DNA of 64,000 nucleotides from assembly GCA_964547225.1 (NCBI GenBank), contig CAZJMV010000113.1, positions 77,220 to 141,219 of the forward strand. Reading direction: 5' to 3'. Below the pieces are notes generated by a model, which was not told where the DNA came from, did no database searches, and worked only from the letters and a program-made list of their open reading frames with translations. Positions 1 to 64,000 of this stretch are shown in pieces (positions within the stretch are counted from its first letter, which is position 1; each line of letters begins with the position of its first letter). The position numbers were made by a program, and so were the translations under genes. This DNA is from an uncultured Anaerolineaceae bacterium (GTDB taxonomy: Bacteria > Chloroflexota > Anaerolineae > Anaerolineales > UBA4823).

Positions 1-1
1 A

Positions 2-895
2 GCAAGATTAGCATATTTATTAGTATTCCCTACAGCTTTAATTGTATTTGGATTAGTAATTTTTCCTGCAATATTTAGCATTTGGATTAGTTTTCATAAG
101 GTAGGTCTAGGCAATCTAAACGATGTATTTAATAGTCCATTTGTTGGTTTAGATAATTACCGTAAAGTTTTTGAAGATTACGCCTTTAAATTTCAGGGGC
201 TTAAAAGCTGGGGGGCAGCTGTTACTAGTGTTATCTATTCATTTACGGCTACTATTCTCACTATTCTGGTGGGTTTAATTGCAGCTTTGTTATTGAACCG
301 TCCTTTTCGTGGCAGAGGATTATCAAGAGCGATATTCTTAATTCCTTATGTTGCTCCTATTGTCAGTGTTGCTTTTGTGTGGCGCTGGATTCTTGACCCG
401 AGACCATCTGGTGTAATCAATGATATCCTCATGCGGTTGGGAATTATTGAACTTCCAATTGCGTATTTGGCTACTAGAGGTTTGTCATTGATCCTGATCA
501 TTATTTTTGAAGCATGGCGATACTTTCCATTTGCTATGTTGATGATTCTCGCTCGTTTACAAGCTATTGATAAAACTCTTTATGAAGCATCAGAAGTTGA
601 TGGAGCAGGGGGATTGGCGAAGTTTTGGTATATCACAATTCCAGAATTGAGGTATGTTCTCGGTGCGATATTCTTGCTAAGATTAATGTGGACATTTAAT
701 AAATTCGATGACATATTTCTTTTAACAGGCGGGGGATTTGGAACGAAAGTGCTTCCTGTACTTACCTATGAATTTAGTTTTCGATTGTTTGATTTTGGAC
801 GAGGAGCTGCGACTGCAATGATCCTTTTAATCATGTTGGTCATTTTCATGTCAATTTATATTGGAATTGTGATGAGAAATGTCGATGAAGAATAA
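2..895 (+). CDS. Carbohydrate ABC transporter permease (MalF-like), 5'-truncated by window edge
   Basis: Frame is open from nt 2; EAA-like loop LYEASEVDGAGGLAKFWYITIP; multiple TM segments. Confidence 0.9.
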   Translation, partial: ARLAYLLVFPTALIVFGLVIFPAIFSIWISFHKVGLGNLNDVFNSPFVGLDNYRKVFEDYAFKFQGLKSWGAAVTSVIYSFTATILTILVGLIAALLLNRPFRGRGLSRAIFLIPYVAPIVSVAFVWRWILDPRPSGVINDILMRLGIIELPIAYLATRGLSLILIIIFEAWRYFPFAMLMILARLQAIDKTLYEASEVDGAGGLAKFWYITIPELRYVLGAIFLLRLMWTFNKFDDIFLLTGGGFGTKVLPVLTYEFSFRLFDFGRGAATAMILLIMLVIFMSIYIGIVMRNVDEE

Positions 896-928
896 TTGGA
901 TTTGGTTATTGATATAAGGAGTGCAAGG

Positions 929-1822
929 ATGACTATAAATGATCAGCGACCTAAGAATATTATTGAACATATGGCTGAATGGATAACATTACCTCGATTT
1001 TTATTTTTTGCATTATTGACATTTTTCCTTACTGGAATACTTTTTCCATTTTACTGGATGGTAAGTTCGTCATTTAAGACCTATGCTGAAATTGGAAGTC
1101 GAACTCCCGTTTATATCCCAAGCGCGCTTCGCTGGGAGGCTTATCAGGAATTATTTGCATATTGGGATTTTGGAACGAATATCATTAACACGATCCTTGT
1201 TTCGGTACCAACCGCATTCATTGCTGTTTTTTTATCGACTCTGGGCGCCTATGCGATTGCTCGATTATCCTTTCCTGGAAAAGAAGCGCTTCTTAATAGT
1301 ATCTTGATGATCTATCTTTTTCCAGGTGTATTATTAATCATTCCATTATTTGCAATGTTGGCACAAATTGGGGACAGGATAGGTTTTGAAGTACAAGATA
1401 ATTTACCCGTGTTAATCATTACATATTTGGCTCAGACGCTTCCAGTTGCTTTATATATGTTGGCGAATTATTTTCGTACCATTCCAGAAGAAATTGAGCA
1501 AGCTGGGCTTATTGATGGCTGTAATCGATTAGGCGTAATATGGAGGATCACTCTTCCTCTGGCGATTCCTGCTCTGATATCCGTAGCGATTTATACATTT
1601 ATGATCGCGTGGAATGAATTTTTATATGCCTTCGTTTTCTTAAACGATCGAACACTTTTTACAATGCCCATAAAAATTAATACAATTTATAACGACCCAA
1701 GCCCACGACCTCATGTAGTGATGGCTGCATCCACCATTATGACTATACCGGTTGTATTCCTATTCTTATCGTTAGAAAAATTTTTGGAGGAAGGACTCTC
1801 AGCAGGAGGTGTCAAAGGTTAG
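929..1822 (+). CDS. Carbohydrate ABC transporter permease (MalG-like)
   Basis: EAA motif IEQAGLIDGCNRLGVIWRITLP, WNEFLYA; ATG 929 follows TAAGGAG (track ORF starts at 896). Confidence 0.9.
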   Translation: MTINDQRPKNIIEHMAEWITLPRFLFFALLTFFLTGILFPFYWMVSSSFKTYAEIGSRTPVYIPSALRWEAYQELFAYWDFGTNIINTILVSVPTAFIAVFLSTLGAYAIARLSFPGKEALLNSILMIYLFPGVLLIIPLFAMLAQIGDRIGFEVQDNLPVLIITYLAQTLPVALYMLANYFRTIPEEIEQAGLIDGCNRLGVIWRITLPLAIPALISVAIYTFMIAWNEFLYAFVFLNDRTLFTMPIKINTIYNDPSPRPHVVMAASTIMTIPVVFLFLSLEKFLEEGLSAGGVKG

Positions 1823-1953
1823 AAAAGAATTAGATAATCAACACAAATGGGTTTATTGAAGATTGGATAATCAAAATCAATCCACCAATTTTGATTTTCA
1901 TTTATACACTGGATATAGTATACTCATCGAATAAATTATAAGAGGATTATCTA

Positions 1954-3201
1954 ATGCGCATAGGTTTTATTTCTACTCGGTTAAAAGGGACTGATGGTGT
2001 TTCATTGGAAGTAGATAAGTGGACCAAGGTTCTTAGAAGAATGGGACATGAAGTCTTTTTCTGTGCTGGTGAACTCGGAGGTTATGCTAAGGACGGGACG
2101 CTTATTCCAAAACTACATTTTGCTCATCAATCGATTGTGAAAATTAGCCAAAGAGCCTTCGGTAATGATTTTGAGAGAGATGGAGATAAATTATGTGATG
2201 AGATATACGCAATTGCAGATGAAATTCGAGCGTCGATCCGTCATTTTATTCGATCAAATAAACTAGACTTAATCGTTGTTCAAAATGCTCTTACAATCCC
2301 GATGAATCTTCCTCTCGGTGTATGTTTGACTGGATTGATTGCTGAGTTGGGTATCAACACAATCGCTCATCATCATGATTTTTATTGGGAACGCCAACGC
2401 TACCAAACAAATGTCATTATGGATTTATTGGATACAACCTTTCCAGCTAGGCTTCCAACGATTCAACATGTCACTATTAACAGTATCGCAAAGCATCGAT
2501 TAGAAGCTAGAAGAGGGATAGATTCAATAGTGATACCAAATGTTTATGATTTTGCCTCGACCTCATCTGAAATCAAAGAATACAATAGTGGTTTTAGATC
2601 ATATATCGGACTTAATGATGATGATTTTCTCTTTTTACAACCGACCAGGGTCATTCAGAGAAAAGGAATTGAAATGGCGTTAGAGCTTGTTAATAGAATG
2701 GGCATGGATAATATTCACCTGTTTATTACACATTGTGCCAGCGATGAAGGTGAAGTTTATTGGCATTGGCTGAATAGAGAAGCCAAGAAAATGTCTGTCA
2801 AGCTGTCGCTGATTGACCATATTATCTCTAATTACCGTGAGAATACAAATGGTAACAAAAAGTATTCTCTGTGGGATGCCTATACTCACGCTGATTTAGT
2901 AACCTATCCTAGCTATTATGAAGGTTTTGGAAATGCCTTATTAGAAGCAATCTATTTTCGGAAACTCTTGGTTGTAAACCGTTACCCTGTGTATAACGCT
3001 GATATTCGCCCCAAAGGATTAAAATTCATAGAGCTCGACGGGTTTGTTGATGATCATGCTGTATCAAAAACACGCAGCTTGTTGGGAAATAAAGAGGCTA
3101 TGAAAGAAATGGCTGAGCATAATTATGATATTGGCTTGGAATATTTTTCTCTTGAAGTTCTTGAAAAAAAACTACGCGAGATCATCAATAACTTCAATTG
3201 A
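1954..3201 (+). CDS. GT4 glycosyltransferase, mannosylglucosylglycerate synthase (MggS/MggA)-like
   Basis: N-term GTDGVSLEVDKW, HHHDFYWER, GT4 motif YPSYYEGFGNALLEA. Confidence 0.8.
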   Translation: MRIGFISTRLKGTDGVSLEVDKWTKVLRRMGHEVFFCAGELGGYAKDGTLIPKLHFAHQSIVKISQRAFGNDFERDGDKLCDEIYAIADEIRASIRHFIRSNKLDLIVVQNALTIPMNLPLGVCLTGLIAELGINTIAHHHDFYWERQRYQTNVIMDLLDTTFPARLPTIQHVTINSIAKHRLEARRGIDSIVIPNVYDFASTSSEIKEYNSGFRSYIGLNDDDFLFLQPTRVIQRKGIEMALELVNRMGMDNIHLFITHCASDEGEVYWHWLNREAKKMSVKLSLIDHIISNYRENTNGNKKYSLWDAYTHADLVTYPSYYEGFGNALLEAIYFRKLLVVNRYPVYNADIRPKGLKFIELDGFVDDHAVSKTRSLLGNKEAMKEMAEHNYDIGLEYFSLEVLEKKLREIINNFN

Positions 3202-3279
3202 TTTGATTATTAGGTTTATTAAGGGGTAAGGTGTTTTGTTGTTTGCTGATCAATATTGTAATAATTCAACGAAGAATAA

Positions 3280-5058
3280 ATGAATAGATTTATTATGGCA
3301 GCAAAAGGTAGAATTAAAGATGAATTAAAAAAGCTTTATGATCCTAGCATTGCTGTAAAAACTGAAAAAAAGATCAGTGATTTAATCGACCTATATAAGA
3401 AGAGAATCTCATTAGAAAGCGACAAAATTATCAGATTGGGACAGATAAACCAAAGTGATGTGGTTCTAATTACCTATGCTGATCATGTAATTAATCGTAA
3501 TTACAGTCCTTTACAAGCGTTAAATCAATTTCTACTTGATTACCTAAAGGATATAATTGGAATTGTTCATATATTGCCCTTTTTTCCATATTCAAGTGAT
3601 GATGGTTTTTCGATCATTGATTATTTTAAAGTAAACCCAAAACTTGGTGATTGGGATGATATAAAAAAAATTGGTCGAAATTTCAATTTGATGTTCGATG
3701 CTGTGATCAACCATATATCCAGAGATAGTAACTGGTTTCAAGCTTTTCTTAAAGGTGAAAGTCCATATCGTGATTTCTTTATTAAAGTAGAGCCATCCTT
3801 AGATATTTCAGAGGTTGTAAGACCGCGGACATTACCATTACTGACTCCTGTGAAAACTGTTCAAGGTGAAGAATATGTTTGGACAACGTTTAGCAGTGAT
3901 CAAATTGACCTAGATTTCTCAAATCCAGAAGTTCTGCTTGAAATCATTAATTTACTTCTCTTTTATGTAGAAAAAGGTGCGAGTATTATTCGACTTGATG
4001 CGATTGCATATCTATGGAAGAAATTTGGGACTTCTTGTATACACTTACCAGAAACTCACTCCATTATAAGAATATTCAGGGCAGTTCTGGACGAAGTTGC
4101 ACCTGAGGTATATCTGATCTCAGAAACAAATGTTCCGCACAAAGAAAATATTAGCTATTTTGGACGGATAATCCCAGGCACTGAACGAACTGACGAAGCC
4201 CAAATGGTATATCAATTTCCATTAGCTCCGCTGATCTTGCATACTTTTTTTTCTGGGGATGCAAGTATTTTATGTAAGTGGTGTAGAGAGTTGAAAGCAG
4301 ATGGAATTTTCTTTAACTTTATCGCTTCTCACGATGGTATTGGAATTATGCCTGCCAAGGGGTTGCTTGATCAAAAAGAAATAAATACACTGATTGAGAA
4401 GACCATATCTCATAATGGGGTAATTTCTTATAAAAAGAATAGTGATGGCTCAAAAAGCGTCTATGAATTAAATATTACACTTTATGATGCGTTGAATGAT
4501 CCGAATAATATAAACGAATCACAAGAAGATCTTGAAATCTCTCGGTATTTAGCTTCTCAGGCGATAATGCTTTCATTAGCAGGAGTTCCTGGTATTTATT
4601 TAAGTAGTCTATTTGGATTTCGTAATTGTTATTCGTGTGTCAATGAATCAAATCGACCTCGTTCGATCAATCGTCAGAAATATTACGTGAATAAAATTAA
4701 TGAGTATCTCTCTGATCCAAAATCACGAGAAAGTAAAGTGTTTAAGGGTTATCATTTATTATTGAAACTCCGTAGGAAGAATAAAGCATTTCATCCAAAA
4801 GGAAGACAAGAAGTATTATCAACCCCAACTTCAATATTTGCCTTATTTCGAATTTCACCGGATAATGAGCAATCAATTATTTCAATTGTAAATGTCACTG
4901 AAAATATTATCGATTTAGAGCTCAACCTGTCGAAGGAAATGGTCAACCTGTTTCCTTATCCTCGAGATTTATTATCAAGTGGGAAATTGAAAATAAAAAA
5001 AGAAACCCTGAGTGTTAAACTACTGCCGTATCAAGTAATTTGGGTTTCTTCTGATTGA
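3280..5058 (+). CDS. GH13_18 sugar phosphorylase, probable glucosylglycerate phosphorylase
   Basis: YSSDDGF, RLDAIAY nucleophile, SETN acid/base loop, ASHDGIG, YELN loop. Confidence 0.85.
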   Translation: MNRFIMAAKGRIKDELKKLYDPSIAVKTEKKISDLIDLYKKRISLESDKIIRLGQINQSDVVLITYADHVINRNYSPLQALNQFLLDYLKDIIGIVHILPFFPYSSDDGFSIIDYFKVNPKLGDWDDIKKIGRNFNLMFDAVINHISRDSNWFQAFLKGESPYRDFFIKVEPSLDISEVVRPRTLPLLTPVKTVQGEEYVWTTFSSDQIDLDFSNPEVLLEIINLLLFYVEKGASIIRLDAIAYLWKKFGTSCIHLPETHSIIRIFRAVLDEVAPEVYLISETNVPHKENISYFGRIIPGTERTDEAQMVYQFPLAPLILHTFFSGDASILCKWCRELKADGIFFNFIASHDGIGIMPAKGLLDQKEINTLIEKTISHNGVISYKKNSDGSKSVYELNITLYDALNDPNNINESQEDLEISRYLASQAIMLSLAGVPGIYLSSLFGFRNCYSCVNESNRPRSINRQKYYVNKINEYLSDPKSRESKVFKGYHLLLKLRRKNKAFHPKGRQEVLSTPTSIFALFRISPDNEQSIISIVNVTENIIDLELNLSKEMVNLFPYPRDLLSSGKLKIKKETLSVKLLPYQVIWVSSD

Positions 5059-5074
5059 CTAAATGAAGTTTGAC

Positions 5075-5863
5075 CTAAGTAAGAATTTTTTTCATGATCT
5101 CATTAATAGAACGATACACAACAGAATCGTTGTTTAGATTGAAAATAGATTCTCCGGTAAATTCAAGTTCGGTTAAATCCTGGTTGTTAGGAATAGTCCC
5201 AATGAGTGGTATTCCTGTTTGATCAATCCTACTCTGAATTGTTTCTGGTAATTCGTTTGGTATTCGATTTAGGATGAGGTAAAAATTCTCAATATTGATT
5301 TCAAGATCTTTAGCGATTTCTGCAATTCTTTCCGCTGCTATAATTCCACGTAAAGATGGATCCGTGACAATTACAAGGTGTTGTACATCACGAGTAGTCC
5401 TTCGACTGAGATGTTCCATTCCAGCTTCGTTATCAATGACGATATAGCGATAATTTTTGCTAATTGTATCAATCACACCTCTTAGATTATGGTTGACAGC
5501 ACAGTAGCAACCGGGTCCTTCAGAACGCCCCATTGCGATTAAATCTACATAATCTCCTTCTTCAACAGTTGAACGAATTTGCATGTCTAGATAATCATGC
5601 TTGGTTATTCCCCCAGGCAGAGAACCAATCGCTGCTCCAGAAGTCTGTAAAGACTTTGAAACTTCTTTAAGCATATCCTCTCGTATATCTCCAACCGTCC
5701 ATTCAATATCCATACCTAAAACAATATTTAGGTTACTACTTGGATCAGCGTCAATGGCTAGGATTGGTTTTTTTTGAATTTCTGTGAGATACCTGATCAT
5801 TAAACCTGCAATGGTTGTTTTTCCGACGCCACCTTTACCAGCTAATGCGATTGTTGTTGTCAT
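5075..5863 (-). CDS. cooC: CooC/AcsF-type nickel-insertion ATPase
   Basis: GKGGVGKT P-loop, DADP, GCYC metal motif, DNEAGMEHLSR. Confidence 0.85.
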   Translation of the reverse strand: MTTTIALAGKGGVGKTTIAGLMIRYLTEIQKKPILAIDADPSSNLNIVLGMDIEWTVGDIREDMLKEVSKSLQTSGAAIGSLPGGITKHDYLDMQIRSTVEEGDYVDLIAMGRSEGPGCYCAVNHNLRGVIDTISKNYRYIVIDNEAGMEHLSRRTTRDVQHLVIVTDPSLRGIIAAERIAEIAKDLEINIENFYLILNRIPNELPETIQSRIDQTGIPLIGTIPNNQDLTELEFTGESIFNLNNDSVVYRSINEIMKKILT

Positions 5864-5896
5864 AATTGTTCTTTATTCCTTTATGATACTAATAAA

Positions 5897-6679
5897 TTAA
5901 CTCTCGTTTTCTAGTTCTATTAATTTGTGCATAATGATTGATGCTTGTTCCTTTAATTCAGGAATATGATCGTAGACTGCAATACCTAATCGATCGGCAA
6001 CTTGTACTTCTAAGGTGGCGGATAATATCCCCATAACTGGAATACCAGGAGTTTCCTTATATAAAAAATCTTCTTCTTCTTCATTGCGAATTTTATTTCC
6101 AACAAGCCACAATCTTTCTAACCCAATATCGTTGGCAAGTTTCTTTATCTGTGCAGCGGTGCCAATGCTTCGTTTTGTAGGTTCTACAACAATGATCATC
6201 GCATCGACAAAATCCACTGTAGCTCTACCCAAATGTTCGACTCCAGCATACATGTCAAGTAATAGAATATCATCCTTGCGGAAAAGGAGATGCGTAAAAA
6301 GAGTCTTTAGCATAGCGCTTTCGGGACATATACATCCAGAACCGCCCAGATCAACAGATCCCATCTCTAGTAAGCGAACATCTCTATGGACAATACTGAA
6401 TCGTTCTGGAATGTCATCTACACGAGGATTGATTGTAAAAAAACCACCAATCGTACCTGGTTTTGCACCTGTTCGTTCTTCTATCAATTGGTCCATCTCT
6501 GCAATAGGGTGTAGTTTTGTTCTGAGTTTTTCTGGAAAACCTAGCGCTCCTGCTAAACAAGGTGAAGGATCTGCATCCACCGCAAGCACATCTCTACCCA
6601 TATCAGCAAATCCTTGCGCTATTAACGCTGTCAAAGTTGTTTTACCGACGCCACCTTTTCCTGTTATTGCTAATTTCAT
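5897..6679 (-). CDS. cooC: CooC-type nickel-insertion ATPase (second paralog)
   Basis: GKGGVGKT, DADP, GCICPE, DMYAGVEHLGR. Confidence 0.85.
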   Translation of the reverse strand: MKLAITGKGGVGKTTLTALIAQGFADMGRDVLAVDADPSPCLAGALGFPEKLRTKLHPIAEMDQLIEERTGAKPGTIGGFFTINPRVDDIPERFSIVHRDVRLLEMGSVDLGGSGCICPESAMLKTLFTHLLFRKDDILLLDMYAGVEHLGRATVDFVDAMIIVVEPTKRSIGTAAQIKKLANDIGLERLWLVGNKIRNEEEEDFLYKETPGIPVMGILSATLEVQVADRLGIAVYDHIPELKEQASIIMHKLIELENES

Positions 6680-6710
6680 TTTTATTCCTCATTTTTGTTT
6701 TTATTTTGAT

Positions 6711-7085
6711 CTAATCAAGCTTCTTTCGATTTATCCACACACCAAATAAAATGATTACGACCAATAGAACACCTAAAAATGTAATAATATTTAAAATTTT
6801 TGGATCAGCAGGAGGTGGGATGATCAAGGGGGGAGGTGTTCGCTTCGGAGTTTTAGTTGGTTTTTTTTCATTAAGAGATTGAATGGTATCTATTTTGGTG
6901 TTTGAATAATTATGATTTAGGAATTCTTTTGATTCAATATTTTCATCAAGAAATAAATACTCTTTCGTGTCGAAACTCTCTTGAATATTTATATCTCCTT
7001 TATTATGTAGATACAAATAATGGTTAGAAATTACAGTGAACACAAAAAGAGGTGTAATAAACGTTAATAATAGATTATATTTCAT
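6711..7085 (-). CDS. Hypothetical membrane-anchored protein
   Basis: N-terminal hydrophobic stretch, Pro/Thr-rich linker, C-terminal TM followed by RKK. Confidence 0.55.
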   Translation of the reverse strand: MKYNLLLTFITPLFVFTVISNHYLYLHNKGDINIQESFDTKEYLFLDENIESKEFLNHNYSNTKIDTIQSLNEKKPTKTPKRTPPPLIIPPPADPKILNIITFLGVLLVVIILFGVWINRKKLD

Positions 7086-7177
7086 AATGATTACATAATA
7101 ATGTGTAGCATTGATGATATGGTGTTTTACTGAAAATAATTGTACCTCAATAATGCAATTTCAAAATAGATATTATA

Positions 7178-8341
7178 TTAATTTGCTTTAAGTATATGGG
7201 TGATAATTGTTGCCCCACTTCCACCAATATTTTGTGACATACCAATTTTTGCATTCTCAACTTGGGTTACACCTGCATTGCCGCGTAATTGTTGAACAGT
7301 CTCAACAATTTGATAGATACCAGTGGCGCCTACAGGGTGACCGCGCGCTTTCAATCCACCCATTGTTGCAATTGGAATTCTACCAGTTGGGGTGATATCC
7401 TCATTTAATGCGATTCTTGGTGCCTCACCTTGATCTGCAAAACCACATGCTTCTAAAGATAAAGCAGCCATAATGGAAAACGCGTCGTGAAGTTCAAAGA
7501 AATCAATTTCATTTGGAGTCACCCCAGCTTGAGCATAAGCCCTTTTGGCTGATTTTTGAGCAGCTCCCAACCATATTGGATTAATACGATCGTGGACAGC
7601 GAGATAATCTGTCGCTGAAGCTGAACCGATGATTTTGATGATTGGATTCCTGGATATGTTCAATTTCGAAAGTTTGCTTTTTGAAGTTATTATTACCGCC
7701 GCGGCTCCATCTCCAGTTGGTGAAGCATCTAGAAGGTTTATGGGATCTGAAACCATGCGCGCTTTTTGATATTGTTCAATGGAAACTTTATTATGTAGAC
7801 GCGCATACGGATTACTTAGTGCATTAGTGTGAGCATTGACTGAAAATTGGGCGAAGTCTTCGTGTTTCCATTGGTAGTGATGAATATATCGTTTCATGAT
7901 TAGCGCATTCAAGGCTACAAAAGATAACCCATGAATAGCTTCGTAATCAGCATCGGCAGCAGAGGCTAAAGCTGCTGTAATCTCACTTACTGGTACTTCC
8001 GACATTTTTTCTACACCCGATGCGATAGCGATATCCATTTCCCCTGAGCTAACTGCAAAGATTGCCATTCGTAATGCTGCGCCGCCTGAACCACATGCAG
8101 CTTCGATTTTGAAAGCTTCCTTACCCTGTAGTCCGATCCAATCAGCAATAAGTGTACCTAAATTTTCTTGGTGGCTAGTCATTGCTGACATCATATTTCC
8201 TATGAATAGACCATCAGCTGTAGATATCCCAGCATCTAGCATCGCAGAAAAGATCGCTTCGCCTGCTATCTCGCGTATAGATTTATCCCAACTCTCTTTA
8301 ACTTTCGTTTGTCCAATGCCAATAATTACTATCTCTTGCAT
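7178..8341 (-). CDS. Thiolase, archaeal/SCP-x-like type
   Basis: EAACGSG catalytic Cys, ELHDAF, GHPVGATG, NIGG; ATG 8341 with GAGG SD. Confidence 0.88.
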   Translation of the reverse strand: MQEIVIIGIGQTKVKESWDKSIREIAGEAIFSAMLDAGISTADGLFIGNMMSAMTSHQENLGTLIADWIGLQGKEAFKIEAACGSGGAALRMAIFAVSSGEMDIAIASGVEKMSEVPVSEITAALASAADADYEAIHGLSFVALNALIMKRYIHHYQWKHEDFAQFSVNAHTNALSNPYARLHNKVSIEQYQKARMVSDPINLLDASPTGDGAAAVIITSKSKLSKLNISRNPIIKIIGSASATDYLAVHDRINPIWLGAAQKSAKRAYAQAGVTPNEIDFFELHDAFSIMAALSLEACGFADQGEAPRIALNEDITPTGRIPIATMGGLKARGHPVGATGIYQIVETVQQLRGNAGVTQVENAKIGMSQNIGGSGATIITHILKAN

Positions 8342-8456
8342 AAGGTGTTCCTCTATCGATAAGTGCAATTATCGATGAAATTTCTGTCAAATACTATCAA
8401 CACTCAATAATTTCAATTCTTAGTTGGGGGAAGAAAAAAGGTGAGTTCAAGTTTGA

Positions 8457-9101
8457 CTAAGTTTTTTGTAGATCGTTTTTATTAGATTTAGATCGATTTC
8501 TTCGGCGTTTGAGGTACTTATCGAGATTTTCTCTTCTCAAGGCTAATTTATCCAGATGCGACTTTAGGAAAACCTCATCCGGGCAAGCATTCCAAGTGTA
8601 AACTACACAAGTGTGAGAAATTTTATCGTGCCATCCCATTCTGCGGTCATCAATTATTGCCCACAGAAAGCCAAGTCCAAATGGTATCGCAGATATGTAA
8701 TAACCAATGTATCTTATTAAACCTCGTAGGATTGATATCTTGTTGCCGTTTAAAGGAACAATACGGATTCCCATAATAGATTTTCCAGGTGAAGATCCAG
8801 AAAATGACCAAAAGAAAATGTTATAGGTAAAAATGATGAAAAGAGAAAAAAGGCTTGCCGTTATAGGATTAAAAAGTATTTCCTCTATTGTGATGATTAT
8901 CGGAAAAGATTTACTAAACGAATGGACTAAGTTGTTGAGTTGAAAAAGGTTTATTGATGTTGAAATAAACCAGGATATTGTGATCAATATCATACTGATG
9001 ATGAAGATATCGATGAAGAAAGCTACTAAGCGGCTTACGAATCCAGCATATTGTCCGACCAGATTGAACTTTTTCCCTTTATGAATAATTTGTTTTTCCA
9101 T
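8457..9101 (-). CDS. RDD family membrane protein
   Basis: YAGFVSRLVAFFID, SPGKSIMGIRIV, WHDKISHTCVV. Confidence 0.85.
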   Translation of the reverse strand: MEKQIIHKGKKFNLVGQYAGFVSRLVAFFIDIFIISMILITISWFISTSINLFQLNNLVHSFSKSFPIIITIEEILFNPITASLFSLFIIFTYNIFFWSFSGSSPGKSIMGIRIVPLNGNKISILRGLIRYIGYYISAIPFGLGFLWAIIDDRRMGWHDKISHTCVVYTWNACPDEVFLKSHLDKLALRRENLDKYLKRRRNRSKSNKNDLQKT

Positions 9102-9967
9102 TATCCAATTTTTCCTTTGTGAGGGTGTTTTACTCTTTCCATGACCTCTGGAGGAGGTCCTGGCAATTCAGCGCGACTCTTCATTCTTAACATGGTTCGT
9201 AAAGTTCCTTCGATGAGATTATCAGCGCTTACTGCGCGCTCACGTATTTCTTCAATTATTTCTCCAGCCAAGGTCATGCTTTGGCCTTGGATCATTTCCT
9301 GAACATCTTCATTTTCTGAGAGATAATAAAAAGCAGAATCGACCTGGTCTAACGCAGCATTCTCGATCATCTTTTTACTCTGGATTTCTTCGGTTTTTCC
9401 TAACATAATCCAGTCATTTACTTGATCTTCACCGCGACTTACTAGATACTCAAATCCTTTTTTGAATGGTTTTCCAATAAATGAGTTAGTAATTGGAGAA
9501 AGAATAGTGTTGGATACTTTACTAATATTCCTTGTTGTTTTATCAATTCTATTAATACTATCTTCTAATTTATCTTGAGACCTAAAAAGAAGTCCTACTA
9601 GCATATAGCGGATTTGGTCGGCATTACTATCCTGTTCTTGGTCTATGATGATAGGTTTATGATCTTGAATATTATTTCTCTCTTTGATATCATCAGGTAC
9701 CAAGATAGCAGATGAATGCGATTCAACATTTGGTTTATCTAATGGATCCCATTCATTCACACCTTCAGATAATTTATCACTTCCAATCACTAAGCCACCG
9801 ATTAGAAGACGTGTTAACCCACGAATATTTGCAAAGATACCTTTAGGAGAAGGGTTCTGATTAGTAGGTTTAGGATCTTTGTTTTGGAACTCAGAATATT
9901 GTTCAGGAAATTCATTTTTCTCTTGCATACAAACGCTCTCTACCTTTTTTGATAATAGACACGACAA
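9101..9967 (-). CDS. Hypothetical protein, coupled to RDD gene (start may be near 9928)
   Basis: 288-aa ORF whose stop codon overlaps the RDD start by 1 nt. Confidence 0.65.
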   Translation of the reverse strand: MSCLLSKKVESVCMQEKNEFPEQYSEFQNKDPKPTNQNPSPKGIFANIRGLTRLLIGGLVIGSDKLSEGVNEWDPLDKPNVESHSSAILVPDDIKERNNIQDHKPIIIDQEQDSNADQIRYMLVGLLFRSQDKLEDSINRIDKTTRNISKVSNTILSPITNSFIGKPFKKGFEYLVSRGEDQVNDWIMLGKTEEIQSKKMIENAALDQVDSAFYYLSENEDVQEMIQGQSMTLAGEIIEEIRERAVSADNLIEGTLRTMLRMKSRAELPGPPPEVMERVKHPHKGKIG

Positions 9968-10018
9968 TAAGGTATATTATATCAGTTTGTTTACAATAGA
10001 TTTATTAGGATTAGGATT

Positions 10019-10786
10019 ATGAAAATAACAACATGGAATGTAAATGGAATGCGCGCAATTATATCTAGAAATGGATTTAATTGGATTCAAAAAATCGATC
10101 CAGATATTTTTTGTCTTCAAGAGATTAAAGCTGATCAAACACAGATTGATTTGAATTATGTAGAAGATCTCAGTGAATATCATGCATATTGGAATTCTGC
10201 GGTGAAGATGGGCTATAGTGGTGTTTTAACATTTTTGAAAACAAAACCAGTTGAAGTATCTAATGGATTAGGGGTTGAAATTATTGATAAAGAGGGGAGG
10301 TTTATCAGGACTTTATTGGACGGATTTTCCATTATCAATGTTTACTTTCCAAATGGACGACGTGACCATAGTCGAGTTGAATTTAAGATCGACTTTTATG
10401 AAAAGGTGATAGCTTTTGTAAAATCGTTACATAGTGTAGGAGAAAATGTAATTCTTTGTGGTGATTTTAATACAGCTCACCAGGAGATTGATTTGAAAAA
10501 TCCGAAACAAAATATGAATACATCTGGTTTTCTTAGAATTGAACGAGACTATATTGATGCTTTGCTACAGGAAAATTTAATAGACATTTATCGAAAAAGA
10601 TACCCTGAAAAGGAAGAATATACTTGGTGGACATATAGAGCCAAAGCACGTGAGAGAAATATAGGTTGGCGCTTAGACTATTTTCTAATCTCCGAAAAAC
10701 TTGAGGAAAGGGTAATTGATATTATCATTCATACAGATATATATGGATCAGATCATTGTCCAGTGACTTTAATTCTGGAAGATTGA
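10019..10786 (+). CDS. xth: Exodeoxyribonuclease III / AP endonuclease
   Basis: WNVNG, LQEIK, GDFN, WRLDY, SDHCP motifs. Confidence 0.95.
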   Translation: MKITTWNVNGMRAIISRNGFNWIQKIDPDIFCLQEIKADQTQIDLNYVEDLSEYHAYWNSAVKMGYSGVLTFLKTKPVEVSNGLGVEIIDKEGRFIRTLLDGFSIINVYFPNGRRDHSRVEFKIDFYEKVIAFVKSLHSVGENVILCGDFNTAHQEIDLKNPKQNMNTSGFLRIERDYIDALLQENLIDIYRKRYPEKEEYTWWTYRAKARERNIGWRLDYFLISEKLEERVIDIIIHTDIYGSDHCPVTLILED

Positions 10787-10794
10787 GATTATTA

Positions 10795-11586
10795 TTATTC
10801 TCCAAACTCTAGATCAATTTCGAGATTGTTTTGCCAATCAGGTGATTTCTCGAATTCAATATCTTCAAATAATTGTTCTTGTTTTGTGAATACCAATCTT
10901 AATTTAACGAGCTCAAGGATGGCTAGAAAAGTAACTACGATATCAATCCTTGTCGTTTGTGTTGGAAGAATTCGGAATAACGACCCTTTATGATTTTGGA
11001 AAAGAAAGTCTCGGATGAAAATGATTTTCTCTCTTATCGTGATTCTTGGTTTACGCAAATATTTAGTACTTTCAGATTCCTCAATTTTTCTAGAGAAGAC
11101 ACTTTTAGCAGCGTCAATTAAGTCGGATAAGTTTAAACCTATCATGTCAAGGTCTTTTTCGATCTTCGGGGTAGAAGCTAAACGAAAATAGTTGCGTAAG
11201 TTTTTTTGTTGTTGGTTTTGTAAATACTTCGATATTTCTTTAAATTGCTTATATTCTTTTAATTGTTGAGCAAGAGCTTCACCTGGATCTTCTTCACCCA
11301 CTTCTCGGATAGGTGGGCTTGGTAATAAAGCCTCGGATTTTATTTGAATTAACTTTGATGCGATAACAATAAACTCACTTACATTTTGACTTGAAATATT
11401 GATGATCTCATTTATATAGCTTAAATATTGATCAGTGATAGCTGATAGTGATAACTTCGTGATATCAAGCTCAGCCTTTTCAATGAGCTGCAATAATAAA
11501 TCTAGAGGACCTTCGAATAAAGGTATATTGACCAGATATTCTATATTTTTTTGTTGATCAGCATTAGAAATAGGTAATTCTTGCAT
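10795..11586 (-). CDS. scpA: Segregation and condensation protein A
   Basis: FEGPLDLLL, LIQIKSEALLP, TFLAILEL; start uncertain (track 11637). Confidence 0.9.
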   Translation of the reverse strand: MQELPISNADQQKNIEYLVNIPLFEGPLDLLLQLIEKAELDITKLSLSAITDQYLSYINEIINISSQNVSEFIVIASKLIQIKSEALLPSPPIREVGEEDPGEALAQQLKEYKQFKEISKYLQNQQQKNLRNYFRLASTPKIEKDLDMIGLNLSDLIDAAKSVFSRKIEESESTKYLRKPRITIREKIIFIRDFLFQNHKGSLFRILPTQTTRIDIVVTFLAILELVKLRLVFTKQEQLFEDIEFEKSPDWQNNLEIDLEFGE

Positions 11587-11760
11587 TTTTCTTATATTCT
11601 TATAGTAAAATTTTATCTTAGATCTTACACCATTCAATGAAATAAATCAAAACATTGGGTTGTGAATCTCCCGATTATTGGGAACTTTTTCAGAATTTTG
11701 TAACTTTTTGAAAAATATAACATCTTACATAATGTAAAATTTTTAATTTTGGAGTAGAAA

Positions 11761-12123
11761 ATGATTTCAGAACCTGTTCATGTCACTGATGATGCCTTCG
11801 AAAAAACTGTATTGCAGTCTGATCTTCCTGTTGTAGTCGATTTTTGGGCGCCATGGTGTGGTCCTTGTAAAATGGTTGCACCAGCCTTAGAAAAACTTGC
11901 CAAAGAAGAAGCTGGAAAATTATTGGTTTCAAAAGTAAATACAGACGAGAATCCTTCTTGGGCTGGAAAATTTGGTATACAGGGAATTCCTACAATGCTT
12001 TTCTTCTTAGATGGAAAAGTTATCCATCGTCAAGTAGGGGCATTACCAGAGCCAATGTTACGAGAAGTTGTCAATCAATTTTTGAATCTAGCTTCAAATA
12101 AAGAAAAACAGAAAGAAAATTAA
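11761..12123 (+). CDS. trxA: Thioredoxin
   Basis: WAPWCGPC, cis-Pro IPT. Confidence 0.95.
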   Translation: MISEPVHVTDDAFEKTVLQSDLPVVVDFWAPWCGPCKMVAPALEKLAKEEAGKLLVSKVNTDENPSWAGKFGIQGIPTMLFFLDGKVIHRQVGALPEPMLREVVNQFLNLASNKEKQKEN

Positions 12124-12143
12124 TTTTGTTATTATTATTCTTG

Positions 12144-12172
12144 TAGAGGCAATCATCTTCCGATTGCCTCTA
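12144..12172. terminator. Hairpin between convergent trxA and murA
   Basis: Perfect 11-bp inverted repeat TAGAGGCAATC-N7-GATTGCCTCTA. Confidence 0.75.
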
Positions 12173-12179
12173 TGTATTT

Positions 12180-13469
12180 CTAATCCTTCACTCTTAGAAT
12201 TTGAGCGCCAAGAGCTTGTAATTTTTCTTCAACTTTTTCATAGCCACGATCAATTTGGGATATATTCCTGATCACAGATTTACCCTTTGCTCCCAATGCA
12301 GCGATAACCAAAGACATACCAGCTCGAATATCTGGACTTTCCAACTCCTCTCCAACTAAGGACGTAGGTCCTTGAACGATACAACGGTGAGGGTCGCATA
12401 ATACAATTTGAGCTCCCATATTGACTAATTTATCAATAAAGAACATTCGACTTGGATACATCCAATCGTGAAAGAGGATACTGCCTTTAGAGTGAGTTGC
12501 CAATACAATTGCGATGCTCATTAAATCGGTAGGAAATGAAGGCCAAGGCATCACAGAAATTTCTGGAATTGCATCTCCAAGATCAGATTGTATGACCATT
12601 TCTTGTTCGGCTGGGACGATCAGGTCACTGCCTTCACTATACCAGGAAATACCTAATCGATTAAAAACGATTTCTATTAGATTGAGATATTCTAAACCAG
12701 CGTTATGAATCCGGATAGTACCTTTTGTTGATACAGCTGCTCCGACATAACTAACAACTTCGAGGTAATCCGGACCAATCGTAAACTCTCCACCTTTAAG
12801 TGATGAAACACCATTAATAATAAGGGTATTAGAACCAATATTATCAATATCAGCACCGAGGACATTGAGAAAGTGACATAATTCCTGGATATGGGGTTCA
12901 GAGGCTGCGTTGCGTATAGTCGTATAGCCTTTTGCCAGAACGGCTGCCATAATCGCATTTTCGGTGGCTGTCACACTCGCCTCATCTAGTGTAATATCTG
13001 CACCGTTTAGTTGTTTTGCGGTGAATTTGAATGTATGTTGTGTTCTATCAAAAACTACCTCAGCGCCAAGTGCTGATAAAGCTAAGATATGGGTATCCAC
13101 TCGTCTTCTACCGATTACATCGCCGCCAGGTGGGGGGAGTATTAATTCACCACTTCTTGCAATCATCGGACCGGCAAGTAAGATAGAAGCTCTTATCTGT
13201 TTGCAGAGATCAGGGTCTAAATCAGCTGGACGGATATGAGAAGCTTGTATTCTTAAGGTATGGTCATCAATGTTATCGATATTTACTCCAAGGCTTTCAA
13301 TAAGCTCCCTCATTGATTGGACATCACGGATTGCTGGGACATTGTAAAGTACAACAGGGTGTTCAGTTAATAGACAAGCAGCTAACATGGGAAGCGCAGC
13401 GTTTTTATTACCTGATGGTGTTACTTCTCCTGATAAGGGAAAACCGCCATGGATGATAAATTTTTCCAT
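12180..13469 (-). CDS. murA: UDP-N-acetylglucosamine 1-carboxyvinyltransferase, Cys-to-Asp variant
   Basis: SGNKNAALP, RASILLAGP, PGGDVIGRR, SVTATEN, FPTD, DIRAG, RGYE. Confidence 0.95.
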   Translation of the reverse strand: MEKFIIHGGFPLSGEVTPSGNKNAALPMLAACLLTEHPVVLYNVPAIRDVQSMRELIESLGVNIDNIDDHTLRIQASHIRPADLDPDLCKQIRASILLAGPMIARSGELILPPPGGDVIGRRRVDTHILALSALGAEVVFDRTQHTFKFTAKQLNGADITLDEASVTATENAIMAAVLAKGYTTIRNAASEPHIQELCHFLNVLGADIDNIGSNTLIINGVSSLKGGEFTIGPDYLEVVSYVGAAVSTKGTIRIHNAGLEYLNLIEIVFNRLGISWYSEGSDLIVPAEQEMVIQSDLGDAIPEISVMPWPSFPTDLMSIAIVLATHSKGSILFHDWMYPSRMFFIDKLVNMGAQIVLCDPHRCIVQGPTSLVGEELESPDIRAGMSLVIAALGAKGKSVIRNISQIDRGYEKVEEKLQALGAQILRVKD

Positions 13470-13570
13470 AAAATACTCCTATCGTTTTGATTTTTACGAT
13501 AAAATTAGGTTCCTAAATTGCTATAATACCTCTAGGTGATATCAATGACAAGTAAATTCGTGAGACGGAA

Positions 13571-14347
13571 ATGAATATTATTCTTATCGATTGGTTCTTT
13601 CCTGCCATACTTGGTTGGATATTAGCTGTCATATTAAATTATCTTTCTGATTGTTTGCCATATAAAAGAAAATTAGTACCTCCTTTTTGTCAAGCATGTG
13701 GTGCAATTTACTCAATCATTAATTATCTATTCTCTCCTAGGAAATGCGAGGTTTGTGGAACCTATCGAAGAAAACGTACTTGGTTATTTGAAATTATTTT
13801 TCCTTTTGTTAATATATGGCTTTGGAACAATTATCCTGAAGCCATCGGGTTGGTCTTAAGTACTCTTTTACTTTCTTATTTTTCAATAATTATCATCATT
13901 GATATTGAACATCACTTGATCTTACATATTACCAGTATTTTTGGTTTAATATTGGGGATCTTGATAGGGATTAAAATTCACAATGTTATACCAACGATAA
14001 CCGGAGGTATCACAGGTTTTCTATTGATGCTTTTTCTATTTTTTTTTGGAAGATTATTTTCGAAAATATCTTCTAATATTAGAAAACAAGTGATCGATGC
14101 CGATGCTTTAGGTTTCGGTGATGTTATTTTAGGTGGAATTATTGGATTGATATTAGGTTACCCTGGTATTGTTATTGGACTCTTCTTAGCCATTCTCTTG
14201 GGGGGATTGGTAAGCTTGGTATATTTATTATTATTGATAATCATTAAAAAATATCACCCAAATTCTGCTCTACCTTATGGACCTTTCTTGGTCATTAGTG
14301 CTTTTTTATTATTGTTTTGTAAGGATTTTGTTAATAGTATTATTTGA
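13571..14347 (+). CDS. Prepilin peptidase (A24)
   Basis: Two CxxC motifs, IDIEH and GFGD catalytic Asp motifs, PYGPFL. Confidence 0.85.
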   Translation: MNIILIDWFFPAILGWILAVILNYLSDCLPYKRKLVPPFCQACGAIYSIINYLFSPRKCEVCGTYRRKRTWLFEIIFPFVNIWLWNNYPEAIGLVLSTLLLSYFSIIIIIDIEHHLILHITSIFGLILGILIGIKIHNVIPTITGGITGFLLMLFLFFFGRLFSKISSNIRKQVIDADALGFGDVILGGIIGLILGYPGIVIGLFLAILLGGLVSLVYLLLLIIIKKYHPNSALPYGPFLVISAFLLLFCKDFVNSII

Positions 14348-14357
14348 AGGATTAAAA

Positions 14358-14388
14358 AAAACAAGCTCAAAATTCATTGAGCCTGTTT
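14358..14388. terminator. Bidirectional terminator between prepilin peptidase and secF
   Basis: AAACAAGCTCAA-N6-TTGAGCCTGTTT, near-perfect stem with A/T tails. Confidence 0.65.
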
Positions 14389-14414
14389 TATGCTAGCTGG
14401 CAATACAAAAAAAA

Positions 14415-15350
14415 TTATGCAGCTACTGCTTCACTGTTTTTCTTAAACCAGGTTTTCCATTCTTTATTCTGCCATACAACCAATATTGGGGAGGCGACAA
14501 ATATCGAAGAATAGGTACCGCTAAATAGACCAACAAGTAGAATTACTGCAAATTCACGTAATGTAACACCACCAAATAGAGCAAGTGCTAGGAGCATAAA
14601 TTCGACGGTCATCAGCTGTGTATTGATCGAACGTTGTAAGGTTTGTACAATTGAGTGATTTACCAATACTTCGAACGGTAATCTTCGATAGATATTTGAA
14701 TTCTCTCTGATACGATCGAATACTACAATTTTATCCTGCACAGAAAAACCGATTACAGTTAACAGGGCAGTTAAGAAAAGGGCGTCTATTTGCCATCCCC
14801 ATAAATAACTACCAATGGCTGTAAGACTAAACACAATTGCGACATCATGTAGCATAGCGATGATAGCACATGTACCGAGACGAATGGAATTTGGAACTCC
14901 ACGGAATGCGAAAGTCATATAGATTGCTACAATTAAAGCAGCGACACCGACAGCCAATGCAGCTCTTTGTGTCACTTCTCTACCAACAGTTGGTCCAACA
15001 CTCTCGAATCTTAACAATGTGACTTTATCATTAAATTCTGTTTCTAGTGATCCAATGATCTGTGAACGGATTTCATCATCCAATACTTTTGTACGAATAA
15101 CATAGCTACCTTCGCCTGTGGTTTGGACTTTTACATCCTCAATTCCCAATTGATTGTAGAATTCAATCATATCACCAGGTAGAGGGCTAGTAGTTTCAAA
15201 TTTTACTTCTAATAGACTTCCACCCGTGAAATCTATTGCTAATGGAAGATTACCATTGACTATCATAATACCGAGAAGCGTCAATCCTGGTATGATGATC
15301 AGTAATGAGAGAGCAAAAAAATAGTAACGTTTTCCAATGATATCAATCAT
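14415..15350 (-). CDS. secF: Protein translocase subunit SecF
   Basis: IDFTGGSL, VGPTVG, HDVAIV, VVFDRIREN, GTYSSIFVA. Confidence 0.95.
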   Translation of the reverse strand: MIDIIGKRYYFFALSLLIIIPGLTLLGIMIVNGNLPLAIDFTGGSLLEVKFETTSPLPGDMIEFYNQLGIEDVKVQTTGEGSYVIRTKVLDDEIRSQIIGSLETEFNDKVTLLRFESVGPTVGREVTQRAALAVGVAALIVAIYMTFAFRGVPNSIRLGTCAIIAMLHDVAIVFSLTAIGSYLWGWQIDALFLTALLTVIGFSVQDKIVVFDRIRENSNIYRRLPFEVLVNHSIVQTLQRSINTQLMTVEFMLLALALFGGVTLREFAVILLVGLFSGTYSSIFVASPILVVWQNKEWKTWFKKNSEAVAA

Positions 15351-15360
15351 TTTTTTATCC

Positions 15361-16755
15361 TTAAATACCAAACCACTTTTCGTAGTTCTTTGATTTAAAA
15401 ATTAGTATAAGAAGTTCCATTAATACTCGTGTTACGACAAGTGCGGTAAATACACTAACCATCACACCTAATGCGAGTGTCAATGAGAATCCTTTTACGA
15501 TCGTAGCGCCAAATGTGCTACCAAACCAGAAGAGAATGCTACTTGTAATCAATGTAGCAATATTTGAATCTCTTATCGATGGCCAAGCTCTTGTCCATCC
15601 TAGATCAATCGCTTGTCTTAAGGTTTTCCCCGCTCGAAATTCTTCTTTCATACGTTCAAAGATCAGAATATTTGCATCAAGCGCGCTACCTGTGCTCAAT
15701 AGAAAGCCAGCTATCCCGGCGAGTGTCATTGTGACAGGTATAAACCTAAAAATTGCGAAGGTTATCAGGGCGAATATAATAATAGCTAAATCAGCTAAAA
15801 TACCGGGAAGTCGGTAGTATAGCGCCATAAACAGCATCACGATCGTGAAACCAATCATACCTGCTCGAAGGCTTTTGGTAAGTGAATCTTGACCAAGTGT
15901 CGGACCTACAGTTCGAATTTCTACAACCTTCAATGGAATTGGAAGTGATCCATAGCGAAGTTGTACAACAAGATCATTTGCTGATTCAGCAGTGAAATCA
16001 CCAGATATCACCCCTTTGCCATCCGTAATGGCTGATTGAATTCTCGGCGCCGAAATGATTTGTTTATCAAGCACTATGGCTAAAATATCACCAACATGTT
16101 CTGATGTATAATCTCTGAATATTTTAGCTCCTTCGCTGGTTAATTCAAATCCGATTTGAAAAGTACCCATCTGAGGATTTGTATCAACAAAAACATTCTT
16201 TAGATCGGCACCAGTCATAACCGTATGAAAGGTTGGGCTGATAGCATTTGTTGCTGTTACGGAGTCGGTTGAGGTGATTGTACTTGTATCTGTAATTACT
16301 TCAGCTAGTCCGAAATCTGTTTTGATCGTTGCATTATTTTCAAGAGCCATGACTTCTGCATCCGATAAAGTTGAGAAATCAACAAATTCCAGCAAACCAG
16401 TTTGTTGAAGAGTTTCGAGAGCCCTTTCTGGATCAGTTTCTCCAGGAAGTTCAACTACAATTCTTCTATCTCCTGCTTGTTGAACAACTGCTTCACTAAC
16501 ACCTAAACCATTCACACGGTTTTCTACGATGTTCGTGGCAGCGCGCATTGATTCTGAAGCCACAACGGTCTCTGCAGAAACATCTGCTTCTAATAAAGCT
16601 TGAACTCCACCTACAAGATCAAGTCCTAACCGGGTTTCAAAATCCTTATTGAATCCGCCGATATGAATGCCTGGTGTGTTTGGCAAATCTATATAAACAG
16701 CAAATCCAATGATGATAACTATGAGTATCAATAATCGTTGAGAGCGTTTTGACAT
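15361..16755 (-). CDS. secD: Protein translocase subunit SecD
   Basis: LGLDLVGG, RVNGLGVSE, AIVLD, DANILIFER; ATG 16755 after GGAGG. Confidence 0.95.
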   Translation of the reverse strand: MSKRSQRLLILIVIIIGFAVYIDLPNTPGIHIGGFNKDFETRLGLDLVGGVQALLEADVSAETVVASESMRAATNIVENRVNGLGVSEAVVQQAGDRRIVVELPGETDPERALETLQQTGLLEFVDFSTLSDAEVMALENNATIKTDFGLAEVITDTSTITSTDSVTATNAISPTFHTVMTGADLKNVFVDTNPQMGTFQIGFELTSEGAKIFRDYTSEHVGDILAIVLDKQIISAPRIQSAITDGKGVISGDFTAESANDLVVQLRYGSLPIPLKVVEIRTVGPTLGQDSLTKSLRAGMIGFTIVMLFMALYYRLPGILADLAIIIFALITFAIFRFIPVTMTLAGIAGFLLSTGSALDANILIFERMKEEFRAGKTLRQAIDLGWTRAWPSIRDSNIATLITSSILFWFGSTFGATIVKGFSLTLALGVMVSVFTALVVTRVLMELLILIFKSKNYEKWFGI

Positions 16756-16863
16756 TAGGGTCGGTTCCTCCATATCAAACAAATACCAGCCAAAGGCTGG
16801 CGAAAGGTGATTATACACCTTATTCTATCTTCTGTCCAATTAACTGGGAATAAATTTTTTCGA

Positions 16864-17232
16864 TTATCCGTATTTATATCCTTTCTCTTGCAAAAAATTT
16901 AATACCACCTCTAAAACTTGATCAATTGAAAGTTCATCGGTGTGAATATATAGATCAGCATGATTTCTGGCATGGGTTAGTCGTTCGGTCTGATTATGAT
17001 ATTCTTCGTAAGTCCAATTCAAGCTCTTCCTGATTTTTGATATTTCATAGGATACATCAAGATATATCAAGAAATCTGGATTGGAAAGACGTTTCCACAT
17101 ATTTTGTACATAGGAATGTTCCTGGGCTATATGTTTTACCACTAATCCATATGGAATGAGTCCATTTTTTAAGGTTGTTTTTCCAGATGCACATGGTCCG
17201 ACTAGACCTATAGTAATCTTACTTATTTCCAT
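16864..17232 (-). CDS. Small P-loop nucleotide-kinase-like protein
   Basis: GLVGPCASGKTTL Walker A, LIYLDVS. Confidence 0.7.
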   Translation of the reverse strand: MEISKITIGLVGPCASGKTTLKNGLIPYGLVVKHIAQEHSYVQNMWKRLSNPDFLIYLDVSYEISKIRKSLNWTYEEYHNQTERLTHARNHADLYIHTDELSIDQVLEVVLNFLQEKGYKYG

Positions 17233-17948
17233 GTAAGTAAGGGTAGACGTACATTCATCCTTCGGATTTCGTCGCCCGAAAATGGAAGAACACTTAATAC
17301 AACAACGCTGATATCATCTGATGGTCTTTGTTGGTCTAATTGCAATGCATGTAATACAAGTTGATCAGCGATCTTTTCTGGATCCTTTGAACAACTTCCC
17401 AGTACAGTGGGGAGATAATCTTCAATTACCAATTTCTTACCGTAACGCTTGCCTGCGTGAACGATGCCATCTGAGAATACAATCGCAACTAATCCTTCTT
17501 CAAGTGGGACTTCATTTATCACAGGTCTAGTACCACGATAAATCCCAATGGGAAGGCTGGGTTCGTTGAGAGTTTGTATTTCATTATGGATGCATAGGAT
17601 TGCTGGGGCGGGATTATTTCTTGTTAAAACAAGTGTCTTTGTTTGTTGATCTATGGATAAAATATTTAGCGTGGACGAGACCTTTCCTCCACGCTCGGTG
17701 AATAGATTATCAGACGCTGCACGGGCAGCAGCACCATCCCGAACGCCTTCTGCAAGTAAGGTAATTACTTTTCTAACAACAAAGGTGGAGATCCATTTGG
17801 CGCCATGTCCTGAACTTTGTCCATCCGCCAACACAACAGATACTCCTCCTATAGGTCTTTCGATTACTTCAACTGTATCCCCACTGTATGATGTGGCGTA
17901 TTTTTTTGTTTTTGCTACTCCAATTTGGATTTCTAATTCCATAGACAA
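17223..17948 (-). CDS. Stand-alone PP2C/SpoIIE-family phosphatase
   Basis: SGD, LADGQ, FSDGI, DDISVVV. Confidence 0.85.
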   Translation of the reverse strand: MSMELEIQIGVAKTKKYATSYSGDTVEVIERPIGGVSVVLADGQSSGHGAKWISTFVVRKVITLLAEGVRDGAAARAASDNLFTERGGKVSSTLNILSIDQQTKTLVLTRNNPAPAILCIHNEIQTLNEPSLPIGIYRGTRPVINEVPLEEGLVAIVFSDGIVHAGKRYGKKLVIEDYLPTVLGSCSKDPEKIADQLVLHALQLDQQRPSDDISVVVLSVLPFSGDEIRRMNVRLPLLTWK

Positions 17949-17997
17949 TATTTTACTTGATGATTGCGCGTTGATCCGTCGTATTTTCGTGTATATC

Positions 17998-19080
17998 TTA
18001 CCGAGTTATTTTTTTTGTAACCAGTTGACCACAACCAGCTTGAATATCAGAACCACGATCGAGACGAAATGTACAGGGGATACCAAATTTTTCTAACTCT
18101 TGTTTGAAAGAATTTGCTTTATTGATTGTTGAAGGTGATTTATCGGATCCTTTTGTAGGATTCAGCAGGATAATATTTACATGACAAAGCATCGAACCAT
18201 CAAATTTAAACATCTGTAATTGTCTGGCTAATTCTCTAGCCTGTTCAATTGAGTCATTGATGCCTTGAATTAATGCCCATTCGAAAGTAATTCGTCTATG
18301 ACTCACTTTCGCATACTCTTTGCATGCTTCTAGAAGAACATTTACGGGATATTTTTTATTAATAGGCAATAATGTTGATCTTGTATTATTTTGGATTGAA
18401 TGCAAAGAGATTGCAAGGTTGTATTGTTTTTTTAAATTCATAAACCTTTTTATACCCGGTAGAATTCCAACGGTTGAAATCGTAAACTTTCTTGATCCCA
18501 TGTTAAAACCATCTGGATGCGATAGGTTATCAAGAGATTTGATCGTCTCATCAAAATTCAGGAAGGGTTCACCCATACCCATAATTACAATATTAGTTAA
18601 TCTTTCATCAGTTTGATTTAATTGATCAGCATAATATATGACCTGTTCAGTAATTTGCCCATTTGAAAGGTTTTTCTTAAAACCCATTTGACCTGTAGCA
18701 CAGAAAGTGCATCCCATCGCACAGCCAACTTGTGTTGAAATACATAAAGTTCGGCGTTTCTTATAGCGCATTAAGACAACCTCAATGGCATTATGATTAT
18801 CCAAATGGAATAAAGTCTTGCGTGTAAATTTATCCTTGGATTCTAGATGATCACCTGGGTTTAAAGAACGGAATCTAAAGTTATCACTTAATCGATCACG
18901 CAGAGATTTCGGTAAATTAGTAAATTCAGATGCATTTTTCCAATAATTTTTATATAAACCTATCCATATTTGTTTTGCACGATATGAAGGTTCTCCCCAA
19001 CTATGGAGGATTTGTGATAATTCTTCAAGAGATAGGTCTAATATTAATCTCTTTTCAACATGCTTATTATTCAAGTTCAT
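17998..19080 (-). CDS. rlmN: Dual-specificity RNA methyltransferase RlmN
   Basis: CISTQVGCAMGCTFC, MGMGEP, SLH, AGCGQL. Confidence 0.95.
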   Translation of the reverse strand: MNLNNKHVEKRLILDLSLEELSQILHSWGEPSYRAKQIWIGLYKNYWKNASEFTNLPKSLRDRLSDNFRFRSLNPGDHLESKDKFTRKTLFHLDNHNAIEVVLMRYKKRRTLCISTQVGCAMGCTFCATGQMGFKKNLSNGQITEQVIYYADQLNQTDERLTNIVIMGMGEPFLNFDETIKSLDNLSHPDGFNMGSRKFTISTVGILPGIKRFMNLKKQYNLAISLHSIQNNTRSTLLPINKKYPVNVLLEACKEYAKVSHRRITFEWALIQGINDSIEQARELARQLQMFKFDGSMLCHVNIILLNPTKGSDKSPSTINKANSFKQELEKFGIPCTFRLDRGSDIQAGCGQLVTKKITR

Positions 19081-19876
19081 TGATTAAACTACTCAAGTCT
19101 TCAGAAATAAAGTTGGGCATAGGTTTCCAATCCAGCGCTAATTCTCGGTTTGTTACACCTGATAAAACTAATCCAGTTAGACAACCGATATCTTGAGCAC
19201 CTGCAATATCAGTTTCTAGACGGTCTCCTATTACTAACGTATGTTTAGGTTCAGTGTTAAGTCTCTCGAGAGCGAAAGTATACATATAAGGTGAAGGTTT
19301 GCCTATAATCTTTGGAGTTGTACCGCTAGCTACAGATAACGCTGCTAATATTGAACCTGCTCCAGGAATTAAACCCTCTGGCATTGGAAAGGTTACATCA
19401 GGATTTGTCCCAATAAAAACCGAACCTTTTCGGATGAATAGTGTCGCCTTACGCAGTTTATCATAAGTGAGTTCTCGATCTAATCCAACTACCACAGCAA
19501 CAGGATTGTTTTCTGAATGATAGAATCCATATTCACGTAGCATACTTTGTATTCCATTCTCACCAATGATGAAAACTGGTCCTCCTTGAGCATATTTTCT
19601 CTTAAGATATTGGGCAGTGGCTTGAGAAGAGTTGATAATTTGCCAGGCTTCAAGGATTACATTGAATTTGGATAGTTTTTCCTGGTATTGTTCCACTGAT
19701 AGCATGGCATTGTTGGTTGCTAGAATAAAACTATAATTTAGTTTTCGGATGCTGTCGAAAATCTTAGCTAAATTACCGATCGGTTGTTCACCTTTCCAAA
19801 GAACGCCATCCATGTCGATGATGAGTGATTGAATGTCTTTCTTAATCTGATTCGATTCTATGGCTATATGCTGCAT
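19067..19876 (-). CDS. HAD-IIA hydrolase (NagD family)
   Basis: DMDGVLW, TNN, GKP, IGDRLETDI. Confidence 0.92.
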   Translation of the reverse strand: MQHIAIESNQIKKDIQSLIIDMDGVLWKGEQPIGNLAKIFDSIRKLNYSFILATNNAMLSVEQYQEKLSKFNVILEAWQIINSSQATAQYLKRKYAQGGPVFIIGENGIQSMLREYGFYHSENNPVAVVVGLDRELTYDKLRKATLFIRKGSVFIGTNPDVTFPMPEGLIPGAGSILAALSVASGTTPKIIGKPSPYMYTFALERLNTEPKHTLVIGDRLETDIAGAQDIGCLTGLVLSGVTNRELALDWKPMPNFISEDLSSLINELE

Positions 19877-19958
19877 TAATTACTCCAAGAAATGATACTT
19901 TTGTTCGTGAATTATAATGCTATACATTAGAATATAATTCTAAAAATCAAAGGTAATA

Positions 19959-19994
19959 AAAAAATCCTGAAAGGATTTTACCCATTTCAGGAAA
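19959..19994 (-). terminator. Probable terminator downstream of clpP
   Basis: Overlapping hairpins AAAATCCT-GAA-AGGATTTT and TCCTGAAA...TTTCAGGA. Confidence 0.45.
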
Positions 19995-20024
19995 TTTCAA
20001 GATTTGAGATTTTCGCTAGAAAGA

Positions 20025-20651
20025 TTAGGATTTTTCTGGTCTTAGAGCTTGTTTCATTTCTGGGATTTCCATAACATGATCAACAAGACCATATTTTACT
20101 GCACCACCTGCATCGAGATAGAAATCTCGGTTGGTATCTTCCTCGATAGTCTTTATCGGTTTACCCGTATGATTAGAAAGGATTTGATTTAAGTGATCTT
20201 TAAGTCTGAGAATTTCCTTTGCTTGGATCTCAATATCAGAGGCTTGTCCTTGGGCTCCTCCTAACGGTTGATGCATATGGATAGTGGCGTTAGGTAGAGC
20301 ATATCTTTGATCCTTCGAACCAGCAGTGAGTAGAACCGTTCCAAAAGAAGCAGTCATTCCAATAGCAAGTGTACTGATTGGATTTGGAATCATCTGCATG
20401 GTGTCGTAAATAGCCATGCCGGCATATACTTGACCACCTGGGGAATTGATATACATCTGAATGGGTGATTCAGGGTCTTCACTACTAAGGTAAAGTAATT
20501 GTGCAACAATTAGATTCGCGATTTGGTCGTTTATGGGTGAACCTAAGAATACGATCCGGTTCTTTAATAATAGGGAATAAATATCATATGCTCGCTCACC
20601 ACGACCTGTGGTCTCTATCACCATTGGAATAAGAGACTTGGGATTTAACAT
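20025..20651 (-). CDS. clpP: ATP-dependent Clp protease proteolytic subunit
   Basis: YINSPGG, ASFG (Ser), MHQPLGG (His), RDFYL. Confidence 0.97.
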
Positions 20652-20741
20652 TAGTTGTCTCTCCTGTTATTTATTAGTTTGTGTTTTTTATTGATTTGAC
20701 TCAATTGTTTCATTGTTAAATTTTTAATTCACTGATTTTGG

Positions 20742-22211
20742 TTAATCTTTTGTAATCAAATCTTGATCATCGTTTTTGTTAGATCCTTCGATGATCTCAG
20801 TAGTTGATGGGCTTTCATCGTTCTCTTCGGAAACAGTTTCGTCAATTGTCTCTGATTGGATCCCTTTTGCGCTGTTTCTAAAAAATTCCATTGCATCATT
20901 GGCAAGCATATCAGCCATGAATTTCGTTGATATATTTTGTTTTAACCCACCATGGTTAATCTTGCGTGATTCATTTTTGGAAAGTGAATTCGTGAAATAA
21001 TCATAGGTTATTGAAGTCTGTTGGTCGAGTACTTTTTCATCGACTTCTAAACCTTCTGCTTTTGCTAATTCATAGAGAAATAGGGATTTTTTTAATTGAA
21101 ATTCTGCATCGGGGGTGATTTCTTTCCTAAATGCGTCTTTGTCAAGGTTTCGTGTTTTTAAATATAGATCAAAATCTAAGTTTTTATTATTTAGATGATA
21201 TTCATAATTTGAGATAATTTTATCGATCTCTTCTTCAAGCATTTGTGGGGGATAATTAAATTCGGATTGAGAGATCGCTTCTTCGATGATTTCTCGATCA
21301 TATTCCTGATCATATTTTTGTTTAGATTGTGTTTCACTGTTTACACGAATTCTTTCTCGTAAAGCATCATAATCTTCAAAATCGCCAAGTGTCGAGAGAA
21401 ATTCCTGATCTAATTCTGGAAGTGTTTTCTTTTTAATATTCTCAATAATAATGGTGAATTTAATATGCTTACCACTGTATTTATCATCGACTTTATCTTC
21501 GGGGTAATCAAACTCAAAAACAAGTTCATCACCGGCTTCTGAACCAATTAATTTCTCAGAAAAACCTGGAAATGGATATTCAATTTGATCTAGGTCGTTT
21601 CCTTCATTTTTATCTTCTGTTATCGATTGTACTAAAATTTGTGTTGTTTTTTCGTCGATTTTTATGTAGATAGATTCACCATTATCATTTTCCTGCAATT
21701 CTTCTGCTAGTATCTTCGCAGTAACGATGTTTCCTAATTCTACAGGTCGATCAACAGGTTCAACGATAGCATGTTCCTCCTGTAAATTTGTGATGACAAC
21801 ATCGATATCTTCATCGCTGATTTGAGGAGGTTGATATTCATTTCTAATTGATTTATAATCACCAAGTGTTACTTCAACGTCTAAGGGGATGAGAAATTCA
21901 AGAGCGACTGGATCAAGGCTTAATATATTTTCCAGTTGCCCCATGCCATATGGTTTAATATCTGCTTCTTTAATGATATCTGGGTAAACTTCTTTGATAA
22001 GTATTTCCATCGCTTCGTCCATGATGGCTGGTTCACCGACTTGTCGAGCAATAACCGAATAGGGAGCTTTACCTGGACGAAATCCTGGTATTTTTATCGA
22101 ACGAGCAATTTTTTTAGCTGCCCGATGTTTCATTTCATCCATTTTTTCTTCTTCAATTTCAACTGTCAGTTTTGCTTGATGGTCATCAAGTAGTTGTTTA
22201 TCGATTTTCAA
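20742..22211 (-). CDS. tig: Trigger factor
   Basis: IPGFRPGKAP signature; TTG start; upstream of clpP. Confidence 0.93.
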   Translation of the reverse strand: MKIDKQLLDDHQAKLTVEIEEEKMDEMKHRAAKKIARSIKIPGFRPGKAPYSVIARQVGEPAIMDEAMEILIKEVYPDIIKEADIKPYGMGQLENILSLDPVALEFLIPLDVEVTLGDYKSIRNEYQPPQISDEDIDVVITNLQEEHAIVEPVDRPVELGNIVTAKILAEELQENDNGESIYIKIDEKTTQILVQSITEDKNEGNDLDQIEYPFPGFSEKLIGSEAGDELVFEFDYPEDKVDDKYSGKHIKFTIIIENIKKKTLPELDQEFLSTLGDFEDYDALRERIRVNSETQSKQKYDQEYDREIIEEAISQSEFNYPPQMLEEEIDKIISNYEYHLNNKNLDFDLYLKTRNLDKDAFRKEITPDAEFQLKKSLFLYELAKAEGLEVDEKVLDQQTSITYDYFTNSLSKNESRKINHGGLKQNISTKFMADMLANDAMEFFRNSAKGIQSETIDETVSEENDESPSTTEIIEGSNKNDDQDLITKD

Positions 22212-22328
22212 GATGGTTACCTTTTCTAATATAAATTTTTGAGGATGATTTGAGATCGAATTATAACATGTGAAAAATTCTGTTATGTAAGATTATTATA
22301 TGAAATCATAAATCGCTTACAAATAAAA

Positions 22329-22351
22329 ATGCCTGTTAAGAAAACGGGCAT
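22329..22351 (-). terminator. Terminator after tRNA-Leu
   Basis: Minus strand ATGCCCGTT-TTCTT-AACAGGCAT followed by TTTTATTT. Confidence 0.65.
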
Positions 22352-22363
22352 CTTAATATCAAG

Positions 22364-22445
<82 letters not shown>

Positions 22446-22469
22446 GAGGAATTTAAAATTCTTGCGCAA

Positions 22470-22498
22470 ATTATACGTCATAGTGGCTTACTCGTCAA
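22470..22498 (-). promoter_or_regulatory. Sigma70-type promoter of tRNA-Leu
   Basis: TTGACG-N17-TATAAT followed by GC-rich TTGCGC. Confidence 0.8.
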
Positions 22499-22552
22499 TA
22501 AATCAGATATAATCTTGCACTGAAAAATATTGATCAGTTAGGAGAAATTGAT

Positions 22553-22975
22553 TTGGGAAGAGTTATTAATACAGAAAATATTGGGAAACAAAGAAAACAA
22601 ATCACTCGTAGTATTGTGTTAGCGATTCGTGAACTAATGATACAAACCGGAATCACAGACGAAGTAAAAGACCTCTCAGCGTATATAGTGATTGGATTGG
22701 AGACAATTGCAGACTCAATCGATGCGACGGTTGAACCTTGGGAGAAAAGGGGCTATTGGTTGAAAGCAGACAAGTTCCGTTTACAATGGGAGTGGACACG
22801 CAAAATTTCTCAAAATATGAGTGTAGCAATTCTTTCGGATAATTGGGCAGATGTGGCGATCAATGTTGCTAATTTGACTGAAAAATTGAATGATATTGAT
22901 TTACCTAAAAGGCATAATTTGGGAACGCCTTGGAAAGGAGCTTATAAAGAATTTCACAAAAGGAATTTAAAATAA
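22553..22975 (+). CDS. Hypothetical protein
   Basis: AGGAG SD, TTG start, 140-aa ORF. Confidence 0.75.
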   Translation: MGRVINTENIGKQRKQITRSIVLAIRELMIQTGITDEVKDLSAYIVIGLETIADSIDATVEPWEKRGYWLKADKFRLQWEWTRKISQNMSVAILSDNWADVAINVANLTEKLNDIDLPKRHNLGTPWKGAYKEFHKRNLK

Positions 22976-24109
22976 TTTTTGTTGATAGATAGGACGTTTC
23001 CCGTTTAGCATAATATAGGGAAGTGGCTTTGTAGTTTTGATCCCAATTTTGTATAAATCTTGAATTGATTGAAATCTGATTGTCCTTCGATGTATTAGAA
23101 TCGATTGAACCGCTTTTTGACCGATTCCAGGAACACGTAATAATTCTTCTTTTTGTGCGGTGTTTATTTCAATTGGATTATTTTGAAGATGGGAATTAGC
23201 CCAATACATCTTAGGATCTAACTCTGTATCTAAATTCCCTTTATTATCAAAATGCAGGTCTGTTATATCGAAACCATAATCTCTGATTAAGAATGAAGCT
23301 TGATATAAGCGATATTTCCGAGATCTTGGTACAGGTGGATGGTTTTCAAAAGGTGTATCTGGTATTGGAGTAAAAATGGAGAAATAGGCGCGACTGATCT
23401 TAAAGTCAGTGTGTAATTGTGCTGTTGTTTTTAGAACATCGATGTCGGAATCTTTAACTGCACCGACGACAAATTGCGTTACTAAAGATGGTTGCTTTTT
23501 GTTCCTGTAATTGGTTATTGGTCTTTCATTCCTAATCTGATTTACCCATTGTAGTGGGGGAATTAGCTCATTGCTGAAACTCTTTTCTGGTGCGAGGAGT
23601 CTTAGATAATTCGCATTTGGTGCTTCTAGATTTATGGATACTCTATCAGCTAGTTCCATGATACGCTCAACTTGTGCTTTTTCACAACCGGGAAGTATCT
23701 TGAGGTGAAGATAACCTCTAAATTGATATTTATTTCTTAGTAAATCTGCACAATCGATCAATCTGTCCATTGATCTAATTCCTCCACCAGCGATACCAGA
23801 GCTAAGAAACAATCCTTTTACCACTCCAGAACGATGAAGAGCAATAAATGTTTTTGCCATTTCTTCTGATGTCAGTGTGGTTCTGTGATAGTTGCGATTG
23901 GAGTGAAAAGGGCAGTAATTACAATTCTTTTCGCATACCGAAGTAATCATGGTTTTTAGAAGGCTGATCTGTTTTCCATTAGGCAGTTGCGCATTTGTGA
24001 TCGAGACCGCGTTCATTTGTTTCTGATCTAATTTTGTATTTAGATCTCCTGATGGTTCTAAATCCATGAAACCAGATAATAGTGACAATGAATGCATTTG
24101 ATGATCCAT
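22967..24109 (-). CDS. Putative DNA modification/repair radical SAM protein with C-terminal HhH (TIGR03916-like)
   Basis: CEKNCNYC, GLFLSSG, YLHLKILPG, RLYQASFLIRDYGF, LLRVPGIG. Confidence 0.88.
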   Translation of the reverse strand: MDHQMHSLSLLSGFMDLEPSGDLNTKLDQKQMNAVSITNAQLPNGKQISLLKTMITSVCEKNCNYCPFHSNRNYHRTTLTSEEMAKTFIALHRSGVVKGLFLSSGIAGGGIRSMDRLIDCADLLRNKYQFRGYLHLKILPGCEKAQVERIMELADRVSINLEAPNANYLRLLAPEKSFSNELIPPLQWVNQIRNERPITNYRNKKQPSLVTQFVVGAVKDSDIDVLKTTAQLHTDFKISRAYFSIFTPIPDTPFENHPPVPRSRKYRLYQASFLIRDYGFDITDLHFDNKGNLDTELDPKMYWANSHLQNNPIEINTAQKEELLRVPGIGQKAVQSILIHRRTIRFQSIQDLYKIGIKTTKPLPYIMLNGKRPIYQQKLF

Positions 24110-24119
24110 AGATATATAA

Positions 24120-24148
24120 ATTATAGAACAATTGTTTTATTTAGTCAA
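24120..24148 (-). promoter_or_regulatory. Sigma70 promoter of the radical SAM gene with embedded LexA (GAAC-N4-GTTY) box
   Basis: Minus strand TTGACT-N17-TATAAT; AGAAC-AATT-GTTTT at 24125-24138 lies in the spacer, abutting the -10. Confidence 0.75.
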
Positions 24149-24319
24149 TAGATATATGACTTTTTTTCTATCGCATATTGAATCAAGAAAAATTTTGACA
24201 ATGCTTAATCGCAGTAGGGGATTGATTTTTGTAATTAATATTATCGCGCGTTATTATCTTTTAAATCGAATTGTGGGTAATAAAAAAACTATTTGTTATT
24301 TGAATGGCTGTAGAGACTA

Positions 24320-24348
24320 TTGACAGGTAAGGAGTTAGGGTATAAAAT
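24320..24348 (+). promoter_or_regulatory. Sigma70 promoter of the tyrosine recombinase
   Basis: TTGACA-N17-TAAAAT; ATG follows 5 nt later. Confidence 0.8.
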
Positions 24349-24353
24349 AATTT

Positions 24354-25373
24354 ATGCTTTCGATAAGTATCATTATCGCAAGCATGGAAACTACCATGAT
24401 AAGCATATCTCAAGCTATTAAAGAATATTTGGAAAGCGTCAAATTAGCTCGCAGTCAAAATACAGCAAGGAGCTATCGCATTGCAATGAATGCATTTTCT
24501 ACTGTATTAGCAGAAAATGGTTATCCATTAGAAACTGATGCAATCCATGATCTTACTGAAGATGCAGTAACTTGGTTCGCTAATTTTCTAAAAAATTATT
24601 CGCCTGCCACAGAACAATTATATCTGACTGCTGTGTCTGGTTTTTATGAGTATTTAGCGGCTGAAAAATTGGCTGACCCTAATTTACCACGCGTTCGTCT
24701 GTTATTGCGAAAACGTGCTCGTAAACCCGGTCAGCGGTTACCTCAATTCCCTAGAGAAAAAATTGAAGAAGTGATTGAATACGCAATAAAACTTGATACT
24801 TTTACTTGCGAAGATCAAAACGAGCATCTCAGATTTCTTAGAGATAAAGCTTTCATTCTAACTTTAGCGGATACAGGTCTAAGAGTACATGAAGCTGTTG
24901 AGTTACGAAGAGGGGATATCGATTGGAATGAAGGAAGAGCAATAGTGATTGGAAAGGGAAACCGTCAAGCAATTGTTCGGTTTTCTAATCGATCCTTGAA
25001 AGCATTGAGATCCTATCTGAATACCAGAAAAGAGCTAGACGGTAAAACAGGAAAGCCGTTAGCATCCTTGCCTGTTTTTGCGAGACATGATCGAGGCGCC
25101 GGAAAGAAAATTAAAAACATAACTACCACTACTGGTCGTAATATCATTTCACAGCGTGTTAAAGAAGGGATTGGTTCTCAAGTCGCGGAAGAGATCACTC
25201 CTCATTCTTTTCGTCATTACTTTGTCACTACAATACTACACGCAACTCAAGGAAATATTAAACTTGCCCAGGAACTTGCTAGGCATAAGAATATTGCTAT
25301 TACGCAACGTTATGCTCACTTATCCGATGATGAATTAGATCGAGGTTATTGGGAAATTTTTGATCAGAATTAG
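24354..25373 (+). CDS. Tyrosine recombinase, XerC/XerD-like
   Basis: DTGLRVHE (R), GKGNR (K), HSFRH, LARH, TQRYAH (Y). Confidence 0.9.
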   Translation: MLSISIIIASMETTMISISQAIKEYLESVKLARSQNTARSYRIAMNAFSTVLAENGYPLETDAIHDLTEDAVTWFANFLKNYSPATEQLYLTAVSGFYEYLAAEKLADPNLPRVRLLLRKRARKPGQRLPQFPREKIEEVIEYAIKLDTFTCEDQNEHLRFLRDKAFILTLADTGLRVHEAVELRRGDIDWNEGRAIVIGKGNRQAIVRFSNRSLKALRSYLNTRKELDGKTGKPLASLPVFARHDRGAGKKIKNITTTTGRNIISQRVKEGIGSQVAEEITPHSFRHYFVTTILHATQGNIKLAQELARHKNIAITQRYAHLSDDELDRGYWEIFDQN

Positions 25374-25509
25374 AAATAACTAGAAGATATTCATTTATAA
25401 TAGGATAATTGTCACTATGTCATTCGAATAGAAAAGACTATTATTTTTTAAAATTTTGTTATTCTTTGCTCGCAGTGTGAGTGGAAATTATCCAAAGAAG
25501 GTTTTAGGA

Positions 25510-27096
25510 ATGGAAGATAAACCAGAATCAATGCAAGAAAATCAATTATCAGAAGACCCGCGCATTGTAGAATTACGAAAGATGCGCATGAAGACATTTC
25601 AAGGTGGTGGTGAAAAAAGGATTGATGTTCAACATCAGAAAGGTAAACTTACAGCCAGAGAGCGCCTAGATATATTATTGGATTTTGGAACATTCAATGA
25701 ATTAGAACCTTATATCACCCATCCTGGTGATGAGATGGGTATTGCATCTGAAAAGTACCTTGGAGACGGTGTAGTAACCGGATATGGACAGATCGAAGGA
25801 CGAACGGTATACGTTTATGCTCAAGACTTCACGATTTATGGTGGTACGCTAAGCGAGATGCAAGCGCATAAAATTTGCCATGTCATGGACTTAGCGATAC
25901 GTAATGGTGTCCCGATTATTGGTTTGATCGACTCTGGTGGCGCCAGGATTCAAGAAGGAGTAAAAAGTTTAGGTGGATATGCAGAGATATTTAGACGCAA
26001 TGCTCAATACTCGGGAGTAATCCCTCAAATCAGTGTTATGTTAGGTCCATGTGCTGGTGGTGCAGCCTATTCACCTGCTTTGACGGATATTATCATTATG
26101 GTTAAAGACCATTCCTTCATGTTTTTAACCGGACCTGCGGTTATCCAAGGAATCACAGGAGAGACTATTGATGCTGAAACCTTGGGTGGCGCTCATGTTC
26201 ATTCAGCTCTTTCAGGTACAGCTCATTTGGTTTCTGATACTGAACAAGAAGCATTAAAAATCACTAGAAAGATATTAAGTTATTTTCCTTCAAATAACGT
26301 AGAAAATCCTCCCTATATATCACCAGATGATGATCCGCTTCGTATGGACCCGGAATTGAACACGATTGTACCCATAGAACCATATAATCCTTATAGTATG
26401 CATGAAGTGATTAGCCATGTTGTGGATGTCGATTCATTCGTTGAAATTCTTCCTGATTGGGCATGTAATGCTATTGTTGGATTAGCTCGCATGGGTGGTC
26501 ATAGTGTAGGTATCATAGCTCAGGAACCAAGTGTCATGGCTGGTGTAATAGATATTAATGCAGCCGATAAAATAGCACGATTTGTTCGTATGTGTGATTG
26601 TTTCAATATACCTTTGGTGACATTTGTTGATTCCCCCGGATTCTTACCTGGAAAGCTGCAAGAACATAATGGGATCATCCGTCATGGAGCAAAAGTTCTC
26701 TATGCATTTTCCGAAGCTACTGTGCCAAAGATTACAGTAGTGACACGAAAAGCATATGGTGGTGCATACGTGGTCATGAGTAGTAAATATCTCGGAACAG
26801 ATGTTACCTATGCCTGGCCAAGTGCTGAAATTGCTGTGATGGGAGCAGAGGGAGCAGTAGATATTTTATATAAGCGTCAAATTGAATCTGCTGAAAATTC
26901 GGAGGAAGAACGAGAAAAACTTATTTCGGAATATCGAGAAAAGTTTAACAATCCATATTTTGCAGCTCGAGCAGGTTATGTAGACGATATTATTGAACCG
27001 CGGGAAACAAGACCAAAAATCATTGCTTCTTTGGCAGCTCTACGAGATAAATATACATCCGCCCCACCCAGAAAACATGGAAATATCCCGGTATAA
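25510..27096 (+). CDS. mmdA: Acyl-CoA carboxyltransferase / methylmalonyl-CoA decarboxylase alpha subunit
   Basis: GKLTARERL, DSGGARIQEG, GPCAGGAAYSPA, RKAYGGAY, KHGNIP. Confidence 0.9.
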   Translation: MEDKPESMQENQLSEDPRIVELRKMRMKTFQGGGEKRIDVQHQKGKLTARERLDILLDFGTFNELEPYITHPGDEMGIASEKYLGDGVVTGYGQIEGRTVYVYAQDFTIYGGTLSEMQAHKICHVMDLAIRNGVPIIGLIDSGGARIQEGVKSLGGYAEIFRRNAQYSGVIPQISVMLGPCAGGAAYSPALTDIIIMVKDHSFMFLTGPAVIQGITGETIDAETLGGAHVHSALSGTAHLVSDTEQEALKITRKILSYFPSNNVENPPYISPDDDPLRMDPELNTIVPIEPYNPYSMHEVISHVVDVDSFVEILPDWACNAIVGLARMGGHSVGIIAQEPSVMAGVIDINAADKIARFVRMCDCFNIPLVTFVDSPGFLPGKLQEHNGIIRHGAKVLYAFSEATVPKITVVTRKAYGGAYVVMSSKYLGTDVTYAWPSAEIAVMGAEGAVDILYKRQIESAENSEEEREKLISEYREKFNNPYFAARAGYVDDIIEPRETRPKIIASLAALRDKYTSAPPRKHGNIPV

Positions 27097-27111
27097 AGGT
27101 GGATTATTATT

Positions 27112-27438
27112 ATGGAAACGATCAGCATTGCACTTTGGATAACTTTAATGGGTATGGGATTGGTTTTTTTTGCTATCATATTGTTATGGGGTGTTATGGC
27201 AATCCTTGTAAAGATAACCTCAAGCGAAGAGTCAGATATATTTGATATTGAAGAGACTCTTGAAAGTGAAGACTTGAATAGGAAAAGAGCAGCTATTGCT
27301 GCTGTTGTAATTGCTTTAGCTAGACAAGAAAGTTATATTGAGCCGCATGAATTTCCTCTACCTCCTACAGCTATGGTTAGTCCTTGGCAATCGGTTATGC
27401 GAACAAAAATGCTCAATAAGAGAGGACAGGTTCGATGA
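27112..27438 (+). CDS. OadG/MmdD-type membrane subunit of Na+-translocating decarboxylase
   Basis: N-term TM GMGLVFFAIILL, AAIAAVV, SPW motif; position in operon. Confidence 0.8.
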   Translation: METISIALWITLMGMGLVFFAIILLWGVMAILVKITSSEESDIFDIEETLESEDLNRKRAAIAAVVIALARQESYIEPHEFPLPPTAMVSPWQSVMRTKMLNKRGQVR

Positions 27439-27860
27439 AATACACAGTAAGGATAGATGATCGATTTTATAACGTAAGAATTGATGATTTACAAAGCTCT
27501 CCGATCATTGCGAATGTAGATGGTGTCGAAATTGAAGTGTGGACAGAAGATGCTCCAGTTGCGGGGCGAAAAACGATCAAACACCTTGATAAAAAAGTAA
27601 ATGAAACTTCAACGATAAAACAACCTATAATGCAACAAAATGGAGGTAAACGCATAACTGCCCCAATTCCTGGAGTTGTAGTGTCTATTCTAGTTAAAAA
27701 AGAAGATCAGGTAGAGATAGGTCAAGAATTATGCATCATCGAGGCAATGAAAATGCGAAATGCCATTCGTTCACCCAGGTCTGGAAAAATTAAAGATGTG
27801 CATGTTCTACCAGGACAAACTGTCAACCATAATGACGGTCTAATAGAATTCTACGAGTGA
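27435..27860 (+). CDS. mmdC: Biotin carboxyl carrier subunit
   Basis: APIPG, EAMKM biotinylation motif. Confidence 0.93.
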   Translation: MKYTVRIDDRFYNVRIDDLQSSPIIANVDGVEIEVWTEDAPVAGRKTIKHLDKKVNETSTIKQPIMQQNGGKRITAPIPGVVVSILVKKEDQVEIGQELCIIEAMKMRNAIRSPRSGKIKDVHVLPGQTVNHNDGLIEFYE

Positions 27861-27867
27861 GGTTTTG

Positions 27868-28998
27868 ATGGAATTATCCTTACTATTCGAAGAATTGACC
27901 AAAGGATTATTAAATTTTTCATGGGGGAATGCACTTATGATCGTAATTGGTGGTGTCCTAATTGCTCTAGCCATCTTAAAAGAATATGAACCTGTTTTGT
28001 TATTACCGATTGGATTTGGTTGTATCTTGGCGAATATTCCTCTCACAGGAATGACAGATGGTTCGGGATTATTTGGAGTCCTCTATCGCGCAGGTATAAG
28101 TACAGAGTTATTTCCACTACTGATATTTATTGGTGTTGGCGCGATGATCGATTTTAGTCCTTTATTGTCTCAACCTCAGTTGGTGCTTTTGGGAGCTGCT
28201 GGTCAGTTCGGAATATTTGGTACCCTAATTTTAGCAGTTCTAATCGGATTTCCGCTCAACCAAGCTGCTTCGATAGGAGTGATTGGTGCGATTGATGGTC
28301 CGACATCGATTTTTGTCGCCAGTAAGTTGGCTCCTGAATTGATGGCACCCATTGCAGTTGCTGCTTATTCCTATATGAGTCTTGTTCCAATTATTCAACC
28401 ACCGATCATGCGGTTGATGACTACTAAAGCCGAACGAAGGATACGAATGGATTATGCACCTCGCCCTGTTTCAAGACGCGCTAGAATCCTATTCCCGATA
28501 GTTGTGACTCTCGTTGTCGGTATTCTGGTTCCAGATGCAACCCCATTGATCAGTATGTTGATGCTTGGTAATTTACTCCGAGAAAGTGGTGTGGTTGATA
28601 GACTGAATAAAGCTGCGCAGAATGAAATTGCTAATATTGCTACCTTATTTCTGGGGACAACTATTGGATCGACAATGTCAGCGGAAAGCTTTCTCAATAT
28701 TACTACGATGAGTATACTTTTGCTTGGATTGATCGCTTTTGCACTGGATACTGTTGCAGGACTATTTTTCGGCAAAATTATGGCATTTGTAAGCAAAGGA
28801 AAGATTAATCCCCTTCTGGGAGCAGCTGGGATCAGTGCCTTTCCTATGGCAGGACGCTTGGTATCTCAATTAGCACAAGACGAAGATTTTGATAATTATC
28901 TATTGATGCATGCAATGGGAGCAAATACAGCCGGACAACTGGGAAGTGTTATGGCTGGAGGTGTGTTATTAGCAATTGTATCTGGTGTGATTGGATGA
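27868..28998 (+). CDS. mmdB: Na+-translocating decarboxylase beta subunit
   Basis: YEPVLLLPIGFG, IGAIDGPT, AAYSYMSLVPIIQPP, SAFPMAGR, GANTAGQLGS. Confidence 0.93.
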   Translation: MELSLLFEELTKGLLNFSWGNALMIVIGGVLIALAILKEYEPVLLLPIGFGCILANIPLTGMTDGSGLFGVLYRAGISTELFPLLIFIGVGAMIDFSPLLSQPQLVLLGAAGQFGIFGTLILAVLIGFPLNQAASIGVIGAIDGPTSIFVASKLAPELMAPIAVAAYSYMSLVPIIQPPIMRLMTTKAERRIRMDYAPRPVSRRARILFPIVVTLVVGILVPDATPLISMLMLGNLLRESGVVDRLNKAAQNEIANIATLFLGTTIGSTMSAESFLNITTMSILLLGLIAFALDTVAGLFFGKIMAFVSKGKINPLLGAAGISAFPMAGRLVSQLAQDEDFDNYLLMHAMGANTAGQLGSVMAGGVLLAIVSGVIG

Positions 28999-29120
28999 AC
29001 TTTGTTCCCCTGTCTAATAATATTAGGAGCAATCTACTTTATTTAGTGTCAGGTGGCTGATATTAATACTACACGCAAAAAAGGAACTTTTTTTTATAAA
29101 TTTTTATTAAACAATATCTA

Positions 29121-29149
29121 TTGACGCTTAACTTCTTAAGAGATAGACT
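29121..29149 (+). promoter_or_regulatory. Sigma70 promoter of aspC-pckA
   Basis: TTGACG-N17-TAGACT. Confidence 0.65.
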
Positions 29150-29229
29150 CAATTGAAAGCTATGATCCGTAATGTTACTTTACAAAAATTTTGGTTGTAA
29201 AAGTATAGTTGAGGAGATAAATTTATTTC

Positions 29230-30447
29230 ATGAACATTAGTCGCTTAGCGAGATCTGTTGCTACATCCCCTACCCTAGCCTTGAATGAAGAAGCACGGCT
29301 ATTAAAAATGAAGGGGGAACCCGTTCTAAATTTGGGGATTGGGGAACCAAAGAATAAAACACCAATTACTGCGATATTAAGTTCAGCTTCAAAAATTAGT
29401 GGTGGGGATGTCAAATATACACCTCCTGATGGAACACTTTCCTTAAAACAAGCGATCATTCGTTATACGGAGGAAAATTATGATCGTATCGTTGCTCCGG
29501 AAAATATTATCATTTCATCAGGCGCTAAACAATCGCTCTTTAACATCCTTTTTAGTATCATCAACCCTCAAGATGAGGTAATTATTATCGCGCCTTATTG
29601 GGTAAGCTATCCCGAAATGATCAAAATGGTTTATGGAATACCTGTGATCGTGAAGCCAGAAGATGGTTCTTTTACTCCAAGAATATCGGAGATTGAACAG
29701 GCTGTTAGCTCTTATACAAAAGCGATCATCATCAATTCACCAAATAACCCATCGGGTGCTGTATATCCATCCCAATTAATAGGTGAAATCGTTGAACTTT
29801 GCGAGCGAAAAAATTTCTATCTGATAATGGATGATATTTATCATAAGCTTGTTTTTGATGATACAAAAGCTATTCCAGCTTACCAATTTAGTAATAAGGA
29901 TATTGAATCTACTCCGATCATTGTAGTCAATGGTGTCTCGAAACTTTATGGAATGACTGGGTTTAGAATTGGCTGGGTTGTCGCAAATCGGAAACTAGTA
30001 GAAGTGATGAATAATGTTCAGAGTCAAATGACTTCTTGTGCATCCGTTGTTTTACAAGCTGCAGCAGAAGGCGCTTTATTGGGCATGCAAAGTATAGTAG
30101 AAAACTTGCGACTAAAATTTCAAAATAATCGTGATATTATCCTTCAAGAGTTGAGGTCATTTAATGACATAAAAGTCAATAAACCTGATGGAACCTTCTA
30201 TATCTTACCGGATTTCAGAGCTTACTCAGCTGATTCAACGGAACTAGCTAAGTTTCTACTGAGAAGAGCCCTCGTTGTAACTGTGCCGGGAAAAGAATTT
30301 GGAATGGAAGGATATATCCGATTATCTTATGCAGGTGGTATAAAGGAAATCAAGGAAGCAGTCGAACGCATTAAGTGGGCATTGGATCCTCAGTCACCCA
30401 ATGAAATTTATATCGGAGATAGAAAAATAATTAGGGACTGGCTATGA
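29230..30447 (+). CDS. aspC: PLP-dependent class I aminotransferase (aspartate aminotransferase-like)
   Basis: GEP, NSPNNPSG, DDIY, SKLYGMTGFRIG. Confidence 0.88.
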   Translation: MNISRLARSVATSPTLALNEEARLLKMKGEPVLNLGIGEPKNKTPITAILSSASKISGGDVKYTPPDGTLSLKQAIIRYTEENYDRIVAPENIIISSGAKQSLFNILFSIINPQDEVIIIAPYWVSYPEMIKMVYGIPVIVKPEDGSFTPRISEIEQAVSSYTKAIIINSPNNPSGAVYPSQLIGEIVELCERKNFYLIMDDIYHKLVFDDTKAIPAYQFSNKDIESTPIIVVNGVSKLYGMTGFRIGWVVANRKLVEVMNNVQSQMTSCASVVLQAAAEGALLGMQSIVENLRLKFQNNRDIILQELRSFNDIKVNKPDGTFYILPDFRAYSADSTELAKFLLRRALVVTVPGKEFGMEGYIRLSYAGGIKEIKEAVERIKWALDPQSPNEIYIGDRKIIRDWL

Positions 30448-32084
30448 ATAATATTCTAAATATTAAAACCCCTGCTGAAGATATAGCAGATGTTCTTAAA
30501 AGCGATTATGGGATTGAGAATCACGGTCTTTCAAATCTAAGAAAAGTATATTGGAATCTTCCAATGGAAGCTTTATATGAAGAGGCAATATTTAGAAAAG
30601 AAGGCAGTATTACTTTTCAAGGATCATTTATCGTGAATACAGGAAAACATACTGCCCGCGCCGCTTCTGATAAAGTCATAGTTTTTGAAAGCAGTACAAA
30701 AGACCATATTTGGTGGGGAGAATATAATATACCATATAGCACAGAAAAATTTGATGAATTGCTGAGCCGAGTACAAGGTTATCTTCAAGGCAAAGATATT
30801 TTTATCCAAGATTGTTATGCTGGTGCAGATCCTGAATACCATCTCCCGATTCGCAGTATAACTGAATTGGCTTGGCATAGCATGTTTTCTCGGAATATGT
30901 TTATCCTTCCTGGTTCACAGGATGAATATCGTCGTCATGTACCAGATTTCACCGTCATAACTATACCGGAATTTAAAGCATTCCCACAAATTGATGGAAC
31001 TTCGAAAAGTACAATTATTGCGATCAATTTTGATCAAAGGTTGTGCATAATTGGTAATACCGGTTATGGTGGTGAAATCAAAAAATCCATATTCACAATA
31101 ATGAATTACCTATTGCCATTACAAGGCGTAATGACTATGCATTGTTCTGCCAATATGGATGAGAAAGGTGATGTTGCGCTCTTCTTTGGATTATCAGGTA
31201 CAGGGAAAACTACCTTATCCGCTGATCCATCTCGAGGTTTGATTGGAGATGATGAGCATGGATGGAGTGATGAAGGAGTTTTTAATTTTGAAGGTGGCTG
31301 TTATGCAAAGGTGATTGCCCTTTCTTCCTCAGCAGAACCCCAAATCTATGCTTGTACAAGAAAATTCGGTACTATTCTGGAGAACGTTGTTTTTGATCCA
31401 ATAACAAGGCTGATCGATTTGGATGATGATGAATATACAGAAAATACAAGAGCATCCTACCCAATTGAATTTATCGACAATGCAATCCCGGAAAAAATCG
31501 GTGGGCATCCCAAAAATATAATCTTTCTGACATGTGATGCTTCAGGAGTGATGCCTCCAATAGCTAAGCTATCTCCAGATCAAGCGCTATATCATTTTAT
31601 CTCTGGCTATACTTCAAAAGTTGGTGGAACCGAAATTGGACTTGGAGAAGAGCCAGAAATTACTTTCAGCACCTGTTTCGGTGGACCATTTATGGTTCAC
31701 AAACCATCCTATTATGCGGATTTATTAAAACGAAAAATCCTGCGCTATGATGTAAATACTTGGTTAATTAACACTGGTTGGGTAGGAGGATCATATGGGA
31801 TTGGTAAGCGAATTAGCATTCATTATACACGGGCTTTGCTGGATGCAGCCTTGAGTGGAGATCTGGAGAATGTGGAATTTGATATTGATCCCATCTTTGG
31901 GTTTAGAGTTCCAAGGGAATGTCCAAATGTCCCATCTAAAGTACTAGACCCTTCTTCTTCGTGGGCTGATAAAGGTGAATATATGAAGAAGTATCGTTCT
32001 TTAGCCGCTCGATTTATCGACAATTTCAAGAAGTTTGCTGATGATTGTTCTAAAGAAGTAATTAATTCTGGTCCAAAAATCTAG
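30444..32084 (+). CDS. pckA: Phosphoenolpyruvate carboxykinase (ATP)
   Basis: TGKHTAR, GEIKK, MHCSAN, GLSGTGKTTLSAD, IGDDEHGW, NFEGGCYAK; ATGA overlap with aspC. Confidence 0.96.
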   Translation: MNNILNIKTPAEDIADVLKSDYGIENHGLSNLRKVYWNLPMEALYEEAIFRKEGSITFQGSFIVNTGKHTARAASDKVIVFESSTKDHIWWGEYNIPYSTEKFDELLSRVQGYLQGKDIFIQDCYAGADPEYHLPIRSITELAWHSMFSRNMFILPGSQDEYRRHVPDFTVITIPEFKAFPQIDGTSKSTIIAINFDQRLCIIGNTGYGGEIKKSIFTIMNYLLPLQGVMTMHCSANMDEKGDVALFFGLSGTGKTTLSADPSRGLIGDDEHGWSDEGVFNFEGGCYAKVIALSSSAEPQIYACTRKFGTILENVVFDPITRLIDLDDDEYTENTRASYPIEFIDNAIPEKIGGHPKNIIFLTCDASGVMPPIAKLSPDQALYHFISGYTSKVGGTEIGLGEEPEITFSTCFGGPFMVHKPSYYADLLKRKILRYDVNTWLINTGWVGGSYGIGKRISIHYTRALLDAALSGDLENVEFDIDPIFGFRVPRECPNVPSKVLDPSSSWADKGEYMKKYRSLAARFIDNFKKFADDCSKEVINSGPKI

Positions 32085-32223
32085 GGGACATATGATTTGG
32101 AATGTATCTGAAATTGCTGAAGTCAGCTTATAGTTAATGAGCTAGCTCTTTTAGGTTCATAAAATTTTTTTCATGACTAATTTACTTTTACGCGAAAAAG
32201 GCGCTTTTGACAATCCTGTTGTC

Positions 32224-33543
32224 TTATTTTTTGATGTAATTTGTAAAGCGGTGAAAAAAGCGATTCGGCAATCTACCGATGATTTTCACTCCTCTTTTCG
32301 TATGATCCAATTTATCTACTTGCCCAAATTCATGAAATAACGAAATTAAATCTCCTTTTTGATATGGTATTTCAACGGTTATTGTTTTCATGGACTCAAA
32401 TAGTTGTATACTTACGAGTGATAACAAGTCGTTGATCCCTATATTATTTAAAGCGGATACGGCAACAGAATTTGGAAAATTCCTCAGAATTTTTTGAGCC
32501 TCAGAAGGTTTTTCAAGTTTGTCAATTTTATTTAAAACGGTGATAATCGGATTTTGATCAGCTTCAAGTTCTAATAAAGTCAAATGGACAGCTTCGGCTT
32601 GCGCTTGTGCGTTTGGATGTGTAACGTCGATAACATGGAGTAGGAGGTCAGCATCAGCGATTTCTTCAAGAGTAGCTCTAAAAGCAGCAATCAATTGTGT
32701 TGGTAATTTCTGAATAAAGCCAACTGTGTCTGTGAATAGAGCTAGATTTCCACCGGGTAATTCTACCCTTCGGGTTGTTGGATCTAGTGTAGCGAACAAT
32801 TGGTCAGCCACATAAACATCAGCATCTGAGATTTGATTTAGTAATGTAGATTTACCGGCATTGGTATAGCCCACTAGTGTCACTACAGGTACACGTGAAC
32901 GTTTTCTTCGTTGACGATATTGTTGGCGATGTGTTCTAACTTTTTCAAGTTGTTCCTTGAGGTGAGAAATCTTGCGCCATATAATACGTCGGTCAACCTC
33001 TAATTGTGTTTCTCCAGGGCCACGTAAGCCTACACCACCAACACTTCCAGCGCGCCCACCTCCCCCGCCAGCTTGTCTCGCCAGATGTGTCCAGGCACGT
33101 GTTAATCGGGGTAATCGGTACTCGTATTGTGCAAGTTCTACTTGTAAGGAACCTTCTCTTGTGTTTGCATGTTGTGCGAAAATATCTAAAATTAGCGCTG
33201 TGCGATCTAGAATTCTCACATTATTCGAAAAGATAGTTTCTAGCTCACGTAGATGTCTAGGAGATAATTCGTCATCAAATAATAGGATATCTGCTTGGAC
33301 TTCTTCAATTAAATATTTTATCTCTTCAACTTTTCCTGAACCAATATATGTCTTCGGATTTGGGTGGTCTAGTTTTTGAGTGGACTGACCAACAACATTT
33401 AGTCCAGCAGTTTCAGCCAGTAACTCTAGCTCATCAAGAGAGTCTGAAACAGATAGTAAGTTATCTTGTCTGTAAAAATCCACACCTATGATAAACGCTC
33501 GTTCTCTAGGTTGTGTTGTAGGTTCTGGTATTTTATATCGCAT
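32224..33543 (-). CDS. hflX: GTPase HflX
   Basis: GPGETQLEVDRR, GYTNAGKS, FATLDPT, DTVGF, NKID. Confidence 0.96.
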   Translation of the reverse strand: MRYKIPEPTTQPRERAFIIGVDFYRQDNLLSVSDSLDELELLAETAGLNVVGQSTQKLDHPNPKTYIGSGKVEEIKYLIEEVQADILLFDDELSPRHLRELETIFSNNVRILDRTALILDIFAQHANTREGSLQVELAQYEYRLPRLTRAWTHLARQAGGGGGRAGSVGGVGLRGPGETQLEVDRRIIWRKISHLKEQLEKVRTHRQQYRQRRKRSRVPVVTLVGYTNAGKSTLLNQISDADVYVADQLFATLDPTTRRVELPGGNLALFTDTVGFIQKLPTQLIAAFRATLEEIADADLLLHVIDVTHPNAQAQAEAVHLTLLELEADQNPIITVLNKIDKLEKPSEAQKILRNFPNSVAVSALNNIGINDLLSLVSIQLFESMKTITVEIPYQKGDLISLFHEFGQVDKLDHTKRGVKIIGRLPNRFFHRFTNYIKK

Positions 33544-33610
33544 ACTTATGTATTGTGTTATTTAATCCTTCTTTCCATTTGAATAAAAATTATATCTTTT
33601 TATTCCGTTT

Positions 33611-34498
33611 TTAGTCGATTATTAACCATTTGATCAATGTATTTCCAACAATCTCTAGACTTTGAGGACTTACCTTGTCGGTTGTATCTTCAATTGTATG
33701 CCAATATTTATAATCAAAATCGATGATATCCACAACTTCTACACCAACATCCTTAAAAGGAATATGATCATCTAGAATTCTATATTTTGTGTATGGAATG
33801 AAGTATTGTGAATATCCCAGATCATGAGCAACTTCCCATATTTCTTGAGAGAGCTCTGGATCTGAATTCTTTTCCATGTAAATATTTAAATCTTTATCTC
33901 CAACCATATCTACGATAATGGTTGTATCAGGAAACTCATCTAGTTCGTTGACAAAAACTTGTGATCCGAGAATCCAATCCCATCCTTCAATATTGCCATT
34001 GTCTTCTGCATCAAAAAAAACAAGCCAAATCTGTTTGTATTTGATTTTATCAATATATTCAGGAAGAACTCTAGAGAGCTCTAATAATACTGCTACACCG
34101 GAAGCCCCATCATTAGCGCCTGGGACAGGTAATTGTCGATTTTCGAAGTCAGGATCTCGATCTGCAAAAATTCTAGAATCATAATGGGCGCCTAAAATGA
34201 TCCATGGATATCCGGTACCTATGCTTCCTATGATATTTTTGACTTTTTTATTGTGGATGGTTGAAGTGGATATAGTAGTTGACCATTGATGATCGGATAG
34301 GACATTTTCGATATACTCAATTGTATAATCATGTGCCAAGCTACCAGGTATACGAGATCCATGTTTCATTTGGTTTTGGATGTGGTCAAACGCAAGCGAT
34401 GGAGAAAAGTGATTATCGATCTCATTGGTTTTTAAGGAACATGAAGATAAAGTAATTATTGTAATTACACAAATCAGTACACGTATTGTTGTTTGCAT
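33611..34498 (-). CDS. M28 family peptidase / glutaminyl-cyclase-like lipoprotein
   Basis: Lipobox LSSC, GAHYDSR, GANDGASG, DAED, DDHIPF, WHT; start uncertain (track 34639). Confidence 0.85.
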   Translation of the reverse strand: MQTTIRVLICVITIITLSSCSLKTNEIDNHFSPSLAFDHIQNQMKHGSRIPGSLAHDYTIEYIENVLSDHQWSTTISTSTIHNKKVKNIIGSIGTGYPWIILGAHYDSRIFADRDPDFENRQLPVPGANDGASGVAVLLELSRVLPEYIDKIKYKQIWLVFFDAEDNGNIEGWDWILGSQVFVNELDEFPDTTIIVDMVGDKDLNIYMEKNSDPELSQEIWEVAHDLGYSQYFIPYTKYRILDDHIPFKDVGVEVVDIIDFDYKYWHTIEDTTDKVSPQSLEIVGNTLIKWLIID

Positions 34499-34703
34499 CA
34501 CATCATTATTTATTCGATTTTCATATTTTTTGTTCATTTTTCTCCATTTTGCTAAATAATCCGATTTTATAGTTGCACTAGAGATATGTGAATTATTTTT
34601 GGAATACGATAAAACAGTAGTATAATCGTACCTTGGCAATTGTTAAATACGAGATATCTATTGTAGCACCGTAAATGCAAATATTTTTTATGGAGTAAAA
34701 GAA

Positions 34704-34892
34704 ATGAATTTTGGGCCAACTGAATTGATCATCATTTTGGTAATTGTGATAATTCTATTTGGGGTCGGTAGAATAAGCAAGATAGCTGGTGAACTTGGTA
34801 GTGGAATTCGCGCTTTTAAAGATGGCATTAAGAGCGATGAAGAGCAAGATAAAACAGACGACCAAAAAACAGAAGAAACGAAATCAGAGTAA
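34704..34892 (+). CDS. tatA: Twin-arginine translocase TatA/E
   Basis: FGPTELIIILVIVIILFG, GELGSGIRAFK. Confidence 0.92.
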   Translation: MNFGPTELIIILVIVIILFGVGRISKIAGELGSGIRAFKDGIKSDEEQDKTDDQKTEETKSE

Positions 34893-35064
34893 GCAAAAAC
34901 ATATTATTTCTATTATTATCAATAACATGGTCCGTTGAGTATATGATATACTCGAAAACTTCTGATTGATATTATCCCATTTATTAAAAAATGTGGTGTT
35001 ATGAAACTATCATCAATCAAATAATATTCTAATGGAATTTGGACCAAATAATGTGGAGATAAAC

Positions 35065-36198
35065 ATGAAGCGTTACCTTTTTGTACTATCTGTTTTATTA
35101 TCCTTGTTCATCGCGTTAACCGTTATTACAAATCTTGGTTTAGCGCAACAGAATCAAGTGCGAGCTGTACTATTTTATTCTCAATCATGTGGTCATTGTC
35201 ATATGGTGATCACAGAAGTCTTACCTCCTCTTACCGAAAAATATGGTGAAAGTTTGTTTATTGTTGGTGTTGATGTTGGGCATGAAGTTGGAAATGAATT
35301 ATACATGTCAACGGTAGAACATTTTCAGATTCCCGATAATCGCCTTGGAGTTCCTACGTTAATCATAGGAGAAACAGTTTTAGTCGGTTCATTGGAAATT
35401 CCAGAAAAACTACCTGGCTTGATTGAAGAGGGTTTAGAAGCGGGTGGAGTTGATTGGCCTGAAATTCCTGGTTTTCAAGAAGTCATGGCTCATCAAACTG
35501 GTGAAGCAACCGAAGCTTCAAACACAAGCACACAAAATCCAAATACTAGCGCAGAGTCACCTACTGTGACATCATCAGATAAACCTACATTCATCAACCG
35601 TTTTAATCAAGATCCTGTAGGTAATTCGTTTTCGATCGTTGTTTTATTCGGAATGGTATTGAGTGTTATCGGTGTTGCTTATACCTCGATCAAAGGTGGA
35701 AAATCTGAAATACTCAATTGGTCAAAATGGATCATCCCACTAGTTTCTATAATTGGTCTTTTTGTTGCATCCTATTTATCTTATGTTGAAGTAACACAAT
35801 CAACCGCTGTTTGTGGACCAGTTGGTGACTGTAACACTGTACAAGAAAGCCCATATGCTAAATTATTTGGGATTTTTCCCATTGGGGTTTTGGGAGTAAT
35901 CGGTTATATTGCTATTAATATTGCATGGATATTGCAATATTATGGTCCACAGTCATTAAGGAAAGTTTGCACGCTTGGCGTTTGGGCTATGGCATGGTTT
36001 GGTGTTTTGTTTTCAATTTACCTAACCTTTTTAGAACCTTTTGTAATTGGCGCGACATGTGCTTGGTGTCTAGCTTCAGCGATCATCATGACAATCATCT
36101 TACTTGGAGCAACTGAACCAGCGAAGATAGCCTTAGAAATGAATGAGAGTGGTTTTGAAGCAAGTTACATCATTGCTGAATCTGAGTTTCTTGACTGA
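35065..36198 (+). CDS. Thioredoxin-like (CGHC) domain fused N-terminally to VKOR domain
   Basis: Signal/TM, FYSQSCGHC, VKOR loop CGPVGDCNTVQESPYA, CAWC active site; ATG 35065 after GGAG. Confidence 0.85.
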   Translation: MKRYLFVLSVLLSLFIALTVITNLGLAQQNQVRAVLFYSQSCGHCHMVITEVLPPLTEKYGESLFIVGVDVGHEVGNELYMSTVEHFQIPDNRLGVPTLIIGETVLVGSLEIPEKLPGLIEEGLEAGGVDWPEIPGFQEVMAHQTGEATEASNTSTQNPNTSAESPTVTSSDKPTFINRFNQDPVGNSFSIVVLFGMVLSVIGVAYTSIKGGKSEILNWSKWIIPLVSIIGLFVASYLSYVEVTQSTAVCGPVGDCNTVQESPYAKLFGIFPIGVLGVIGYIAINIAWILQYYGPQSLRKVCTLGVWAMAWFGVLFSIYLTFLEPFVIGATCAWCLASAIIMTIILLGATEPAKIALEMNESGFEASYIIAESEFLD

Positions 36199-36215
36199 AA
36201 AAAATTATCATTATT

Positions 36216-36557
36216 ATGCATGAATTACCTGTTACAGAAAGTGTTTTGGAAATTGCATTACGCCATGCTAAAAAAGCTGATGCATCAAATATAAAATTCA
36301 TCAATATAAAAATTGGAGAATACTCGTCAATCATTGACGATTCTATTCAATTCTATTGGGATATCATATCTAAAGATACCATTGCTGAAGGTGCAATTCT
36401 GAATTTCAATCGTATCCCTGCGAAATTCCTTTGTCTTGAATGTGACAAGGAGTTCAAACCGGGTAAATCTGAATTCACTTGTCCTTATTGTAAGAGTAAT
36501 AAAGTAAAATTGGTTCAAGGAAATGAATTCTCATTAGAATCAATTGATATTGAATAA
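36216..36557 (+). CDS. hypA: Hydrogenase nickel chaperone HypA
   Basis: MHE N-terminus, CLEC...CPYC, GNEF. Confidence 0.95.
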   Translation: MHELPVTESVLEIALRHAKKADASNIKFINIKIGEYSSIIDDSIQFYWDIISKDTIAEGAILNFNRIPAKFLCLECDKEFKPGKSEFTCPYCKSNKVKLVQGNEFSLESIDIE

Positions 36558-36575
36558 TCTTAGGAGATCAATCCA

Positions 36576-36824
36576 ATGTGTCTTGGTGTTCCAGGTAAAA
36601 TAATTGAAATATATGAGCAAAACGATATAAAAATGGGGAAAGTTGATTTTGGTGGTGTAATACGCGAAGTGTGTCTAGCCTATGTGCCAGAAGCGGAAAT
36701 AGATGAGTATGTGCTTATCCATGTTGGATTTGCCTTGAATGTGATAAGCGAAGAAGAAGCTCAGGAAACATTAAGTCTCCTTCGAGAAATCGTATCCGCA
36801 AATGAATTATATCCGCCTGAATAA
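36576..36824 (+). CDS. hypC: Hydrogenase maturation chaperone HypC
   Basis: MCLGVPG, YVLIHVGFA. Confidence 0.96.
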   Translation: MCLGVPGKIIEIYEQNDIKMGKVDFGGVIREVCLAYVPEAEIDEYVLIHVGFALNVISEEEAQETLSLLREIVSANELYPPE

Positions 36825-36853
36825 GGATCCTTTATCCCCTAATAGATCATTTT

Positions 36854-37420
36854 TTATACTTTATCCACAATAATCCATGCATTGTGACCGTTTCTAACAA
36901 TTTCAGTAATTGCTTTGTGTCCATCGAAAAACCGTTCAATTGTCTCAGGTGACAGGAATCGACTGCGCATTAATGCTAATTTCTCTCCGATAGCAACTAA
37001 CTTAACTGCAAATTCTTCGATGTCAGGTTCCTCAATGACTAACCTACCGCCAGTTTTTAAAACACGACACATTTCGCGGACAGTTTTTGCTTGGTCTTCA
37101 ACATGGTGTAGTGCGTCCACCATAATTATGCGATCAAAATATTGATCAGGGAATGGTAAGTTTTCGGTGTAAGAACACACTGGTATCAAGCTATCTTTTT
37201 CAAAAGCTTGCATCAACATTTTCCGCGATTCGTCAGCTACAAATAATTTTCTTGCTAATCCAACAAATGCTTGTGTTACTCTCCCTGTTCCCCCACCTGC
37301 ATCTAGCAAAATACCATCAACCGGCATTTTTGCAGCCTCAATAATCATCTCTGGATCGCGGAGTCTAATGAATTTTTCATAAAAAGGGGCAAGTATACTA
37401 AAATGATCTAAAATTGGCAT
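36854..37420 (-). CDS. Class I SAM-dependent methyltransferase
   Basis: LLDAGGGTG, DALHH, RVLKTGG. Confidence 0.88.
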   Translation of the reverse strand: MPILDHFSILAPFYEKFIRLRDPEMIIEAAKMPVDGILLDAGGGTGRVTQAFVGLARKLFVADESRKMLMQAFEKDSLIPVCSYTENLPFPDQYFDRIIMVDALHHVEDQAKTVREMCRVLKTGGRLVIEEPDIEEFAVKLVAIGEKLALMRSRFLSPETIERFFDGHKAITEIVRNGHNAWIIVDKV

Positions 37421-37431
37421 AATTATTTGAA

Positions 37432-37953
37432 TTACCTTTTATAAATTTGTGGTAAAAATATATCATTTTCTCTATCATAGTTGAGAAAATTGACTAAGAT
37501 TGTATTACTGCTACAATCTGCGTATGTGCTAATTGAATACTCTGGTGATACAGGAATACCAATCATATTAATCAACTGAATATTCAAGGTATTATCAGAG
37601 GCTACCAATGAACTAGATAAGTATAATTCATAACCTCCCTTTCCAAGACCTGGCGTTCCACCAGTAATTGCATAAATCAGAATTGGTTCTCCGTCGAATT
37701 CACCTTCTAATTTCACAATGATATTTTCTACTGGTTCATATCCATCAAACACTTGTCCGACTATCCCTAACCAATTACAACCTTTATCTGGGTATAAGAA
37801 ATTTCCGATTGCGATAGGAGTGCCAGCTTGAAATAAATATCTAGGATTACCTTCCTGAATGGTAGCTGAAACTAACAATAACGGAACTATAACTAAAAAA
37901 AGAGATATCTTTTCCTTAGTTTTCATGGCATGAAAAGCTTTTTTAATCTTCAT
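37432..37953 (-). CDS. Hypothetical exported protein
   Basis: N-terminal hydrophobic segment, beta-rich body with a Cys pair. Confidence 0.65.
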   Translation of the reverse strand: MKIKKAFHAMKTKEKISLFLVIVPLLLVSATIQEGNPRYLFQAGTPIAIGNFLYPDKGCNWLGIVGQVFDGYEPVENIIVKLEGEFDGEPILIYAITGGTPGLGKGGYELYLSSSLVASDNTLNIQLINMIGIPVSPEYSISTYADCSSNTILVNFLNYDRENDIFLPQIYKR

Positions 37954-38170
37954 CTAACCAAAGGTCAGGTTCTTCATCGTCTAAATCAACATCTTCGTAT
38001 CCATCAAATTCTTCTTCTATATCCTCCCAATCATCATCGTCCAATTCAAGATCATCCATTCTTGAATATGTAGTACATCCTAGATCAGGGTCAATTTCAA
38101 TTTTGCGACAACTACAATAACCATCATCTAGAAATACACAATCTACATAATGACAACGAACATGAGGCAT
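37943..38170 (-). CDS. Small Cys-containing protein with highly acidic tail (DUF1540-like)
   Basis: C-x4-C-x7-C-x-C-x10-C, then D/E-rich tail; GGAGG SD. Confidence 0.7.
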   Translation of the reverse strand: MPHVRCHYVDCVFLDDGYCSCRKIEIDPDLGCTTYSRMDDLELDDDDWEDIEEEFDGYEDVDLDDEEPDLWLDED

Positions 38171-38277
38171 AACTAAACCTCCTTCAATTTTTTGAGTATG
38201 ATGGCTTTTTTCTTCAAGCCATATTATGAATTATTCTACACTACTTAACATAAAACTCATAGTGCATGAATCGTTGT

Positions 38278-40521
38278 TTATCCAGGTTTTACTCGTCTTG
38301 CTTCAAGCACATTTGGTAAATTTTCCAATCTATCTAACAATCGACTTAATTGAACAATATCTCTAACTTCCAGAACTAGGTCAAAGACAGCTACATTCTT
38401 TGAAGTTTCAGCTTTCACTTTGGGCATATTTACATTTTCATCAGCAATGAGTGTAGAGACATCTTTCATTAATCCATCCCGATCATATGCTTTAATCCTT
38501 ACAGGAATGGGATAAGTTGTTTTCGGTTCCCCCCAACTTACAGAGATTAACCTTTCACGATCTTTTACCTGTAATATATTTGGGCAATCCTTACGATGTA
38601 TTGTTGCGCCTCTTCCGCGTGTTATGTATCCAACAATTTCATCCCCAGGAACAGGATTACAACATTTCGCCATATTAGTTAGTAATCCTTTTAATCCCAA
38701 TACGGATACCGAAGAGCTATCTACGGCTGTTTCTGGTTTGGTGATTATTGGTGCGAGATACTCTTTTTCTTCTTCCTTTTCTCCTAGCGTTAGATGACGC
38801 ACAATTCTAGCGACGGGTAAATCTCCAGTTCCTATCGAAACATATAATTCTTCGACATTCTTTAGGTCATACTCATGCGATAGATGATCTAAATTTGTAT
38901 CGATCATTCCCAAGCGCCTGAGTTCTTTATCCAACATGGTTTTCCCTTGAGACATATTTTTCTCGCGTGCTTGTCGCTTAAACCATTGTCTGATTTTACC
39001 TCTAGCTCTTTGTGTTTTAACCATCCCTAAATTGGGGTTTAACCAATCTAAACTCGGACCACCTCGTTTTGCAGCTAGAATTTCTACCTTATCACCTGTG
39101 ATCAGTTTCTTGTCTAGGGAGATAAGTTTTCCATTTACTTTTGCGCCTCTACAGCGATGTCCCACATCCGTATGCACTTGATATGCGAAGTCAATTGGGG
39201 TTGAACCATTTGGTAAATCGATAATGTCTCCCCTTGGCGTAAAAACATATACACGATCCTCGAAAACGTCACTTTTCATACTATCGACGAATTCATGGGC
39301 ATCTTCTACATCTTGTCTCCATTCCATCAATGATCGTAACCATAAAATTCGCCGTTCGTAATCCTCATCCCTAGAAGCGCCCTCTTTATATCTCCAATGT
39401 GCAGCAATACCGTATTCTGCATTTTGATTCATTTGAGGTGTTCGGATTTGTATTTCTAGTGTTTTTCCATCATCATAATTAACAGCAGTGTGTAAAGATC
39501 GATAGAAGTTATCTTTCGGAGCTGCTAAATAATCATCAAATTCTCCTGGTATTGGTCTCCAATTTGAATGAATAATACCTAATGTAGCATAACAGGCGGG
39601 TTCATCGGGTACAATAATTCGAACGCCACGAACATCATGCACCATATCAAAAGGGACCCCTTTTCGGAGCATTTTGTTATAGATGGAATAGATATGTTTT
39701 GGACGTGCTGAGATTTCGGCATTGATCCCGGATTTCTCTAAGACAGACTCAAGTTTTATCTTAATATTATTTACTTCTCTTTCACGATCTATTCTTCTTT
39801 TCGCTAAATTTTCCGCGATCTCCCGATAACGATTAGGGTTGACGTATCGAAATGCAAGGTCTTCCAACTCCCATTTCATTTGCCAAATTCCAAGTCGATT
39901 CGCTAATGGAGCAAAAATATCCAAGGTTTGTTGTGAAATTCGTTGTTGCTTTTCAGAAGGTAAATGGCTTAAAGTACGCATATTGTGGAGTCTATCTGCC
40001 AATTTTATTAATACTACACGAACATCCTCACCCATCGCGAGGAATGTTTTACGCAGAGTCTCCGAAGAGAGATCATGTTTTCGGCTTTTTAATCGTCTTT
40101 CTTCCTCCTCCTCAGGCGCTATTTCTCCTTTTCTTTCTGCAATTTCTCTATCTTTTTGTTCTTTTAAAAGTATTTTTTTTTGCTGATCACCACGAGAAAC
40201 TCGAGGCAATTGTGTAAGTTTGGTTACTCCATCGACTAATTTAGAAACTTCTTCACCAAAATCTTTTTGTATATCATCTAGTTCAATATTAGTATCTTCA
40301 ACAACATCATGAAGTAAGCCTGCTGCTACGACTTGTGGTGGAACCCGCATTTCTGCTAAAATCTTGGCAACAGAAAGACAATGATTGATATAGGGTTCAC
40401 CGGAAGCACGCGTTTGATCTGCATGTGCGAGGTTTGCAAAATTATAAGCGCGCTCAACTAACTCCTTATCAGCAGGTGAATATGATTTTGGTAAATTGGT
40501 TAATAATGTTTCGATTTCCAT
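38278..40521 (-). CDS. relA: Long RSH (p)ppGpp synthetase/hydrolase Rel
   Basis: HD (LLHDVVED), ADRLHNMRT, EIQIRT, AAHWRYK, TGS and ACT domains. Confidence 0.96.
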   Translation of the reverse strand: MEIETLLTNLPKSYSPADKELVERAYNFANLAHADQTRASGEPYINHCLSVAKILAEMRVPPQVVAAGLLHDVVEDTNIELDDIQKDFGEEVSKLVDGVTKLTQLPRVSRGDQQKKILLKEQKDREIAERKGEIAPEEEEERRLKSRKHDLSSETLRKTFLAMGEDVRVVLIKLADRLHNMRTLSHLPSEKQQRISQQTLDIFAPLANRLGIWQMKWELEDLAFRYVNPNRYREIAENLAKRRIDREREVNNIKIKLESVLEKSGINAEISARPKHIYSIYNKMLRKGVPFDMVHDVRGVRIIVPDEPACYATLGIIHSNWRPIPGEFDDYLAAPKDNFYRSLHTAVNYDDGKTLEIQIRTPQMNQNAEYGIAAHWRYKEGASRDEDYERRILWLRSLMEWRQDVEDAHEFVDSMKSDVFEDRVYVFTPRGDIIDLPNGSTPIDFAYQVHTDVGHRCRGAKVNGKLISLDKKLITGDKVEILAAKRGGPSLDWLNPNLGMVKTQRARGKIRQWFKRQAREKNMSQGKTMLDKELRRLGMIDTNLDHLSHEYDLKNVEELYVSIGTGDLPVARIVRHLTLGEKEEEKEYLAPIITKPETAVDSSSVSVLGLKGLLTNMAKCCNPVPGDEIVGYITRGRGATIHRKDCPNILQVKDRERLISVSWGEPKTTYPIPVRIKAYDRDGLMKDVSTLIADENVNMPKVKAETSKNVAVFDLVLEVRDIVQLSRLLDRLENLPNVLEARRVKPG

Positions 40522-40732
40522 TCTCACAATCTCTATCAACTAGTATAACGATGGAGTTGATAGTCATCAAGGGTAAAAATGATTGTCAGTGCTAAATTTA
40601 ATAATACCTTTTTTTTCATTTATTATTAATTTTTTTCATCTTTTTTGATTATTTAATCAAAACTTTTTTATGAATTCTGTGTTATATTTGTAATCCAAGT
40701 AATAATATTCAGTCAAATAAAAGGAGAGAAAA

Positions 40733-41311
40733 ATGTTAGATCGAATTATAGGAGCACTAACTTTCCGTAAAGGAGTATATGCTGAAGTAGAAAAGGATAA
40801 ATCTTTCTATCAATCTGCATGGATAATTGTAATCGTTGTTGCATTATTAAATTCTCTAGGTTATGTTGCGGGAGTCGTTCATACCGAAGGTTTCTTTTCC
40901 TGGATTATCGCATCTTTAGTGAATGCAATATTTGGCATTTTAGGTTTTGCTGTTTCTGCATTCATTATTAGTTGGGTTGGAAAAACAGTATTCAATGCGA
41001 AGGTAGATTTCAATGAAATGGTACGAGTGTTAGGCTTAGCCTATATTTGGAGAATCATTGGTTTCATCGGTATCTTAGCATCAGTATCAGTCGCCTTATC
41101 TTGTGTTTTTGCACCTGTAACCTTCGCCGCAGCTATATTAGGTTTAGTCGCGTGGTTACTCGCAGTCAAAGAGGCGCTCGATCTTGATTGGTTGAAAACC
41201 ATCATCACAATTGTACTTGGTTGGATAGCAGGTCTAATTGTCACCGTTCTTTCCTCACTGGTTTTAGGTTTGATTGGAATATCGATCACGGGAGTTACCT
41301 CTCTTTTCTAA
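40733..41311 (+). CDS. YIP1-family membrane protein
   Basis: AAGGAG SD; 5-TM pattern with WLLAVKEALDL. Confidence 0.75.
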   Translation: MLDRIIGALTFRKGVYAEVEKDKSFYQSAWIIVIVVALLNSLGYVAGVVHTEGFFSWIIASLVNAIFGILGFAVSAFIISWVGKTVFNAKVDFNEMVRVLGLAYIWRIIGFIGILASVSVALSCVFAPVTFAAAILGLVAWLLAVKEALDLDWLKTIITIVLGWIAGLIVTVLSSLVLGLIGISITGVTSLF

Positions 41312-41377
41312 TTGTCTCTTTCTTGTGTTCTACTAATTCCCCGTACCTAATTCAAGCGAAGGAAAAATTTTATCCAA

Positions 41378-41410
41378 ACAAAAAACCAGCACATTGTGCT
41401 GGTTTTTTGT
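41378..41410. terminator. Bidirectional intrinsic terminator
   Basis: Perfect 15-bp inverted repeat ACAAAAAACCAGCAC-ATT-GTGCTGGTTTTTTGT. Confidence 0.85.
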
Positions 41411-41426
41411 CTTATTTGGTAGTTTA

Positions 41427-43667
41427 TCATGGGTTTATTTCAGGTTGAGCGGTTGGTGTATCGGTTAGAATGGGAGTTGGTGAACGTGTCACATCAAAAT
41501 TAGCTTCCCATTCATACAATTTTCGTGGTGATTCATAAAAGTATAATTCTACAATTCGTCTGAAAATCGGAGCAGCAATTTCACTCCCCTCCCCTGAATT
41601 CTCAGCAATTACTACTACAGCGATATCAGGTAAATCAGACCTTTCTTCATACGTATAACCCGCAAACCACGCATGTGGTTCTATTTGATTGGAGGTCGCT
41701 GTACCCGTTTTTCCTGCAACCTTAATGTCCAATCCTCTAAATGGAATAAATGCTGTTCCTTCGGGATTTGTGGAATTCACAACACCTTTCATCGCTTCCT
41801 GGATTATTCGAAGGTTTATTGGGGATATTGGTAGTTGTCCAACTGTATCGACTTCAAATGTGGATGTGATGCCTGAACCGGGTTTGGATATGGCTTGGAT
41901 TAGTTGTGGTCGATTAATATTTCCACCATTTCCAATGGCAGCAATAAATTGAGCAACTTGAAGTGGTGTGACAGACATATCCCCTTGTCCAATTGCTAAA
42001 TTAATTGCGTCTACGTCATTTTGTGGCTCAGGAATATTTCCTGTCTCTTCAACAACACCAACAATCCCTGTTTTTTCTCCCAGTCCAAATCCTTTAGACA
42101 TATCAGAAATCGCTTTGGTTAAACCAACACGATATAAATCCAATCCTATATGCCAAAAATATGGATTACAGGATCGAATAAGCCCTTCTGGTAGGGTTAA
42201 TAAACCACTTGGTTTTGTTGTACCATCTTCTTGGTAATGATCCCAAGTCCAGTCATATCGAGGGAAATTTGGTAATTCCTCAAAAACATAACCACAATCA
42301 TAAGTCGATTCAGAGGTATATCTTGCACTTTCAAGAGCGGCTGCCATGGTGATTAGTTTAAACACTGACCCTAAAGGATATTGTCCTTCAGTTGCACGAT
42401 TGAATTGTGGAGAGTTTGGGTTATTTATGATCTCATTTAATAATATATTCCAGTTAAAATTTTCAGTTTCAAACGCATTTGGGTCGAAACCTGGAGAAGA
42501 AACCATTGCCAATACTTTACCTGTATCCCGTTCTAGTACGACGATAGCACCGCTGAATACGGACAATGCTTTTTGGGCTTCGTACTGAAAATTACTGATT
42601 ATTGTTGTGTGAATATCTTCACCGGGTACACTTGAAGCCTCAGAAATCAGGTTAATTGGTTTCCCTTCTGGATTAAAGAGATATAAACTTCCACCCCGTT
42701 CGCCTCCTAGAATTTCCTCTCCCCACGCCTCTAATCCTTTTCGACCGACTTTTTCATCTGCACGATACCCTAATCTACGATAGGTCTCTAGTTCTTCTTC
42801 TTGAATAGCGCTTACATAGCCGACCACATGTGGTGCAACTCCGCCACGATAATAATAACGCGAGGTATATCTTGAGGTTACAGCAGCGCCATAAGTCGAT
42901 AAAATCTCTATTCTTTTAGGATCTTCATTGGCAGGTATCTCACCCAAAGGTAGATAGGCGCCTGGTTCTGCCTCTTCAATCCAACCAATTATTTTATAAT
43001 TCTTCGTATTCGTCAGTACCGATAATAATCCAATCAGTCCTTCTGAATCATTTAAATCTACATAATCCGGGTAGACTCCGATAGCCACTGCTTCGGTTTG
43101 TTGAGCGATTGGAGCTCCGTTCGTATCAAAAATGGTTGCTCTGAGTGGGATAATTGGATCGGTTTTAATGGTATTGCCACCCGCTAATTCAGGTAGGATC
43201 AACCCTTCATGCCATTCAATTTTCCATTCCCCATTTTGATAATTTAACTTCATTTCGTTTTCTCGAACAAGCGGGGAATAGATCTCTGATTCCATGATTA
43301 CTTGTATGATGATGTCGGAAGTTTTCGTACTATAAGATGTTGACAATATTTGAAATGAGATGTTCTTTAAAGCGAACTCATTCGCTACATCCTCATACAA
43401 CTGTTTGAATAAATCTTTAGAGGCTTCACCCTGGCTAGTTGATGATATCAATCGATACATTGCTTCATAATTTTCTTCTTTCCAGTGATTTAAGAATCGT
43501 TCTGCAGTTTTCTCAGCAACCGGAACACTAGTTGTGCGTACATCAACTGGTGCTAATGTTTGAGTAAGCTCTGTAATTTCCGAACTATTGGTAGGTTTAC
43601 AGCTCATTAGAAATAGCATGTATCCAGCCAATAAAAGGCGGATTATTTTTATAATAGCTTCCTTCAT
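41427..43667 (-). CDS. Class B penicillin-binding transpeptidase with NTF2-like N-terminus, lipoprotein
   Basis: LMSC lipobox, GSVFK (SxxK), SCN (SxN), KTG. Confidence 0.9.
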   Translation of the reverse strand: MKEAIIKIIRLLLAGYMLFLMSCKPTNSSEITELTQTLAPVDVRTTSVPVAEKTAERFLNHWKEENYEAMYRLISSTSQGEASKDLFKQLYEDVANEFALKNISFQILSTSYSTKTSDIIIQVIMESEIYSPLVRENEMKLNYQNGEWKIEWHEGLILPELAGGNTIKTDPIIPLRATIFDTNGAPIAQQTEAVAIGVYPDYVDLNDSEGLIGLLSVLTNTKNYKIIGWIEEAEPGAYLPLGEIPANEDPKRIEILSTYGAAVTSRYTSRYYYRGGVAPHVVGYVSAIQEEELETYRRLGYRADEKVGRKGLEAWGEEILGGERGGSLYLFNPEGKPINLISEASSVPGEDIHTTIISNFQYEAQKALSVFSGAIVVLERDTGKVLAMVSSPGFDPNAFETENFNWNILLNEIINNPNSPQFNRATEGQYPLGSVFKLITMAAALESARYTSESTYDCGYVFEELPNFPRYDWTWDHYQEDGTTKPSGLLTLPEGLIRSCNPYFWHIGLDLYRVGLTKAISDMSKGFGLGEKTGIVGVVEETGNIPEPQNDVDAINLAIGQGDMSVTPLQVAQFIAAIGNGGNINRPQLIQAISKPGSGITSTFEVDTVGQLPISPINLRIIQEAMKGVVNSTNPEGTAFIPFRGLDIKVAGKTGTATSNQIEPHAWFAGYTYEERSDLPDIAVVVIAENSGEGSEIAAPIFRRIVELYFYESPRKLYEWEANFDVTRSPTPILTDTPTAQPEINP

Positions 43668-43834
43668 TAAAGAAATACCTCACTTCATCAAAGGGGAGAA
43701 TAATCCCTAATTAGTATTGATAAGTATTGATAATAAACGATTTTCAAACCAATGACAAGAATATATTTCGGGTATTAGTATTATCTCATATTCTACAACC
43801 TTAGTATTATTCAATTAATTAACTATACATAACC

Positions 43835-43863
43835 TTGACAAATATTATACATCGCAGTAAAAT
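43835..43863 (+). promoter_or_regulatory. Sigma70 promoter of ABC exporter operon
   Basis: TTGACA-N17-TAAAAT. Confidence 0.75.
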
Positions 43864-43905
43864 TTGAATTGTTTACTTTGAAAATCTAATTGGAGGCTCA
43901 TATTT

Positions 43906-45060
43906 ATGGCATTTTATCTTGCCTTTAAAGAAGTTTGGCGAAATAAAGGACGTTTTTTCCTTTTCTCTCTTGTGATCGCTCTAATAACCACATTAGTTTT
44001 GTTCATTGCCGCGCTATCTGAAGGGCTGGCTTTAGCGAACAAGGAATTCTTAGAAAAGTTAGATGCTGAATTACTCATTTTTCAAGAAAATGTAGATTAT
44101 ATCGCTAGTTCTAGTCGTATTGCTAAATCAAAAATCAATGATATTCAAAGGTTGGATGGGATCGATAAAGTTGGACCGATTGGATTTAGTAATGGTACGA
44201 TTGTTTTTTTTGATGGACGTGATGATCTCAATGTGTCCTTGATTGGCATTGAAGCTAACAAACCGGGTTCACCACCCGTTATTTCTGGGAACTCATTTCA
44301 GACAGATCGAGGGAATGAAATCATTGTCGATAAAAATATTGTCAATCAAACAGGAATAAAAATTAATGATAGGATTATTCTAAAGACACTTCAAGGAACT
44401 GATGAAGTGTATAATGAGTTCGATGTGATTGGAATAACTGATGGTAGGCAATATTTGTATCAGCCTTCGATATTTATTCCCTATCGAACTTGGGAACAAA
44501 TCCGTCCACAAGCAAATATTTCATCCTCACTCATTGAGACAACATCGAATGTGCTAGCTATCAAATTGGAAGAAAACCAAGATCAAGGTCTGATTCAGGA
44601 GAAAATAATTGAACAAGTCGATAGAATTGATGTTGCTGATGTAAAAACAGCATATGAGTCATTACCTGGATTTCAAGCACAACAAAGTACATTGAACACT
44701 CAAAGGTACTTTACTTTATTGATTGGTATTCTTGTTATTGGTGGATTTTTCCAAATTCAAATGCTCCAAAAAATCCCACAAATTGGGGTTTTAAAAGCAA
44801 TTGGAGTCGCTAATCCTACCGTAGCCATTGCAGTTGTCTATCAAATTATAATCGTCACGACGTTTGGCGTTTTTTTAGGTGCATTAGTATCCTTTGGATT
44901 AAGTGCAGCCTTCCCACCGGGTATCCCAATCGTTTTCACAGGCAACTCGGTTACGATTGCAATTGTAACTTTGTTGTTGATTGGTCCAATTGGAGGATTG
45001 GTATCTGTACGTCTTGCTATCTCTGTTGAACCACTCATTGCTTTAGGTTTATCCTCATAG
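43906..45060 (+). CDS. FtsX/MacB-type ABC permease
   Basis: One TM, large extracellular domain, then three TMs; QIGVLKAIG. Confidence 0.88.
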   Translation: MAFYLAFKEVWRNKGRFFLFSLVIALITTLVLFIAALSEGLALANKEFLEKLDAELLIFQENVDYIASSSRIAKSKINDIQRLDGIDKVGPIGFSNGTIVFFDGRDDLNVSLIGIEANKPGSPPVISGNSFQTDRGNEIIVDKNIVNQTGIKINDRIILKTLQGTDEVYNEFDVIGITDGRQYLYQPSIFIPYRTWEQIRPQANISSSLIETTSNVLAIKLEENQDQGLIQEKIIEQVDRIDVADVKTAYESLPGFQAQQSTLNTQRYFTLLIGILVIGGFFQIQMLQKIPQIGVLKAIGVANPTVAIAVVYQIIIVTTFGVFLGALVSFGLSAAFPPGIPIVFTGNSVTIAIVTLLLIGPIGGLVSVRLAISVEPLIALGLSS

Positions 45061-45069
45061 GAGGGTCTC

Positions 45070-45801
45070 ATGAAAAAAGAAAACAAACCAATTATAGAAA
45101 CCGCCAACTTGTCGAAAATTTATCAAAGCGGAAATCTTAATGTAAAAGCTGTTGACAACGCAACTATATCCATTCTTCCAGGAGAATTTGTGGCACTTGT
45201 CGGTCCAAGCGGGTCAGGAAAAACAACCATGCTTGCGATGTTGGCGGCTTTGTTAACGCCATCTGAAGGACAGGTGATCATTGATGGTCAAGACTTATCA
45301 CAGATGAAAGAAGCAAAACGGGTACAGTTTCGTAGAAAAAACATAGGTTTTACATTCCAATCCAATAACCTTGTTCCATATTTAACTGTTCAAGAAAACA
45401 TTGAAATGATGTTGAGAATTAATAATCAGCTCAATGCTGATGGTCGTAAGAAAGTTGTTAATCTCATCACTCGCTTAGGGCTAGATGATCGTATGCGCAA
45501 TTTACCTAGCCAGATATCCGGTGGTCAAAGGCAAAGAGTGTCAATCGCACGCTCATTAATCCATGATCCAAGCGTTGTTCTTGCTGATGAACCAACAGCG
45601 AGTTTGGACACAGAACGAGCTTTTCAAGTAACAAAAATATACGCAGATCTGATTCATGAAAATGGCAAAGCGGGTATCATGGTTACACATGATTTGAGAA
45701 TGTGTAAATATGTAGATAAGATTATTCAGATTGAAGATGGAAATATTTCAAATATTATCGAGGGTAGAGCGACCATCGATGAATTCATTTCTTGTGCTTA
45801 A
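45070..45801 (+). CDS. ABC transporter ATP-binding protein (LolD/MacB-type)
   Basis: GPSGSGKT, ISGGQRQR, LADEPT, VTHD. Confidence 0.95.
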   Translation: MKKENKPIIETANLSKIYQSGNLNVKAVDNATISILPGEFVALVGPSGSGKTTMLAMLAALLTPSEGQVIIDGQDLSQMKEAKRVQFRRKNIGFTFQSNNLVPYLTVQENIEMMLRINNQLNADGRKKVVNLITRLGLDDRMRNLPSQISGGQRQRVSIARSLIHDPSVVLADEPTASLDTERAFQVTKIYADLIHENGKAGIMVTHDLRMCKYVDKIIQIEDGNISNIIEGRATIDEFISCA

Positions 45802-45844
45802 ATAATAAAATTGTGTTTTTAATTTATAACAACTGCTTGATGAA

Positions 45845-45888
45845 GAAAAAAGCCTGAGTTGTTTTTTCACTCTACTCAGGCTTTTTTC
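45845..45888. terminator. Bidirectional terminator
   Basis: 15-bp inverted repeat GAAAAAAGCCTGAGT...ACTCAGGCTTTTTTC. Confidence 0.8.
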
Positions 45889-45912
45889 TCAAATAACTCT
45901 TCTATAAAAAAT

Positions 45913-46263
45913 TTAGTATTGGTATTTAAAATTACATCCCATCGGTAATTTATAGGTATCAATCCAATAATACCATTTCACGCACCCCATATAATAGTAA
46001 CCATCGAATTTATTGAAATAAGCCCAACTCGCTAATGTTGTTTCGTTAACATAATAATAATAGGAAATTTTTTCCATACCTGGTTCGCCTTGTTTAATTT
46101 TAACTTTACAATTTGGAAAACAAGGGGGTACTTTACTCTCTAATGCAGAGAAATTTTCAGTATCACTATTTTCTAAAAAATCGTTCGAATTAACTAGAGG
46201 TGCGGCAGCTATAAGAAGAATTGATAAGATAGTCAAAATAGGTAGTATGTGTCTAATTTTCAT
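45913..46263 (-). CDS. Hypothetical secreted Tyr/Trp/Cys-rich protein
   Basis: Signal peptide MKIRHILPILTILSILLIAAAP; 4 Cys; AAAGGT SD. Confidence 0.6.
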   Translation of the reverse strand: MKIRHILPILTILSILLIAAAPLVNSNDFLENSDTENFSALESKVPPCFPNCKVKIKQGEPGMEKISYYYYVNETTLASWAYFNKFDGYYYMGCVKWYYWIDTYKLPMGCNFKYQY

Positions 46264-46574
46264 TTTATTTACCTTTCATTTTTCATATCTAATTACATAC
46301 CAAGATTATAGCATAAATATTATCAAATATATACCCTACTGAGCTAGAGATAGAAGTTGTAATTATTCGGTTAGAATTACGATATATCATTCCATATTAT
46401 TAATTTTTTTTTACCACAATCTTCTAATTTTCTTTATCTTTTTGAGTTAAAATTACGTATGCACAAGTATAATTTTTTTTCTTCGAAAAATTTTAAATGT
46501 AATCACTAATGGGAAAGTGGAAACCCGATTGAAATTACATTTTTTGACTTGTCACCAAAGGAGTATTACTACTT

Positions 46575-46907
46575 ATGAGATCTAATTCAATGATTTTTTT
46601 ATTTTTGGCTATTGCAGGTGAGGTGATTGGAACAGCATCGTTAAAAGCCTGTGATGGATTCACTAAACTCATTCCTGGCATCATTGTTATTGTCGGATAC
46701 GGTGTTTCTTTTTTACTCTTTTCTCATAGCTTAAAAGGAATACCGATAGGTATTGCGTATGCAATTTCATCTGGTGTGGGAACTGCAGCTATTATGATTA
46801 TTGGATACTTTGCTTATGCAGAAAAGCTCAGTATGATACAAATAATTGCCATAATAATAATCATCATTGCAACAATTATTTTGAATATGAACCCTCATAG
46901 TATATAA
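46575..46907 (+). CDS. SMR/DMT family small multidrug transporter (degenerate)
   Basis: EVIGTASLK with membrane Glu, IPIGIAYA; AAGGAG SD. Confidence 0.85.
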   Translation: MRSNSMIFLFLAIAGEVIGTASLKACDGFTKLIPGIIVIVGYGVSFLLFSHSLKGIPIGIAYAISSGVGTAAIMIIGYFAYAEKLSMIQIIAIIIIIIATIILNMNPHSI

Positions 46908-46942
46908 ATGAATTATTTAATTAATCTGATAATTGAATATGT

Positions 46943-47296
46943 TTATTGAATTTTACCTTTAAAGTCATTTAATTCTTTAACTACTTGAGCATACTCATTA
47001 AGTAATTCCTCGATTCTCTTTTGCGCTTTATCGATATATCCAGATTTTCCAAGTTTTTCTAAATCAAGAGCTATCTCTGCAAATCTATCTGCGCCAAAAA
47101 CTTTCGCATTGGATTTAATAGAGTGAGCTGCTCTTTCAAATGCCTTCACATCATTTTCTTGAAAAGCCTTGTGTAATTCGGTGATCGTTTTAGGGCTAGA
47201 ATCAAGAAATGTTTGAATGATGTCAATTACAAATTCAATATACTCGTCCCCCATGATATCTCGATAGCGTTCAAGGGTTTTTCGATCGATAGTCAT
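46943..47296 (-). CDS. Stand-alone Hpt phosphotransfer protein
   Basis: AAHSIKSNA, ALDLE. Confidence 0.88.
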   Translation of the reverse strand: MTIDRKTLERYRDIMGDEYIEFVIDIIQTFLDSSPKTITELHKAFQENDVKAFERAAHSIKSNAKVFGADRFAEIALDLEKLGKSGYIDKAQKRIEELLNEYAQVVKELNDFKGKIQ

Positions 47297-47725
47297 TTTT
47301 TATCAATTCCAAGGGCAATATTCTGAATTTTTGAGGCGTTATTTTGACAGTAAGGTATTTTTTTAATTATACCTTCATTAGAATAAAAAAAACTATGTGT
47401 CATCAACATATTTCAGTATTAATATACACCAATTGAATTCTTTTTGATAAGTATTTATTAACCTTTATGACAATCGTTCTCGAAAAACATAGATTTTTGT
47501 TACATGACATTAATAAATCTTGTGGCTAATATATGAATATTCTAAGTAGGTTTTGTGTATTTGGGGTTTCTTCTTATTGTTAAAGTTAGGACAGAAGGTA
47601 TAAGGTAATATGTTTTTTAAGTGAATATCATATCTAATGTTCTAATATAGTAAAGCTGGAAACAGCATTTTATTAGTTCCTGTTTGATTGGCAAATAAAT
47701 AATATTCATGTCTGGAGGCAAAAAT

Positions 47726-49087
47726 ATGACCGGTAATTCGAAAATCGATATTGAGAAGCTTATTGCGAAAGCAGAAAAACCATCTGCTGATGCAATGAGA
47801 CTTCACCCATTCTATCGAGGCAAAATAGAAACAGCATTAAAATGCACTGTGAGAAGTTTTGAGGATTTCGCTATTTGGTATACACCTGGTGTTGCTGCCC
47901 CATGCAAAGCAATTAATGCAGATCCTGAACTAGTTTATGAATATACGAATAAATGGAACACGGTTGCTGTAGTCAGTGATGGAACTAGAGTTCTTGGTCT
48001 TGGAGATATCGGACCAAAAGCTGGGCTTCCAGTGATGGAGGGTAAGGCGTTATTGTACAAGTATCTTGGGGGTGTTGATGGTGTCCCGATTATGCTAGAT
48101 ACCAAAGACCCAAAAGCCATTATCGATACGGTATTAATGCTGCAACCCGGGTTTGGTGGAGTAAATCTCGAAGATATATCTCAACCTAAATGTTTTGAAA
48201 TCCTTGATACATTAAGAGAAAAAGCTGAAATTCCAGTTTGGCATGATGATCAACAAGGTACTGCTACCGTAACATTGGCTGGTCTTATAAACGCATTGAA
48301 AGTAGTTGGCAAGAAAATAGAAGATGTAAAAATTGCCTTTATTGGATCAGGGGCTTCAAATGTTGCTATTTCTCGATTGATCTTCGGGTGGGGTGCAGAT
48401 CCTGGACGTAGTCTTATGGTTGACAGCAAAGGGATATTAGGAAAGCATAGAGATGACCTAGAGGCGAAAAAGGATCAATTTGTGGACAAATGGCGGTTAT
48501 GCCAAATTACAAATGAAGAAGGTCGTGAAGGTGATATTCCAGAAGCGATGAAAGGTGCTGATGTTGTTATTGCCCTTTCAAGATCAGGACCTGGAGTGAT
48601 TGAACCCGAATGGATTAGTCAGATGGCTGATGATTCGATTGTCTTTGCTTGTGCAAATCCAGTTCCAGAGATTTGGCCTTGGGATGCGAAAGAAGCTGGT
48701 GCAGCTATCGTAGCTACAGGTAGGTCTGATTTTGATAACCAGGTTAATAACTCACTAGGGTTCCCAGGTATTTTCAGAGGTGCACTTGATGTACGTGCTC
48801 GAACGATAACAGACGAAATGTGTTATGCTGCTGCCGAAGCATTAGCCAATCATGTTGGGGACAATCTATCTTCAACACAAATCCTACCGACAATGGACGA
48901 TTGGGAAGTATTTCCACGCGAAGCAGCTTCAGTTGCCATGAAGGCTCAAGAACAAAATCTTGCTCGTATTAAATTGACCTATGAAGAAGAATTCGAACAA
49001 GCACGCAAAATTATTGAACGCTCTCGAAATCTCACAAAGACTATGATGGAACTTGAATATATCGAGAAAGCTATCGAAGAAGAATAA
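47726..49087 (+). CDS. NAD(P)-dependent malic enzyme (no PTA domain)
   Basis: YTPGVA, DGTRVLGLGD, MEGK, NLEDI, HDDQQGT, ANPVPEI, NNSLGFPG. Confidence 0.93.
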   Translation: MTGNSKIDIEKLIAKAEKPSADAMRLHPFYRGKIETALKCTVRSFEDFAIWYTPGVAAPCKAINADPELVYEYTNKWNTVAVVSDGTRVLGLGDIGPKAGLPVMEGKALLYKYLGGVDGVPIMLDTKDPKAIIDTVLMLQPGFGGVNLEDISQPKCFEILDTLREKAEIPVWHDDQQGTATVTLAGLINALKVVGKKIEDVKIAFIGSGASNVAISRLIFGWGADPGRSLMVDSKGILGKHRDDLEAKKDQFVDKWRLCQITNEEGREGDIPEAMKGADVVIALSRSGPGVIEPEWISQMADDSIVFACANPVPEIWPWDAKEAGAAIVATGRSDFDNQVNNSLGFPGIFRGALDVRARTITDEMCYAAAEALANHVGDNLSSTQILPTMDDWEVFPREAASVAMKAQEQNLARIKLTYEEEFEQARKIIERSRNLTKTMMELEYIEKAIEEE

Positions 49088-49139
49088 TCTAAAAATCCTG
49101 TTATCATTAAGAAATAAAATCCCAATAATGGTCAAAATT

Positions 49140-49169
49140 AAAAAAGCCAGAGTACCTCCTGGCTTTTTT
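49140..49169. terminator. Bidirectional terminator
   Basis: AAAAAAGCCAG-N8-CTGGCTTTTTT. Confidence 0.8.
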
Positions 49170-49186
49170 ATCATTTGAACAAAAAT

Positions 49187-50077
49187 TTAATTCTTAACTG
49201 CCTTGGCGATTGCGCGTAAATGTTCTGGCGTTGTACCACAGCATCCTCCGATAACCTGAGCGCCAACCTCTCTCCATTTCTTAACATTAGTCGCCATTTC
49301 ATCTGGGGTCACTTTGTAAAAAGTTGTCCCATCTCGATTAACTTCAGGTAAACCGGCATTTGGTTTAAACCACAAAGGTAGTTGTGTTGCTTTTCTTAGA
49401 TCAACCAATACAGCTAAATTGTCTTCTAAGCTTTTTCCACAATTGACTCCAAACATTAAGATTTCCAAATCACGATATTCCTTGCTAGAGAGATGATTCA
49501 CCATTTGTTCTGCTGTAACACCCATCATGGTTTTTGTGCCTCGATCATAGCTAAAAGAACATACTAGAGGTAAATCACTTACTGCTCGTACTGCTTTTAT
49601 AGCCGCGCCAGCTTCTCCTAAATCAAATTGCGTTTCCACAACGATTAAATCCACTCCAGCCTCGGTTAAAGCTTTCGCCTGTCGTCTGAAACTTTCAAAA
49701 ACCTCTTCTATGTCTAAACTGCCATATGGTTTGATTAATCCACCCGATGGTCCCATCGAGCCAGCGATATATACATTAGAACCTTCTGCCGCTTTTTTTG
49801 CTAGTTCAACAGCGGTTTTATTCACTTCTTCGACACGATCATCATTCGATGACTTTAATCGTACCGCACTTCCACCAAAAGTATTTGTTAGGATGATATC
49901 TGCTCCTGCATCAATGAAATCGCGATGTAATTTAACGATTTCGTCAGGATTGATGAACAACCATTCTTCCGAAGGCATCCCATTCTCCAAACCTCTTGCT
50001 TGAAGATTTGTGCCTGTTGCGCCATCAGATACCAATAAATCTCCTGATTTTATTTTTTTGTAAAAATTTTCTTTCAT
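49187..50077 (-). CDS. Stand-alone homocysteine S-methyltransferase-family protein
   Basis: DGATGT, TNTFG, GVNC, PNAG, GGCCGT. Confidence 0.9.
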   Translation of the reverse strand: MKENFYKKIKSGDLLVSDGATGTNLQARGLENGMPSEEWLFINPDEIVKLHRDFIDAGADIILTNTFGGSAVRLKSSNDDRVEEVNKTAVELAKKAAEGSNVYIAGSMGPSGGLIKPYGSLDIEEVFESFRRQAKALTEAGVDLIVVETQFDLGEAGAAIKAVRAVSDLPLVCSFSYDRGTKTMMGVTAEQMVNHLSSKEYRDLEILMFGVNCGKSLEDNLAVLVDLRKATQLPLWFKPNAGLPEVNRDGTTFYKVTPDEMATNVKKWREVGAQVIGGCCGTTPEHLRAIAKAVKN

Positions 50078-50133
50078 GATCCACCTCAAGGATAAATATT
50101 TACTTATTTTCTCATGCTTATAATGGTATTTAT

Positions 50134-52572
50134 TTATTGTTTTAACCTGATAATTGTAACGCCATCGCCTCCTTCGTTTCCTTTTCCTCCTTCAAATGAT
50201 TCGATTTGTGAATTGGATGACAATTCAGAACGAACAACACTTCGTAATTTACCTGTACCCTTGCCATGAATAATACGTGCGAATGGTAATCCCGAGAGGA
50301 ATGCAGAATCAATATATGATTCTAATCGTTCTAAGGCTTCATCTGCTCTTAAACCACGTAGATCTAATTCAATGCCAGGTGTAGGTTTCATTTCGAGAAC
50401 TGAAGTAGTTCTTTTAAATGTCCCTTTTTTAATTTGCTTATCTTCGGTTTTCTGATATTGGTTTGTATTTTCAGTCAAACCAATATCATCCTCAGAGAAA
50501 GATAAATCTTTCACCTTGGTTCGAATGCGTAAAATACCAACTTGTACTTCAATCTCATCATCAACAATAGATGTTATGATACCCTTTTTTCCTAAAGATT
50601 TAATCGAGACTTTTGTTCCGATATCTAAAGAACGGCAGTTTTCTGAAAATAAGTAATCCTTTGTGTCTTCAATCAGAACATCTTCATCTACTGGAAAATG
50701 ATCTAGATTGGCTTCGATAAGGTTCACATCTTCTTCGATTTCTGATAATAATTCTAGCGGTTGTCTTGCTCTTTTTAATCTTAAACGAGCTCTTTTAATT
50801 TCCTCTCTTAATTGTTCAAGTTCATTTTCAGCATCTTTTTTTGTTTTTGTGAGAATTTCTAAACGTTCTTTTTCTAATTGATTAAGATGTTTGATTAATT
50901 CGAAGCGCATTTTCTCGATTTCAACTCGCTTAAATTCTGCCTCGTTTCTTGAGATCTTTGCAAGTTCTCTTTGCTCTAATATTTCATCCAACAAATCATC
51001 CACTTTCAATTCATCGGGATTGATATCCGAACGCGCCAAATCAATAATCTCTTTCATCAAACCAAGTCTTTCTGCGATAGCCAAAGCATTAGAACGACCT
51101 GGTAAACCAATAATTAAACGGTAAGTTGGTTTTAGTGTATCGATATCAAATTCTACGCTAGCATTCAAAACACCTTGTTTAGAATGTGCATAAATTTTCA
51201 ACTGTGGATGATGAGTGGTTACAATCGTTGTAATCTCTTCAGAAACAAATTTTTCTAATATTGCTCTAGCCAATGCAGCTCCTTCTTGCGGATCAGTACC
51301 AGCTCCTAATTCATCCAATAAAACCAGCGAACTTTGATTTGCAAGAGAAAAAATACGAATAATATTTTTGATATGACTCGAAAAGGTCGATAATGATTGT
51401 TCAATGGATTGTTCATCCCCAATATCAGCGAATATATTTCTAAAAACACTGATTTCGGAACCTAATTGAGCAGGGATATGTAATCCGGATTGTGCCATAA
51501 GCACTAGTAGTCCAATTGTTTTTAATGTGACCGTCTTTCCACCAGTGTTGGGTCCCGTAATGACTAAGGACAATATTCCCGGAGCTAGTTCAACGTCGAT
51601 GGGAACGACAGTTTTCTGATCTAATAATGGATGCCTAGCTTGTAAAAGCTTAAAGTGAATTTGTTCTTTTTGAGGAACTTGCCTCGTTTCATACAACCGT
51701 GGTTCCTCAGCCATTATTTCTTCAGCATACTTTGCTTTGGCAAACGTGAAATCAAAACGAGCTAAAGTATTCACAACCTGGCATAGTTCTGATGAAAATT
51801 GTCCAATATTAGCTGATAATTCTGCCAAGATTCTTCGAATCTCTTGATCTTCTTCAATATGTAATTCCCGATATTTATTGTTCAGTGATACAACCGAAAC
51901 TGGCTCGATAAAAATCGTGGCGCCAGAAGATGATTGATCATGAATGATCGATTTAATTCTACCCTTATATTCAGATCTCAGCGGTATGACATATCGTCCA
52001 TCTCTTTGTGTGATGATTGGCTCTTGTAAATACTTTGAATTCTTACTATCTCCAATTATCTTTTTCAGCTTTGACAATAATCGCTCGTGATTAATGACTA
52101 AATCCCTACGGATGCCAGATAATTTTATAGATGCGGAATCAAATATTTCTCCATCGTCTGATATAACACTTGAGATTTTAGCAACAACGCCTGTAGGTCC
52201 AGGGATTTCCTTTAAAATGCTAAATAGATTATGGAATTCTTCTTGATGCTTATCGAATCGCCTACATAAATTACGAGCTGCTATCAGTGTATATTTAATA
52301 TCAAGAATTTCACTCGTTTCTAGGATTCCCCCCCTCTCTGCAAGAATAACATTCTTACGAATATCTCTTGCGCCACCGATTGAAAAATCTGGATGCAACC
52401 GTAAAAATCGCTTCGCTTCACTGGTTTCAGACAGATATAAACAAATGTTTTCATAATCTGAGATTGGCTTCAAATCTTGAGCTAACTCAGAAGAAGCAGA
52501 AAATACGCAATACTTTTCTAATTGCCTAAGGACTTTATAATATTCAAGGGTTCCTAAAATTTTTTCATCCAT
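50134..52572 (-). CDS. mutS2: Endonuclease MutS2
   Basis: HDQSSSGAT, TGPNTGGKT, DIGDEQSIEQSLSTFS, DELGAGTDP, Smr IIHGKGTG. Confidence 0.95.
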   Translation of the reverse strand: MDEKILGTLEYYKVLRQLEKYCVFSASSELAQDLKPISDYENICLYLSETSEAKRFLRLHPDFSIGGARDIRKNVILAERGGILETSEILDIKYTLIAARNLCRRFDKHQEEFHNLFSILKEIPGPTGVVAKISSVISDDGEIFDSASIKLSGIRRDLVINHERLLSKLKKIIGDSKNSKYLQEPIITQRDGRYVIPLRSEYKGRIKSIIHDQSSSGATIFIEPVSVVSLNNKYRELHIEEDQEIRRILAELSANIGQFSSELCQVVNTLARFDFTFAKAKYAEEIMAEEPRLYETRQVPQKEQIHFKLLQARHPLLDQKTVVPIDVELAPGILSLVITGPNTGGKTVTLKTIGLLVLMAQSGLHIPAQLGSEISVFRNIFADIGDEQSIEQSLSTFSSHIKNIIRIFSLANQSSLVLLDELGAGTDPQEGAALARAILEKFVSEEITTIVTTHHPQLKIYAHSKQGVLNASVEFDIDTLKPTYRLIIGLPGRSNALAIAERLGLMKEIIDLARSDINPDELKVDDLLDEILEQRELAKISRNEAEFKRVEIEKMRFELIKHLNQLEKERLEILTKTKKDAENELEQLREEIKRARLRLKRARQPLELLSEIEEDVNLIEANLDHFPVDEDVLIEDTKDYLFSENCRSLDIGTKVSIKSLGKKGIITSIVDDEIEVQVGILRIRTKVKDLSFSEDDIGLTENTNQYQKTEDKQIKKGTFKRTTSVLEMKPTPGIELDLRGLRADEALERLESYIDSAFLSGLPFARIIHGKGTGKLRSVVRSELSSNSQIESFEGGKGNEGGDGVTIIRLKQ

Positions 52573-52703
52573 TCAAGTTACCATAAATATGTTTGAGTTT
52601 ACCATATATAAGATCGTTTCATTTTTTTCTATCTAATTATAGTCTCGGATAATTGAAATAATAAGTAAAATAATTGGTAACTATTGTATAAAAATCGATT
52701 TGT

Positions 52704-52741
52704 TTGACCAATTTCGATTATTTCGGTATAATCCGAAATAA
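52704..52741 (+). promoter_or_regulatory. Promoter with palindromic operator flanking its -10
   Basis: TTGACC-N17-TATAAT; TTATTTCGG-[TATAAT]-CCGAAATAA perfect inverted repeat. Confidence 0.8.
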
Positions 52742-52755
52742 CTGGAGATCATAAT

Positions 52756-53328
52756 ATGAGTGAATTTACACCTGTAATGAGGAATTTTATTCTCCATTGG
52801 GGAGAAATGGGATCGTCTTGGGGAATTAATCGAACGGTCGCCCAAATCTATGCTACTTTATATATATCACCTTCACCCTTAACTGCTGAAGAAATTAGTG
52901 ACATCCTTTCTATTGCAAGATCAACCGTTAGTACTGGTCTCCATGAATTACAAAGTTGGGGTGTGATTCGAGTTGTACATGTATTCGGTGACAGAAGAGA
53001 TCATTTTGAAACCATGAGTGATGTATGGGAGATGTACAGGGCAATCTTAAGGGAACGTAAATGCAGAGAAATTGACCCAACTTTAGAGATCCTTAGACAA
53101 AGCATTCAGGATCTCAATAACCAAGAAGAACGTGATGAATATGTTTCAGAAAGACTTTACGAGATGCTAAATATCTTTGAAGTCACTTCTATTGTATTTG
53201 ACCAAGTGGAACAGCTTCCTACAGAAACATTGAAAAAAATGGCGCACATTGGTAAAAGTCTCTCGAAAGTCTTAGAAAGCTTGGTGTATAAAGCGAATAT
53301 TATCGAAAAAATCAATCTAACACAGTAA
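52756..53328 (+). CDS. GbsR/MarR-family winged-helix regulator
   Basis: FILHWGEMGSSWGINRT, ARSTVSTGLHEL, GDRRDHF. Confidence 0.88.
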   Translation: MSEFTPVMRNFILHWGEMGSSWGINRTVAQIYATLYISPSPLTAEEISDILSIARSTVSTGLHELQSWGVIRVVHVFGDRRDHFETMSDVWEMYRAILRERKCREIDPTLEILRQSIQDLNNQEERDEYVSERLYEMLNIFEVTSIVFDQVEQLPTETLKKMAHIGKSLSKVLESLVYKANIIEKINLTQ

Positions 53329-53371
53329 TTCTTCTCAACCTGCTACTTTATTGGTTTCAACCGGAGAAAAT

Positions 53372-54376
53372 ATGCTCACCAAAACTTTACAACTTGATGA
53401 ATCCTTCAAACCAAATGTTTATGAAAACCCTCTCTTTTTGATTCAGGATAAGATCAAATTGGTCGAGTCTAAGATGCGAAATCCACCTCCCGATCAACAA
53501 AAGTGGTTAATTGATGAATCATATCGACTTTTTAATGCTGGGGGTAAACGGATAAGACCAGCAATATCGTTGCTCATTTCAGAAATGCTCTCTAATGATG
53601 TAGAAAAATCAATTTCCCTCGCTGCGGGTATTGAAATGTTGCACACAGCCACACTTGTTCATGATGATATCATTGATAAGGCAGACACTAGACGAGGAAT
53701 TACGACTACCTCCTCAGCTTGGTCAAACGAAGTAGCAATCTTGATGGGAGATTATTTATTTGCCAGAGCAGCCGATTTGGTATCGAAGACTGATAATATT
53801 AGGATCATGCAGCTTTTCGCACAGACTTTAATGATCATTTTAAATGGTGAAATTGCTCAACAAGCTACACGTTGGATAATTGATCGAGAAGAATATTACC
53901 AACGCATTTATGCTAAAACCGCTGCTGTTTTTGTTCTTTCTGCCCAAGCTTCTGCTGTCTTGGGTGGGATATCTTCTGAAAAAGAGCAAAGTTTCATCGA
54001 ATTTGGAAAATCTAGCGGGATGGCGTTTCAAATTATTGATGATATCCTTGATTATACAAGTTCCCCCGATGTTTTAGGAAAGCCTAGTGGAGGAGATCTC
54101 AATCAAGGTTTATTCACACTACCAGCAATTTATTATTTCGAAGATAACCCTGATGATCCAGATCTTCGTTCTCTTTTGAATGGGCATAAAAATAAAGCTG
54201 ATATCGTTGAGCGATTAGTCTACAAAATCAATAAATCAAACGCCATTCAATCTGCTCATCAAGAAGCAAAGGAATTTATAGCGACTGCTCATCAGCAATT
54301 ATCTTCCTTTTCAAGAACAAATTATACACATTCACTATTTACTCTTATTGAATCAATAGCGGATAGGATAAATTAA
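53372..54376 (+). CDS. Polyprenyl diphosphate synthase
   Basis: GGKRIRP, LVHDDIID (FARM), RRG, GDYL, FQIIDD (SARM). Confidence 0.93.
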   Translation: MLTKTLQLDESFKPNVYENPLFLIQDKIKLVESKMRNPPPDQQKWLIDESYRLFNAGGKRIRPAISLLISEMLSNDVEKSISLAAGIEMLHTATLVHDDIIDKADTRRGITTTSSAWSNEVAILMGDYLFARAADLVSKTDNIRIMQLFAQTLMIILNGEIAQQATRWIIDREEYYQRIYAKTAAVFVLSAQASAVLGGISSEKEQSFIEFGKSSGMAFQIIDDILDYTSSPDVLGKPSGGDLNQGLFTLPAIYYFEDNPDDPDLRSLLNGHKNKADIVERLVYKINKSNAIQSAHQEAKEFIATAHQQLSSFSRTNYTHSLFTLIESIADRIN

Positions 54377-54524
54377 TGCACAAGTGATGAAAATCTCTCG
54401 AAACTATTTTAATCACATAACGTAATAAATATTAAAGAAGTTAGTAGTTGGAAGTAGAATTAATAAAAATAACATTTTGTCCATGTTTCGATGTATTATG
54501 TAAGAAGTTAATTAGGAGTAGAAA

Positions 54525-54692
54525 ATGAATGAAGGACCGGTTATAGAACAACCTGAATTTGATCGACACAATCACAAAAATTCAAAATCCGTTACAATTA
54601 TTGCGATTATTGCTACCACAATCGTTATTCTAGCTTGTATAATTTCTTGTTCAGTTTTGACATATACTTTTTTAGTGAATGCACCTTGGTAA
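54525..54692 (+). CDS. 55-aa single-TM protein not in the ORF track (MNEGPVIEQP...FLVNAPW)
   Basis: AGGAG SD 6 nt upstream; hydrophobic TM segment. Confidence 0.7.
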   Translation: MNEGPVIEQPEFDRHNHKNSKSVTIIAIIATTIVILACIISCSVLTYTFLVNAPW

Positions 54693-54769
54693 AAAGTAGA
54701 ATTGCGTGCGATACATTAAAATGATGTAAAATTACTCTAACTGAAAATTATTATCAAATTGCATTTCAA

Positions 54770-56308
54770 ATGAATCGTGCCCTACTTAATCAAAATCACA
54801 TTAATAAAGTATTACCTCTAGATATTCAGACAATAATATCAAAACTAACCGCATGGATGACGATAATATCTCTGTTTATTGCATTGATTTTAATTACAAT
54901 CATATCTAACCAAATCTGTGTACATAAAATTTCTAATCAGAATATTTGGAGCGAAAAACCAATCCTGAGTTATTATGTTCTAACATCAAGCATTATCAAA
55001 GATTTTTCATCAGATCTAGGTTTTTCCAACACTCAGATTCAAATCATCAATCAAATTGCTCATTCGCAGCAAAAAGAATTAATTTTATACCAAAATTGGT
55101 CTAATCATGTCTCTAGCGATTCAGACCTTTCTCTAGAGCAAAAGAAATCCTTTTTTCTTGAAATGGGATACAACCAGGAAGTATTAAGTATTATCAATTC
55201 TAATAATCAACAACTGAAATCATTACTTAACAACTCCGATTATGAAAAGCTAGTTAGTTGGGGAAGCACACGCTGGAATATTGAACAAGAAATTCATGGT
55301 GTAATCTCACAAAATCAATTTCCTCGTGAATATCGGATTTATGCTGGAGTCTATGATTCACGAGGCGCTTATTACGTAGCTCTACCCGATATTTGTGTAA
55401 AAACTTCCAATCAGAATGATCCTTCCTGCGACCAATATGGTTATGTCGCTGGTGAAAACTATGATGTGTATGTTAGCTATCAAGGTCAAGGTGTGGCAGT
55501 AAGAGTAGGTGATGTGGGTCCGTGGAATAATGACGATAATTATTGGGCAACAGAATTTGACCCTACGCCTCGTCGCATGTTCACAGAACTTCCTGTTGGA
55601 ATGCCAGAAGCTCAAGCAGCTTACTTCGATAACTATAATGATGGAAATGATCAATATGGTAGAAAAGTCATTTTCCCGACTGGTATTGAAGTCTCAAAGG
55701 ATGTGGCGAAAGATATTGGTTTAGCTGAAGATTCTTTTGATTGGATTAGAGTTGCTTATCTGTGGACGGATGACTGGGAAGAACCAATCATAGAAACTCC
55801 TGAGGACGCAACCAAGCATGCAGACATCATTTTAACTTCGACTGAACAACCTAATGGGTCAATCTCTCATATTGTAGAACCAGGAGACAGTCCACTTGGT
55901 ATTGCAGAAGCATATGGGTTAAGTGTTGAAGAACTTCTTGTTATTAATAAACTCACCGCTCAAGATGTTTTGCAACCGGGATACGAAATAATCATAAAAC
56001 CACCAGATCGTACTGCTATTCCAAGCTGGAAATTAACAGCTACACTTCAGACTCAAACCAGTGATAAAGAATTAGCAACACCCACATTTACCGTGGATAA
56101 TTCAAAGGCATTTTCAATAACCGAATCCGAAGCCAATAAGGTAACTCCTTCACCCGCATCTGAATTAGACCAAGAAAATTTGGATAACGAATCATTATTG
56201 GAAGTAATATTTTCTATGCAAAATATTTGGTATTTTCTCGTTGCGTTATTTTTGCTTTTTGGAATCGCTTTGGTGATTATTGGTAATCACTTGAACAATC
56301 GAAATTAA
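54770..56308 (+). CDS. Membrane-anchored LysM protein with putative RlpA-like double-psi-barrel domain
   Basis: VGDVGPWNNDDNYW...GIEV segment, LysM HIVEPGDSPLGIAEAYGLSVEEL, N- and C-terminal TMs. Confidence 0.7.
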   Translation: MNRALLNQNHINKVLPLDIQTIISKLTAWMTIISLFIALILITIISNQICVHKISNQNIWSEKPILSYYVLTSSIIKDFSSDLGFSNTQIQIINQIAHSQQKELILYQNWSNHVSSDSDLSLEQKKSFFLEMGYNQEVLSIINSNNQQLKSLLNNSDYEKLVSWGSTRWNIEQEIHGVISQNQFPREYRIYAGVYDSRGAYYVALPDICVKTSNQNDPSCDQYGYVAGENYDVYVSYQGQGVAVRVGDVGPWNNDDNYWATEFDPTPRRMFTELPVGMPEAQAAYFDNYNDGNDQYGRKVIFPTGIEVSKDVAKDIGLAEDSFDWIRVAYLWTDDWEEPIIETPEDATKHADIILTSTEQPNGSISHIVEPGDSPLGIAEAYGLSVEELLVINKLTAQDVLQPGYEIIIKPPDRTAIPSWKLTATLQTQTSDKELATPTFTVDNSKAFSITESEANKVTPSPASELDQENLDNESLLEVIFSMQNIWYFLVALFLLFGIALVIIGNHLNNRN

Positions 56309-56332
56309 TTCGGGGATATTTATTTGGGTATA

Positions 56333-56367
56333 AAAAAACAGCGCCAATTCATGTGGCGCTGTTTTTT
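56333..56367. terminator. Bidirectional terminator
   Basis: AAAAAACAGCGCCA-N7-TGGCGCTGTTTTTT. Confidence 0.85.
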
Positions 56368-56380
56368 AATTGAGTTAATT

Positions 56381-57526
56381 TTACTCATGAAAGGTTATTA
56401 CAACAGTCATCCCCCATTTTATTCGAGGATCAACATTATTAAGTAGTATACGAGCTGTGTAAGTGATATCGCCTCGTTTCTCTTCAAAAATATTATCGAT
56501 TTTCTCTACGATTCCAGTCATCTCAACATCTGGTAAAGCATCTGCAACAACAGTCACATCCTGACCATTGGATATATCAACAACTTCAATTTCAGTGAGA
56601 TCATCTGTCTCCGCATAGATTTTTGAGTAATCTGCAATTATCATCATTGGTTGCCCTGCTTGCACAAGTTGACCAATAATTAAATCTTGTTTCACTACGA
56701 TTCCATCAATGGTAGATTCCAAGTCTAAATGATCAAGTGCGGCTTTTGCAGATTCCACCGATGCTTCAGCAGCAGTGATACGTGCCTGCAGTGCATCAAT
56801 ATCGTCTTGGTTTGGACCTTCCTTTACTTTTTCATATTCATTTTTAGCATTTTGTAAGTTCGCTTCAGCATTTTCTAAATTTGTTTCATATTCCAAACGT
56901 TTGACAGCTGTATTCAAGTTTGATTGAGCATCATCTAAATCCTCTTTCAAATCCTCACGCGTCGAATCACCAGATGGATAATATTTATAGGGTTCAAATG
57001 CTACCCGTGCTTCGTCTAATTTTTTTCTTGTAACGATAATGCCTTCGGTTGCAGTGTATTTAATTTGATCTTGAGGGACTGTAAAATTATCTACAGTGTA
57101 CTGAGCATCTCGTAATACTTTTTCGGCTTCAGCAATATTTCTTAAAGCATTGGCTCTTAATATCTCAGCGTTATCATATAAATCCTGTAGAGCCTGTTGT
57201 GCAGAAAGTAATTCCGCTTCTGCTGCTGCAATCCCAGCTTCAATTTCTTCTCGATTTCCTAGACTCGCAACAATATCACCTTTTTTTACACTCTCTCCCT
57301 CTTCAACATATACAACTTCAACTTGTCCATTAGTGAAAAAAGATAATTGTGCGGTTTCATTGGGAACGATTCTACCCTCAGACACAATCTCAATATCTGA
57401 AATAACTATTGGTATCTCTGTTGATTCTCCAGCAGGGGTTTGCTCAGGATTTATTGAACTACAGGCAACCAATAGAATACTAAAAACTAACAATAGAATT
57501 GATAATTGATACCATTTTAATTTCAT
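56381..57526 (-). CDS. HlyD/membrane-fusion adaptor lipoprotein
   Basis: LLVAC lipobox, lipoyl-like halves VEEGESVKKGD and STIDGIV around a coiled coil; AGGAG SD. Confidence 0.88.
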   Translation of the reverse strand: MKLKWYQLSILLLVFSILLVACSSINPEQTPAGESTEIPIVISDIEIVSEGRIVPNETAQLSFFTNGQVEVVYVEEGESVKKGDIVASLGNREEIEAGIAAAEAELLSAQQALQDLYDNAEILRANALRNIAEAEKVLRDAQYTVDNFTVPQDQIKYTATEGIIVTRKKLDEARVAFEPYKYYPSGDSTREDLKEDLDDAQSNLNTAVKRLEYETNLENAEANLQNAKNEYEKVKEGPNQDDIDALQARITAAEASVESAKAALDHLDLESTIDGIVVKQDLIIGQLVQAGQPMMIIADYSKIYAETDDLTEIEVVDISNGQDVTVVADALPDVEMTGIVEKIDNIFEEKRGDITYTARILLNNVDPRIKWGMTVVITFHE

Positions 57527-57679
57527 GAATTCTCTCCTATATCTCAATGTCTTGCTAATTATACTTTATCTTTAGGAAAGTAATAACATATCAATTCATA
57601 AGATTAATTAAATACATTCTACTTTATCCTTTTAATTATCTATTATTAATATCAATATCGCAGTTGGTCGAAATTTCTC

Positions 57680-58291
57680 ATGTATAATCTGACAGAAAAT
57701 AGATATTGCAAAAAAATAGGTGAAAGATTGAATTTTCTTAGAAAACGATTACCAGAGAATAAAAAAATATTTCTTTTCTTTTCAGCTTGTGTTTTTCCAA
57801 TTCACCTATGGGCTATTATTCAATTCTTACGTGATATACCAAGTTATATTTTATGGTTAGATTGGTTCGAGATTTTTAGTGTATTTTCCTATACTCAAGC
57901 CATGGCTCTTTTTGAAAGCACGCTAACATTTTTAGTTTTTTTATTAATTGCCTTGATATTCCCTCATAAACTGCTCTTGGATCACTTCCCTTCACAGATT
58001 TCCTTATTGTTTTTTCTTACTGTGATATTAATCATCATTTATCATAGCTTTGGGACTTTATTCCTGGTAGAAGGTATGAATATAATAACCATCTTATTAA
58101 TACTTTTGGGATATTTTTTTATTATTTTTCTACCCTATGTAATAAAACTAGATCTTAAAAGATTTGATACTCTATTAATTGGACTATTAGAAAATTTAAC
58201 TGTACTATCTTCTTTATATCTAATCATCTCGATAATATGTTGTACTTTTATTATTTTCAGAATTATTGTTACTCAAATAAACTGGTTGTAA
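57680..58291 (+). CDS. Hypothetical membrane protein, about 5 TM
   Basis: Five hydrophobic segments; 3-nt gap to next gene. Confidence 0.7.
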   Translation: MYNLTENRYCKKIGERLNFLRKRLPENKKIFLFFSACVFPIHLWAIIQFLRDIPSYILWLDWFEIFSVFSYTQAMALFESTLTFLVFLLIALIFPHKLLLDHFPSQISLLFFLTVILIIIYHSFGTLFLVEGMNIITILLILLGYFFIIFLPYVIKLDLKRFDTLLIGLLENLTVLSSLYLIISIICCTFIIFRIIVTQINWL

Positions 58292-58294
58292 AAA

Positions 58295-59827
58295 ATGCAG
58301 CGACGTGACTTCTTAAAAATAACAGCGCTTTCATCATTATTATTTCTAGAGAGCAAAATCCATTCTTCTGATTTTTTAGGTATTTCAAATAAAGGAAATC
58401 CGAATATTCTAATTCTAGTATTTGATGCTTTTAGTGCACGTCATCTAACTTTAGCTAACTATGCACGTGACACCACACCCAATTTGACCCGACTTTCTCA
58501 AAAGGCAACCGTTTTTCATAATCATCATGCAGCTGGTAATTATACGACCCCAGGAACATCTTCGCTTTTGACAGGCGTTTATCCTTGGAAACATAGAGCT
58601 TTACATATTCGTGGAAAAACAACGCCATTTTATGAAGATCACAATTTGTTCAGTTTATTTCCTAAAGATTATAAAAAGTTCGCCTATACGCAAAACCCGC
58701 TTGCTTATTCCATTTTGTTTCAATTTCATAACCATATCGATCATCTTGTTAAAATCCCCGAATTAGCGGTTTATGCAGATTCAATTTCGCAATCCATTCT
58801 GAATCCAGATTTTTTTATTGCCAATGAAGCGGAATTGATCGCGATAAAGAGTGAACACAGTCCCCCCTCATCTCTATTTCTTTCGATCTTTGATACTGAA
58901 TTACGTAAGTTTTTTACAAATAGAATTTACAATTCCTTTTCAGGTGATTACCCAAGAGGAATAACAAGCTGTCAAATGGGAGTTCCTCACTCGCCTTGTT
59001 TCTTTTTACAGGACGCAATTGATTGGCTTCAAAAAACGCTTAACACAAATCAACAACCTTTTTTCGGTTATGTGCATTTGATGCCTCCTCATGCTCCTTA
59101 TAATCCTCCATATCCATACGTTTCCCATTTTGATGACGATTGGAAACCGAATAAGAAACCCGAGCATATTTTCAGTCTCGGAAAAGAACAAACCAATCTG
59201 AACAGAAAACGACGTTTTTATGATCAATATATCGAATTCCTTGATTCTGAAATTAACCGGCTTTTTAATTACTTGGAAGATAGTAACTTATTAGATAATA
59301 CCTACATATTTATTACTTCTGATCATGGAGAAATGTTTGAAAGAGGGATCATCGATCATCTAACACCGACGCTTTTTGAACCTGTAATTCATATTCCATT
59401 GTTCATATTTCAACCTGGTCAAAAACAAAGAGTTGATTTCTATCATCATACAAGCGCTGTCGATATCCTACCAACGATCCTTGATATCGTAGGCAATTCT
59501 ACAATTATGAATTGTGAAGGAGTGACCCTTCCACTCTCCGAACAAGAGAATTTTATTCGTGATCGAAATATTTACGCTGTAGAGGCGAAGCAAAATGCAA
59601 AGAATAAACCTCTCACCAAAGCATCTTTTGCTATGATAAAAGGAGACTATAAATTGACCTTATATAGGGGTTATCCTGAAACGAATGGTTCAGATTTATT
59701 TGAATTATACAATCTTGCAGATGATCCGGAGGAAATTAAAAATATATATAACCCTCAAGATCAAGCAATTTCAAAAAAACTTATTGATGAGTTGTTGGCT
59801 AATGTAGAGGCGAACAACACTATTTAA
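58295..59827 (+). CDS. Sulfatase/alkaline-phosphatase-fold hydrolase or transferase with Tat-type N-terminus and Thr nucleophile
   Basis: RRDFLK, LILVFD, YTTPGTSSLLTG, HLMPPHAPY, SDHGE, ELYNLADDPEE. Confidence 0.85.
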   Translation: MQRRDFLKITALSSLLFLESKIHSSDFLGISNKGNPNILILVFDAFSARHLTLANYARDTTPNLTRLSQKATVFHNHHAAGNYTTPGTSSLLTGVYPWKHRALHIRGKTTPFYEDHNLFSLFPKDYKKFAYTQNPLAYSILFQFHNHIDHLVKIPELAVYADSISQSILNPDFFIANEAELIAIKSEHSPPSSLFLSIFDTELRKFFTNRIYNSFSGDYPRGITSCQMGVPHSPCFFLQDAIDWLQKTLNTNQQPFFGYVHLMPPHAPYNPPYPYVSHFDDDWKPNKKPEHIFSLGKEQTNLNRKRRFYDQYIEFLDSEINRLFNYLEDSNLLDNTYIFITSDHGEMFERGIIDHLTPTLFEPVIHIPLFIFQPGQKQRVDFYHHTSAVDILPTILDIVGNSTIMNCEGVTLPLSEQENFIRDRNIYAVEAKQNAKNKPLTKASFAMIKGDYKLTLYRGYPETNGSDLFELYNLADDPEEIKNIYNPQDQAISKKLIDELLANVEANNTI

Positions 59828-59871
59828 TACTATCCCGAATTATCCTGTGATTGGCTGGTTTAAAGGTTTCG

Positions 59872-59909
59872 AAAAAAAAGAGCTTGCTGGAAAGGTTGTA
59901 GCAAGCCCT
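59872..59909 (-). terminator. Intrinsic terminator of the peptide operon
   Basis: Minus strand AGGGCTTGCT-N11-AGCAAGCTCT followed by a T run, just after the stop at 59925. Confidence 0.8.
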
Positions 59910-59924
59910 TATTTCCCTAAATGT

Positions 59925-60122
59925 TTATATCTTTACACACTCTTGGCATTTAGGTTGAAATAGGTTAGATCCTTCTGTCTTTCCTTCACAAGATGAACAT
60001 AACCAATTCCCAGACCTAATTCCACTACGTATAATAAAACCAACTGATTTTTGGTCTTTCATTACATTATTTTGCGCTTGATTTCTAAGGTTAATACCCT
60101 GAAGTTCTTTATTTTGTCGCAT
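59925..60122 (-). CDS. 65-aa Cys-rich peptide B (leader-like IRSGIRSG; WLCSSC...KCQEC)
   Basis: AAGGAG SD overlapping the upstream stop; homologous to the neighbouring peptide. Confidence 0.8.
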   Translation of the reverse strand: MRQNKELQGINLRNQAQNNVMKDQKSVGFIIRSGIRSGNWLCSSCEGKTEGSNLFQPKCQECVKI

Positions 60123-60136
60123 AATTGCTCACTCCT

Positions 60137-60367
60137 TTATAATGTACAAAGCTCACATTTTGCATTTTGTAATCTCCCCTCAGCCACTTTTGTTCCTCGA
60201 CAAGATTTGCAGTTCAACCAAGGTCCAGGACCCATTGGATAATTTGGTGTTGGAGGAACAACAGGATAGGTGGGACTATCAGGTATATCCATGCAAACTA
60301 CTCTTCCCGCTTTCAATCCCGACCTAACTTTTAATGCAAGACGCTCCTCAGCATTATCTGGTTTCAT
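60137..60367 (-). CDS. 76-aa Cys-rich peptide A (leader-like VRSGLKAG; Pro-rich insert; WLNCKSC...KCELC)
   Basis: AAGGAG SD 7 nt before ATG 60367 (track over-extends to 60490); homologous to peptide B. Confidence 0.8.
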   Translation of the reverse strand: MKPDNAEERLALKVRSGLKAGRVVCMDIPDSPTYPVVPPTPNYPMGPGPWLNCKSCRGTKVAEGRLQNAKCELCTL

Positions 60368-60419
60368 AATCCATCTCCTTTTTTTAAATTTAAACCATTT
60401 GTCAACGTGTATTACTCCT

Positions 60420-60448
60420 ATTTTATGTGAATATGTTGATTTATACAA
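60420..60448 (-). promoter_or_regulatory. Probable sigma70 promoter of the peptide operon
   Basis: Minus strand TTGTAT-N17-TAAAAT, about 50 nt upstream of ATG 60367. Confidence 0.55.
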
Positions 60449-60820
60449 TACAACAAATGTCGGTTTAATTAGCGATAGTTTGTGTATCATTCTTTCTATG
60501 AATTATATTCACTGAAAGTGTAGGTCAGGTGATTACGTCTAATGGCGCTAGTCATGGGAAATTTAAAATTTGCTCTGAACCAGCGGCGAAAGGATTTTGT
60601 CTAGAATCAAATATTGAGTTTTCCACGTTAAATAAATTTAAATTCATCAAATTCTAAGAATTACAAAACAATAGTGATATTTGATTCATATATTGGATTA
60701 ATATTTTCTGAGGACTCATAGTTTTTCTATTGTAAATATACTCATTGAAGCATATACTAAAGAGAGAAAAGAATGTAAAGATTTTTACATCATGATACTA
60801 ATTCAGCATTAGGATATTTT

Positions 60821-61984
60821 ATGAAACTGAAGCATATTTTTCACTTGATCATTCTAATTTCTTCATTGATTGTGGTTGTTGCGTGTAATATTTTCTCTCT
60901 ACCTATCATTACACAAACAAGCACCGAAGTGGTAAATGAAGAAAAACCAGATCAAGAATTACTCAAAACATCGATTATCTCTAACGAAGAAGAAATTATT
61001 GTTAATTTATATAAAATAATAAATCCTTCAGTGGTCAATATTTCTACTTATATAAAACAAAATAATATCGTCATCCAAAGCGGTCAGGGTTCTGGTTTTG
61101 TATTTGATGGGGATGGATACATAGTGACAAATTCCCATGTGATCCATGGAGTGGATGATATTGAAGTCTATTTTTCTGATAGTTCCACTTCACATGCTAA
61201 AGTCTTGGGCGAAGATTTACACAGTGACCTTGCTGTAATAAAAGTAGATTATTTACCAGAGAACGCTAATCCATTACCTCTCGGTGATATGGATGATTTA
61301 TCTGTCGGACAAACGGTTGTTGCGATAGGAAATCCTTTTGGACTTGGGGGAACTTTGACCAAAGGGATCATCAGTGCACTTGGACGCACGATCCCTACTC
61401 TTACGGCATTCTCAATACCTCAATCGATACAAACAGATGCTCCTATAAATCCGGGAAACTCTGGTGGTCCTCTTCTCAATCTTAGAGGAGAAGTAATTGG
61501 AGTCAATGCTCAAATAGAAACTGATGGATCAAGTCGAGTAAATAGCGGAATTGGATTTGCTATTCCAATTAGTATCATGGAAAAAGTTATTCCAGAATTG
61601 ATCGAAAGCGGTGAATATAAATGGAGTTGGTTGGGTGTTACCGGAAGGACATTAGATCCAACGCTAATCGACGCAATGAAGCTAAGTATACGTAAAGGGG
61701 CATATATTTCGAGTGTGGTTAAAAACGGACCGTCCTCTAATACAGATTTGCGAGGAGCAGAAAAGCTTGTAGTTATTAATGGTCGTCAAGTTGAGGTAGG
61801 TGGTGATGTAATCATTGCCATTGATGATGTTATAGTAAATTCATTTGAAGATCTTCTTATTTATACAACTCTAAATACTAAACCTGGTCAAGAAGTAACA
61901 CTAACTGTTCTAAGAGGAAATAAGGAAAAGGAAATCAAAGTGACGGTTGAAGAACGTCCAAGTACCATAGACTTTTCACCTTAA
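60821..61984 (+). CDS. HtrA/DegP-like serine protease lipoprotein with one PDZ
   Basis: VVAC lipobox, TNSHV, SDLAV, GNSGGP, PDZ GGDVIIAID. Confidence 0.93.
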   Translation: MKLKHIFHLIILISSLIVVVACNIFSLPIITQTSTEVVNEEKPDQELLKTSIISNEEEIIVNLYKIINPSVVNISTYIKQNNIVIQSGQGSGFVFDGDGYIVTNSHVIHGVDDIEVYFSDSSTSHAKVLGEDLHSDLAVIKVDYLPENANPLPLGDMDDLSVGQTVVAIGNPFGLGGTLTKGIISALGRTIPTLTAFSIPQSIQTDAPINPGNSGGPLLNLRGEVIGVNAQIETDGSSRVNSGIGFAIPISIMEKVIPELIESGEYKWSWLGVTGRTLDPTLIDAMKLSIRKGAYISSVVKNGPSSNTDLRGAEKLVVINGRQVEVGGDVIIAIDDVIVNSFEDLLIYTTLNTKPGQEVTLTVLRGNKEKEIKVTVEERPSTIDFSP

Positions 61985-61992
61985 GTCAAATG

Positions 61993-62032
61993 GAACAACG
62001 CATTTCTATTTTATTATAGAAATCCGTTGTTC
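61993..62032. terminator. Hairpin between convergent htrA and galT
   Basis: GAACAACGCATTTCTA-N8-TAGAAATCCGTTGTTC, one mismatch. Confidence 0.7.
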
Positions 62033-62058
62033 ATTCATCTTCTCAAATATAATTTCTA

Positions 62059-63126
62059 TCATGTAGACACTAATGATTTTTTATAGTGAAGATTAGGTAA
62101 TTCCCTGATCATTTTCGCTGCTGTCTCAGGGGTCAGATCGCGTTGTGGCATAGCTAACATCTCAAAACCGACCATAAATTTTTTTACTGTTGCAGAACGT
62201 AATAATGGTGGATAATAATGGATGTGCATGTGGTAAGCTGAATAGTCTAAGCGTTTATTGGTTGGCGCCTGGTGAAAACCCATCGAATATGGGAAAGATA
62301 TTTCAAAGAGATTGTCATATTTTGTTGTGACTTCTTTCATGATATGCGCTAATAGAATAACTTCGTCTTGGTTTAACTCGTTTAGATAGGATCGGTGGTT
62401 TTTAGGGATGATCATAATTTCAAATGGCCAAATCGCCCAAAAAGGAACTAGAGCCACAAAATATTCATTCATTGCTACTATTCTTTCACCAGAGTCTATC
62501 TCTTCCTTCAGATAATCACAGATTAAACATGAATGATACTTCTTTTCATAAGCTGTTATTGAATCTAATTCTTTTAATGGCTCATTGGGGATAAAACTTG
62601 TAGCCCAAATTTGACTATGAGGATGTGGGTTTGAGCATCCCATCATAGCGCCTTTATTCTCAAATACCTGGACATAATCGATAGACTCCATATTCCCTAA
62701 TTCAGATGTTTGTTTTGTCCAGGTAGTAAGCACAGCTTCAATTTCTGGAATGGATAATTCAGGTAAAGTCAAATCATGTCTTGGTGAAAAACAGACAACC
62801 CTGCAAATTCCATTAACAGGCTCAGCTTGGTTTGTAAACATCTTGGGATCACGTTGCTCATTTTGATCACTATTGGTTTCATCAGGAGTTAAAAGAGCTG
62901 GATAATCATTATCGAAAACAAAAGTAGAAATATACTTTGGATTAACTTTTCCACCTGCTCTGCTGTTTCCAGGGCATAAATAGCATTTTTCATCGTATTC
63001 AGGAAGAATTTCTGGGGTATTTTTTTCGACTTGTCCTTGCCATGGTCTACTTGCCCGATGCGGAGATACTAAGACCCACTCTCCTGACAATGGGTTATAT
63101 CTTCGATGAGGTTTTGAATAATCCAT
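62059..63126 (-). CDS. galT: Galactose-1-phosphate uridylyltransferase
   Basis: HRRYNPL, CYLCPGN, GCSNPHPHSQ. Confidence 0.96.
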   Translation of the reverse strand: MDYSKPHRRYNPLSGEWVLVSPHRASRPWQGQVEKNTPEILPEYDEKCYLCPGNSRAGGKVNPKYISTFVFDNDYPALLTPDETNSDQNEQRDPKMFTNQAEPVNGICRVVCFSPRHDLTLPELSIPEIEAVLTTWTKQTSELGNMESIDYVQVFENKGAMMGCSNPHPHSQIWATSFIPNEPLKELDSITAYEKKYHSCLICDYLKEEIDSGERIVAMNEYFVALVPFWAIWPFEIMIIPKNHRSYLNELNQDEVILLAHIMKEVTTKYDNLFEISFPYSMGFHQAPTNKRLDYSAYHMHIHYYPPLLRSATVKKFMVGFEMLAMPQRDLTPETAAKMIRELPNLHYKKSLVST

Positions 63127-63167
63127 TTATAGTATTCCCTTGTTGAAAAAAATTTTTTTGCAAATTT

Positions 63168-63998
63168 TTATTCATTAAACGAGAAGGTAGATTCAGCGTA
63201 GTAGCGAATAGCATTTGCAGACATACGCTCCATCATCCATTCATCCATCCATAATTTCTTTTTGTCAAAAGACCAATCTGCCATTAATATTCCAATCGGA
63301 ATATTGATATTTAGTGCTCTAGCTGGGATAATATGTCGTGTAATTCCACTTGGGATTTTCTCTGTACTCCTAGCAGCCTCCATGATATTCACCGGTTCTA
63401 AACGAGGAAAAATTATTAAAGATGTTATTTCAGGATAAAAAGGTTTCTGAATTTCCCATATATCATTAGAAGCACGAAAAATGTCGGACTTACCACGATA
63501 TATATCCACAATCCTATTCAAAAGACTGACCTTATCTAATTTCAGTAAATCCTCTTCAGAGATTACAACATGGATCCCATTATCATCAACGAAATAAATT
63601 TCAATAGCTCCGGTTTTGATTTTTTCCCTAGCCTCTTCAAGTGTACTTACTTCGGTTCTTATCCCCTCTAATTCTTGGATAGAATCCCAAAAAAAATCTC
63701 TTTCCATTCCAGAAACAACATGATACCAGGTATCTAATGATACGCCAGGATTGCCATAATTAACTAATTGTGCAACTATATGCGGAATCCCCAAGGTTTT
63801 AAACGTTGTAACACGATTTGCACCATCTAAAACTACAAATAAATCGCTATTGGGAATATTGGCAATTACAGGTGGATTTTTTAGTAACCCTTCCTCCAGT
63901 AATCGTTGACTTAGTTTTTCTACTCGTCTAGGGTCACAATTCTCATGTGGAAGTAGTTTTTCTGTTGGGAGGATTTTTATTTCCGGTAGTTCTGTACT
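63168..63998 (-). CDS. ParB/Srx-like N-terminal domain protein (SerK/SbnI-like), 5'-truncated
   Basis: Frame is open to the window end: LLPHENCDPRR...LKNPPVI...VVLDGANR. Confidence 0.7.
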   Translation of the reverse strand, partial: STELPEIKILPTEKLLPHENCDPRRVEKLSQRLLEEGLLKNPPVIANIPNSDLFVVLDGANRVTTFKTLGIPHIVAQLVNYGNPGVSLDTWYHVVSGMERDFFWDSIQELEGIRTEVSTLEEAREKIKTGAIEIYFVDDNGIHVVISEEDLLKLDKVSLLNRIVDIYRGKSDIFRASNDIWEIQKPFYPEITSLIIFPRLEPVNIMEAARSTEKIPSGITRHIIPARALNINIPIGILMADWSFDKKKLWMDEWMMERMSANAIRYYAESTFSFNE

Positions 63999-64000
63999 CT

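Follow-up and report, generated by a model that had tools for sequence, protein, structure and literature searches.

A tandem pair of Cys4 peptide genes from an Anaerolineaceae bacterium, candidate cargo of a dedicated C39-peptidase exporter

The gene pair described here was found in a stretch of 64,000 nucleotides from an uncultured Anaerolineaceae bacterium, which we refer to as the window, and lies on its minus strand. Gene A (60137-60367, minus strand) encodes a 76-aa precursor composed, in order, of an N-terminal extension, a leader motif, a Pro-rich linker and a Cys4 module, and gene B (59925-60122, minus strand) encodes a 65-aa precursor in which a variable N-terminal extension and the leader motif are followed without any gap by the Cys4 module. 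Both were delimited by open reading frame and translation. An earlier reading made from the sequence alone (hereafter the sequence-only reading) had taken them for two real genes with AAGGAG sites, and this is borne out by both ORFs, by their conserved homologues and by both Shine-Dalgarno sites, read from the sequence at 60375-60380 (minus strand; 7 nt before the ATG of A) and at 60132-60137 (minus strand; 9 nt before the ATG of B), the latter overlapping the TAA stop of A. The operon also ends where it had been proposed to end, at an intrinsic terminator 3′ of B (59872-59908, minus strand), a G+C-rich hairpin with a stem of 9-11 bp, a loop of 11 nt and a U8 tract downstream. Its RNA fold reaches -19.6 kcal/mol (z = -3.5; 0/200 shuffles equally stable), and it was absent from the consensus scan solely because of the 11-nt loop. 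The common promoter that had been assumed for the pair was not recovered: a scan of the minus strand for sigma-70-like promoters returned no site at the scan threshold in the interval between A and htrA. Candidates picked by eye upstream of A, for example TTGTAT-17-TAAAAT, are all sub-threshold. The neighbouring genes encode a sulfatase, a membrane protein, an HlyD-like protein, HtrA and GalT, and their annotation agrees with the earlier statement that no radical SAM, LanM, YcaO or RRE gene is adjacent.

Two blocks shared by A and B had been pointed out previously, and both proved to be conserved in homologues. The first is the leader motif, LKVRSGLKAG in A (L12-G21; 60305-60334, minus strand) and FIIRSGIRSG in B (F29-G38; 60009-60038, minus strand), with cleavage predicted after G21 and G38, respectively. 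G21 is invariant in the 24 homologues of A and G38 in the B alignment, and the motif of B is also matched by the motif models. The second block is the C-terminal Cys4 module, over which the two peptides align with a BLASTP E-value of 0.002. In A, the module occupies the extreme C-terminus (60140-60220, minus strand) as CxxC-x14-CxxC, following the pattern W-L-x-C-x-S-C-x-G-T-x10-A-x-C-E-[LV]-C-x-Φ, and C53, C56, G58, C71 and C74 are invariant in the alignment. In B (N39-I65; 59928-60008, minus strand) it takes the form CxxC-x13-CxxC with invariant C42, C45, G47, G51, C59 and C62, and constitutes the predicted 27-aa mature peptide. The Pro-rich linker of A, placed by alignments (P29-P49; 60221-60283, minus strand), is preceded in other genera by a ‘VCY..NGxWYP’ module that is degenerate in the A of the window; similar modules, with ‘YVNGVWYPD’, occur in other motif-bearing proteins.

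Homologues amount to 24 of the A type, with 41-91% identity, and 9-10 of the B type. Their conservation is concentrated in the leader motif and in the Cys4 module, and both types share without exception the Gly of the motif, all four Cys and the Gly that follows the second Cys. The A/B pair is found, in syntenic position, in three genera of the family to which the window belongs (g1, g22 and g43), and B lies beside or near A in 7/7 loci of this family. A genus of another family (f9) has a shorter A-like gene without B. HtrA, the sulfatase and the HlyD-like protein were considered as partners of the pair and found no support: their synteny holds within one family only and they are missing from the f9 loci. 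The impression that A and B belong to no named family also persisted, as Pfam and NCBIfam scans of the two gave no family match (NCBIfam: zero matches at E <= 10), and neither matches NHLP, Nif11, SCIFF, Clo7bot or other named Cys-rich precursor families. A scan of a collection of genome contigs with the first alignment gave no match, and a full-text literature search with six motif strings returned no paper containing them. The sequence-only reading had singled out homologues without the leader motif, and a match to a known zinc-finger family, as findings that would tell against it; the motif Gly is invariant, and Pfam and NCBIfam hold no zinc-finger family that A or B matches. Taken as comparative sequence evidence, these results support the view that A and B are genuine conserved small genes of an unnamed family.

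The leader motif is spread well beyond the pair. It is a basic, alternating stretch of ten residues with the consensus Φ-[KR]-Φ-[RK]-[ST]-[GDN]-Φ-[KR]-[AS]-G, which as a regular expression gave 17 matches in the six-frame ORFs of the genome against about 1.3-1.7 expected, and a motif HMM retrieved about 20-25 small ORFs with unrelated cargo. Behind the motif stand Cys6 peptides (9 copies), LysM domains, helical proteins, and Pro-rich proteins with Pro/Thr-linked ‘YVNGVWYPDxSGxC’ modules, that is, the C-terminal parts are diverse and the motif is common to the paralogues, as would be expected of a RiPP leader region. When ten other motif-bearing peptides were scanned against Pfam and NCBIfam, the only matches were LysM, in the cargo, and a sub-threshold Clo7bot match, that of one Cys6 paralogue to TIGR04333 (E = 0.008, 16 bits against a 31-bit cut-off). 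Several lookalikes of the pair and its motif were considered, namely the N-terminus of bL36, which we take to be superficially similar to the basic, predicted strand-like motif, the C4 fingers of DksA/TraR, the KxYKxGKxW signal, encapsulin targeting peptides and the PatS RGSGR pentapeptide, and none of them received profile support from Pfam or NCBIfam. In some cargo proteins the motif begins at Met1, leaving a leader of only 10 residues, which is shorter than any characterised PCAT leader known to us.

Canonical double-glycine leaders end in Gly-Gly, Gly-Ala or Gly-Ser and carry the upstream pattern Leu(-12)-X3-Glu(-8)-Leu(-7) (PMC6363468). The present motif ends in [Ala/Ser]-Gly, two small residues in the reverse of the canonical order, with a variable residue after the Gly, and of the canonical upstream positions only the hydrophobic -4 is kept: Arg/Lys stands at -7 and Val/Ile at -8, and acidic residues are lacking. 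The sequence comparisons support an N-terminal block that behaves as a modular leader before Cys-patterned cargo, and because the same block precedes LysM and other folded-looking cargo, it fits a secretion signal better than a maturase recognition sequence.

The genome contains one C39-peptidase gene, encoding a PCAT of 944 aa, at G000:C52:32992-35826. The protein matches PF03412 with 75.6 bits and its catalytic triad is intact, as in an alignment with PCAT1 Cys26, His106 and Asp122 fall on the catalytic residues; about 200 extra residues follow the C39 domain, and the ABC core matches TIGR03796 and TIGR01193. It is flanked by a second ABC subunit and a small HlyD-like protein, in a conserved cluster that also includes a ParA-like ATPase, pentapeptide-repeat proteins (lipoproteins), an SPFH protein and a kinase/regulator pair. 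In seven genomes a conserved ORF of roughly 60 aa, starting with MKVRTxΦ[KR]AG, adjoins the PCAT. The earlier idea that any maturase would act in trans is in keeping with the arrangement of the putative processing machinery, in which the only C39 exporter lies on another contig than A and B and has a motif ORF beside it.

Across 401 genomes of the order, a PCAT orthologue is present in 16 and the A family in 10, and all 10 fall within the 16 (hypergeometric p = 3e-16 by genome and 2e-5 by genus); in a direct comparison, PCAT was present in 10/10 A-family genomes and in 0/12 controls. Motif matches average 8.2 per genome in 16 PCAT-positive and 0.38 in 16 PCAT-negative genomes (Mann-Whitney p = 3e-6), a comparison that is partly circular because the motif model was built partly from PCAT-positive genomes; for the five genomes that gave the model no seed, the association of motif and PCAT has p = 0.004. 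PCAT-positive genomes each hold about 2-20 scattered motif ORFs, with the exception of one (G155) that has none. In no genome are A and B adjacent to the PCAT, and precursor and transporter are linked by co-occurrence, not by adjacency of the pair. Since the co-occurring genomes are phylogenetically related, joint inheritance is conceivable, and the co-occurrence could reflect this or the transfer of an island instead of a substrate relationship. The guess that the motif ends in a cleavage site of the double-glycine type, itself a prediction, has gained strong comparative support, in that the motif and the A/B family are almost confined to genomes with this particular PCAT.

We consider it reasonably probable, judging from the comparisons above, that the two genes encode precursors of small peptides which leave the cell through the dedicated PCAT. 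What makes exported cargo the most likely role is that the tag of A and B is found on about 20 other small proteins and is almost restricted to PCAT genomes. The 10-residue motif would then represent a new leader type for a lineage-specific PCAT, whose C39 domain would cut after the invariant Gly (G21 in A and G38 in B) during export. The cargo of B would be the 27-aa CxxC-x13-CxxC module and that of A a Pro-rich stalk with a similar module, and outside the cell the four Cys may hold a small hairpin or knuckle through a metal ion or two disulfides. We infer the cleavage position, export, the core fold and the biological role, and the peptides could act as antagonists akin to bacteriocins, as signals, or as components that bind metal or sit at the cell surface.

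A wider version of export by the PCAT, which we offer tentatively and hold to be the less probable of the two, would see in the motif an unrecognised class of secretion signal that, in some filamentous Anaerolineae, marks out an entire secretome dependent on the PCAT, with A and B being extracellular and neither bacteriocins nor RiPPs. This secretome would comprise a conserved five-gene cassette with LysM, ‘GGGYVNGVWYPDxSGxCG’ repeats on Pro/Thr stalks, helical and small Cys proteins, together with lineage-specific Cys-rich families and the A/B Cys4 pair. The motif peptide and the kinase/regulator pair of the transporter cluster may form its control system, A and B may serve as metal-binding, cell-surface or signalling components outside the cell, and the whole would be an ABC-based pathway of small-protein secretion with a signal grammar of its own.

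Pairs of Zn(Cys)4 knuckles classically have the spacing CxxC-x13/14-CxxC, and the modules of A and B resemble Zn(Cys)4 ribbons and knuckles in their two CxxC pairs 13-14 residues apart, in the Gly after the first pair and in the short beta-strands of their low-confidence models. AlphaFold2 gave an overall pLDDT of 43 for A (17 sequences), with a low-confidence beta-hairpin at residues 52-75 (pLDDT about 50), and of 53 for B (9 sequences), with small strands at a pLDDT of about 60. The module differs from such ribbons and knuckles in standing at the extreme C-terminus behind a leader, in A also behind a Pro-rich stalk. The two could be small proteins of the cytoplasm with a zinc ribbon or zinc knuckle, acting for example as regulators or in nucleic-acid binding, in which the basic N-terminal hairpin belongs to the working protein and is no export signal, the motif stays uncleaved and the link to PCAT reflects shared ancestry. 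The lack of a Sec signal in A and B agrees with a cytoplasmic location, the basic, predicted strand-like motif resembles bL36 superficially, here too with no profile match, and a weak Pfam match to the archaeal Zn-ribbon family DUF5817 (E = 0.8) points the same way. However, we regard this reading as rather unlikely: no named Zn-ribbon or known zinc-finger family is matched, the motif is joined to cargo of unrelated kinds, among them LysM and the Pro/Thr-linked modules that typify extracellular proteins, its abundance follows the PCAT across genera and two families, and an ORF with the motif is a constant part of the PCAT locus.

The sequence-only reading had favoured RiPP precursors, and of this proposal the leader with Cys-patterned cargo stands, whereas the enzyme-modified peptide finds no support, as no modifying enzyme is linked in any of about 10 loci. 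Homologues never linked to modification or export genes had been named as a further point against it; modification genes are indeed missing from these loci, and the exporter is linked through co-occurrence. It is unlikely, in our estimate, that A and B are true RiPP precursors whose motif is recognised by an unlinked Cys-modifying enzyme, introducing for example thioether, thiooxazole or other chemistry, with the PCAT performing only the final cleavage and export. Neither the loci from four genera nor the conserved PCAT cluster places a modifying enzyme next to the pair or the transporter, the LysM domain and the 60-100-aa proteins behind the same leader are unlikely substrates for a maturase, and the core is conserved as much as the leader, even though the leader-plus-Cys-core architecture and the paralogues in tandem would fit, a Cys6 paralogue weakly (below threshold) resembles TIGR04333, a radical-SAM-associated Cys-rich family, and many RiPP pathways are served by PCATs (PMC6363468). 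As for candidate maturases, a radical SAM/SPASM pair near the C130 motif cluster was discarded because it occurs in 27/28 genomes regardless of PCAT, and a sulfotransferase because it is a general gene of the order and unlinked in the genome of the window. This last enzyme (PF13469/PF00685) lies directly downstream of B in g22 and g43, even where a GT87 gene separates A from B, and the linkers of A contain Tyr-Pro motifs, but it is very improbable that A is secreted as a RaxX/PSY-type peptide with sulfated tyrosine, with the sulfotransferase acting on the Tyr-Pro-rich linker and the convergent sulfatase reversing it, given that the gene is single-copy in 102/401 genomes and 47/123 genera against 10 genomes with the pair, that it lies 126 kb away beside unrelated genes in the genome of the window, and that a Tyr-rich linker is missing from B and from the short A-like forms of f9.

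Export by a dedicated PCAT would bring the pair close to the GG-leader regulons of streptococci and lactobacilli (ComAB/BlpAB/PlnGH; PMC7018657, PMC7595303, PMC6363468), whose cargo consists of class II bacteriocins and pheromones. Common to both are one C39 exporter with many scattered cargo genes, two-gene operons among these genes, a transporter locus that also encodes a small peptide with the leader and a histidine kinase/response regulator pair, and a leader without hydrophobic Sec core that ends in two small residues. Their leaders are acidic, helical, 15-30 residues long and end in Gly-Gly/Ala/Ser, whereas here the leader is basic, has 10 residues and ends in Ala/Ser-Gly. The exporter also differs, being about 950 aa long with about 200 residues extra after C39 and accompanied by a second ABC subunit, a ParA-like ATPase, pentapeptide-repeat lipoproteins and an SPFH protein, as do the LysM and Pro/Thr-linked cargo and the host, which belongs to Chloroflexota (Anaerolineae). 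PCAT1-CtA of Clostridium thermocellum (PDB 4RY2, 6V9Z, 7N87) is the closest solved C39 relative (E = 3e-8) and likewise has a small protein of about 90 aa as cargo instead of a short peptide, but the leader of CtA is a canonical GG leader and its gene lies beside the transporter. HetC of Nostoc PCC 7120, a filamentous, multicellular host, is thought to export a still unknown signalling peptide (PMC10986499). It resembles the present PCAT, in a comparison made at the common PCAT core only, in its unusual length (about 1000 aa) and active C39 domain, and differs in an N-terminal cyclic-nucleotide-binding domain and in that its substrate is unknown, whereas here the motif points to candidates. 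NHLP/Nif11 precursors with NHLM export (TIGR03793/TIGR03798; TIGR03796/TIGR03797; TIGR03794 for HlyD) offer a further parallel, with two ABC subunits, one of them bearing C39, an HlyD-like protein and one leader on many unlinked precursors, and TIGR03796 and TIGR03797 are the best or near-best NCBIfam matches of both ABC proteins. The scores are nevertheless far under the cut-offs (187 vs 853 and 122 vs 709 bits), the A/B precursors have no NHLP or Nif11 domain, and no cyclodehydratase or lanthionine synthetase is linked here. In the literature on PCATs in Chloroflexi and Anaerolineae, we found no description of such a system.

PCATs are widespread, and what they export is, to our knowledge, mostly unknown beyond Firmicutes, Enterobacterales and cyanobacteria, because cargo has been sought through canonical GG leaders adjoining the transporter. 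The present findings supply a searchable rule, in which a short basic motif ending in Ala/Ser-Gly marks scattered small ORFs in PCAT genomes, and a caution for genome mining, in that tandem paralogues combining a leader with a Cys-patterned core are not on that ground alone a sign of a modified natural product. If confirmed, they would mean that C39 exporters are able to recognise a leader of a very different kind, and would yield compact Cys4, Cys6 and LysM peptides for antimicrobial, signalling and metal-binding tests. Anaerolineae are abundant in digesters and sediments, and dozens of their orphan small ORFs would, on the same proviso, be assigned to the secreted fraction.

The two small genes A and B are real genes of a small unnamed family, arranged in tandem on the minus strand, A (60137-60367) encoding 76 aa, MKPDNAEERLALKVRSGLKAGRVVCMDIPDSPTYPVVPPTPNYPMGPGPWLNCKSCRGTKVAEGRLQNAKCELCTL, and B (59925-60122) encoding 65 aa, MRQNKELQGINLRNQAQNNVMKDQKSVGFIIRSGIRSGNWLCSSCEGKTEGSNLFQPKCQECVKI. 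Each has an AAGGAG Shine-Dalgarno sequence on the same strand, located 7 nt ahead of the ATG in A (60375-60380) and 9 nt ahead of it in B (60132-60137), the latter overlapping the TAA stop of A. Behind B stands an intrinsic terminator (59872-59908; stem of 9-11 bp, 11-nt loop, U8) with a folding energy of -19.6 kcal/mol (z = -3.5; none of 200 shuffles equally stable), which a pattern scan for terminators missed because of its loop-length limit. Because the stop of A overlaps the Shine-Dalgarno of B and only a single terminator follows, we infer one transcript for both genes. The ORFs, AAGGAG sites, terminator and conserved homologues thus confirm the gene pair observed in the sequence-only reading. 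That reading had also proposed a putative shared promoter; between A and the divergent htrA no minus-strand promoter reached the scan threshold and inspection by eye gave weak matches only, and the part of the 450-bp AT-rich intergenic region (60368-60820) that faces A lacks a strong sigma-70-like site. In related contigs the counterpart of this region carries a called 58-aa ORF. On the plus strand (57680-59827), the gene for a 510-aa sulfatase-family protein with a twin-arginine signal, MQRRDFLKITALSSL, is overlapped at its start by that for a 203-aa polytopic membrane protein; synteny of the two extends to related genera, and they converge on the A/B terminator, which could be bidirectional.

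No Pfam or NCBIfam model matched A or B, and word-indexed searches returned 2-3 relatives of each. A profile search over 1.84 billion representatives yielded 18 proteins, of which 15 are 65-108 aa long. In a sample of the order, the A family occurs in 10 of 401 genomes and four of 123 genera, with one copy per genome, and each of the seven loci from the window's own family (genera g1, g22, and g43) keeps the pair, one genome having a GT87 gene between A and B. In another family of the order, f9, the A-like form is shorter and begins directly with M-[IN]-LKTG[IL]KAG. Conservation is focused on the leader motif Φ-x-Φ-[RK]-[ST]-[GDN]-Φ-[KRH]-[AS]-G, whose last Gly is invariant, and on a C-terminal Cys4 module, W-L-x-C-x-S-C-x-G...L-x-x-A-x-C-x-x-C-x-Φ, with four Cys and one Gly invariant, while both the N-terminal extension and the Pro-rich linker are variable. 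In other genera the motif of A is followed by “VCY..[VI]NGxWYP”, which resembles a YVNGVWYPD module found in other motif-bearing proteins; the window's copy has it in degenerate form. AlphaFold2 gave weak models (pLDDT of 43 and 53 for A and B, respectively), in which the Cys4 part shows no more than a hairpin or small strands.

The motif is not confined to A and B. Six-frame ORFs of the genome hold 17 regex matches against about 1.7 expected from composition and a mean of 1.3 over 200 permuted-order versions, and a 14-column HMM collected about 25 small ORFs in which the motif lies at the N-terminus or close to it and the sequences beyond the Gly are quite different. Their cargo comprises single LysM domains, helical proteins, proteins with “ExCxxxRxYWK” heads, Pro/Asn or Pro/Thr stalks and “GGGYVNGVWYxDxSGxC” ends, and a Cys6 family (CxxCxxxC...CxxxCxxxxC) of nine copies specific to this genome, with the leader ...IHIRSGLRSG (G000:C103:3860-6604, C69:213-392, C42:301-474, and C190:4195-4422). 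The Cys6 family gave no significant match among 40 relatives and looks like a lineage-specific expansion; one copy has an in-frame stop and several lie at contig ends. A cassette of five motif-bearing genes (G000:C130:8361-9580 and C205:231-1504) recurs in four other genomes of several genera (L071-L077), and encodes a LysM protein, a “GGGYVNGVWYPDxSGxCG” repeat protein with a Pro/Thr linker, a helical “NANQQA” protein, an “ExC..YWK” protein with a stalk and the same end module as the repeat protein, and a “CxxNLNKWRERYY” protein. Since the cargo is unrelated and similarity stops after the motif, the N-terminal block behaves like a modular leader or targeting sequence.

A single C39 peptidase gene is present in the genome (G000:C52:32992-35826). 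It encodes a 944-aa peptidase-containing ABC transporter (PCAT) in which Cys26, His106, and Asp122 are aligned to the catalytic residues of C. thermocellum PCAT1. Its neighbours are a second ABC permease/ATPase of 729 aa, a 203-aa membrane protein at the position of an HlyD-type adaptor that matched no family model, and a motif-bearing 61-aa ORF starting MKVRTEIKVGSG; a small ORF of this kind (MK[VI]RTxΦ[KR]AG-GLGD...TG.D...Y...TGKDCGC..RR..LN) adjoins the PCAT in six further genomes. The cluster (G000:C52:22000-40000, outside the window; L050 and L061-L068; PCAT of ~950 aa) is conserved in at least six genera and further includes two pentapeptide-repeat lipoproteins, a ParA/MinD-like ATPase, an SPFH/Band-7 protein, small YtxH-like membrane proteins, and a PAS/GAF histidine kinase with a NarL-type response regulator. 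To our knowledge, this gene combination has not been described.

Using the N-terminal 380 residues as query, we found that 16 of 401 genomes of the order have a PCAT orthologue (47-64% identity), and all 10 A-family genomes are among them (hypergeometric p = 3e-16 by genome and 2e-5 by genus, the genomes being related and the co-occurrences therefore not independent events). Compared directly, the PCAT was present in 10/10 A-family genomes vs. 0/12 high-quality controls, and a phylum-wide sample of 400 genomes added only two. With a motif model built from 40 sequences (0-21 matches per genome), the 16 PCAT-positive genomes averaged 8.2 matches, 15 of them having at least two, against 0.38 in 16 PCAT-negative genomes (Mann-Whitney p = 3e-6), and p was 0.004 for the five PCAT-positive genomes without a seed in the model. 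This correlation among related genomes points to the C39 PCAT as the partner of the leader motif, and we regard A and B as somewhat probable cargo for its export.

The sequence-only reading took A and B as a candidate new RiPP or metallopeptide family. Its leader, Cys-patterned cargo and unlinked machinery held up, and the RiPP side is weakened since no dedicated maturase was found among the A/B flanks or in the PCAT cluster, where no recognizable modifying enzyme is conserved, and the two candidates considered are non-specific. The flanks (Tat-signal sulfatase, membrane protein, HlyD-like protein, LysM protein, HtrA, and GalT) are syntenic within the window's family, and f9 loci have other neighbours. 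A ~200-aa sulfotransferase (GLPRSGTS motif; L018 9072-9791, L029 9124-9747, L030 7963-8586, L031 10489-11097, and L032 9678-10283) directly follows B in g22 and g43. RaxX-like sulfation of the Tyr-Pro linker of A by this enzyme was considered and rejected, since this single-copy gene (45-65% identity) occurs in 102/401 genomes of the order, about a quarter, and the genome's own copy (G000:C113:10632-11201) lies 126 kb from the pair beside unrelated genes. A radical SAM/SPASM protein and its paralogue without CxxxCxxC (G000:C130:12597-17037), 3-6 kb from one motif cluster and with N-termini that are RRE-like (PqqD-type) by eye only, without profile support, were dismissed as maturase because 27 of 28 genomes from the order have the pair, PCAT or not. 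This locus, adjoined by a 593-aa membrane protein ending in a Cys-Ala repeat, ...GCACACACAGCACACAGGGR, may be a separate, widespread peptide/protein-modification system. Folded cargo such as LysM behind the leader argues for a secretion signal.

Such secretion would work like known PCAT/GG-leader export. In canonical GG leaders, Gly occupies -2 and Leu(-12)-X3-Glu(-8)-Leu(-7) lies upstream (PMC6363468), whereas the A/B motif has neither; the system belongs to no named precursor family, and its PCAT scores far below the family cut-offs of NHLM transporters. HetC of Nostoc, a long PCAT of unknown substrate (PMC10986499), is a functional analogue in another filamentous phylum.

In the proposed mechanism, A and B would be translated from their common transcript, the PCAT would recognize the leader motif, and its C39 domain would cut after G21 in A or G38 in B, exporting a predicted 27-aa product of B, NWLCSSCEGKTEGSNLFQPKCQECVKI, and a 55-aa product of A with a Pro-rich stalk and a Cys4 end homologous to that of B. 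In the Cys4 unit, the cysteines would then either coordinate a metal ion or pair up in two disulfides; the known Anaerolineae live anaerobically, a condition under which free thiols and metal binding would be favoured. By analogy with GG-leader regulons, whose layout likewise combines a pheromone-like peptide, a kinase/regulator pair and cargo operons scattered over the genome, the peptides could plausibly be antagonistic. The LysM and YVNGVWYPD proteins of the conserved cassette instead point to a role at the surface or in a matrix, at least for some of the putative secretome.
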